A DNA stretch of 36,526 nt from positions 1 to 36,526 of IMG/VR virus record IMGVR_UViG_3300024254_000019; one strand, given 5' to 3'. Every line of letters starts with the position of its first letter. Positions within the stretch are counted from its first letter, which is position 1. Origin of the DNA: a virus (lineage: Duplodnaviria; Caudoviricetes). Both the position numbers and the translations under genes were made by a program. The notes beneath the pieces were generated by a model. That model ran no database searches. It was not told the DNA's origin and worked only from the letters and a program-made list of their open reading frames with translations. Shown one piece after another: positions 1-36,526 of the stretch.

Positions 1-31
1 TTTACCCATTTTTCGCTTTTTTACACATCCG

Positions 32-79
32 TTCCACGCTCCGTGAAAAACCGCTTGACCATTTTCACACTGTGTGAAA
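32..79. promoter_or_regulatory. Two related 17-bp palindromic operators
   Basis: TTTCACAC-T-GTGTGAAA (63-79, perfect 8-bp arms, in the promoter spacer) and TTCCACG-CTC-CGTGAAA (32-48, one mismatch). Confidence 0.65.
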
Positions 80-83
80 TCAT
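55..83 (+). promoter_or_regulatory. Sigma70-like early promoter (-35 TTGACC, 17-bp spacer, extended -10 TG-a-AATCAT)
   Basis: TTGACC 55-60, TG 75-76, AATCAT 78-83, upstream of AGGAGG (98-103) and ATG 108. Confidence 0.6.
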
Positions 84-107
84 GCCTCCGTTGGCTAGGA
101 GGATCAC

Positions 108-284
108 ATGAACCGCTCATCTGCCTACTGGCAAGGTCGCGCCGACGAGGCGTTGATCATTGCCGGAAAATGCAAAGACCCGAAAGCAATGGAGCAAATG
201 CTCGACTGCGTCGCCCACTATCAATGTCTGATGTTGATCGCAATCAAACAGGAAATGTTCGGCGAACCGGGGGCGCTGCTATGA
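108..284 (+). CDS. Hypothetical protein, 58 aa (MNRSSAYWQGRADEAL...GEPGALL); not in ORF track
   Basis: AGGAGG SD at 98-103, open frame to TGA 282-284, ATGA overlap with next gene. Confidence 0.75.
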   Translation: MNRSSAYWQGRADEALIIAGKCKDPKAMEQMLDCVAHYQCLMLIAIKQEMFGEPGALL

Positions 285-463
285 ATCCCCGATACATCGA
301 TCTCAACAATCCGTGGAATCTCTGTTTTACCGAACAGGAACGCAGAGACTATCAAGCCTACCTCGATCGGACGCTGAATGCGCTTGCGCCGCCAACGCCC
401 GATCAATGCGAAATCCAGCGCGATTACGAGCGTGAACGTCTCTATGGATGGAGCGTTCGATGA
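281..463 (+). CDS. Hypothetical protein, 60 aa (MNPRYIDLNNPWNL...)
   Basis: ATGA-coupled to both neighbours; 3' part of track ORF 74..463. Confidence 0.65.
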   Translation: MNPRYIDLNNPWNLCFTEQERRDYQAYLDRTLNALAPPTPDQCEIQRDYERERLYGWSVR

Positions 464-732
464 TCCGCACAGCACTCGAATTGATCGCCATCAGCCTGTT
501 TGTTGCAATGTTGCTGATGTGGGCCGCCCTCTTATCCGGAGCCCGCGCCCAATTCATGCAAATGCAGCCGATGCCGCCAATGGCACCGATGCAACCCATG
601 GCGCCAATGCAGCCGTTGCCATCGATCGAACCGATGCAACCGCTGCACCCAATCCAACCGCCGGTGATGCTGCAACCGCGCACCACCACCTGCCAGCGCA
701 TTGGCATCAACGTCGTCTGCACGTCGAGGTGA
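460..732 (+). CDS. Exported or membrane-anchored protein with Met-x-Pro repeats
   Basis: Hydrophobic N-terminus ending ARA-Q, (M/L/I)xP triplet repeats, C-terminal TTCQRIGINVVCT; ATGA coupling at 460. Confidence 0.65.
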   Translation: MIRTALELIAISLFVAMLLMWAALLSGARAQFMQMQPMPPMAPMQPMAPMQPLPSIEPMQPLHPIQPPVMLQPRTTTCQRIGINVVCTSR

Positions 733-736
733 TGCG

Positions 737-898
737 ATGAGGAAACAACGGGAGGAATACGATATCGGCGCCGCCAATCAGCGCGAGTCTGATTGGAATT
801 GGGGCTATCAGGACGGCCGCGAGCGGCGCGAGCCACGCCAGCCGCATAATGACGACTACATGCGCGGCTTTGCCTTCGGCGCTCGGAGGCAATCATGA
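737..898 (+). CDS. Hypothetical protein (MRKQREEY...WGYQDGRE...YMRGF)
   Basis: GAGGT SD before ATG 737; GY-DG/YxRGF pattern typical of small phage proteins; ATGA coupling to 895. Confidence 0.6.
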   Translation: MRKQREEYDIGAANQRESDWNWGYQDGRERREPRQPHNDDYMRGFAFGARRQS

Positions 899-1089
899 GA
901 AACATCACCGTGTTTACTTGCCGATATTGGGATGGTTGGACCGCCACCATCGGTGAATGGTGCAAAGGCGATCCCATCGGCAAAGGGCCAACCGAGGCCG
1001 ACGCCGTCTATGATCTGTATTGCGCCATTGATGAGCGCGAGCAGGACGATCAAGACCGCTATGATTATGAGACGCGCCCCCATGAATAA
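895..1089 (+). CDS. Small protein, possible HicB-like N-terminal fold
   Basis: GGAGG SD; DGWTATI...GKGPTEADAVYDL resembles the HicB G-x-T-x-x-E-A motif. Confidence 0.5.
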   Translation: MRNITVFTCRYWDGWTATIGEWCKGDPIGKGPTEADAVYDLYCAIDEREQDDQDRYDYETRPHE

Positions 1090-1246
1090 CACCGAAACCA
1101 CTCACAGCTTTGTGCTGGTGATCGAGGTGCGCATTCACGATCAGGTACAGATCACGTCGCATCGGTTCAACACTCGTGAGGCGGCCGATCAAGCCGCCAA
1201 TTTCATCGCCGACGCCAATCACAACTTCATCCTCATCGAGGACTAA
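1082..1246 (+). CDS. Hypothetical protein, 54 aa (MNNTETTHSFVLVIEV...FNTREAADQAA)
   Basis: Overlaps the upstream stop and abuts the ERF start; FxTREAA motif common in phage early proteins. Confidence 0.6.
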   Translation: MNNTETTHSFVLVIEVRIHDQVQITSHRFNTREAADQAANFIADANHNFILIED

Positions 1247-2263
1247 ATGAGCGATCTGTCAACAATCGAAAAGCCGGTGCCGTCTATGCTGTGTGAACCG
1301 CCACAGCAGACCAGCGTTGCTACTCCAACGCCGACGGCGCCGGCTTCCGAAATCAACCTCCCAATGCCGATCGGCATCCCATGCGGCAAGCTTGCTGGCG
1401 CCATCGGTCAAGTTATGCAGGAGATCGGCACCGTCGCCAAAGACGGAACCAACAAGTTTCACAATTACAAATACGTCAAGGTTGAGGATCTTCTTGCGCG
1501 CGTCACGCCGCTGATGGCAAAGCATGGCGTGGTCATCCTGCAAACCGAGGTCGATCGCTCCATGCTCGACGGCGATAAGGCCGTTGCCGTGCGCTATGCC
1601 TTTTCGCTGATCCATTCCAGCGGCGAGGTTTGGCCCGAGCGGCTCTATCAAACCGGGCTGTCACGCTGCCGCGACAGCAAAGGCGGCTTTGATGACAAGT
1701 GTTTTAACAAGGCCCACACCGCAGCCCGCAAATACATGCTCCTGGCGCTGTTTCAGGTGCCGACCGGCGATGAGGCCGACGACGCCGACGACGGCGCCAA
1801 CGATGGCAATGGCGTATGGGGCAAGAAAGGATACGGCAACGGTGCATCCGTTTTACAGCCCGGCGACTATGACGACGGCGTGCCGGAAAGGAACACTAAG
1901 CCCAAGACCAAACAGGACGCGATATTTCCCCGCACCCTCAATGCCGCCGTGACCTTTGCCGATCGGGCTCGGGCGATGCAGGATGAACTGCGGCAATGCG
2001 CGAGCGTGGTCGAGTTGCTGGAACTAGGCGACGAAATGAAAACCCGGCGGGATTACCAAACCCTGCCCGACACGCTCAAAGACTATATCTGGAAAACGCA
2101 AGCCAAGTGTCTGGCCAAGATGCCGCCGCCCGAGGTAGTCCACGACACCGATGACATCGAACCACGCTCGGCGACGGAAAGCGACTTTGAGGCCGCGCCA
2201 GATCCAGATGAGCCGGGATCGATTAGCTTGCGCGCAATGGCAATGCGGGATCAGCGCCAATGA
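1247..2263 (+). CDS. erf: ERF-family ssDNA-annealing (recombination) protein
   Basis: VAKDGTNKFHNYKYVKVEDLL, LIHSSGE and KAHTAARKYMLLALFQVPTGDE-DDAD match ERF superfamily motifs. Confidence 0.88.
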   Translation: MSDLSTIEKPVPSMLCEPPQQTSVATPTPTAPASEINLPMPIGIPCGKLAGAIGQVMQEIGTVAKDGTNKFHNYKYVKVEDLLARVTPLMAKHGVVILQTEVDRSMLDGDKAVAVRYAFSLIHSSGEVWPERLYQTGLSRCRDSKGGFDDKCFNKAHTAARKYMLLALFQVPTGDEADDADDGANDGNGVWGKKGYGNGASVLQPGDYDDGVPERNTKPKTKQDAIFPRTLNAAVTFADRARAMQDELRQCASVVELLELGDEMKTRRDYQTLPDTLKDYIWKTQAKCLAKMPPPEVVHDTDDIEPRSATESDFEAAPDPDEPGSISLRAMAMRDQRQ

Positions 2264-2574
2264 ACGATCAGCGCGATCTGTTTGGTGATCGCTATCCCGA
2301 TCGGCCGGGCGCGGTGCGCGGGAGCGATACCAGCGAGCACGCCGCCGAGAGTGTCGAGCACGACGTCAGCCGGCTGCGCGGCATGGTCTACAACTTCATT
2401 TCGGCGTGCGAGCACGGCGCGACTTGCGATGAAACCGAGTCGCGCTTGTTCATGCGGCATCAGACGTGCTCGGCACGGATTCGGGAATTGGTGATACGCG
2501 GCAAGTTGTACGACACCGGGGAACGCCGGCTGACCCGAAGTAAACGGCCGGCGAGAGTATATCGGGTGAGCTGA
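2260..2574 (+). CDS. Winged-helix DNA-binding protein
   Basis: GATCDE...HQTCSARIRELVIRGKLYDTGERRLTRSKRPARVY is a typical phage wHTH pattern; ATGA coupling. Confidence 0.7.
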   Translation: MNDQRDLFGDRYPDRPGAVRGSDTSEHAAESVEHDVSRLRGMVYNFISACEHGATCDETESRLFMRHQTCSARIRELVIRGKLYDTGERRLTRSKRPARVYRVS

Positions 2575-2588
2575 CAACGAGGAACAAC

Positions 2589-3038
2589 ATGAGCAACGTA
2601 GTCAGGCTGAAAAAGTTGTCGTCTGCGTTGATGCAATGCACCGCGTGCGGTGCATCTGCCGAGGCCGCATGTGATTGCGGCGCACCATACATGCCGGCGG
2701 GTGAACGAGCAGCCCAAGCAATAGAAGCAAATCCCGGCATGTCAGATCGGGCTATCGCTGAGCAAATTGGGATCGGCCACCAAACGGTCGGAAGAGCCCG
2801 TAAGGCAACTGGTCCATATGGACCAGTTGCGAAACGTACTGGCAAAGACGGCAAGACACGACGCGCACCACAACGCAAACAACAAGAACTTGTTATGCCC
2901 ACTGAAGAAGAAGCAGAAGAAGAATATCAAGCAACTTGCTACGACCAGGCGTGTCGGCTCCTGGAAGAAATGGCCGATGCAACGCGGCAAAAATACGCCG
3001 CCCACTGTAAGAGGAAATATCATGAATTCAGATCGTGA
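2589..3038 (+). CDS. Cys-cluster plus HTH protein
   Basis: GAGGA SD; CxxC-x7-CxC followed by NPGMSDRAIAEQIGIGHQTVGRARK helix-turn-helix. Confidence 0.7.
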   Translation: MSNVVRLKKLSSALMQCTACGASAEAACDCGAPYMPAGERAAQAIEANPGMSDRAIAEQIGIGHQTVGRARKATGPYGPVAKRTGKDGKTRRAPQRKQQELVMPTEEEAEEEYQATCYDQACRLLEEMADATRQKYAAHCKRKYHEFRS

Positions 3039-3501
3039 TGCACCCAGGCCCGGCACAAAAGGCTTCATGTTGGATGTAATGCCATCTAAAGATTGTCTCG
3101 ATTCGGCCATTGCCGCAAACGGGCAATGCAACCCAACCAAGTGTTGGCACTTCGTCGGTATCAACAAGCTGATGGACAAGCTCGCACCCGGCGAGAGACA
3201 TCATGTGCGCGTTGATGCCGGCCATATCAAACTAAACTTTGGCGGTTGGCGTTATGTTGCGGACACGCCGGTCCACGTCAAACGGTCCCTGATGTTGTTC
3301 GATGCTGGCCGCTATGATGATCTGTACATCCGCCGCTACAAACTGCGCTTCCGCCGTACAACAAAAATCAAGGAGGCGACGGCGGAGCGTAAACAGCAAA
3401 TCAATGCAGCACGTCAAGCTCGCATTGCCGCGGGCAGCGATGAGCCGCACCGGGTCTATAATCTTCGTGCGCGCGTCGAGGGATTTTCCGGCGTTGTATA
3501 G
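3022..3501 (+). CDS. Hypothetical protein, 159 aa (MNSDRDAPRPG...)
   Basis: GAGGA SD before ATG 3022; 3' part of track ORF 2767..3501. Confidence 0.65.
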   Translation: MNSDRDAPRPGTKGFMLDVMPSKDCLDSAIAANGQCNPTKCWHFVGINKLMDKLAPGERHHVRVDAGHIKLNFGGWRYVADTPVHVKRSLMLFDAGRYDDLYIRRYKLRFRRTTKIKEATAERKQQINAARQARIAAGSDEPHRVYNLRARVEGFSGVV

Positions 3502-3513
3502 GGAGAAAAAGCC

Positions 3514-3750
3514 ATGACAGACGCAGCCATTGATATGACCAAACTTGAGGCCGACGTCCGCGAACCAAGCGCCGAGATCTCAAAGTTTGTCCCGAGCAAA
3601 TATCGCACCGGCGACAACCTGCTAGCGATCCAGCAAAGCTATCGCAAAGCCCTGCTCGATCTCGCCACCGAGCACGATCGCCAGATCGGCGATTATCTCA
3701 AGCGCAACAAATCCATGGTCGATGAACTGAGCCGGCTCATCGGAAGCTAA
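3514..3750 (+). CDS. Hypothetical helical protein
   Basis: GGGAG SD, ATG start, amphipathic helical composition. Confidence 0.65.
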   Translation: MTDAAIDMTKLEADVREPSAEISKFVPSKYRTGDNLLAIQQSYRKALLDLATEHDRQIGDYLKRNKSMVDELSRLIGS

Positions 3751-3794
3751 CGGCGCCGCACCGACTGCGGCAATCACGTAGAGGAAGGCAGCAC

Positions 3795-4319
3795 ATGGCA
3801 GGTTATTTATGCTACGTCGTCGTGCTCGATCAGGGCGGCGTGCCAACACATCCAATTGCCCCCGGCGGTCCACCGCCCGGCATCTGGCCTAGTCCGGGAG
3901 TTCCGACGCATCCAATCGCACCCGGTGGGCCACCTCCGGGCTATTGGGGAGGCGTGGCACCTCCGCAGCCGACCCATCCAATCGCGCCTGGTGGCCAGCC
4001 TCCAGGCTATTGGGGAGGTGTTGCACCTCCATTGCCGACGCACCCGATTGCACCCGGCGGACAGCCTCCGGGATACTGGGGAGGCGTGGCGCCCCCACAG
4101 CCAACACCGCCGATCTGGATTCCGATGCCGCCACCGCCGGGAGGCGCAAAGCCGGAACACCCAATCTACTATCCCCCGGTGATCTGGCCGGAGCCGCCGG
4201 AAAAACCGCAACCCGGTGAGCCGCCGGTCGAGGCTAAGATCATCTGGACGCCGCAAACCGGTTGGGGTGTCGTGTTTGTGCCAACGGATAGTGCCACCGT
4301 ACCAACACCGTCGCAGTAG
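3795..4319 (+). CDS. Proline/glycine-rich repeat protein (PTHPIAPGG...YWGGVAPP repeats)
   Basis: GAGGAAGG SD; repeat units conserved in protein while third codon positions vary. Confidence 0.75.
   Translation: MAGYLCYVVVLDQGGVPTHPIAPGGPPPGIWPSPGVPTHPIAPGGPPPGYWGGVAPPQPTHPIAPGGQPPGYWGGVAPPLPTHPIAPGGQPPGYWGGVAPPQPTPPIWIPMPPPPGGAKPEHPIYYPPVIWPEPPEKPQPGEPPVEAKIIWTPQTGWGVVFVPTDSATVPTPSQ
3843..4100 (+). repeat. Four coding tandem repeats (one 60-nt and three 66-nt units)
   Basis: Units begin at 3843, 3903, 3969 and 4035, each encoding PTHPIAPGG. Confidence 0.85.
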
Positions 4320-4329
4320 GAGTTATTGG

Positions 4330-4433
4330 TTTCGGGCTGGGTAATCTCCCCGGAGAGTATCTGCAAACAGCCCGGAAAGGTGCGGGCGGGATCGAATAAC
4401 CAGCGCCCTGGCTACGCGAGCCCCGTCCGCACT
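4330..4433 (+). ncRNA. Candidate structured RNA (two long adjacent hairpins)
   Basis: TTTCGGGCTG(4330-39)/CAGCCCGGAA(4368-77) and GGTGCGGGCGGG(4379-90)/CCCGTCCGCACT(4422-33); the mismatches are G-U wobbles on the + strand. Confidence 0.45.
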
Positions 4434-4456
4434 GGTTTGTTGAGTTGGAGTCGGAA

Positions 4457-4675
4457 ATGCCGCGTACCGTCCGAGTTAATTTTTCAGTTGAGCCCGAGAT
4501 CGAGCGGGAGCTGCGTGCCCGCGCCGACCGGGAAGGCCGCAGCCTGTCCAACTTCCTGCGCCGGGAATGCCGCAATATTGCTTTCGGTTCACAAGATGTG
4601 AAAGTATCGACCGATCGAATGCCGGGGAGGATCGCCGATGCCACGCGTCGCATTGCCAAAAATTACACCGGATAG
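4457..4675 (+). CDS. Arc/CopG-like ribbon-helix-helix DNA-binding protein
   Basis: GGAG SD; alternating beta strand VRVNFSV then ELRARADREGRSLSNFLR. Confidence 0.75.
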   Translation: MPRTVRVNFSVEPEIERELRARADREGRSLSNFLRRECRNIAFGSQDVKVSTDRMPGRIADATRRIAKNYTG

Positions 4676-5570
4676 GTTCGCGTCCATCTTGAGAGATTTT
4701 CAGGCCAGCGAAGTTTTCAACGGATACAAACCAAACACCAAAGCCGCCTGGCGCCATATCTATCGCCTCGCCGAGCATCCCGACACACTTGGAAGCATAT
4801 ACATCACGCAGATCGATACGGCCGACATTCAGGAATTCTTAGACGCTCTTGCTGACCATCCCTACATGCAACATCGCGGCAAGCGGGCACTGCGAGCCGC
4901 AGAAAAATGGGCGCTGCAGCGCCGACGTCTGCCGCGATCGATCGTGCGCGATGCCGGCTTGGTCAAGGCCGATGGCGCCCGCGAGCCGTGGACATTGGAG
5001 GAGGTCGCGTTAGCCGAGGAACACGCGCGCCCGCATTTTGCGCGCATCATCACGCTTGGCAGCATGACCGGGCAACGACTCGGCGACATGATCCGCATGC
5101 AATGGAAGGATCTGCGAAATTATCGCGGCGAGTTGGGAATCGACGTTCTGCAGGAAAAAACTGGGCTCAAGATGTGGGTCCCGATCATTGAGGAATTTGC
5201 GCCAATTCTGGCGAGCTGGCCGCGCATCGGAAAGTATATCCTCGAGCGCGGCGACGGCTTTCCCTGGACAACCCGCAAGGCGACGTCCGAGGCATGGTGC
5301 AAAGAACGGGCGCGCAATCCGATGTTGGCGCGGATCCGCGAGCGGATGCTGACGCTGCATGGATTGCGGGCGACGGCCTGTCTGCGGCTGCGCGCTGATG
5401 GCCTCTCAAACGCGTTTATAGCCGCGTGCGTCGGCATGTCGGAAAAGATGGTGGACACTTATTGCCGGCGGGAAAAACGCGCCGACACCGCTATCGAGGC
5501 GATGCAGATGCGCAAGCGGAATCGGGCCGCGGACGTGGTGCCATTTCCGGCAAAGGGAACGGGTAAATGA
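4638..5570 (+). CDS. int: Tyrosine recombinase / phage integrase
   Basis: GGAGG SD; TGQRLGD (Arg I), QEKTG (Lys), HGLR (His-x-x-Arg), MVDTY (Tyr). Confidence 0.92.
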   Translation: MPRVALPKITPDRFASILRDFQASEVFNGYKPNTKAAWRHIYRLAEHPDTLGSIYITQIDTADIQEFLDALADHPYMQHRGKRALRAAEKWALQRRRLPRSIVRDAGLVKADGAREPWTLEEVALAEEHARPHFARIITLGSMTGQRLGDMIRMQWKDLRNYRGELGIDVLQEKTGLKMWVPIIEEFAPILASWPRIGKYILERGDGFPWTTRKATSEAWCKERARNPMLARIRERMLTLHGLRATACLRLRADGLSNAFIAACVGMSEKMVDTYCRREKRADTAIEAMQMRKRNRAADVVPFPAKGTGK

Positions 5571-5746
5571 GTGAAATCGATGAACTGCGCGCCACGATCG
5601 AACGCAAGGAACATGGCATCAAAGATCTGCGCACAAGGCTGTCACGCATGCGCACCGAGATCGAGCAATTGCGCGCCGAAAATGACCAACTGAGAAAAGG
5701 TAGCCTATTACCAGTAAAAACTGGGTCTAACCCATTGAAATCATGA
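5567..5746 (+). CDS. Coiled-coil protein, 59 aa (MSEIDELRATIERKE...); not in ORF track
   Basis: ATGA overlap with the integrase stop; heptad pattern; ends TGA 5744-5746 inside the att region. Confidence 0.6.
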   Translation: MSEIDELRATIERKEHGIKDLRTRLSRMRTEIEQLRAENDQLRKGSLLPVKTGSNPLKS

Positions 5747-5798
5747 GAAAACCACGTATTGGAGTGGTACGTGGAAATCAAGTTAAATCAATAAGTTA
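5728..5798. other. Probable attP: palindromic core flanked by inverted IHF-like sites
   Basis: CCACGTA-N9-TACGTGG at 5752-5774; AATCAATAAGTTA (5786-5798) matches WATCAANNNNTTR; inverted near-match at 5728-5740; AT-rich, downstream of int at the strand convergence. Confidence 0.6.
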
Positions 5799-5818
5799 TA
5801 AAGGACGTTTTTAGGTGT

Positions 5819-5959
5819 TTAGGTACAAAAACTCTGAGGATCGTCTTCGCCCCAATAGGTCCAAATCGATTCGAGCAACCATCCGTCATACCCATAGGTC
5901 GAAACCAGCGCATAGCCCAGGCTCCTGGTCTGCGAATAATCCCAAAACCATAGTGGCAC
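5819..5959 (-). CDS. Micro-ORF D, 46 aa, Trp/Tyr-rich (MPLWFWDYSQTRSLGYALVSTYGYDGWLLESIWTYWGEDDPQSFCT)
   Basis: AAGGAG SD from the repeat 6 nt before GTG 5959; TAA at 5819. Confidence 0.55.
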   Translation of the reverse strand: MPLWFWDYSQTRSLGYALVSTYGYDGWLLESIWTYWGEDDPQSFCT

Positions 5960-5965
5960 GATGGG

Positions 5966-6041
5966 CTCCTTTTGTTGTGCCGGTCACAGGCGCCACCTCA
6001 CCGGCTCTAGGCTGGCGTACCAGCCCAGCAACGCTCCTATT
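5966..6041 (-). repeat. 76-bp direct repeat, copy 1
   Basis: Identical to 6202-6277 (ctccttttgttgtgccggtcac...cagcaacgctcctatt). Confidence 0.95.
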
Positions 6042-6195
6042 CTACACACTTGGCCAAGTAGGCCAGGGCAAGTTCGTAGATAAGTTCTGTTTCCGAGTAG
6101 GGAGTCTGCTCGATTACATCTTTGATCGGATCACCGTTTTTCACGTAGACCACGATCTGCTCACAGACCTCTTTGAGGTCGGCAGGGTTTTGCAC
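6037..6195 (-). CDS. Micro-ORF C, 52 aa, acidic helical (MQNPADLKEVCEQIVVYVKNGDPIKDVIEQTPYSETELIYELALAYLAKCVE)
   Basis: AAGGAGG SD then GTG 6195; fills the inter-repeat spacer; TAG supplied by repeat copy 1. Confidence 0.7.
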   Translation of the reverse strand: MQNPADLKEVCEQIVVYVKNGDPIKDVIEQTPYSETELIYELALAYLAKCVE

Positions 6196-6201
6196 TTCAC
6201 C

Positions 6202-6277
6202 CTCCTTTTGTTGTGCCGGTCACAGGCGCCACCTCACCGGCTCTAGGCTGGCGTACCAGCCCAGCAACGCTCCTATT
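6202..6277 (-). repeat. 76-bp direct repeat, copy 2
   Basis: Identical to 5966-6041; period 236 bp. Confidence 0.95.
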
Positions 6278-6362
6278 TCCGGTCGGCCATCGCTGAGATT
6301 ATGCCCATCAGGCCAGAACATATGAACGCGAGCACCATAACCACGATTTGGACGCTGGTCAT
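6273..6362 (-). CDS. Micro-ORF B, 29 aa single-TM peptide (MTSVQIVVMVLAFICSGLMGIISAMADRK)
   Basis: AAGGAG SD 7 nt upstream; hydrophobic core with basic C-terminus; TAG supplied by repeat copy 2. Confidence 0.6.
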   Translation of the reverse strand: MTSVQIVVMVLAFICSGLMGIISAMADRK

Positions 6363-6374
6363 TCATGGGCTCCT

Positions 6375-6473
6375 TTAGCACGCCCAAAACCAAAGCCCTG
6401 TGTGTGGAAGGTATCGGTTACCAATGATACCATCCCCCAGGTAGCGTCCACTTTCCATTCGAGGTTCAGCCAT
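6375..6473 (-). CDS. Micro-ORF A, 32 aa (MAEPRMESGRYLGDGIIGNRYLPHTGLWFWAC)
   Basis: AGGAG SD 6 nt before ATG 6473; its TAA runs directly into the next SD. Confidence 0.5.
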   Translation of the reverse strand: MAEPRMESGRYLGDGIIGNRYLPHTGLWFWAC

Positions 6474-6625
6474 ATGGGGCTCCTATCGCTTCAAGTTCAT
6501 CGTGGGCGTCCCAACCTGCCGCCAGTGGTAGGCCCGTCAGGGGAGGACCAGTCAATCAGCCCCCAACTGCCAAGGCCCGAGCGCGTGGTCCGAGAGGGTC
6601 TGGCACTAACAAAGTTATACGCCCG

Positions 6626-7825
6626 TCAGACCATACGATCATCAACAAATCGCCAATCGCAATAACCTTTCCCATCAATCCCAACCTTGCGGGCTAACGC
6701 CGGAGATAGATCCAGGCCGGCGGCATTGCTCGGCACCTTGCCGGCATTCGGTCCCGTTGGCAAAGGCTGCTCGGTTTCGTAATGCGTTTCTGCCGACGGT
6801 CGTTCGTCGCCGAGCACGTAGTCGTCATCATCGATATTCCACGGGCCGACGTCCCAAATCTCAGCTATTGCGCTCAGCCCAGTGACGCGGTTGAACACCT
6901 TCACCTTCGGTCGCGGCGTGTCCCTCCACTTCCACGGCAAGGCGACATACAAATCCGAGTCATTCAAAAACTTGTCGCCGTCATAGGCCGAATAGTTGGG
7001 ATCGCCCGAGCCGCCAAACACCGTCGTTTCAATGTCCCTATGGTTGGATTGGATCTCCGGTTCGGGCGGTGACTTGTTGTGGAAATTCTCACCATTGATC
7101 ACCAACACCACGTCACCGTGCAGGCTGATCGTCAGGTCAACCAGTTGCTCGCCGCCTTCATGGCCCTTCACCAACGTGCCATTGACGATGACCGTCACGT
7201 CGCCAACCACGTTACTGGTAACCTCGACGCGGTTATCCTCGGTAATCACCTCCGGCGGCTGTTCTGGTTCCGGTGGTTCCTCCGGCATATCATCAAGGTT
7301 GATCCCTGCCATACTCTCGGCGATTGCTTCCACCAGGGCTGCGTAATTTTCGGCATACGCCTCGCAGTCGTGACGACTATCTCCGAAAAAACACTCAAGA
7401 AGTATGGCCGGGGGGTTAGTGTTCACCAAAAACGAGAGCGAATTCGAATATTTTGCCGAACGATCTGGAAGATTCAGCGCCTCCGCCATCGCCGCCGATA
7501 CCTTAGCGGCCAAGGTCTTCTGTGTGTAATACCAGACTTCGCAGCCAACTGGGCCATCACCACCGCCGGCGTTGAGATGGCAACTCACGGCTAGGTCAGC
7601 ATTCTGCTGGTTTGTCCAGTTATTTATATTGGCAAGATATTGCGATTGCGATGTGCTCGTCGTATCGAAAAACATCGGGCATTCGACACCGTGCGCTTCC
7701 AAGAGGGCTGAAACGTCGGTGCAAATTTTCAGGCATTCATCAACCTCGTCACACTCAGGCGGAACCGGATTACCGCGCATGCCCCTTACCTTTTGCGAAT
7801 GCCCGACTGACAATGCTATGCGCAT
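6626..7825 (-). CDS. Endolysin: N-acetylmuramoyl-L-alanine amidase (Amidase_3) with a C-terminal DPBB/RlpA-like domain
   Basis: GGAGG SD; zinc/catalytic motifs SVGH, E, SCHLNA, ILLECFF; C-terminal WDVGPW...DLSPALARKVG. Confidence 0.85.
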   Translation of the reverse strand: MRIALSVGHSQKVRGMRGNPVPPECDEVDECLKICTDVSALLEAHGVECPMFFDTTSTSQSQYLANINNWTNQQNADLAVSCHLNAGGGDGPVGCEVWYYTQKTLAAKVSAAMAEALNLPDRSAKYSNSLSFLVNTNPPAILLECFFGDSRHDCEAYAENYAALVEAIAESMAGINLDDMPEEPPEPEQPPEVITEDNRVEVTSNVVGDVTVIVNGTLVKGHEGGEQLVDLTISLHGDVVLVINGENFHNKSPPEPEIQSNHRDIETTVFGGSGDPNYSAYDGDKFLNDSDLYVALPWKWRDTPRPKVKVFNRVTGLSAIAEIWDVGPWNIDDDDYVLGDERPSAETHYETEQPLPTGPNAGKVPSNAAGLDLSPALARKVGIDGKGYCDWRFVDDRMV

Positions 7826-7853
7826 TTGCTATCCTCCAATCGCCGGAAATAGG

Positions 7854-8075
7854 TCATTGCATGTCCTCCAATATGTGATGAATTTCATCGCAGGTTTCCA
7901 CCACCGAAATAAATCTTCCGTCAGTGGTGTGGATCAGGCAGCGCGTTCCAGGCGCAAAATGATCGGTGCCGCGCGGCGTGCGGAAATCAATGATGCTTTT
8001 GGGATTGAGTTGGATGACTTGATTATCGGGACCGGTGAGCTGAATAAACGCCGTCGCCGCCAGCATGGCAAGCAT
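7854..8075 (-). CDS. FlbD-like small protein, 73 aa
   Basis: FIQLTGPDNQVIQLNPKSI...CLIHTTDGRFISVVETCDEI resembles the FlbD family pattern; TGATG coupling at 8075. Confidence 0.55.
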   Translation of the reverse strand: MLAMLAATAFIQLTGPDNQVIQLNPKSIIDFRTPRGTDHFAPGTRCLIHTTDGRFISVVETCDEIHHILEDMQ

Positions 8076-8818
8076 CACAAGACCCGGATGATGAATGGCA
8101 GGCCGAACGTCCAGGCGATCACCTGGCCGGCGGATACGGTGCCGGTGGTGGTGCTGAGCCCGGAGGGTATTATGCCGGTGGCGGTTGCCTGGCCGATCGG
8201 CGCCCGACCGCGCAAGTCGGGAACGGCGAAATTGGCGCCGCTGCCGCCATAGGTGTAACTGATCAACGCAAATAGCGCCGGATAGGTCGCTGTCGGATAC
8301 TGCGTGCCATCGCACAACTTATACCGCGTGTTTGGCACGCTGGCGCTGACGGCATACGGCATGATTCCGCCAATCGGCACAAGCCAATCCGTGACCGGCG
8401 GATTGAGTAGGTAAAAGCAGCCGTCCGTGTTGTTGTAGACAAAAATGTAATATGCGCCGCTGACCAATTGCCCGCTGGCAACGGCTTGGCCAGGCGAGTT
8501 GCGCAATGCCTTGGCGCCCAGGCCGTCAACGTTGAGCGTCGGGCTCGATCCGCAAGTCGTGTGCGGCACGATGCCGATCATCTTGCCGTTAAGCGCGGTC
8601 GCCAGATTGGTGAAAACCTGATTGCTGGTCACCGTGTACGCGGTGCTTGTGCCGCCGGTGACAATGCCGCTGACGTCGTCGCGATATTTTGCAACCGCCG
8701 CCATCATCGCGCGAGCGCTGTTGTTGATGCTGCTCGGCGCCTGACCTTCCTGCCAATTGATCGTCGCGTCCGCCGTGTCGTTGCTCGCGGCGGTCTTAGA
8801 CCATGTAAAAAGGGTCAT
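8075..8818 (-). CDS. Tail-collar domain protein (paralogue 2)
   Basis: Likely start MTLFTWSK at 8818 (ATGA); PIGGIMPYA...CDG...YPALFALI...YGG...FAVPDLRGR collar motif. Confidence 0.8.
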   Translation of the reverse strand: MTLFTWSKTAASNDTADATINWQEGQAPSSINNSARAMMAAVAKYRDDVSGIVTGGTSTAYTVTSNQVFTNLATALNGKMIGIVPHTTCGSSPTLNVDGLGAKALRNSPGQAVASGQLVSGAYYIFVYNNTDGCFYLLNPPVTDWLVPIGGIMPYAVSASVPNTRYKLCDGTQYPTATYPALFALISYTYGGSGANFAVPDLRGRAPIGQATATGIIPSGLSTTTGTVSAGQVIAWTFGLPFIIRVL

Positions 8819-9615
8819 ATGATTCTCATGATGTAGGGAATGACGATCGTCCACGAGTTGACCGTTCCGGCGGTCGTCGCGCTCCCCGTGGTGGTCGTCA
8901 GTGATCGCGGAATCGCGCCGCTCGATGTGCGCTCGCCGATGGTGGTCAAGCCTTCGAGATTTGGCAGCATGAACCCAGACGTTTCCGTTCCGGGCAGCGT
9001 GCCGATGCCATAGTTGTAGCCGATCAATGCAAACAGCGTTGCATAAATGGTTGGGTCCAACACCGTGGTACTGTTGCAAAATGCAAACTTCGCGCTTGGC
9101 AATAGCGTGCCGGCATAAAGCAAAACCGCACCAACTGGCACGTTCTGATCGAGATCCGCCGGCGGGTTTTCCAGATAAAAGAAACCATCTGACGTCTTGT
9201 AGCGGATGAGATATGGAACGCTTGGCAGCAACTGACCTTCAATTACCGCATTGCCAGGACTGTTTTTGAGTGAGGCAATCGAAACCGCATCGATATTTAT
9301 TGTTGGCGCATTTGCCGATTGAAAATCGGGGACGATGGCGACGGTCTGATGATCGTTGAATGCGCTTATTGGGCCGAGTACCTGAAAGTTTTGGTTGCTG
9401 GTGCCAACGTATGCCGCGCCGTTCGGATCGGCGCCGAAATACGGGTAGCTGACGGTTGCCATCCCGCCCATATCGGCGGCATATTTGGCCAAGCCGGCCA
9501 TCATCGCCCGCATTGAATCATTGAATGCCGGCGGTGGCATGTTCTCGATCAGATTAACCGTCGGATCAGCGCTGCCGTTGGTCAGCGCCGTGCTCGACCA
9601 CGTCCAAACGGTCAT
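8815..9615 (-). CDS. Tail-collar domain protein (paralogue 1)
   Basis: VPVGAVLLYAG...FCN...YATLFALIGYNYG...FMLPNLEG collar motif. Confidence 0.8.
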   Translation of the reverse strand: MTVWTWSSTALTNGSADPTVNLIENMPPPAFNDSMRAMMAGLAKYAADMGGMATVSYPYFGADPNGAAYVGTSNQNFQVLGPISAFNDHQTVAIVPDFQSANAPTINIDAVSIASLKNSPGNAVIEGQLLPSVPYLIRYKTSDGFFYLENPPADLDQNVPVGAVLLYAGTLLPSAKFAFCNSTTVLDPTIYATLFALIGYNYGIGTLPGTETSGFMLPNLEGLTTIGERTSSGAIPRSLTTTTGSATTAGTVNSWTIVIPYIMRII

Positions 9616-10226
9616 GCGGTGCGGCCTCGCGGCTGGATGCGGGGTGCAAAATACGGCGCTGGCATTTGCGGCAGTGCCGCGAGCTGCATCATCGGAGCGA
9701 GTTGCAGGAACGCCGGCGCCTGCCCCGTAGCCATCGCCGCCGGCGCCCTGCCTGCCCCGGCCGCACCACCAAGGCGGCCGAGCAGATTGGCAACCGTGTC
9801 ACCCGCTGGCGCGGACGGCCCTCCGAGAACGCCTCCCGCCGGGCTTGGCGTGGCCGCTGGCGCGGTATTTGCCACTACGTCCGACGGCGGTCCCTGGCCG
9901 CCTATCCCTTGCCATTGGCCGATGCCGACCCTGGCGGCGCCGTGCCATGGTCCCCATCCGACTTGGGCCGCACGCCGCAAGGCATAGTCGATCGTCGCCC
10001 GTTCATTGGCCGGATCGGACGGGTTTAGCCCGGTATCGCGCTGGAATTCATTGCCAACGCCGCCACCTGTGTATAATTGAAAGGCGCCGAACGATTTGCC
10101 ATTGTCGCCAATTGGGTCTTTCAGTCCCTCGGATTGAGCGACCCGCAAAGCGACGTCGGGATCAATGCCATATTTTGTTGCAGTTTCGCGGATATAGTCC
10201 GTTAAACCGCGGGGATCGTTGGGCAT
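9612..10226 (-). CDS. Virion-associated lytic transglycosylase/lysozyme-like protein
   Basis: IRETATKYGIDPDVALRVAQSEG...SFGAFQL...GWGPW; start uncertain (ATG 10226 or TTG 10301). Confidence 0.75.
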   Translation of the reverse strand: MPNDPRGLTDYIRETATKYGIDPDVALRVAQSEGLKDPIGDNGKSFGAFQLYTGGGVGNEFQRDTGLNPSDPANERATIDYALRRAAQVGWGPWHGAARVGIGQWQGIGGQGPPSDVVANTAPAATPSPAGGVLGGPSAPAGDTVANLLGRLGGAAGAGRAPAAMATGQAPAFLQLAPMMQLAALPQMPAPYFAPRIQPRGRTA

Positions 10227-10655
10227 ATGCTTTGGGCTTGGTTGTTCGGTTTTGGGTTTGTGGCGTTCTGTCTGATCGTCAACTTCTGGCGGTCGCTGCA
10301 AATACTAATCTTTGGCGCCGTCGTTATCGCCCTGATCCCGTATCGCGACGCCTTCAATAGCAACCCCGCGGTCAGCAACATTTTAGGCTTAGCCGCAGCG
10401 TTCATTGTGACGTGGGCAATCTCTGCTGTTGTTGATTGGCGTTTAAGAGCGCGAGCAAAGCGGGAATACTTGCAGCAAGCGCCCGATTTCCGCCGCCAGG
10501 ACCCGCCGCCAATGCCTGATTGGTCAGATAACGTTGACCAAGCGGGCTCATCATCAGCCTACCAGCAGCCCAGGGCGCCATCACACCAACGCCCGCGCTC
10601 GCCAGTCCCGGAATTCCTCCCGCTGCAAAGCCGCCGCCAAGAGCCGCGAGTTTAG
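10227..10655 (+). CDS. Opposite-strand membrane protein with about 3 TM helices
   Basis: Three hydrophobic segments in the first 70 aa, occupying the gap between two - strand genes; the tail overlaps 10402..12087 antisense. Confidence 0.5.
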   Translation: MLWAWLFGFGFVAFCLIVNFWRSLQILIFGAVVIALIPYRDAFNSNPAVSNILGLAAAFIVTWAISAVVDWRLRARAKREYLQQAPDFRRQDPPPMPDWSDNVDQAGSSSAYQQPRAPSHQRPRSPVPEFLPLQSRRQEPRV

Positions 10656-12087
10656 CAACCGGACCAAGCCGCGAAGCCGTGCCACTGTCCTGCAACGGTT
10701 TCATGATCGCATTGCCGGCGCGTGCCAAGGGCGAAAAGTCACCGAGCCCGCGCGCATAAGCGCCCTGTTTTTGGCTATCTATCGCCTGCTTAAGTCGCGC
10801 CGGGGTGATCTGGCCAAATGCCGCTTCCTCGCTGGTGCTGCCCACGGCCTTTTCGATCGTCAGCAGATTGCCCCACTGTTTGCGCGCTTGGCTCCAAAGT
10901 TGCGCGTCCGCCGTGTTTTTCAAGCCGCCTTGCACCGCGGCATCAAGGGCGGATTTCATGTCGTAGAGCGCTGAGCGTAGTTCCGGGCTCGATGTGGTGC
11001 GCGCGTCGCGCCCGATCTGCGATTGAATCGCCTGATAGGAATCGCCATCAATCCGGCCGCCAACGCGACTGATGACGTCTTTTAATGCCGGGGACTCGGC
11101 GCCGGTCAGCCGCTGATAGTCACCAGCGATCGCCTTGGCGGCAGTATCAAAGCCGGGAATCGGAATATTGCGGTTGCGCGCCGCGACCGTGTTGAACACG
11201 TCGCCGATATCAGTGCGCGCTTGATTGAGCACGTCCGGCGTCGCCGCCTCGCCGTTGATGCCAGCTTTCCGCAGTACCGCTTGGGTATATTGCTGATTCA
11301 TCCGATCAACGTTGGCGCGATAGGTTTCGCCCCCGAGCTGCGATTCCGCAGCCTTGAGCGCCTTTGATCCTGTCGCCATCGAGGCCGGTACCTGCACGCC
11401 TTCGCTTTGCAACGTGCTCAATGCAGCTTGCCGCTCCGGCGCGATTGGGAATGGCGTCACCGCGCGGCGCGCGGCGGTCGGCACCGCACCGGCAGCGAGC
11501 GCGCCACCGACGCCGCCAACCGCGCGGGCGATCGGCTCGACGTCGGTGCCCTTGAACAGTTGGCCGGCCGCTTCCGAGCCGAGCGCCGGCACCGCAACGT
11601 TCTGCACCGCCCGCCGGACGATGCCGCCGGGACCAGCCGCTAAACCGGGCAGAAACGGAATCGCGGTCGACACCGCCGATCCCGGCAAGCTTTGCGCTTG
11701 ATAGTTGACCGCTTCCGGACCAACCGCATTTTCGAGTGTCGAGGTGACTTGTGGCGTGGTCGGTGCGACCTTGATCAAACCGGAAAACGGCACCGCGCCG
11801 CCAATGGTCGATTTGATGTATTGGGTCGTTTGCGGCGATAACCCGGCCTGCTTACCGAGCCAATCGGCCAGACTTGACGCGCCTTGCCGAATGTCGCCGA
11901 TACCGCCCGCCATGCTGGCTGCGGTGCGCAATCCCGAGCCGACGGCCGATTTGCGGATGTCCTGACCGACGCTCGGGGCTTCCCATGGATTGCCCTCGAT
12001 GTCGGTCACGTTGGCGGTCGGCGTCCCGGAGGCCGGAACCGAAGACTCGGTCGCCCAAGGGTTCTCGTTGACGTCGGTGATTGGCAT
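10402..12087 (-). CDS. Putative DNA ejection / internal virion protein
   Basis: Ala/Gly-rich helical protein in the ejection-gene position; start MPITDVNE coupled by TAATG. Confidence 0.65.
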   Translation of the reverse strand: MPITDVNENPWATESSVPASGTPTANVTDIEGNPWEAPSVGQDIRKSAVGSGLRTAASMAGGIGDIRQGASSLADWLGKQAGLSPQTTQYIKSTIGGAVPFSGLIKVAPTTPQVTSTLENAVGPEAVNYQAQSLPGSAVSTAIPFLPGLAAGPGGIVRRAVQNVAVPALGSEAAGQLFKGTDVEPIARAVGGVGGALAAGAVPTAARRAVTPFPIAPERQAALSTLQSEGVQVPASMATGSKALKAAESQLGGETYRANVDRMNQQYTQAVLRKAGINGEAATPDVLNQARTDIGDVFNTVAARNRNIPIPGFDTAAKAIAGDYQRLTGAESPALKDVISRVGGRIDGDSYQAIQSQIGRDARTTSSPELRSALYDMKSALDAAVQGGLKNTADAQLWSQARKQWGNLLTIEKAVGSTSEEAAFGQITPARLKQAIDSQKQGAYARGLGDFSPLARAGNAIMKPLQDSGTASRLGPVAKLAALGGGFAAGGIPGLASAGVGVMAPWAAGRLMMSPLGQRYLTNQALAAGPGGGNRALAASIPALLALLNANQQQQRLPTSQ

Positions 12088-13199
12088 TAGGGTGCCCACA
12101 TCTGATATTTGCCGTTCGGGCCGGGTTTTTCAGAATAGTATTTGCCGTTCGGTGCCAGCTTGAAGCCGGCCGGCGGCTGCACGGCTGCTGTTTGGGGCGT
12201 CGGCGGTGGTGTCGGCGCGGTGTCGCCCTTGGCGATGCGGATGGCGTTGGCCCGCCCTGTGGTCACCACATCGCGCAGATCCTTGAGTGCGCCGTTGAAC
12301 TGATCGAGCGTTTGCGCGCGTGACAGGGCGGCAATGGCTTGCTCGCCCTTTTGGCCTTCGATTTCACTGATGGCACCGGCGCCCTTGAGCTGCCCATAGG
12401 CGCGCAGGAACACTTGCCCCTGCAATTGCCCGCGCACGGTGTCGAAATTCTGCGCTTCTGGCGTTAACGGCGGTAAATGTCCCATCACGGCGCCGACCGC
12501 CTTGGCCTTGCCGGGGTGATTGTCAACTTGATCGATCAGTTTCAGCGCCTGATCGGCGGACGCCAAGGTGTTCGGCAGCGTGGCGGCGGCTTGGCCTTGT
12601 GCGGTGCCGGCTGCGCGCTGTGCCGCCAGATCCTGCGGCGACGTGCCGGGCACTAACACCCGCGTTCCGCCGCCGAGCGCCATTGGCCCCATCGCACCGG
12701 GCGGCGGCGCCAGCGGCGTTGTTTGGATTGGCCCGCCGGATGGCGGTGCGGGTGCCGCGGCCGGCGCCTGGCCTGGCAATGGCGGCTGAAACTGAATCCC
12801 GGTCGCGCCGGGCTCTAGCGTCTTGAATTCCGGCGCGGTGAATTGCGGCCTGAATTCTCCGGTTTGTGCGTTGAATGATCCGGTGGTGTTGCCGATGTTA
12901 TGCGCCGCAAAGGTCGGGTTGAGTTTGGCAACCTCGGCTTTGAACACGTCCGGGTTTTGCACTGCCAAGGCTGCGCGCTTTGGCTCGACTCCATTGGCAA
13001 CCAAGGTCTGAAATACTTGCTGCTGGAATTGCTGGCCCGCACCAATCTCATCAGTTGCCTGTCCTGTAGCCACGCCCCTTATGAGATTGCCGATTGCCGA
13101 CGCTGGACTGCCGGATTGCAAGAAATTCTGCGCACCAACGCCAAGATTACCGAATAAACCGCCGAGGTTTCGTCCGACGTCGTCAAGTATTCCGGGCAT
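12087..13199 (-). CDS. Putative DNA ejection protein
   Basis: AAGGA SD; C-terminal LKGAGAISEIEG motif typical of podoviral ejection proteins; position. Confidence 0.65.
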   Translation of the reverse strand: MPGILDDVGRNLGGLFGNLGVGAQNFLQSGSPASAIGNLIRGVATGQATDEIGAGQQFQQQVFQTLVANGVEPKRAALAVQNPDVFKAEVAKLNPTFAAHNIGNTTGSFNAQTGEFRPQFTAPEFKTLEPGATGIQFQPPLPGQAPAAAPAPPSGGPIQTTPLAPPPGAMGPMALGGGTRVLVPGTSPQDLAAQRAAGTAQGQAAATLPNTLASADQALKLIDQVDNHPGKAKAVGAVMGHLPPLTPEAQNFDTVRGQLQGQVFLRAYGQLKGAGAISEIEGQKGEQAIAALSRAQTLDQFNGALKDLRDVVTTGRANAIRIAKGDTAPTPPPTPQTAAVQPPAGFKLAPNGKYYSEKPGPNGKYQMWAP

Positions 13200-13212
13200 G
13201 ACGCATTTTCCT

Positions 13213-14244
13213 TTATTTCGGAATCAACAATTTAGCCGCATTGCCGGCGCCGCCGCCGCCTTGGCCGCCGAACAGGTTGGAAAACACCTGCGACCAGCCG
13301 AGCGCATCTTGCAGCAATGATGGATTGTTGGTTGTGTTCGTCTGACCGAGATTTTGCCCCTGCTGGATTTGATTGCTGGTTTGCGTGCCGGTTTGGTTGG
13401 CTGTGCCGGTGTTGGTACCGGTCTGCGTCCCGAATGCCTGTGCGAGCGGCAAGCCGAGGCTCGCGAGATATTGCAGATTCTGTTGCGGGATACCCTGTTG
13501 CAGCGATTGTGCCGCCAGCATCATCTGCGGCGTGAAGCTGAGCGCATTCAGCGATGACGGCACGCCGGTCGTGATGCCCTGCAGAATATTGCTGATGGCG
13601 TTCTGATTGTTGTTTCCCATAAGGCCATAGCCGGCCAGGGCACCGGCAAGCCCTTGCTGCCCGGCCTGAAGCATTTGCGAAACTTGGGTGTTGTACTGAT
13701 TGGCCAAAATGGGATTGTTAGCCGCGGTGATGCCGCGCGCCACCGCTTGCGAATTGCCCGGCGACACATCGCGCCCAGCACCGGCAAATTGTGAGGTAAT
13801 GCGGTTGCTGACGTCAGAGGCTTGTTGGTCGAGCGTTGCCTGCAATGCAGGACTGATCGCCCCGAGTGTCTGATTCAGGATTGGTGACAATGCGCCCTGA
13901 TATTGATCGATCAGACCTTGAATTTGAGGGTTGAGCGCGTTCGCGCCGCCGCCTTGCAACAGGCCACCCGTCGCCCCGGTGATCATCGACGTGAACGGAT
14001 TTCCCGCCTGCGCCTGCTGCATCAGAATATCAATTGCGCCTTGCTGCTGCGGGTTGATGCCGGTCGGCTGCGTGTTCAGGCCAGTAATGAGATTCGACAA
14101 CAACGGATTTGTTTGCGCCCATGGCGTCGTGAATTGCGTTTGGTTGCCGGTATAGCCGCTATTTTGCGTGCTGTTTTGGGAGCCGACCGCATTCAAACTC
14201 TGATTTTGGTTGGCATTTTGCTGTTGCGTTGACTGGCCGCCCAT
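13213..14244 (-). CDS. Gln/Asn/Gly-rich putative ejection protein (P22 gp7-like position)
   Basis: AGGAG SD; MGGQS start, QFAGAGR motif, low charge. Confidence 0.6.
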   Translation of the reverse strand: MGGQSTQQQNANQNQSLNAVGSQNSTQNSGYTGNQTQFTTPWAQTNPLLSNLITGLNTQPTGINPQQQGAIDILMQQAQAGNPFTSMITGATGGLLQGGGANALNPQIQGLIDQYQGALSPILNQTLGAISPALQATLDQQASDVSNRITSQFAGAGRDVSPGNSQAVARGITAANNPILANQYNTQVSQMLQAGQQGLAGALAGYGLMGNNNQNAISNILQGITTGVPSSLNALSFTPQMMLAAQSLQQGIPQQNLQYLASLGLPLAQAFGTQTGTNTGTANQTGTQTSNQIQQGQNLGQTNTTNNPSLLQDALGWSQVFSNLFGGQGGGGAGNAAKLLIPK

Positions 14245-14252
14245 GGTGGCTC

Positions 14253-14612
14253 CTACGTGCTCTTGCCGCGATTGAACAGCGCGCCCGGCTGGAACAGCGG
14301 ATTATTGAGGATGTTTGCTGCCAGCGGGCTGTTCGGATTGGCGAGCGCAAATTGGTTGAGCACCGAATACAGCGGCAAGCCAGCCGGCGTGGTTTGCGCC
14401 ATCGGGTCGGGATTGATCACGCCGCCTTGGTTTTCCGGATTGGTGATCTGCTGTTGCACATCGGGTGTTACAGTTCCAGGCTGATTGGCCATGGCATTCC
14501 TCTCCATTGGCATTGGCAAGTAACCGAGCGCGCCGCCGGTGTTGCCCGACAATTGGTTCGGCACGGTTGCCGAGCCGAGATCCAACCCGGTGTTATCCGG
14601 CTTGCCGCCCAT
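14253..14612 (-). CDS. Hypothetical virion-associated protein (MGGKPD...)
   Basis: TGATG coupling; in late-operon order. Confidence 0.55.
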   Translation of the reverse strand: MGGKPDNTGLDLGSATVPNQLSGNTGGALGYLPMPMERNAMANQPGTVTPDVQQQITNPENQGGVINPDPMAQTTPAGLPLYSVLNQFALANPNSPLAANILNNPLFQPGALFNRGKST

Positions 14613-14902
14613 CAGCGATGGCCCTTTTTCTTGGTCGCCGGTTTTTTGGCTTTTTTCGGCTTGGCTTCGACTTCATCGTCGTTGTCATCATCGTCCGAGT
14701 CGTCGTATTCATAATCCTCGGCTTCGGCGCCCTCGATCATTGCCGCATGGTTGGCCGGTTCTGCTGCCGGTTCTGGATCGTCATCGAGTTCGATCAGCCG
14801 CCAATCGGCGAGTTGTTCGAGCATCTGAGCAACCTCTGACATTGTCAGGCGCACCGCCGCAGTGCTGTCGCGCAACCGCTGTATGATTTCGGTCTTGTTC
14901 AT
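14612..14902 (-). CDS. Hypothetical protein with an acidic tract and Lys-rich tail
   Basis: EDYEYDDSDDDDNDDE followed by KPKKAKKPATKKK. Confidence 0.65.
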   Translation of the reverse strand: MNKTEIIQRLRDSTAAVRLTMSEVAQMLEQLADWRLIELDDDPEPAAEPANHAAMIEGAEAEDYEYDDSDDDDNDDEVEAKPKKAKKPATKKKGHR

Positions 14903-14903
14903 G

Positions 14904-15089
14904 TCACTTCCCTGACTTGGATGTTGCCGGTTCCGGTGGGAGCGTGATTGTAATGCCGTTACTTTCCAACGTGCGGATCATCGTCACCACTTCCGCATGT
15001 GACAGTCGATCGCCGGCCGTAACGGTACGGATGCGCTCAACCAATACGGCCATGTCGTCATCGTCTAGCAGTGCTCGGGTTACGCTCAT
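14904..15089 (-). CDS. Hypothetical protein, 61 aa (MSVTRALLDDDD...)
   Basis: GGAGG SD, ATGA coupling at 15089; similar to the N-terminus of the next gene. Confidence 0.6.
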   Translation of the reverse strand: MSVTRALLDDDDMAVLVERIRTVTAGDRLSHAEVVTMIRTLESNGITITLPPEPATSKSGK

Positions 15090-15493
15090 TGCAGGTTCCT
15101 CCGGATGATGTGACCAACAATCTGATAGTTGGGCAGCGTACGCGACCAGCCAGCGCGGCCAAACATCCGCATGGCGGCGCAACCTTGCGCCCGCGCGTAG
15201 TCCTCCAAGCCCTCGATCAACGGCACCCACTGCCGCCGATCCTTGCCGCCGAGCGCGATGATGGTGCAATGCTTGCGGCCGTGAACGATGGTCACCTGGG
15301 TTGCCGCTGCGGCTTTCAGTTGCTCGCCGTCAAATGCAACCCACAACAGCGCCGCGCCCTTGTGCAGTTCGTGCGTTAGCACATCAAAATCGGACAAATC
15401 CATTTTGTGCATTCCGGCGGCAATCAATGGCGCGACGGTTGGCCACACCAGATTGATCCGATCCGTTGGGATCAGGATCAGATCGCATAGCAT
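15086..15493 (-). CDS. GNAT-fold-like virion assembly protein
   Basis: LLWVAFDG...IIALGGKD...LEDYARAQGC...GRAGWSR, typical of this podoviral position. Confidence 0.65.
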   Translation of the reverse strand: MLCDLILIPTDRINLVWPTVAPLIAAGMHKMDLSDFDVLTHELHKGAALLWVAFDGEQLKAAAATQVTIVHGRKHCTIIALGGKDRRQWVPLIEGLEDYARAQGCAAMRMFGRAGWSRTLPNYQIVGHIIRRNLQ

Positions 15494-16527
15494 CAGAATT
15501 TCCAGTTGACGGCGAGGCCGCCCTTTTCTGCGCCAAAAAACACCACGAGGCCGCCCGCGTCGGTTCGTTCCAGCGCAACCAGAAAATGGAACCCGATACC
15601 CGGATTGCCGGCATAGAGTCCGGTCGGCACTTCATAAGTGAGATCGGTCGTACTGGTGTTCATATGGTACGCTTGGATGCCGCTCGGCGTTGTGAAGCTA
15701 TCAACGCCAACTCCGCTATAAGCACCGTCGGAGCTAAACGAATAGGATTGCGTCCCATAGCTTGCCGATATGAAATCTTCATCAATTCCACAAACATAAA
15801 AGAACGCGAATGAGTTATACCCGCCGGCCATGCGCCAGGCTGTGCTGTTCCAGCTCCAAGTATTGCTGATCGAGCTGATTTGCACAATGCCGGCAAAATT
15901 GATGCGGTTGTAAAAATTCCAGATATCAATCTCGCCAAAGCTGACGCCATCGGCGTCCGGGCCATCCTGCGGCGGATGAAACGAGCAGGACACCGCACCG
16001 GTACCGACTTTGATAGTACCGACATAAACCCCGATGCCGGCCGCCGGCCCGTTGGTGATCGCGGTGCCGTTGGTCAGAATGCCGTCATTCAGCGCCAGCG
16101 GCGACGCCCGCGCCGTGAGGCTGGCCCAAGCATCGCCGCGGGTGCAGCGCATGGTCGAGCCGTCGGCCCAAACAAACATGTCATAGAGCGTATTGAGCAC
16201 TGCGGCCGCCGGCGATTTGGTCGCGTCGTTCAATGCCTGCGACAGCTCGCCCCCGAAATCCGTCGCGCTCCATGTGGTGCCGTTCCACACCGGCACCGTT
16301 TGCCCCTTGTACGGCGTGTAATAGATCGTCGCGCTGTTGACACCCGGATTGGCGATATTCGACATCACCGGATTGCCGCTGACCAAAGTCAGCCGGCCGC
16401 CGGCGCCATCACCACCCGCACCACCACCACCGCCGCCATGGGTATTGATCCAGCCAATCGCCTGATTGATCGCAAAAATAATCTTACGTTGGTCAGTTTC
16501 GTCCTTCTGCAGAATGCCAATACTCAA
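15493..16527 (-). CDS. Tail-associated structural protein
   Basis: Short helical N-terminus, poly-Gly linker, beta-rich GGRLTL...IYYTPYKG domain; follows the tail hub gene. Confidence 0.6.
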   Translation of the reverse strand: MSIGILQKDETDQRKIIFAINQAIGWINTHGGGGGGAGGDGAGGRLTLVSGNPVMSNIANPGVNSATIYYTPYKGQTVPVWNGTTWSATDFGGELSQALNDATKSPAAAVLNTLYDMFVWADGSTMRCTRGDAWASLTARASPLALNDGILTNGTAITNGPAAGIGVYVGTIKVGTGAVSCSFHPPQDGPDADGVSFGEIDIWNFYNRINFAGIVQISSISNTWSWNSTAWRMAGGYNSFAFFYVCGIDEDFISASYGTQSYSFSSDGAYSGVGVDSFTTPSGIQAYHMNTSTTDLTYEVPTGLYAGNPGIGFHFLVALERTDAGGLVVFFGAEKGGLAVNWKF

Positions 16528-17987
16528 CGAGCACCCTCAAGCGCAAATTGCGGCTCAATGCCTGCCGCAAAGTTCCAGCTCGTTCCCGCTGGTATGCGCA
16601 GCCGCGCTCGCGAGTAGCGGGTAGAAACATTAAACGGACACATGCCGCTTGCGAGCGGCGTCACCTCAGTCACGTAGGCCACCGGATCGCGCGTCGTTTC
16701 TCGCTTGGAAACCGTCATGTATAGGTTTGCTGCGTCGGTGATCGGGCGCAATCCCTGCACGCGAACACGCTGGCCGTCTGTCCCTTCCTCCGCCGTTTCA
16801 ATCACCGCCTCGATCGGCGTGCCGCCGAACAACGCGAGCTTGTGCGCAGAGTCGAATTGCATCAATTCCGGCTGCGTTGATCCCGCAAAGCTATCCAGCG
16901 ATAACGTCATGGTATCGATATTCGGATACTTGGTATCCATGGCGTCGAGCGAAATGGACGGCTGCGCCATCTGTACCAGATATTCACCAGTCATTGGGAC
17001 CAGCGTCGCCCGATCCAAGATGTAGTCGTAACACAGCAGTTTGTCGTAAAGCGCGCCGCTGCCCGAGTTGGATTTGTAGGCCCAAAACACGCGCGAGCCG
17101 CGCGGATCATTGGCACCGATGATCAATTGTAGATTGCCGCGATCGATATCAGCCAAGAATGTGCGATTGAATTTGGCCTTGCCGATCTCAACCGGATAGC
17201 CTTGCAGCGGCGAGATCATGTGCAGGCCGGCGATTGACAGAAACAGGATGCGCTCGCCAGCTCGGATGATGCTGTAGGGCGCATAAAGTCCCTTGTCCTG
17301 ACTGATGCGCTCGATCTGGAAAACATAGTCCGTCCCCGGCGCAAATGTCATGCGCCTGATGGCGTTGTCTTGAAAGATCAAGCCCGACTCGCCGCCGGCC
17401 ACGCCGCGGACAATGCCGCCGTCGGGCAAATCCTGCAGGTCCGATGAATTAACGCCCGGCGTCCATTGCGTCGTATCGTCCAGCCCTGACCATTGGATGG
17501 TCAGCGGACTGGTCGTCAATCCCGACAACACCACAAACGATCCCACCGTCGCCACATAGCGCGCTTGCGGCGGACTCCCGGCGAGGTCGGCAAACGCACC
17601 GGTCAGGGTCTTGGCGTTGTAGACTTGCGGCGGCGCATTGGCCTGCGCCGCAATCACCAAATTGTTGAATTGCGTAAATGTCCAATGCTCATTGGCATTG
17701 AGTGCCGTATAGGCCGCACCGCCCTTGCTCAGATCCTCCCAAGTCAAATCGGTCTTGAGGTGATAGAGCCGGGTCGAGGTACCCGCGAACATCTGCGGAA
17801 TTCCGGTGTCCGGATAAACCACAAACGCGCCGCGGCATGCGGCCGGCAACGCCGCGCTGTAGGGCTGCGAGGCCAGCATCGGGCCGTAGCCGTCACCGCG
17901 CGGCAACGCACCGCGGATGGTCAACGTCGATTCGCCCTCATAGTCGGCGACGTCAGGGCGCCATTCGCCGAATTTGATCAGCGGCAT
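16524..17987 (-). CDS. Tail hub/nozzle (tail tubular protein B / P22 gp10-like)
   Basis: FGEWRPD start, beta-propeller-like content, IQWSGLDD...SDLQDLPDGG; position after adaptor. Confidence 0.7.
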   Translation of the reverse strand: MPLIKFGEWRPDVADYEGESTLTIRGALPRGDGYGPMLASQPYSAALPAACRGAFVVYPDTGIPQMFAGTSTRLYHLKTDLTWEDLSKGGAAYTALNANEHWTFTQFNNLVIAAQANAPPQVYNAKTLTGAFADLAGSPPQARYVATVGSFVVLSGLTTSPLTIQWSGLDDTTQWTPGVNSSDLQDLPDGGIVRGVAGGESGLIFQDNAIRRMTFAPGTDYVFQIERISQDKGLYAPYSIIRAGERILFLSIAGLHMISPLQGYPVEIGKAKFNRTFLADIDRGNLQLIIGANDPRGSRVFWAYKSNSGSGALYDKLLCYDYILDRATLVPMTGEYLVQMAQPSISLDAMDTKYPNIDTMTLSLDSFAGSTQPELMQFDSAHKLALFGGTPIEAVIETAEEGTDGQRVRVQGLRPITDAANLYMTVSKRETTRDPVAYVTEVTPLASGMCPFNVSTRYSRARLRIPAGTSWNFAAGIEPQFALEGAR

Positions 17988-18175
17988 TATTTTTTCGGCA
18001 ACCGCTCGGATAGGCCTGGACCGCCAGTCACCGGTTCAATCATGCGATTGGATACCACGCCGGGCGCTTGGCTCTCGCCGGTTGGCCGCCCGTTGACAAA
18101 ATCCTCAGTATAAATCGCATGCGGCGTGGTGGGAATGTCGTTCGTGTAGGCCCCGTGGCCTTTCTTTTTCGCCAT
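17987..18175 (-). CDS. Hypothetical protein, 62 aa
   Basis: AAGGAG SD; TAATG coupling to the next gene. Confidence 0.6.
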   Translation of the reverse strand: MAKKKGHGAYTNDIPTTPHAIYTEDFVNGRPTGESQAPGVVSNRMIEPVTGGPGLSERLPKK

Positions 18176-18187
18176 GATCGTTGCTCC

Positions 18188-18799
18188 TTATGGGGTTGGT
18201 CCTGCGACTTTCATTCCGCCGACGCCGGCTGAGCGCTTGTCGAGCAGTTCGATTTCTTCGAACAGCGCATCGCGTCGGGCAATCCATTTCTGCAGCGCGT
18301 TGTCGTCCTGCACATAGCCGCCCGATTCAGCCAGCGAGCCGAACAGATAGGCGTCAGGATGCGCAGTCATCAGCCAATTGGTGCCGACGTTGCCCAACGG
18401 CGGAATTTGCTGGTAGTAGATCAAGCGCGTCTGTGACGTGTCGTCAAACGGCACAACCGTGATCGTGTTGGCCTTGGTCAGGCTATAATACGTCGGCGTT
18501 CCGGTCTGGCCCGATATATAGTTCAACGTCAGCCATGCCGGCAGCGCATATTCAAGCCCACGACTTGGGTTGCCGAGCCATGTCACGGCGCGGGCGACCA
18601 AAAAATCACTCGGCAACGTCGCCACACCGCTGACGGTGGTCAGATCCGACGACGTCAGCATGCCGAGCACGCGCAGTCGGCGGTTAGCGGCTTTTTCAAA
18701 CAGGGTGACAAAATCGGGAATCACACCGTTGAGATCCGAGCGGCCGCCGAGCCAATTGGCAATCGAGGCCTGCAGATCAGTGTAATTGGTCAGGGCCAT
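18188..18799 (-). CDS. Head-tail adaptor (tail tubular protein A-like)
   Basis: NYTDLQASIANWL.RSDL...IPDFV...NRRLR...LPSDF...TNWL...HPDAYLFGSL. Confidence 0.8.
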   Translation of the reverse strand: MALTNYTDLQASIANWLGGRSDLNGVIPDFVTLFEKAANRRLRVLGMLTSSDLTTVSGVATLPSDFLVARAVTWLGNPSRGLEYALPAWLTLNYISGQTGTPTYYSLTKANTITVVPFDDTSQTRLIYYQQIPPLGNVGTNWLMTAHPDAYLFGSLAESGGYVQDDNALQKWIARRDALFEEIELLDKRSAGVGGMKVAGPTP

Positions 18800-19126
18800 C
18801 TAGCGCCATCCAAGCCGAAAACTCGGTCCGAGATCAACGCGCAGGTAGCGCCATTCTGGGTCCTCGAGTTTCTTGGCCACGATTTCATTTTCAAACCGCA
18901 GCGAGAAAATCGGCATATCCGGATTAGCGTTCGTTTCCTCGATCCACCATTTGAAGCGGATATTGTGAGGAATGGTGGCGATGTGCTGGCACCAGTCGGA
19001 TTGCCGTTTGGGACCGTTGGCGAGCCGCTTGTTGTTCTCGATGATATCCTCAACGTCCTGCCATTGGCCGATCACGAGCGTGTCGTGCTCGATGCGCGGC
19101 TGCAGAATGACGCGGCTCGCGCTCAT
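18800..19126 (-). CDS. Conserved phage protein (QDVEDIIE...HIATIP...LEDPEWRYLR)
   Basis: Pattern often found after the capsid in this phage type; TGATG coupling. Confidence 0.65.
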   Translation of the reverse strand: MSASRVILQPRIEHDTLVIGQWQDVEDIIENNKRLANGPKRQSDWCQHIATIPHNIRFKWWIEETNANPDMPIFSLRFENEIVAKKLEDPEWRYLRVDLGPSFRLGWR

Positions 19127-19404
19127 CAACCACACTCCGTGATCTGCACCGTACCGGAACCGATCGAGGCGATGCTTTGGCCGCCTTGAACGATGAAATA
19201 TCCGACCGTGTTCGCCGGCAATAGCGTATCCGTCGTCACCGCTGTTATCGGCGCGGTTCCGATGCGGATATTGACCGCTGCGGTCGTGGCAACGCGGACG
19301 AGTTTGACGCCAGCGCCAAACGCCGATGCTGATGTGATCGAGGTCGCGGCCGACGCAATCACCTGCGTCGCGCCCAACTGCACCGCTTCAACATTGAGGG
19401 GCAT
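19126..19404 (-). CDS. Small beta-rich virion protein
   Basis: AGGA SD; Thr/Ala/Val-rich; VRVATTAAVNIRIG...LLPAN motif. Confidence 0.65.
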   Translation of the reverse strand: MPLNVEAVQLGATQVIASAATSITSASAFGAGVKLVRVATTAAVNIRIGTAPITAVTTDTLLPANTVGYFIVQGGQSIASIGSGTVQITECG

Positions 19405-19417
19405 GGTTTGATCCTGC

Positions 19418-19445
19418 AAAAAGGGCCGATCATTTGCGACCGGCC
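19418..19445 (-). terminator. Rho-independent terminator after the capsid/decoration genes
   Basis: - strand GGCCGGTC-GCAAAT-GATCGGCC (8 bp, one G-U) then C-TTTTT. Confidence 0.65.
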
Positions 19446-19461
19446 AAGTCGGGAGGAGTCG

Positions 19462-19824
19462 CTAAAGCGTGCCGCGGCGCGCTTGGATCGAGAAGGTCGT
19501 CAAGCCACCGCCGGAACCGCCGCCGGTGACCGCAAGGCTGATCTGATCGCCCTGATTGGCAACCACAGATGTGGGTGCAATGCTGGTCGTAGTATTAGCC
19601 GAGGTGCCATTGACGACGGTAACCACGCCACCCGCGGCGGAGACGCCGTTGATGCTGGTTGTCACCGTATAGTCGGCCGTAGCGGTCGCGGTGGTCGGCG
19701 TGACGCCGATCGACACAATCTTGCCGGTGAACGGCATTTGCACCGCAGCGGTTGAGGCCGAAAACGTCGCCACGGATGTGCTGATGGGCTGCACATGCAG
19801 CGGGACAGGACTAGGAACCGGCAT
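19462..19824 (-). CDS. Putative capsid decoration protein
   Basis: AAGGAGG SD directly after the capsid gene; Thr/Ser/Val-rich beta protein. Confidence 0.6.
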   Translation of the reverse strand: MPVPSPVPLHVQPISTSVATFSASTAAVQMPFTGKIVSIGVTPTTATATADYTVTTSINGVSAAGGVVTVVNGTSANTTTSIAPTSVVANQGDQISLAVTGGGSGGGLTTFSIQARRGTL

Positions 19825-19834
19825 GCTCGCCTCC

Positions 19835-20797
19835 TTATGCAGTCAGCAGGTCGAACACGCCGCCCGAGGCCGCTTCATTGCGCGACACCAGTGTATGTTC
19901 GATCAGCAAATAGCGGCGATCGGTATCGCCAGTCTTGGCCAGCGGGAAGCTGGTCATATTGCGACCGGGGAGCGCCGCATCCGCCCACATATCCATTTGC
20001 AGCACCAGCACGTCACGGGCGCGCTGGAACCGATTTGGCACCGCGCGCAGCGTGCCAAAGTCCGACTTGTAGGTGTCGGCCGCTGCGGTGATGGTCATGT
20101 CGGCTTGGTTTTCCATCGGTGTGCCGCGACCGGTGAAAGTCGAGAACACCTGTTTATTGAACGCGCCCATCATGATCACGTCCGGCTTGCCGCCGGAGGT
20201 CCAGATTTTTTGCAGCACGTTTTTGAGTTGCGACTCGGTAAAGCCGCGCGCCGTGCCGTCAACGCGCGTGATACTGCCATCAGCCGCAGTCGGGTCTGCA
20301 GCACCACCGGCCGAGCCCTTGTCGGTGTTGGTGGTGATCCACGCGTCAATCCCGGCCATGTTGCGGGCTACGGTTTCGGAGCCGGCTAGTTTCTTTTGAT
20401 TGTTGAGCAGCGTGCTTTCAATATCGCGCTTTAGCTCGCCGCCTTTCAAACCGACTTGGTAGTCCATTTCCGATGCCCGGCCGGCATGCTCAACAACCTG
20501 CTGAGTGCCGGTGACGCGCGGAATTTTCACCTGGATTTGGGTTTGATTGCCGCGGCGAACGGTTGGCGTGGTGGCGGTGGCGGTGACGTTGTCATCGCCT
20601 TCGAGTTGAGCATTTGAGGTGCTCGGCGAGGCCAACGCCTGGGTTTGCCATTCGTGGTTTGTGGCGTTTGCTTCCTCGCGATCGATGCCGTTATAAAACG
20701 GCGTGTCAGTCGGATCGATCCGATAGATGATATCCGAGAGGTCTTCCCGGTTGCCGGCAGCACTGTAAGTGCTGAAGGCGCTGGTTGCGAGTGGCAT
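19835..20797 (-). CDS. Major capsid protein (DUF5309 / SU10-type)
   Basis: GNREDLSDII..IDPTDTPF, HEWQTQAL, EGDD, NQTQI, ELKRDIE; follows the scaffold gene. Confidence 0.88.
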   Translation of the reverse strand: MPLATSAFSTYSAAGNREDLSDIIYRIDPTDTPFYNGIDREEANATNHEWQTQALASPSTSNAQLEGDDNVTATATTPTVRRGNQTQIQVKIPRVTGTQQVVEHAGRASEMDYQVGLKGGELKRDIESTLLNNQKKLAGSETVARNMAGIDAWITTNTDKGSAGGAADPTAADGSITRVDGTARGFTESQLKNVLQKIWTSGGKPDVIMMGAFNKQVFSTFTGRGTPMENQADMTITAAADTYKSDFGTLRAVPNRFQRARDVLVLQMDMWADAALPGRNMTSFPLAKTGDTDRRYLLIEHTLVSRNEAASGGVFDLLTA

Positions 20798-20807
20798 GTT
20801 TTCACCT

Positions 20808-21914
20808 TTAGCGGTTTGTCATATCGCGGCGCACGGCCATGAGATCAGCAGCAAGCCGTGCGGAGCGCTGTGAGCTGGTTGTCTTGGATAGTGCGGATTC
20901 GAGTTCCCGAGCTTTGCTTTCCAGCGCTTTGCCGGGAACGGGTGCCGCACCAGGGCGGGTGACAGGTGGAACAGCGGCTTTGACAGGTCCGTTTTTGACC
21001 GCGGCTTTGGCCTCATGAAATCGCCGATAGTCGTCAACGATTTGTTGCCATCGCTGATCGCGCAGCGTGAAAGCCTGCTGACCATTCCAGTTCCGGAGGA
21101 TTTCATCCTCGGTGAACCCGACGCTGGTCAGCGCCTTCATGGCCGAGCGTTGCATTGTCCCGGCCTTTTCTTTGTCTGCAAACTCAGGACGGTTTTTAAT
21201 AAACGCAGCATCCTGCTCGGCAGCAAAGGTATTCCATTTGCTTTGCAAGTCGCTGAGTTGCCGTTCCTGCGCGGCCTTTGCTTCGCTGGCGATGTTGGCC
21301 AGTTTTTTCTGACTGGCATCCCAAGCGATGTATCTGGCCCAATCCTCGCGGGCGAGTTTGGTCACGTCATCCATTGTTTGAATGTCGGGGAACTCGCCAG
21401 CGATTGACTGTTGCAGCGCCTGCATGAGGGCAGGTAACGCGCCCTCATACTGCTGTCGTGCCTGTTCCATTTTCTGGCGCTCGCCGTCGAGCGTCAGATT
21501 TCGTTCTTTCAGTTCCTGTTGACTTTTGGTGAGCAGCGACTCGCGCTCGGACTCTCGCTGCGCAAGATATTGTTGCGTCTCGCGTGGGAGTGATTGCCAG
21601 TGCTGTTTCGCCTCAGTCGTCCAAGACAACGGCGGCTCAATGGGCGGTTCTTCAACCGCTTCGGCTTCCGCTGTCTCGCCATGGCCCTCCGCGGGAGGGT
21701 TGGCGTCCGCCTCGGGGGCGGATTGCGCTGCAGGGGGCGCTGCCGGGGGCGCGCTCGCAGCCTGCGAATTCAGTTCTTGCTTGTGACGTTGCTGCGCCAA
21801 TAGGCGCGCGGCTTCGCGCACGCCCATGGCATCTTTAGTGCCATCCGGCGCTACGATTGGAGTCGTGGGTTCGCCCCGCGGCGCGGGGGCGCCAGGTGCC
21901 AGATCATCAGCCAT
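20808..21914 (-). CDS. Capsid scaffolding protein
   Basis: Acidic/Pro-rich N-terminus, PPLSWT..AK..W..LP..Q, coiled coil, P.VTRPG C-terminus; precedes capsid. Confidence 0.75.
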   Translation of the reverse strand: MADDLAPGAPAPRGEPTTPIVAPDGTKDAMGVREAARLLAQQRHKQELNSQAASAPPAAPPAAQSAPEADANPPAEGHGETAEAEAVEEPPIEPPLSWTTEAKQHWQSLPRETQQYLAQRESERESLLTKSQQELKERNLTLDGERQKMEQARQQYEGALPALMQALQQSIAGEFPDIQTMDDVTKLAREDWARYIAWDASQKKLANIASEAKAAQERQLSDLQSKWNTFAAEQDAAFIKNRPEFADKEKAGTMQRSAMKALTSVGFTEDEILRNWNGQQAFTLRDQRWQQIVDDYRRFHEAKAAVKNGPVKAAVPPVTRPGAAPVPGKALESKARELESALSKTTSSQRSARLAADLMAVRRDMTNR

Positions 21915-21924
21915 GTGAGATTTC

Positions 21925-22203
21925 CTAGACTACGTTGAACATCCGGTGTCGACCGGCTTCAATTTGCGACAGTTCGCGCTCGGCCATCTTGCCGTCCGCA
22001 ATGATGTTGCCAATCGCCAGCGTGAGTTGATCGGTGGCGTGGATCAGGGCTCGGGTCAGCACCATTTCGTCAGGCTTGCAGGTCAACAGATGCCGGCCCA
22101 ACGCGTCTTTGACCCGGTCGGCTGCGCTCTTGAACGGTTCTTCGAGCTGCTGCGCCAGGCGCCCGACGTTCACCTGCTTTTGCGTCCTGTCTTCGTCGGC
22201 CAT
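21925..22203 (-). CDS. Small helical head-associated protein (MADEDRTQ...)
   Basis: GGAGAG upstream; ...IIADGKMAE motif of the gene usually found between portal and scaffold. Confidence 0.6.
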   Translation of the reverse strand: MADEDRTQKQVNVGRLAQQLEEPFKSAADRVKDALGRHLLTCKPDEMVLTRALIHATDQLTLAIGNIIADGKMAERELSQIEAGRHRMFNVV

Positions 22204-23533
22204 TTGCCATGCTCTCCAACATGATCTTGACGCCATCAACAACCGGCGCCCATTCGTCCTGCCTGTGCTGCCGCAATACGCTCATGCTGTCGTACCAGAT
22301 CGTGCGCTGGCTGTTGCGATCCCAACGCCAATCGGGACACCGCGTCACCATGGTGATTACCGGCACGCCGAGTGCGCCGGCAAGGTGCGCGCAAGAGGTG
22401 TCAACGGTGACCACAACATCGAGATTGGCGATCAAACTGGCCGTTGCGCGCCAGGATTTGGCGAGCGGGCTCAGATCGGCGACAAAGCCATCATATCCGG
22501 CCGCGGTGATTTCCCGCGCGGTTGGCCCAACCTGCAACGAATAGAACGCCGCGTCAGGAATGCCGAACAACGGAGACAGATTGATAAAATCCATCGATCG
22601 GTGACTATTGCGGCCATGCACCGGATTGCCGCGCCACACCAGTCCGACATTGAGCAGCCCGCGGCGCGGGAAAGTTGCCGGCTCGGCCTTGAAGTAGGGC
22701 CTACCGTTGACGTCCTCCAGATCAACGCCGGTGCGCCAGGGCACGGTCATTGAGCCGACGATGTAGTCAGCATCAAAATCGTCGATCGGCACGATGCCGT
22801 CATTGTCGATATTGTCGGCCACCAACTCGACCATGTCGGCGACTTTGCCGGTCAACAGGATCTTGGCGGCGCCATAATCGCGCAGCCGCGGAATGAATCG
22901 GCAGAAGTTGAAAAAATCGCCGATGCCGTCTTCGGCATAAACAGCAATGGTTTTGCCGGTCAGATCCTCGCCCTGCCAATGTCGTTGACGCACATGCGCC
23001 GGCAATAGCGCCTGATTCGGCGTCAGACCAAACTTGGCGAGTTTTTCCTCGGCATTCTCGCGTCGGCATTCATAGGCCTGAAAACCCTCGCGCAAGCGGC
23101 CCATCGCCAGCAACGTTAACGCGCGGTCTTTTTTGATTTCCGGATCGCCGGTGAGCGCAATCGCCCGGTCGTACCAAATCAACGCATCCTCATCGTCGCC
23201 ATTGCTGCGGTAGGCAATGCCAAGGTGATGATAGGCGCGGCCGAGCCATTTGTTGTCGGGCGCATTGGTGACGCACCATTTCAGCAACGCGATCGCTTCA
23301 AGCCAATGGCCGGTTGCGCTCAACGCGCTTGAATAGCTGAAAACCGCAGTGAATTTTTTCGGTGCCAGCCGATAAGCGCGCTCGGCCAGCGCTACCAACT
23401 GATGCACCTTGTTGCGATCCATGGTGTTGAACAGGTGCGCAAACTGATTGATCAGCGCGCCGACGTCATCCGGCTTGCGCAGAAGTTGATTGGCATAGGC
23501 CTTGTATTGGGCGACGTCCTCGGGGTCGCTCAT
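22070..23533 (-). CDS. TPR-repeat GT-B (GT9-like) glycosyltransferase
   Basis: N-terminal TPRs; WQGEDL.GK...EDGIGD...RF, VGLVWRGNP, LDVVVTVDTSCAHLAGALG, DWRW. Confidence 0.85.
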   Translation of the reverse strand: MSDPEDVAQYKAYANQLLRKPDDVGALINQFAHLFNTMDRNKVHQLVALAERAYRLAPKKFTAVFSYSSALSATGHWLEAIALLKWCVTNAPDNKWLGRAYHHLGIAYRSNGDDEDALIWYDRAIALTGDPEIKKDRALTLLAMGRLREGFQAYECRRENAEEKLAKFGLTPNQALLPAHVRQRHWQGEDLTGKTIAVYAEDGIGDFFNFCRFIPRLRDYGAAKILLTGKVADMVELVADNIDNDGIVPIDDFDADYIVGSMTVPWRTGVDLEDVNGRPYFKAEPATFPRRGLLNVGLVWRGNPVHGRNSHRSMDFINLSPLFGIPDAAFYSLQVGPTAREITAAGYDGFVADLSPLAKSWRATASLIANLDVVVTVDTSCAHLAGALGVPVITMVTRCPDWRWDRNSQRTIWYDSMSVLRQHRQDEWAPVVDGVKIMLESMANGRRRQDAKAGERRAPGAAARRTVQERSRPGQRRVGPASVDLQA

Positions 23534-24324
23534 TCGGGCTTGTCTACCGTTTGAATGCAGGCGATCGTCGGATCATCGTGATGCACAGCGACAACGTTCA
23601 TCACCTCATGCGAAAAGCACTTGTAGCCCAACGGCGCGAGGAATGTTTCGAGCGTATCGCGATCGATCTTGATCACCTCGATGAACAAGATCGGCCGATC
23701 GCGCGCAAGCACAGCGGTCGCGCCGGCCAAGGCGTCCATTTCCATGCCTTCAATATCGAGTTTGATAAAATCGACACGGCCGCGGACGATTTCATCGATG
23801 GTTACGGCCTGCACCCGCAGTGTCGGCTTGTCATAGTCGATTGCCTGGCCGACGTCGTTCATTCCAAACGGCTGGTGCAGTTCAAACCCGCCAAAATTGC
23901 CAGGTTGGCAATAATCAGGCTCCGGAATGTCGATAAACCCTTGCTGCGCATCGACTGCGGCGTGAATTGCACGCGCATTGAAAGCGTTTTGCACCGTCAA
24001 ATTGCCGACCAGGGCATAATACAGCCGTTCCTGCGGCTCGATGGCGAGGATTTGCCCCCAATCGTGCATGAAATTCGCCAACTCAAGGGTGACAACCCCG
24101 ATATTGGCGCCGCAATCAATCACATTGACCGGTTTGGGCACGTATTTGCGTTTTTCCGCCAACAATTGTTTGATCAGCGCGAGCGTGGCCGGTTGGTAGC
24201 AGCGATTTTCCATCAACTCGGCGCCAACGCCGGCCCATTTGCCGGCATAGGCATAGGCATAATCGAACCGATTGACGAGCAGCGGGCCATGATCGTTGCT
24301 ATGCAGCACAAATGCAGTTTTCAA
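23530..24324 (-). CDS. FkbM-family SAM-dependent methyltransferase
   Basis: VIDCGANIG, IEPQ, VDFIKLDIEGME...L.GA, RPILFIE. Confidence 0.9.
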   Translation of the reverse strand: MKTAFVLHSNDHGPLLVNRFDYAYAYAGKWAGVGAELMENRCYQPATLALIKQLLAEKRKYVPKPVNVIDCGANIGVVTLELANFMHDWGQILAIEPQERLYYALVGNLTVQNAFNARAIHAAVDAQQGFIDIPEPDYCQPGNFGGFELHQPFGMNDVGQAIDYDKPTLRVQAVTIDEIVRGRVDFIKLDIEGMEMDALAGATAVLARDRPILFIEVIKIDRDTLETFLAPLGYKCFSHEVMNVVAVHHDDPTIACIQTVDKPE

Positions 24325-24797
24325 TTGAGCAGTAGGAGGATCATCTGCATATCCTCCTCCTCTTGTTGTTGTTCGTGGATCGCCTGGGCGATCGCGTTGC
24401 CGATGGCGATGGCTTGATTTGCATGTTTGATCGATGCGGTTACGCGACTTGCGCCAACGGCGGCGTTGAGCGCATTGGCAAGCCGCTGCAAATTCTCACT
24501 GAGCTTAGCTGTCTCGGCCTGATCGTGGGCTGCGAGTATCGCCTTGTTGGTAGCGGCGATTGCATCCTGCAGTTTTTCCTGCTGCTTGGGCTTGCGATTG
24601 CCGCGCATGTCGGCAAGCGCCGCCATCTCGGCGTCGTATGCCGCCATGAATTCACGCCAACGGCGGCGTGTGAATGTCGCAACAAAGCCCCCGCCGCCCG
24701 ATGGCGGAACAGTAACTGGGACGGTGACAACCTGAAAGCCTTTGACCAGCGCGCCGACAAAATGATCATTTTGAAAGGCGTTGGCTTGGAATGCCAC
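24321..24797 (-). CDS. Hypothetical protein (AFQANAFQ start, EEEDMQMILLLL end)
   Basis: N- and C-terminal patterns common in phage late regions; coupled to FkbM. Confidence 0.65.
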   Translation of the reverse strand: MAFQANAFQNDHFVGALVKGFQVVTVPVTVPPSGGGGFVATFTRRRWREFMAAYDAEMAALADMRGNRKPKQQEKLQDAIAATNKAILAAHDQAETAKLSENLQRLANALNAAVGASRVTASIKHANQAIAIGNAIAQAIHEQQQEEEDMQMILLLLN

Positions 24798-24800
24798 AAG

Positions 24801-25055
24801 TTATGCATCCTTGATCGGCTGACCGTTGTGTTTGCGGCGGTTTTCTTCGAGCTGGCGCGCCAGTTCCTCCCGATCGATCGATGGCATGGGCGGACCCGGC
24901 TGCGGCACGCGCGGGCGCGCCTGCTCGATCTTGGCGTGAAAGTGCGCCACTGCCGGGAAACAATCCATGCCGCCGCCGTCGCGGTTCTTAAAAGCGCGAT
25001 CAAAGATCGCATAGAGCGCGGCGAGTTCGTTATCTTCGAATTGCAAAGTGATCAT
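24801..25055 (-). CDS. Hypothetical protein, 84 aa (possible fibre chaperone)
   Basis: GAGG SD; follows the fibre genes. Confidence 0.55.
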   Translation of the reverse strand: MITLQFEDNELAALYAIFDRAFKNRDGGGMDCFPAVAHFHAKIEQARPRVPQPGPPMPSIDREELARQLEENRRKHNGQPIKDA

Positions 25056-25062
25056 GTTGGCC

Positions 25063-25341
25063 TCATAGGAGTGCGTAAAAGTAGCTGATCAGTTCCGGCG
25101 ATCCGCTTTGCAGGGTGAATGTAACTTGCTGGATTGCGGTTCCTGCGTCAGTGAATTGTTGTGCCGTCAAGTTGGGCCGGCCGCTGGCGTTCATCGCTTC
25201 GGCGGCGGCGGCGGCGAGATTGGGATCCTTGGCCATCCGATCATTGGCCCGCTCCATGTCGTCTTGAGCTTTCAGAAACCCGTTGATGGTGGCGATGAAG
25301 TTGCGCGCGAACGTGGTTGCGTCTTGTGGCGAGGTCGCCAT
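25063..25341 (-). CDS. Hypothetical helical protein, 92 aa
   Basis: AAGGGA SD; in operon order. Confidence 0.6.
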   Translation of the reverse strand: MATSPQDATTFARNFIATINGFLKAQDDMERANDRMAKDPNLAAAAAEAMNASGRPNLTAQQFTDAGTAIQQVTFTLQSGSPELISYFYALL

Positions 25342-25353
25342 GGCAATTCCCTT

Positions 25354-28020
25354 CTACCATGCGGTTACGATTGCGAATCCGTTACCACCGGCGCCGCCGG
25401 TGCCTGCGGTCTGGCCGTTGATGGTTGAACCACCACCACCACCACCGCCACACTGATTGCCAGCGCCGCCATTGCCGGCGCCGCCGGAAGCAAAGATCCC
25501 GTAGCCACCACCACCGCCGTTGCCCGGCGCATAGACTGTGATCGATGCGGTTGTTGATCCGGGCTGGCCGTTTTTCGAGCCCGAGGTGCCGCCGGTAGGT
25601 TGCACTAGTCCAGAACCACCGATTGATGTGCCGCCATTGCCACCGTTATTAGGTGCCGATGTGGTGATGCCGCCTCCGGACGCGCCGCCACCGCAACCGT
25701 AGGCGTTGAAACCACCGTCAAACCCGGCACCCGTCGCACCGCTGCCACCGCCGCCGGCTCCCGGACCACCCATGCTCGGGCCGCCTAGGCTCATCGACGC
25801 CCCGACGGCGCCGCTGCCGCCACTGCCCGCCGCAAACCCGCCAACGCCGGCAGTCGCTCCAGAGGCATTGCCGCCATTCTGTCCATTGGCGCCGCCGCCG
25901 CCACCGCCCGAGGCCAAATTGAGTTGACCGCCGGCCCCGGCACCGCCGCCACCGATCGCCGCAAACGAACCGAACTGGGTAAATCCGCCGGTGACACCAT
26001 TGCCGCCCACCGTTGTATTCGAGCCTGAAGCCGTGCCGGCGGTTCCACCGGTGCCAACGGTGACGGTCAAGCTTGTGGCCAGGTCGGAAGCGCGAACCTG
26101 CAGCGTATGGCAGGCGCCACCACCACCACCGCCGCCGCCCGAGGCTGCAGTGCCCGAGGTCTGATGGGCGCCACCACCACCACCGCCGCCGGCGCCACAC
26201 ATGAACACCTGCACCCACTTGGCGGACGGCGGCTTGTACCATGTGGTCCCGCCGGGCGTAGTATAAACGTTGACTGTCGCGCCGCCGGTATTATAGACGC
26301 CGCCAAGGCTCGGCAGCGGCAACGAATAAGTATAGTTGTTGAAATCGTTGCCGGTAACCACGTTGCCATTGGTGTCATTGGTGATGGAAACCGCAGTGCC
26401 CGATGTTCCGATGTGCGCGACGTTGCCTTTGACGACGGTCACGGCAACACCGGCCGCAGCAGTCTGTGAGATTGCCGGCGCGGTGATGGTGCCGGGCATA
26501 TCCCAATAGAGATTTTGTAACGTCATCGAGCCGCCGGTTTGCAAAAACCCGGTAGAGGCGGCGTCCACATCGACCATATGCCCACCGTCGACGCGCAGCA
26601 CACCACCGGTTACGCATACCTGATTGATTGCGCCGGTGATGCCTTGCGCAATCACCAAATAAAGCTGTGCAATCTGCGTGGTGCCGCCGGTGATTTTAAA
26701 TTTGCAATTGCTGTCGGGCGCACCACCGGAGGAATAGACATTGTTGAACTGGTTTTCCAGTCCACCGGCGATTTGTAGGGTGGCCAATTGACCGTCCAGC
26801 ATCACGTTCGTCAGGTGGATCGGCGTTGAGCTGGAATTTGCATTTGATGTGATGGTCAAACTTGCCTGGAAAAAATCGATATCGGTGGCATTCAAGCCGT
26901 CCATCCGGCCGATATTCCAGCCAATATTGCTGCCATCAGCATAAGTGTTGTAGGTAATTGCCAGACAACAAGCAAATCCAAACGACCATGCGTGCCAACC
27001 GCGAACATGCGCAAAATCCTGCCCGCCATCGAGATCTAGCCCTTTATTGAGCGCTCCCATTTCGATGTTTTGCATGGTCGGTGCGATATTGGCCAAGAAG
27101 CTAAAACCATCCCAGGCGCCCTCGATGTGAACATTCCAGAACCGTGGACGATTGGCGGTGGTCGATTTGATTGCCGGCGGATATTTGCAGCCGGTCCCAC
27201 CGGCGCCAGAGGTGCAGCCGGCGGCGAGCGTCGCGAAATTTGCGCGTGACGGGCCAAAGTGCAGGACATCTAGGTTGACCACGCCTGGCGAGGCAATGTT
27301 GGCGGATAGCGTCAGCACATTGCCGGCGATGCTATTCACTTTGACGCCAGCGTTTGGGACAGTAAGGTTGTTGCCGAAGGCGTTGGTGAGCCCGGCGCCG
27401 CCAACGCCAAAATCCTGAATATAATTGTTAACCCGGATACCGGTGGCACTGGTGACGGTGACGGTATTGGTTCCGGCCGACGCCGCGCCGTTGGCGGTGG
27501 TGGTCACATCAGGCGGCTGAGAGAACACGATCGCGATATCATGCACGCACGGGCTCGCGGTTTCGCCGCCGGTCAGCGCGATGACGGCGCTATCGGTTGA
27601 CGAGAAATTCTGATCGACGGTCAGGAACGTGGAATGATCGCCCGCGCCCCACAGGCATTGGCCACTGGTCAGATTGATTTGGCCATTGACGTGATAGGTG
27701 CCGGCCGGCAAGCGCACATCCTTGTTGGTCGCCGCTGCATTGTTGATCGCGGTTGTCCAGTTGGTAACGCTGCCGGCCGCGACGCCGGAGGTGTAGTCCA
27801 ACGGATTGGCGGCGCTATCGAGAAACTGTGCAACCCACCGGGTTCCGTTCCAAATTTCCTCGATAGACAAATCGGTATTGAGCCCTTTTTGCCCGAGGAT
27901 CGGGCTGGATGGCCGGTTGGCAGTTGACCAGCACGGCATACCGGGCGGACACGCCTGCGCATTTGCTTCGGTGCTGCCAAGTAGCAACAACGCAAGCAGT
28001 GCTAGAACGCGAAATACCAT
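25354..28020 (-). CDS. Pectate-lyase-like beta-helix (tailspike-type) protein with a Gly-rich C-terminal domain and signal-peptide-like N-terminus
   Basis: NPLDY...NWTTAINNA...VRLPAGTY...LWGAG beta-helix start; YTTPG..TW.KP...VQVFMCGAGGGGG glycine-rich domain. Confidence 0.75.
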   Translation of the reverse strand: MVFRVLALLALLLLGSTEANAQACPPGMPCWSTANRPSSPILGQKGLNTDLSIEEIWNGTRWVAQFLDSAANPLDYTSGVAAGSVTNWTTAINNAAATNKDVRLPAGTYHVNGQINLTSGQCLWGAGDHSTFLTVDQNFSSTDSAVIALTGGETASPCVHDIAIVFSQPPDVTTTANGAASAGTNTVTVTSATGIRVNNYIQDFGVGGAGLTNAFGNNLTVPNAGVKVNSIAGNVLTLSANIASPGVVNLDVLHFGPSRANFATLAAGCTSGAGGTGCKYPPAIKSTTANRPRFWNVHIEGAWDGFSFLANIAPTMQNIEMGALNKGLDLDGGQDFAHVRGWHAWSFGFACCLAITYNTYADGSNIGWNIGRMDGLNATDIDFFQASLTITSNANSSSTPIHLTNVMLDGQLATLQIAGGLENQFNNVYSSGGAPDSNCKFKITGGTTQIAQLYLVIAQGITGAINQVCVTGGVLRVDGGHMVDVDAASTGFLQTGGSMTLQNLYWDMPGTITAPAISQTAAAGVAVTVVKGNVAHIGTSGTAVSITNDTNGNVVTGNDFNNYTYSLPLPSLGGVYNTGGATVNVYTTPGGTTWYKPPSAKWVQVFMCGAGGGGGGGAHQTSGTAASGGGGGGGGACHTLQVRASDLATSLTVTVGTGGTAGTASGSNTTVGGNGVTGGFTQFGSFAAIGGGGAGAGGQLNLASGGGGGGANGQNGGNASGATAGVGGFAAGSGGSGAVGASMSLGGPSMGGPGAGGGGSGATGAGFDGGFNAYGCGGGASGGGITTSAPNNGGNGGTSIGGSGLVQPTGGTSGSKNGQPGSTTASITVYAPGNGGGGGYGIFASGGAGNGGAGNQCGGGGGGGSTINGQTAGTGGAGGNGFAIVTAW

Positions 28021-31000
28021 GTTGATGTTGCCGATATGTAAATGGCTTCGACGCGCTGACCGGCGGCCAGCGTGTTTGGTGCGGTGCTGACGGTTTTGGT
28101 GTTGCCGTTCCAGCTCAGTGACGAGATTGGCTGCGTCGAGCGAATGCAGGCGATCTGACCGTTGACCGGCGATGCCGGCATGGTGATGGTGCCGGATGCC
28201 AGCGTGCCAGCCGGCGTTAGGATCAGGTTCCAGCCGGTCATCGTGAGGCTGAAACCAGTCGTCGGCGTATTGGTTTGCGGGCTTGGATCGACGTTAGCGG
28301 TACCGGCGGCAATCGTTGCCGTCGTCACCGCGGTCAATCGGCCCTTCGCGTCGTAGGTGATGACAGGAACGGTGGTGGCGTTGCCGGTCGGGCCACCGGC
28401 AGTGATCACACTCGCCAAGGTGTTGACGGTGCCACCGGCAGATGAGGTCACATCCCCGGTATAGGCTGGCGTGGCCGCGGTTGGCAGCGTGGTTGTCCAC
28501 GATGGATCAGCCGCAGCGCCGCCGGAAATCAGGATTTGATTGGCGGTGCCGGCCGAAGTCGCGGCAATGCCGGATGTGCCTTCGCCGATCAGCACGCCGT
28601 GCGCGGTCAGCGTGGTCTGTCCGGTGCCGCCCTGGCCGACGGTAACCGGCAAGCCCGACAGGTTGCTGACCGATGGCTGCGCGAAACTGATCACACCGGC
28701 GGCGCTGACCGCGGTGGCAAATTGGTTGGCACCGGCGGTCGCCGGAACCACGGTATTGGACACCGTGCCGGCGCTGTTTTTCGCCGACAGGATGTTGTTG
28801 GTCGTATCGGTATAGAGCTGGATTTTGCCGGCCGCCGGAGATGCTGGCGCGGTGATATTGGTAAATAGGATCGCGCCCGCGGCAGTCACCCCGGTTGGAA
28901 TATTGACCAAGGTGTTGACGGTCGCGCCGGCTGACGACGTGACATCGCCCGTATAAGCCGGCATTTGCGTCGATGCGATCGAGCCGGACAGATTGGCAAA
29001 GCTTGGCTGTGCTTTGGAAATCACGCCGCCGGCACTGATGGCCGTCAGGAAATTGTTGGCGGCGCCAGTATCGGGAACAACCGTGTTAGACACCGTGCCA
29101 GAACTGTTCTTGGCGGCGAGAATATTATTCGTGCTGTCGGTATAGACTTGGATCTTGCCGGCGGCCGGCGAGCCGGGTGCCGCAATATTGGTATGTAGAA
29201 TCGAGCCTGCGGCCGGTGTCCCATTTGGGATATTGGCCAAAGTTGCCGCATAGCCTGACGTGGTGACATCGCCAGTGAGCGGCCCAAAAGCAGCGGATGG
29301 CAATGTGCTTGTCCAAATCGGATCAGCCGCGCTTTGACCAATCAGAATCTGATTGGTGGTGCCAACCGCGGTCGATGTGATGGCGGTCGTGCCCGACCCA
29401 ATAATCACGCCGTGCGTCGTTAATGATACTGCCGAGACGTTGCCGCCGCCGGCTGGCGCAGCCCAACTCCCGTCGGCGCGTAGAAAATTCGTGGTCCCAC
29501 CACCGGATCCGGGAACAACGCCTTGCAAGCTTGTGGTGAACTGATTCAATTCGGCGGTGAGCTGCGTTTGCGTGAGATCAAGCGGCGCCGCGCTCGAACC
29601 GGTGTTGTTGCCCTTGTAGGTATGCGCCGGCATGTTCGCCAGCTTGGCATTGGTGACCGCCGCATTGGCGATGGTGAGCGACAATGAACCGCCAGCCGAG
29701 GTGACATCACCGCCGGAAAACGCCGGAACTGCGGCGGTCGGCAGCGTGCTTGTCCAGATCGGATCTGCAGCACTTTGCCCGATCAGGATTTGATTGGTGG
29801 TGCCAACGGCCGTCACGCCGAATGCGGATGTGCCCTCGCCAAGCAAGAGGCCGTGCGCAGTGAATGACCCGGCGCCGCTGCCGCCGTTGGGTACGCTGAT
29901 CGGCGTGCTCAAGCCGATGGTGACGGCTCCGGTCGCGCCCGATACGGTAATGCCGGTGCCCGCAACCGCCGAGGTAACGCCGGTATTGGCGAGCGTAATC
30001 GTCCCGGCGCCATTGGTGACGCTAATGCCGGATCCGCTGATGGCTATTGTCGCCGCCACCGGCGCAACGCCGGTCGAACCGATCAGGATTTGCCCGTTTG
30101 TCAGCGCTGCGGTCGAGGCGATCGCGCTGGCACCAGTGGCATACACCGCGCCGTTGGCAGTCATGACGCCCGAGCTGACGCCACCACCGCCGCCGGCGAG
30201 CAAATTGCTGGTTGTGCCGCCGTGGCGGAAATTCAGGGCCGTGCCGTCGTACCAATAATCGCCGTCGGCCGGCGATGTTGGTGCCACGCCAGGGGCAATG
30301 TTAATTGATGGATAACTGGTCGTCCCGGCGGCGCACTGAATTTTGCCATTGGCCAGCGCCAAGTTGCTGTGCGTCGTCCACGTGCTCGCCGTGGTCAGGT
30401 TGTAGTCAAGGTGGTTGACGGCATTGCAGCCGATAACGATGCAGTTCGAAACATTGCTGCCAGTATCGACTTGATCGCCGAGGATCAGGTTATTTGTGCC
30501 GGTGGTGATGCTGCCGCCGGTGACGGCGCCGACAAAGGTGTTGAGATCGCCGCTGGTGACGCCGGTGCCGCTGCCAAATCCTGCCCGTTCTCCGATCAGG
30601 GTGTTGGAACCACCGCCGGTGAGATAATAACCGGATAACCGGCCGAGCGTGACGTTGTTCTGACCAGTGGTCAGGGAATGAAGTGCGTCACCTCCAATGC
30701 CAGTATTGTTTTGCCCGGAAACATTGGCTTGCGCCGCGTGGTTGCCGATAAACGTACAATTTGATGTGCCAGTTGAATTTTGGCCGACACCGGAACCGAT
30801 GAAAACGTTGAAGCTGCTGCTGCTTGACAGCGCCTGGCCCGCAACATTGCCAATACCGATGTTTTCAACACCGGCCGACAATGCGCCGCCCAGTGCGCCG
30901 GTGCCGATGCCGACATTAAAGTTGCAGCTCGCGCCGACGAGCTGACCAGCGCCGGTGCCGACGAATGTGTTGTCGCTGCCATCGGTCAACGTATAGCCGG

Positions 31001-32726
31001 CGCGCCGACCAAAGCAGAGATTGTTACGGCCGGTGGTTGCTGAATGCAGCGCTTCCGCGCCTTCGACCATGTTGTAGATGCCCGTGGTGAGTGCCGCGCC
31101 CGCGCCGGGGCCTTCGATGAAATTTGAATCGCCGGTGACGGTGAAATTGCCGGCGCCGCCAAAAAACCAGTTGTAAGGCAATCCGCCGCCGGGATCGACG
31201 GCAAAGATGGCGCTCTGCGTCGCATACAGATATGCAGATCCGAGATCGACGTTGATCTGGCCGCTGACGATGTTGGTATGCGCGGCCTCACCGAACGTGC
31301 CGGCGTTATCATAGGCCACATGACCCGTTGTGCCGCCGGTGATCGTGCTCGTATTGACAACAATCGTTGCCGCACTGCCGACCGCTGATATCGTCCCGCC
31401 GGAAATCGTGATCGTCGTATTGTCAGGTTTGACAACGCCGAGAGTTGAGCTTGTCGCCGTGGCAACACTCACGACTGTTGCGCCGGTGGTTGGCGATACG
31501 CTGATAGCGCCGCTACCGGTGACTGAGGAAACGCCACCAGATGACGCAGCCCACGTCGTATTGCCTGATCCATCAGTTTGCAGGAACCAACCGCTGGTGC
31601 CGGCCGTGGTCGGCAATTTCATCGTCCATGTGCCGGCGACATCCTGAACGCTCAGCTTAACAACGCCGCTGGTCTTGCCGTCGAAATTGATGTTGCCGGT
31701 GTTGGAACCAGGCAAGCCGAGATTGATCTTGCCCTCAAATGTGTTCTGTGACGCCGCCCCAAAGCTATACAGGTTCCAACTGTTCGTTGCATTGGGCGAT
31801 GTTTGATCATCAATATAGACGCCATAGACATTGGTGGCGGCCGGTGTGCCGGTGCCAAACAGCGTTCGCCCGGCCCACATGCTGACCGATAGCGGCGTGT
31901 GTGTTGCGGTCGCGTCGAGCGTATTCTGTGAGAATACGCCAATCATTTGCAGAGCGGATGAATCGTCGGCTGATAGATGCGCCTCACCCCACAACCCATA
32001 AACGCTGGTGTTGGGGTTGACGTTTTGGCTTTCGCCGAGAGCATAAGCGCCAATGACGCCGGTGACGTCGCTGCGCCCGGTCGGCGGTGAAAACCCCGCG
32101 ACAAAGAATGCGCCGTAAATCCATGAGCACAGGCCCGCACCCGCATACAGCGCAGTGCCACCGACGCCGCCCATTTGACTAAATGGGCCGGTTGATTCCG
32201 GGTTGACCGAGGCCAGAAAATCGCCGGCCCAGAAACCGTTACTGGTGCTGGCACCGGTGTGCGTCATGGTGAGGTAGCCGGCAACGCCATCGTAAGAATC
32301 CGGCGCCGACAGATCGCCAGTGTACAATTGCTGCACCAGCAACGACGATGGAACGGTATAATTCAGCGTGTTATATGGCGAGGTGCTGCTGCCGGGGAAC
32401 CACTTGGTTTGGCCAAATGCGGCCTGATTGCCGACAATACCGGATAGCTTGTTGGTAAAGCCGCTGCCCGGCGTCCACGTGAAATTGGCATCACCACCAA
32501 AGAAACCGGAATTGTTGAACTGGATCGAGGCGCTCGGCGCTGCTGGCGACGTTGCACCTCCCGACGGCGATACTTCAATGGCATTGCCGCTGCCATCAAA
32601 CCCCAAAATCATCCCCGGCGTGCCAGTGAAATTATGCTGATCGTTCCAATTGCTCGGACGGATCAGCGTGGCATCGGGATCATCAGGCTGCGCACTATGA
32701 AACTTGTGCAGCAGGCTGACGGTCAT
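28002..32726 (-). CDS. Giant Thr/Gly/Ser-rich fibre-like protein, 1574 aa, with internal repeats
   Basis: IRPSNWN..H N-terminus, IQFNNSG.FGGD, YadA-head-like G..N...G..A repeats, GDVT repeats, ITYDAKGRLT. Confidence 0.75.
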   Translation of the reverse strand: MTVSLLHKFHSAQPDDPDATLIRPSNWNDQHNFTGTPGMILGFDGSGNAIEVSPSGGATSPAAPSASIQFNNSGFFGGDANFTWTPGSGFTNKLSGIVGNQAAFGQTKWFPGSSTSPYNTLNYTVPSSLLVQQLYTGDLSAPDSYDGVAGYLTMTHTGASTSNGFWAGDFLASVNPESTGPFSQMGGVGGTALYAGAGLCSWIYGAFFVAGFSPPTGRSDVTGVIGAYALGESQNVNPNTSVYGLWGEAHLSADDSSALQMIGVFSQNTLDATATHTPLSVSMWAGRTLFGTGTPAATNVYGVYIDDQTSPNATNSWNLYSFGAASQNTFEGKINLGLPGSNTGNINFDGKTSGVVKLSVQDVAGTWTMKLPTTAGTSGWFLQTDGSGNTTWAASSGGVSSVTGSGAISVSPTTGATVVSVATATSSTLGVVKPDNTTITISGGTISAVGSAATIVVNTSTITGGTTGHVAYDNAGTFGEAAHTNIVSGQINVDLGSAYLYATQSAIFAVDPGGGLPYNWFFGGAGNFTVTGDSNFIEGPGAGAALTTGIYNMVEGAEALHSATTGRNNLCFGRRAGYTLTDGSDNTFVGTGAGQLVGASCNFNVGIGTGALGGALSAGVENIGIGNVAGQALSSSSSFNVFIGSGVGQNSTGTSNCTFIGNHAAQANVSGQNNTGIGGDALHSLTTGQNNVTLGRLSGYYLTGGGSNTLIGERAGFGSGTGVTSGDLNTFVGAVTGGSITTGTNNLILGDQVDTGSNVSNCIVIGCNAVNHLDYNLTTASTWTTHSNLALANGKIQCAAGTTSYPSINIAPGVAPTSPADGDYWYDGTALNFRHGGTTSNLLAGGGGGVSSGVMTANGAVYATGASAIASTAALTNGQILIGSTGVAPVAATIAISGSGISVTNGAGTITLANTGVTSAVAGTGITVSGATGAVTIGLSTPISVPNGGSGAGSFTAHGLLLGEGTSAFGVTAVGTTNQILIGQSAADPIWTSTLPTAAVPAFSGGDVTSAGGSLSLTIANAAVTNAKLANMPAHTYKGNNTGSSAAPLDLTQTQLTAELNQFTTSLQGVVPGSGGGTTNFLRADGSWAAPAGGGNVSAVSLTTHGVIIGSGTTAITSTAVGTTNQILIGQSAADPIWTSTLPSAAFGPLTGDVTTSGYAATLANIPNGTPAAGSILHTNIAAPGSPAAGKIQVYTDSTNNILAAKNSSGTVSNTVVPDTGAANNFLTAISAGGVISKAQPSFANLSGSIASTQMPAYTGDVTSSAGATVNTLVNIPTGVTAAGAILFTNITAPASPAAGKIQLYTDTTNNILSAKNSAGTVSNTVVPATAGANQFATAVSAAGVISFAQPSVSNLSGLPVTVGQGGTGQTTLTAHGVLIGEGTSGIAATSAGTANQILISGGAAADPSWTTTLPTAATPAYTGDVTSSAGGTVNTLASVITAGGPTGNATTVPVITYDAKGRLTAVTTATIAAGTANVDPSPQTNTPTTGFSLTMTGWNLILTPAGTLASGTITMPASPVNGQIACIRSTQPISSLSWNGNTKTVSTAPNTLAAGQRVEAIYISATSTWYFAF

Positions 32727-35041
32727 TGCACCGTCTCCGTCACATAGCCGTCAGCGGTTTTGCGAATCCGCTTCGGCTTGCTGTGTTGTGCGAGCGCATC
32801 GAGGATCGCTTGGGTATGGGCGCCTTGCTGCGCGGCCAGATGCTGCCCGAGCGCATTGATCGCATCACCCATCGGTCCGGTGATCTGGCCGGCGTCATGT
32901 TTGACATCCACCGATGCCCTCGGGCCGTCCTGCATTTTCTTGTCGTGCATCTGCATATCGGCCGCGTGCTTGGCCATATCCATGGCGTGCTGTTCGCGCT
33001 TGATCTCGGCGTTAAGCAGCGCAAGTTGCGTCTCAAGCTGAGCCTTGCGCTCGGCAATTGCGATTTCGGATTGCGCCTGCGCCGCCTCGCGCTGCACGTC
33101 GGCTTGCGCTTTCTGCTGTTCGAGTTGCACCTTTTGCTGATTGGCGACCATATCGACTTGCGCTTTTTGCTGATCCGGATTCGGCGGCGGCGGCAATGGC
33201 TGCGAGGCCGGATCATTCGGATTCTGCGGCGCGCCCGGCATGACAAAGAACTGATCGACGTCCTTGCGATCGGTCAGCCGTACCAGTTCCTTAGCGCTGT
33301 TGTAGAAATTGCGCGGGCTGACCAAGCCGATCTGGACCGCTTCCTTTTGCGCGTTGACCAGCATTTGCAATTGCGCCAACTGCTCGGCCTTTGTCCCCGT
33401 GCCGAGGCCAACGTTGATGGTCATGTCCTCGCGGTCTTTCCAATCGGCCGGATCGACCGTCACCCATTGGTTACGCAACCGCACTGTCTGCTGCTGATCG
33501 CCATACTTGCGGATTTCTTTGTGCAGCAGACTAAACAGGTCGCGAACGCCAGTCTCGGCAAAGATCCGCGCAATCAGTTTCACCTTGGCCTGACTGGCGT
33601 TGTACATTTGGTTGGCAATGGTCGCGACTTGGTTCTGCAGTGCGTTGGGATCGGTGCCCTGCCCTTGCCGTGATACGCCGGTGCGCCATTCGCGCAGCGT
33701 ATCGAGCCACTGCATCACTGGCAGCACCGCAGCGGCGACGTTGGGCACTTCCTGCCATTCGATTGCGCCCGGCACCTTGGCGCGGATCGGCTGGCCTGGC
33801 CGCATCAGCAACAGATCATCCAGCGTCTGCGGGCCGCTATTGGACTCGTACACCACCGGCCTTGGGTTCACGCTCATATACATGTTATCCAACATCGCGC
33901 GTTGCAGCGCCGTCTTGATCTGCTGCAGCTCGATGACGACGTCGGCCACGCTTCGGCCCCAAAACCGATGCGGTTGCGGGATCGGCGACATGGTCGCCAT
34001 CGGGATCGCGTCAATCTCACGAATGTCAATCTCGCCGTTGCGGGTCAGAAACTCGTTATTCTCGCCGGTCACTACGCAATACAAGCCGGCCTGGCCCTCG
34101 CCTTCGTAATTCATGCGAATGTAATGCTCGACCACCAACACCATGCGATTGGCCGCATTGGCGCCGTCGCCGTACATTTGGCTTTCGTTAACGGTATCGC
34201 GCGCCGCGGCTTCCGCGTTGTTGAGATTGACGCTGGAGCCGGAATAACTGCTAAGCCCGCGCAGCACGTCCTGATCGTAGCCCTTGGCGATCAGGTCAGA
34301 AACCGCAACCGCCGTCTGATGATAGGCATAGCCGCAATCATCAAAGCTAGTGCAGTCGCGCGAGATGCCCACTTCCTCGGGCGGAATGCAGGCGACGCAA
34401 TGGTGCTTGATATCCTTACCGACCATCACCGCCACGTCATGCAGCGGCCCGAGCGGTGACATCTTGACCGACTCGGCGACGATCTGGAATTGCGGATTGC
34501 TGGCAATCAGAAAATAGGCATCCTCGGGCTGATCGTAGAATGTATATTTCTGCTGATTGGTTTCCGTCTCGGTCCACACCTTGATGAACCCATTTTTCGA
34601 TAGCAACGAATCCTTGATGAAATCGTACAGGATCAGAAAGCCGGGGTTTTGCTGCATGAACACATAGTTGACGTAGTCCGTTTCCTGCTGCGCGGCCTGG
34701 ACGTCGTCAGGGCCTACGGGCTCGAAACGGACCACATCATCGCCACCGGCAAAGATTTCCATCAGCGACGGCATTAAGCCTTCGATGGTGTCGAGCACGT
34801 CGGATGAGATGGCGGATGAGCGGCCCTCGGCGGACGGCATTTCGCGCTGCATGTCGCCGAGGTAGTAGCGCATGGCGCGCTCGCGCTCCATCGAGAGCGT
34901 CGAGGCTTGCGTCGGCGACATCGCGGATTCTTTTTCGGCACTGAGCAGGGCGCGCAGGCGTGCTTCGGACATACGGCGTGGGTTGCCGTCCGCTTGCGTC
35001 AGTGTGGTGGTCGCTAGCGGATCGACGTCAGTGTAGGCCAT
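32723..35041 (-). CDS. Portal protein
   Basis: RERAMRYYLG...EGRSSAISSDV.DTIE..MPSLMEIF...VRFEPVGPDDV..A.QETDYVNYVF; PHRFWGRSVAD; Gln-rich barrel tail. Confidence 0.92.
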   Translation of the reverse strand: MAYTDVDPLATTTLTQADGNPRRMSEARLRALLSAEKESAMSPTQASTLSMERERAMRYYLGDMQREMPSAEGRSSAISSDVLDTIEGLMPSLMEIFAGGDDVVRFEPVGPDDVQAAQQETDYVNYVFMQQNPGFLILYDFIKDSLLSKNGFIKVWTETETNQQKYTFYDQPEDAYFLIASNPQFQIVAESVKMSPLGPLHDVAVMVGKDIKHHCVACIPPEEVGISRDCTSFDDCGYAYHQTAVAVSDLIAKGYDQDVLRGLSSYSGSSVNLNNAEAAARDTVNESQMYGDGANAANRMVLVVEHYIRMNYEGEGQAGLYCVVTGENNEFLTRNGEIDIREIDAIPMATMSPIPQPHRFWGRSVADVVIELQQIKTALQRAMLDNMYMSVNPRPVVYESNSGPQTLDDLLLMRPGQPIRAKVPGAIEWQEVPNVAAAVLPVMQWLDTLREWRTGVSRQGQGTDPNALQNQVATIANQMYNASQAKVKLIARIFAETGVRDLFSLLHKEIRKYGDQQQTVRLRNQWVTVDPADWKDREDMTINVGLGTGTKAEQLAQLQMLVNAQKEAVQIGLVSPRNFYNSAKELVRLTDRKDVDQFFVMPGAPQNPNDPASQPLPPPPNPDQQKAQVDMVANQQKVQLEQQKAQADVQREAAQAQSEIAIAERKAQLETQLALLNAEIKREQHAMDMAKHAADMQMHDKKMQDGPRASVDVKHDAGQITGPMGDAINALGQHLAAQQGAHTQAILDALAQHSKPKRIRKTADGYVTETVQ

Positions 35042-35138
35042 CGATTACATTTTCACCGATTTGTGTTAATATTCGCCTGGCTGCCTCAGCAGCCTGGTGG
35101 AAGTGTGGCTGGCAATCCAGCCGCCCCCGGAGAGCCGG

Positions 35139-35375
35139 TCAACTTTGTGGTTGATCGGCTTTCTGTTGCAAACGTTCCCATCTCTGCGCATGCTTTAGGG
35201 CGTTTTCGAAGCTCCAATGCCATCGATACCGTCGCGATCGTTGACGCACCATGACTAAATAGAATCGCTCTCCATATAGACAAGGCAACTTCTTAATGCG
35301 CCAACCAGCTATCTCATCAGGAAAGTGCTTTTCGGCGACCGTATGCCGCGCATCATGTGGCAATTCTTCTTGCAT
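35139..35375 (-). CDS. Hypothetical basic protein, 78 aa
   Basis: AAGGA SD; lower-GC insert upstream of the portal. Confidence 0.5.
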   Translation of the reverse strand: MQEELPHDARHTVAEKHFPDEIAGWRIKKLPCLYGERFYLVMVRQRSRRYRWHWSFENALKHAQRWERLQQKADQPQS

Positions 35376-35381
35376 TTTCCT

Positions 35382-35483
35382 TCATGTCCAGAAGATCAGC
35401 ACCAGAACGATGAGGCTAAACGTGACCAAGAAAATCAACGCCACCGTCAGGCCGTGCCACAACGGCGGCAGCATGTCGTTCAT
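35382..35483 (-). CDS. Single-TM micro-protein, 33 aa (MNDMLPPLWHGLTVALIFLVTFSLIVLVLIFWT)
   Basis: ATG 35483 just after the upstream stop; strongly hydrophobic. Confidence 0.45.
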   Translation of the reverse strand: MNDMLPPLWHGLTVALIFLVTFSLIVLVLIFWT

Positions 35484-35491
35484 GCGGTCGC

Positions 35492-35725
35492 TTAGGAGAG
35501 GCGGTGCCAGACAGGAACTGGCACGCCGAGCGCGGATAGCAGCATCAGCAACACATAGAGCACGATCAGGACGGCAATCACGGTCAGCAGCACGCGGACC
35601 AAGGTCGCAAACGGTTCCGCCAGTGGAATGAGCGGCAACAGTTGCTGGATCGCCCACCAAATGATGCCGATCACGATCAGAGCGACAATGACTGCGATCA
35701 GGGCGCTGATGATGCTCATGTCCAA
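35492..35725 (-). CDS. Two-TM small membrane protein (Thivi_2564-like; holin candidate)
   Basis: GGGAG SD; two long hydrophobic helices joined by IPLAEPF. Confidence 0.65.
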   Translation of the reverse strand: MDMSIISALIAVIVALIVIGIIWWAIQQLLPLIPLAEPFATLVRVLLTVIAVLIVLYVLLMLLSALGVPVPVWHRLS

Positions 35726-36468
35726 CTCCCTTTGAGTGGCCCGTCACAACGCTGCAGCCGCGCGCCCTGCCGCAACTTGGCGACATTGCCGCGCAAGCAC
35801 TGCCAAGCCTGATGCTCTTTCACATAGGCCGGCGCGATTTCCTCGTAATGATCATACTCATCCGGCGTCAGCACGTTGGCAAACCGGAATGCGCCATGAA
35901 AGCCGAATGGATCACAATCCGGCCAGTCGGCCTCCACCGAGAACCGCTGTGCCAGATTGGCCGCCGGCCAGCGGCATCCAGCCTGTTCAAGCGTGGGGCG
36001 ATGCTTGACGCAAATGGCATGGTCCTCGGGCGAATACATCTCATCGAGTGGCAATTGCAGAACGGCGTTTGCGAGCTTCATACTGCGCAACGAAAAGCCG
36101 CCATTGCCAACGTTGAATTCCGGATCACAACCTTTCCACAACCAACGATACGGCCAGGGTGCGCCAATCCAATCGTAGTGTAGGAATGCATCATCCCAGG
36201 CGTACGGATTGATGATCCAGCTATCCCATTGAATGTACAGGTAATGGCTTGTGTTGATGTGCTTTGGCAGCAGGCTGTTGAGAATTAACTCGGCCTCATC
36301 AGCAATCTTGGCGTAGGTCCTAACATGTCGCGCGCCGGGGAGGATTTCCCGATCGGAGCAGATCAGCACATCGGCAAAATCGAATTGATCGAGGCAGCGT
36401 TGCAGCGCCATCCGAGTGAGATCGTGCGCCGCGTGGTCAACTGCGCACAGCGTCACCGGCAGTTTCAT
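35716..36468 (-). CDS. DUF5672-family (glycosyltransferase-like) protein
   Basis: HYLYIQWD...YDWIGAPW...VGNGGFSLRS...PED...FSVE...PFGFH. Confidence 0.85.
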   Translation of the reverse strand: MKLPVTLCAVDHAAHDLTRMALQRCLDQFDFADVLICSDREILPGARHVRTYAKIADEAELILNSLLPKHINTSHYLYIQWDSWIINPYAWDDAFLHYDWIGAPWPYRWLWKGCDPEFNVGNGGFSLRSMKLANAVLQLPLDEMYSPEDHAICVKHRPTLEQAGCRWPAANLAQRFSVEADWPDCDPFGFHGAFRFANVLTPDEYDHYEEIAPAYVKEHQAWQCLRGNVAKLRQGARLQRCDGPLKGSWT

Positions 36469-36526
36469 GCCACGCCGATCACCGGCATGCGCAGCGGGCG
36501 ATTAAAGTCGTTCATGTCCGCCGCCT
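36465..36526 (-). CDS. C-terminal end of an upstream gene, probably the terminase large subunit (partial)
   Basis: ...AADMNDFNRPLRMPVIGVA*, ATGA-coupled to DUF5672; assignment from position and tail motif only. Confidence 0.4.
   Translation of the reverse strand, partial: AADMNDFNRPLRMPVIGVA

Follow-up and report, generated by a model that had tools for sequence, protein, structure and literature searches.

No part of phage genomes is more fluid or less understood than the small accessory genes, and two described systems bear on how such genes may be punctuated and exchanged. In T4-type phages, the promoter-early stem-loop (PeSL) cassettes (Arbiol et al. 2010, PMC2839356; Comeau et al. 2014, PMC4122927) are short, conserved intergenic motifs with a stem-loop that flank small ORFans in a plastic region. 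They combine a strong sigma-70 promoter with a terminator that is functional, and the genomes of these virulent myoviruses each contain many of them. Recombination between neighbouring motifs is described to delete or insert the intervening ORFan and to yield mini-circles, as shown experimentally (PMC2839356), and one crossover was mapped between the Shine-Dalgarno and -10 boxes (PMC2839356; PMC4122927). In Cluster K mycobacteriophages, the SAS is a motif composed of a stop codon and a Shine-Dalgarno sequence (SD), lying a few nt before the starts of small non-structural genes, with 11-19 sites per genome spread over the non-structural arm (PMC3203893; PMC12699233). About half of these sites carry an upstream palindromic extension, fully missing in TM4 gene 80 and present in relatives, and the ESAS is an imperfect 17-bp inverted repeat pair with a 4-13-bp spacer, placed immediately upstream of the whole SAS (PMC3203893; PMC12699233).

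The locus described here comes nearest to these two concepts and links two literatures so far unconnected, that of PeSL shuffling and that of the enigmatic SAS/ESAS; two further classes of element offer themselves for comparison. MITEs and REP/ERIC sequences are small, structured, non-coding and intercistronic, are co-transcribed with their neighbours, have short direct-repeat flanks and show presence/absence polymorphism. The attC site of integrons is a single imperfect hairpin with the inverse core (...AAC) at its 5' end and the core (GTT...) at its 3' end.

Organization of the array

The DNA analysed, hereafter the window, is the whole 36,526-nt stretch of IMG/VR record IMGVR_UViG_3300024254_000019. 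Its phage is a temperate soil phage, Bradyrhizobium-phage-like and not an actinobacteriophage; the closest portal protein is that of Bradyrhizobium phage ppBeUSDA76-2 (51% identity) and the structural genes are syntenic. An ERF gene lies at 1247-2263 (PF04404, 3e-17), and no tRNA gene was found in the window. The interval between the lysis genes and int is a usual place of accessory genes, and five small genes lie 3' of the lysozyme in the Bradyrhizobium relative. The features of this interval in the window are the following.

4638..5570, plus strand: tyrosine integrase (PF00589, phrog_1), converging on the array
5722..5768, minus strand: two terminator-like hairpins with T runs, just past ORF D
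5819..5959, minus strand: ORF D, 46 aa, GTG start, Trp/Tyr-rich
5963..5970, minus strand: AGGAGCCC, right half of the junction motif, before ORF D
5966..6041, minus strand: R1, one 76-bp copy of the repeat, separating ORF C from ORF D
5971..6032, minus strand: 62-bp element in R1 (GTTGC...CAACAAA), boundaries from the form 0/form 1 joints
6037..6195, minus strand: ORF C, 52 aa, GTG start, between the two repeats
6202..6277, minus strand: R2, the other 76-bp copy of the repeat, separating ORF B from ORF C; same sequence as R1
6207..6268, minus strand: 62-bp element in R2, boundaries on the same basis as in R1
6273..6362, minus strand: ORF B, 29 aa, AGGAG 7 nt before its ATG
6367..6379, minus strand: junction motif GCTAAAGGAGCCC between A and B, holding the TAA stop of A; 10/13 to the SAS consensus
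6375..6473, minus strand: ORF A, 32 aa, AGGAG 6 nt before its ATG
6477..6489, minus strand: SAS-like stop+SD motif GCGATAGGAGCCC, 3 nt ahead of the ORF A start (ATG); 12/13 to the Cluster K SAS consensus
6626..7825, minus strand: endolysin (Amidase_3), immediately upstream of the array and in one operon with it

The initial annotation had described four minus-strand ORFs of 32, 29, 52 and 46 aa with an SD 6-7 nt before their starts, two identical 76-bp repeats that begin with AATAG, carrying the stop of the preceding ORF, and end in the SD of the next, and an adjoining integrase, all of which our analysis confirmed. The integrase operon ends about 250 bp from the array. The late operon probably ends at the 5722..5768 hairpins, for which the count of terminator-like sites is weak support (2 seen versus 1.6 expected by chance).

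The direct repeats (n=2, 76 nt, 100% identical, spacing 236) are the only two sites in the window that match a core pattern of 61 nt when as many as 3 mismatches are allowed; from 100 shuffles, none would be expected. Read on the minus strand, the TAG within the opening AATAG is the stop codon of B or C, and the 3' end of the repeat, AAAAGGAG, lies 6 nt ahead of the GTG of C or D. R1 is composed of the last 9 nt of the C stop/SD junction (AATAGGAGC), the 62-bp element and AGGAG. Within the 76-bp repeat, a two-hairpin element of 62 bp is joined to an AGGAGC Shine-Dalgarno that is duplicated; that the repeat holds such a discrete insert, entirely missing in some variants, goes beyond the initial annotation.

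The element folds into two unrelated hairpins of 22 and 27 nt, one with a 9-bp stem and a 4-nt loop and the other with a 6+4-bp stem, closed by a short GTTG/CAAC stem. Its RNA fold has a free energy of -31.8 kcal/mol (z -2.2, 6/200 shuffles), and as ssDNA it folds on both strands with z -2.6 to -3.0, also in the second phage described below. The SD is predicted to stay unpaired in the MFE fold. The hairpins carry no T run and neither repeat holds a terminator-like site; a promoter consensus scan of 5400-6900 returned one promoter-like site (6326-6298) and none in either repeat. At the ends of the element, a search for terminal inverted repeats gave nothing convincing, only the 4-nt GTTG/CAAC, and among the annotated ORFs neither a transposase nor a dedicated recombinase for the element was found. 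An Rfam search (E up to 10) gave two chance matches only, mir-933 and Six3os1_5, far under the gathering scores. Several other identities were considered by eye and rejected: a hammerhead-like ribozyme (the conserved core is missing, and Rfam gave no match), a frameshift or readthrough stimulator (the slippery heptamer is missing, and readthrough reaches a second TAG after 9 codons), a tRNA-derived attP fragment, and an HK022 put-like antiterminator, for which the operon position is wrong.

Three natural alleles of one junction

Contigs from other soil runs revealed three alleles of this locus: B/D without element (form 0), B-R-D with one copy (form 1), and B-R-C-R-D with two (form 2), as in the window. 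The same phage occurs in nature with 0, 1 or 2 copies of the element, and the three alleles of one junction, whose backgrounds are almost identical, segregate in soil populations. These runs are 2018-2019 soil metagenomes, possibly from one campaign; among 21 runs, no RNA run was listed. The allele evidence consists of short de Bruijn contigs, not reads.

Form 0 is defined by the joint 5964→6269, which skips 304 nt with 6 ambiguous letters. X6 carries this joint on a contig of 2582 nt (shorter side 147 nt, depth 7.7), whereas the contigs that span it in X3 and X4 are 54 nt long. Form 0 restores the junction AATAGGAGCCCATC-GTG, that is, an intact stop+SD junction. The form 0 contig has ~99% identity, and forms 0 and 1 coexist in X3 and X4. 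The joint 5965→6202, skipping 236 nt, was found on 122-nt contigs in X3 and X5, and in X4 a 122-nt contig passes from R1 directly into the B-side flank. The 236-bp unit (R plus ORF C), present in the window, is missing from these contigs of X3, X4 and X5 with the joint inside the repeat; the initial annotation had proposed that this unit is self-contained, and the form lacking exactly repeat plus ORF C in X3 and X5 bears this out. The depth of ORF C was 0 in X3, X4 and X6. In a k=31 unitig simulation, a mixture of forms 0 and 1 gave contigs of 54 and 122 nt, exactly the sizes observed in X3 and X4, while the presence of form 2 gave 76 and 220 nt. Extra joints were also present in X5.

Form 1 exceeds form 0 by 68 bp (62 + 6). 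Compared with the empty site, the insert of the window lineage is flanked on both sides by a 6-bp AGGAGC direct repeat, and the joints fall in this AGGAGC microhomology and not within the hairpins. ORF C is recorded on 2 JGI and 4 ENA contigs, and JGI contig L030 agrees with the window at every position along 8259 bp (100% identity). The locus is a very clean natural example of how small genes may be shuffled.

The element in a second phage

A single copy of the element was found in G001 (IMG/VR), a 100%-complete 42.5-kb phage. Over a 57-nt core, the G001 and window copies differ by 2 substitutions (96% identical), both at unpaired positions. In G001 the element lies between a stop codon and the ribosome site of the next gene, again in sense orientation, as in all 3 known insertions, and its flanking direct repeat is GAG only. 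No known insertion of the element disturbs the upstream stop, the downstream SD or the SD-start spacing. Apart from the element, the two phages share only an endolysin homologue (41-46% aa identity), and the flanks are no more alike than chance would make them (1263-1382 of 2000 shuffles reach an equal score); judged by sequence, G001 is otherwise unrelated to the window phage.

Copies of the element are very scarce: its known insertion sites number 3 and belong to 2 phage lineages. Our first exact patterns spanned a variable loop base, which the conserved 23-mer avoids; exact scans with 25-mers and 23-mers gave 0 matches in 185,579 species, each represented by one genome, and IMG/VR searched with three core patterns gave G001 only. 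In metagenome contigs, the 23-mer scan returned 3 loci, one of them the window's own source contig; L031 and L032 have just 57-67 nt in common with the window, at 92-96% identity. A covariance model run over 294 kb of relatives recovered the 4 known copies and 2 chance-level matches, none new, and found no copy in the Bradyrhizobium phage. At 26 loci of endolysin relatives (35-56% identity), blastn, tblastn and the covariance model gave no repeat-like or micro-ORF match, and the segment 5700-6700 of the window had no blastn match among 50,697 phage records.

Relation to described systems

Punctuation of the array does not always involve the repeat. A stop+SD motif of 10-13 nt (AGGAGCCC) also marks the junctions, which the initial annotation had not foreseen, and 3/3 occurrences of AGGAGCCC in the window precede A, B or D. 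In the element-free form, AGGAGCCC is rejoined to GAAAT to give GAAATAGGAGCCC, which matches the SAS consensus at 11/13 positions; this junction and the one upstream of A (12/13) both include the upstream TAG stop. By its published definition, a SAS departs from the 13-mer GGGATAGGAGCCC at no more than 2 positions and lies 3-7 nt ahead of a start; two of the three junctions fall within this definition, that upstream of A (1 mismatch) and B/D in form 0 (2 mismatches), each 3 nt from the start (the ATG of A and the GTG of D). The A/B junction falls outside it because it has 3 mismatches.

The initial annotation had not drawn on PeSL (PMC2839356) or SAS/ESAS (PMC3203893) as precedents. As in PeSL cassettes, a stem-loop motif flanks small ORFs and the indels of relatives are bounded by the motif, here as a 236-bp unit. 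Unlike them, the element holds no promoter-like or terminator-like site, it occurs in two copies only, in a temperate phage, and its 62 bp form a discrete insert accompanied by a 6-bp duplication. The likeness to SAS resides in the two junctions at 12/13 and 11/13 to a 13-mer consensus that is that of Cluster K mycobacteriophages, and by eye the ESAS of Anaya share a common order with our sites: GTTG, a palindromic body, CAACAA, a few nt, GGAGCCC, 3-7 nt, and the start. However, the sites found here are three and all within one array, without genome-wide enrichment (5 SAS-like 13-mers with up to 3 mismatches in the window versus 8.1 expected). Moreover, the element consists of two unrelated hairpins and interrupts the SAS instead of lying upstream of it. 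The host group also differs, the nearest cultured phage infecting Bradyrhizobium, and the G001 copy has no SAS, the single 2-mismatch SAS match in G001 not being ahead of a start.

With MITEs and REP/ERIC sequences the element shares its structured, intercistronic and direct-repeat-flanked character and its presence/absence polymorphism, but at 62 bp it is shorter than typical and has no real terminal inverted repeats, parent IS or RAYT; there are 2 copies in the window and 1 in G001, none elsewhere among the sequences searched, and it is confined to phages so far. Small promoterless ORFs in one direction, a structured repeat after each and an adjacent tyrosine recombinase recall an integron. 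Compared by eye with the attC consensus, however, the element reads GTTG...CAAC on either strand, the reverse order, and has two hairpins; in addition, G001 has no PF00589 match and the joints lie in SD microhomology. The initial annotation had judged that the array does not fit integron rules, a view with which the order of the ends, the number of hairpins and the recombinase dependence all agree.

Proposed mechanism and alternative explanations

We favour, with a probability of roughly 0.55, the reading that the 62-bp element is a horizontally spreading insertion module, two copies of which would supply the homology by which the 236-bp ORF C unit is gained or lost. Its entry into a junction, or its exit, would take place at the SD through recombination, either microhomology-mediated or by replication slippage. 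Once two copies are present, ordinary homologous recombination, by the phage ERF or the host RecA, could delete or insert the intervening unit. The AGGAGC flanking repeat looks the same whether it arose as a target-site duplication or by microhomology-mediated recombination, and G001 has only GAG. At the RNA level, the element would form an intercistronic structure that, according to the predicted fold, leaves the SD unpaired, and by analogy with the proposal made for the architecturally similar ESAS it might modulate translation or mRNA stability. If it does insulate or tune intercistronic translation, operon design would gain a compact part of natural origin.

More tentatively, the element may be a junction hopper, an enzyme-less structured DNA module that targets and duplicates the SD, spares both cistrons, crosses between unrelated phages and seeds homology for small-gene exchange; we regard this fuller picture as possible, though rather doubtful. 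Were it true, the element and the SAS-like junction motif together would for the first time extend SAS/ESAS-type systems beyond actinobacteriophages, and no earlier system of this type would have had population-level evidence of a mobile structured part. The locus suggests the idea that the structured extension of SAS-like motifs is an insertion that uses the Shine-Dalgarno as microhomology.

The element could instead be mainly a regulatory module akin to SAS/ESAS that acts in cis at the RNA or DNA level, selected for tuning translation or mRNA stability and moved with genes only incidentally, which we consider conceivable but on the whole unlikely. The two junctions of three that agree with the published SAS definition, the architecture common to the Anaya ESAS and the element (by eye, without a statistic), the sense orientation of 3/3 insertions, the unpaired position of both G001 substitutions and the SD left unpaired in the predicted MFE fold all point to such a role. 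It sits less well with the absence of a SAS-like motif after the G001 copy, with the element splitting a SAS rather than preceding a whole one, with the lack of enrichment of SAS-like 13-mers, with two separate hairpins in place of a pair of 17-bp inverted repeats, and with a phage that is not an actinobacteriophage. Furthermore, the element is dispensable in nature, as seen in the form 0 contig and in the coexistence of form 0 with form 1 in X3 and X4. The initial annotation had proposed a plug-in array of effector peptides (anti-defence, exclusion or takeover) whose 236-bp units move as circles by ERF annealing. We find this improbable: the repeats bracket one unit only, C, and not A, B or D, no peptide gave a functional hint, ORF A is probably not a gene and G001 carries a single copy, even if the phage has an ERF gene, the unit is present or absent among natural variants, and both the lysis-int position and the five small genes after the lysozyme of the Bradyrhizobium relative accord with an accessory role. 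That annotation had also asked whether the repeat recurs beside different small ORFs: the core does lie beside different genes in G001, but a variable copy number flanking many ORFs was not borne out because there are three insertion sites in all.

It is very improbable that the hairpins are site-specific recombinase sites, integrase arm or attC-like, that move the cassette. The proximity of the integrase operon (~250 bp) and the ssDNA folding on both strands would suit such sites, but no PF00589 integrase was detected in G001 (0 matches, the control matching in 14/14 genomes), the GTT/AAC end order is opposite to that of attC, with two hairpins and not one (by eye), and the joints lie in the AGGAGC microhomology, outside the hairpins. 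We give hardly any weight to a chance duplication or an assembly artefact without biological meaning. Mis-assembly can create short repeats; however, the core recurs in another phage, 0/100 shuffles yield two matches, and the two-copy form is not an assembly artefact because independent JGI and ENA contigs hold ORF C, which itself lies between the repeats. The artefact that the initial annotation had named as a possible refutation is contradicted by these 2 JGI and 4 ENA contigs.

Coding potential of the small ORFs

The array of micro-genes proposed in the initial annotation was upheld in that the repeat punctuates small genes, of which B and D look coding and C is real, but not for ORF A, which scores non-coding. 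Family, fold and homology gave no functional hint for any of A-D, A and B being below the length of the homology search. ORF C is a real gene of a conserved small-protein family (51-88 aa, with a conserved ~47-aa N-terminal core and variable tails), has a coding score of 0.327 and is predicted to fold into three helices (pLDDT 85). Foldseek searches of PDB and BFVD gave 0 matches for it at E<=0.001, Pfam and PHROGs gave none, and an atlas search returned only matches below 0.9, to unnamed clusters. A locus scan with ORF C returned a lone 15-residue match (L029), which was disregarded, and one with its homologue P0003 returned no match.

ORF A is doubtful as a gene, with a coding score of -0.255, ~3 sd below real-gene windows, and a sole variant SNP that changes G to D. 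The plus-strand ORFs across the repeat (143 aa and 50 aa) were rejected; their coding score is about -0.13 and they are antisense to organised genes. ORF B is plausibly coding (coding score 0.105, GC3 0.73), by eye has one hydrophobic helix, and carries 2 synonymous and 2 non-synonymous variant SNPs (M>L, I>T). ORF D, whose search for relatives returned identical copies only, is likely coding, with a score of 0.292 and 2/2 variant SNPs synonymous; in the endolysin gene, 10/11 variant SNPs are synonymous.

A repeat-punctuated array of small genes at the end of the late operon

The window, a viral record of 36,526 bp with an estimated completeness of 87%, carries a single long - strand operon that stretches from 35 kb to 5.8 kb and ends in the array analyzed here.

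Principal features of the window
late operon, - strand: portal, scaffold and major head protein
late operon, - strand: virion and tail proteins, tail fibres
6626-7825, - strand: Amidase_3 endolysin, same operon, followed by micro-ORFs A, B, C and D
6375-6473, - strand: micro-ORF A (32 aa)
6273-6362, - strand: micro-ORF B (29 aa)
6202-6277, - strand: repeat R2
6037-6195, - strand: micro-ORF C (52 aa)
5966-6041, - strand: repeat R1
5819-5959, - strand: micro-ORF D (46 aa)
operon end, after the micro-ORFs, - strand: two terminator-like hairpins
+ strand: 59-aa coiled-coil ORF, converging on the - strand operon alongside the integrase
4638-5570, + strand: tyrosine integrase, converging on the - strand operon
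1247-2263: ERF protein

A JGI contig of 42,212 bp displayed 100% identity to the window across the 8.3 kb compared. Judging from these sequences, the window appears to cover 87% of a ~42-kb genome assembled from another start point, and ~5.7 kb of the phage would therefore lie outside it. The coordinates of this contig and of the window show no linear nesting. Among cultured phages the closest is ppBeUSDA76-2, a temperate Bradyrhizobium phage (portal identity 51%) whose structural genes are syntenic with those of the window at 30-69% amino-acid identity; the host is thus probably an alphaproteobacterium.

The initial annotation had described two identical 76-bp copies at a spacing of 236 bp, which was borne out: they are the sole copies in the window even when 3 mismatches are allowed, and a 23-mer scan of the 42-kb source contig returned only two matches, both corresponding to the window repeats. 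The proposed geometry, in which each repeat supplies both the stop of the preceding ORF and the Shine-Dalgarno (SD) of the next, also held exactly.

The element segregates in natural populations

Contigs of four other soil runs (X3 to X6) were aligned on window positions 4600-7900; this allele evidence consists of short contigs, from runs dated 2018-2019 and perhaps belonging to one campaign. In form 0, a joint from 5964 to 6269 drops both repeats and ORF C; it is carried by a 2582-nt contig in X6 (shorter side 147 nt) and by 54-nt contigs in X3 and X4. Form 1, where a joint from 5965 to 6202 drops one repeat and ORF C, was represented in X3 and X5 by contigs of 122 nt, and the loose end of a 122-nt contig in X4 passes from R1 directly into the B-side flank. 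Form 2 is the arrangement of the window. ORF C had zero cover in X3, X4 and X6 and, since a coverage gap alone is no proof, a k=31 unitig simulation was run. Mixing forms 0 and 1 in the simulation gave arms whose lengths were exactly 54 and 122 nt, whereas any sample containing form 2 gave 76- and 220-nt pieces instead. Because the observed contigs match the former and not the latter, X3 and X4 hold both forms 0 and 1, which coexist there at depths of ~2-2.7 versus 4.9-7.3. The X3 flanks are identical to the window.

Form 1 exceeds form 0 by 68 bp, corresponding to the 62-bp element and a second AGGAGC. The form 0 junction reads ...GAAATAGGAGCCCATC-GTG and is intact, the TAG stop of B overlapping the SD of D. 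These alleles establish the element as a dispensable insert of 62 bp that has a duplicated SD at its borders, leaves both neighbouring cistrons intact and segregates in natural populations; they also show that the 236-bp unit between the copies (ORF C plus one copy) is present in some variants and absent in others. The single X4 copy has a SNP at 6005 while the two window copies are identical, a comparison that points to a recent event or gene conversion.

Two additional joints were seen in X5, one from 5972 to 6032 (59 nt skipped, roughly the element core, intervening letters not read) and one from 6073 to 6270 with one extra letter, joining the end of B to the final 37 nt of ORF C. They suggest further allelic forms, possibly including an ORF C remnant without elements. 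Another polymorphic spot, 5778-5817, lies right behind the stop of ORF D: a 229-nt X4 contig has 167 other letters for these 40 nt, and X6 contigs from either side leave the window sequence at 5777 and 5818 and continue in unlike sequence. The spot may represent the attP core or a further site of indels or cassettes.

A structured element that recurs in an unrelated phage

On the sense strand the element is predicted to fold into hairpin 1 (9-bp stem, UACG loop) and hairpin 2 (6+4-bp stem), the pair being closed by GUUG/CAAC, with the SD remaining single-stranded. The RNA fold reaches -31.8 kcal/mol (z -2.2), 6 of 200 shuffles being equally good; as ssDNA both strands fold alike (z -2.6 to -3.0). 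Nothing resembling the element was found in Rfam, and no promoter-like or terminator-like site inside it.

Scanning metagenome contigs with a 23-mer from the element core returned three loci: the window's source contig; L031, identical with IMG/VR record G001 (42,462 bp, 100% complete); and L032, a 4.5-kb variant of L031. The only parts common to G001 and the window are a 57-nt core, in which 2 bases are substituted and the 3' end shows a small indel, and an endolysin homologue (41-46% aa); similarity of the flanks is within chance. In G001 the element belongs to a + strand early operon that further encodes an exonuclease and a DUF7694 protein. It follows the stop of a 46-aa Cys-rich signal-peptide ORF and precedes the SD of a 114-aa ORF; here too its orientation is sense. 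No PF00589 integrase was found in G001. The endolysin (10612-11742 in G001, locus L037), the sole protein clearly common to both element-bearing phages, is encoded on the opposite strand, ~1.3 kb away from the element. Both substitutions fall at unpaired positions, the hairpin-1 loop and the junction base. As 13 of the 57 core positions are unpaired, the chance of this is ~0.05, which is suggestive only. The element has likely crossed between unrelated phages. It is also rare: an exact-word search of the genomes of 185,579 species gave 0 matches, three different patterns detected no copy in IMG/VR beyond G001, and a covariance model found no further copy in the 294 kb made up by endolysin relatives and G001, and none in the Bradyrhizobium phage. 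Between L032 (2590-2690) and L031 (3730-3745), a ~52-nt indel was observed inside a 44-aa ORF, ~250 nt upstream of the element.

Junction motif and possible mechanism

The window contains the motif AGGAGCCC at three places, each 3-4 nt upstream of the start of A, B or D, and the array is punctuated by this stop-plus-SD motif even without the repeat.

Junction 13-mers of the array
before A: GCGATAGGAGCCC
between A and B: GCTAAAGGAGCCC
between B and D, form 0: GAAATAGGAGCCC

The start-associated sequence (SAS) of Cluster K mycobacteriophages is given in PMC3203893 as GGGATAGGAGCCC, located 3-7 nt upstream of start codons and often including the upstream stop. With its operational definition of <=2 mismatches (PMC12699233), two of the three array junctions qualify. 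Genome-wide, the motif is not enriched in the window (5 matches at <=3 mismatches vs 8.1 expected) and, since the phage is also unrelated to Cluster K, we regard the likeness as a parallel and not as SAS membership; it would reflect at most a shared functional constraint. The extended SAS (ESAS) modules extracted from Anaya, compared by eye, resemble the element in their GTTG start and in their CAACAA end a few nt before GGAGCCC, but their body is a pair of 17-bp inverted repeats. Furthermore, ESAS precedes the whole SAS, whereas the element here splits it. In the Bradyrhizobium prophage ppBeUSDA76-2 (L040, OP596614.1), the late operon likewise ends in a run of five small genes (57-122 aa; 36275-38112) that follows the lysozyme. 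This phage has neither the element nor a AGGAGCCC junction.

Entry and loss of the element most likely involve the SD, through either microhomology-mediated recombination or replication slippage, for which a hairpin flanked by short direct repeats is a classic substrate. ORF C would be gained or lost through homologous recombination between the 76-bp copies, with ERF or host RecA as candidate recombinase, by analogy with PeSLs, the stem-loop cassettes of T4-type phages, for which PMC2839356 demonstrates gain and loss by this route. The main rival, or complement, is a role of the element at the RNA level, as an intercistronic insulator, stabiliser or translation tuner, the last having likewise been proposed for ESAS. 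As three natural alleles exist, the mechanism is open to direct testing. The feature itself is small, real and unusually well documented, and combines PeSL-like logic with SAS/ESAS-like anatomy rather than being a categorically new system.

Coding status of the micro-ORFs

Codon usage was scored by log-likelihood after training on 15 long ORFs of the window (calibration per codon: real 30-codon windows 0.37±0.20, off-frame -0.54±0.40). The variant analysis covered 20 positions >=5878 among the 40 listed of 57, the 20 in the integrase region being left out; 2 of the 20 are outside ORFs (6005 in the repeat, 6625 intergenic).

Codon score per codon, and synonymous changes among the variants listed
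ORF C: 0.327
ORF D: 0.292; synonymous 2/2
ORF B: 0.105; synonymous 2/4, the other two being M>L and I>T
ORF A: -0.255; synonymous 0/1
endolysin: synonymous 10/11

Homologues of ORF C were identified at 85% and 77% identity. An exhaustive search with its 85-aa homologue P0003 retrieved 12 proteins at E<=0.001, six of them small (51-88 aa), with a ~47-aa N-terminal core in common and differing tails; as only this core is shared, the 52-aa ORF C contains the entire conserved part. Its AlphaFold model consists of three helices (pLDDT 85) and had no significant structural neighbour in PDB and BFVD (E<=0.001). For none of the four micro-ORFs did the family and fold searches suggest a function.

A 29-aa ORF (6466-6555) in the gap that separates the endolysin from ORF A overlaps the start of ORF A and scores 0.08 per codon. 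A 17-nt direct repeat (6524-6540 and 6613-6629, identity 82%, 89 bp apart), one copy of which lies across the endolysin stop codon, may be the relic of a partial duplication in this 150-bp gap. Internal direct repeats were also observed at 3837-4114 in ORF 3795-4319 (174 aa, no family), with a period of ~66 bp and self-matches of 72-82% identity at offsets 66 and 132.
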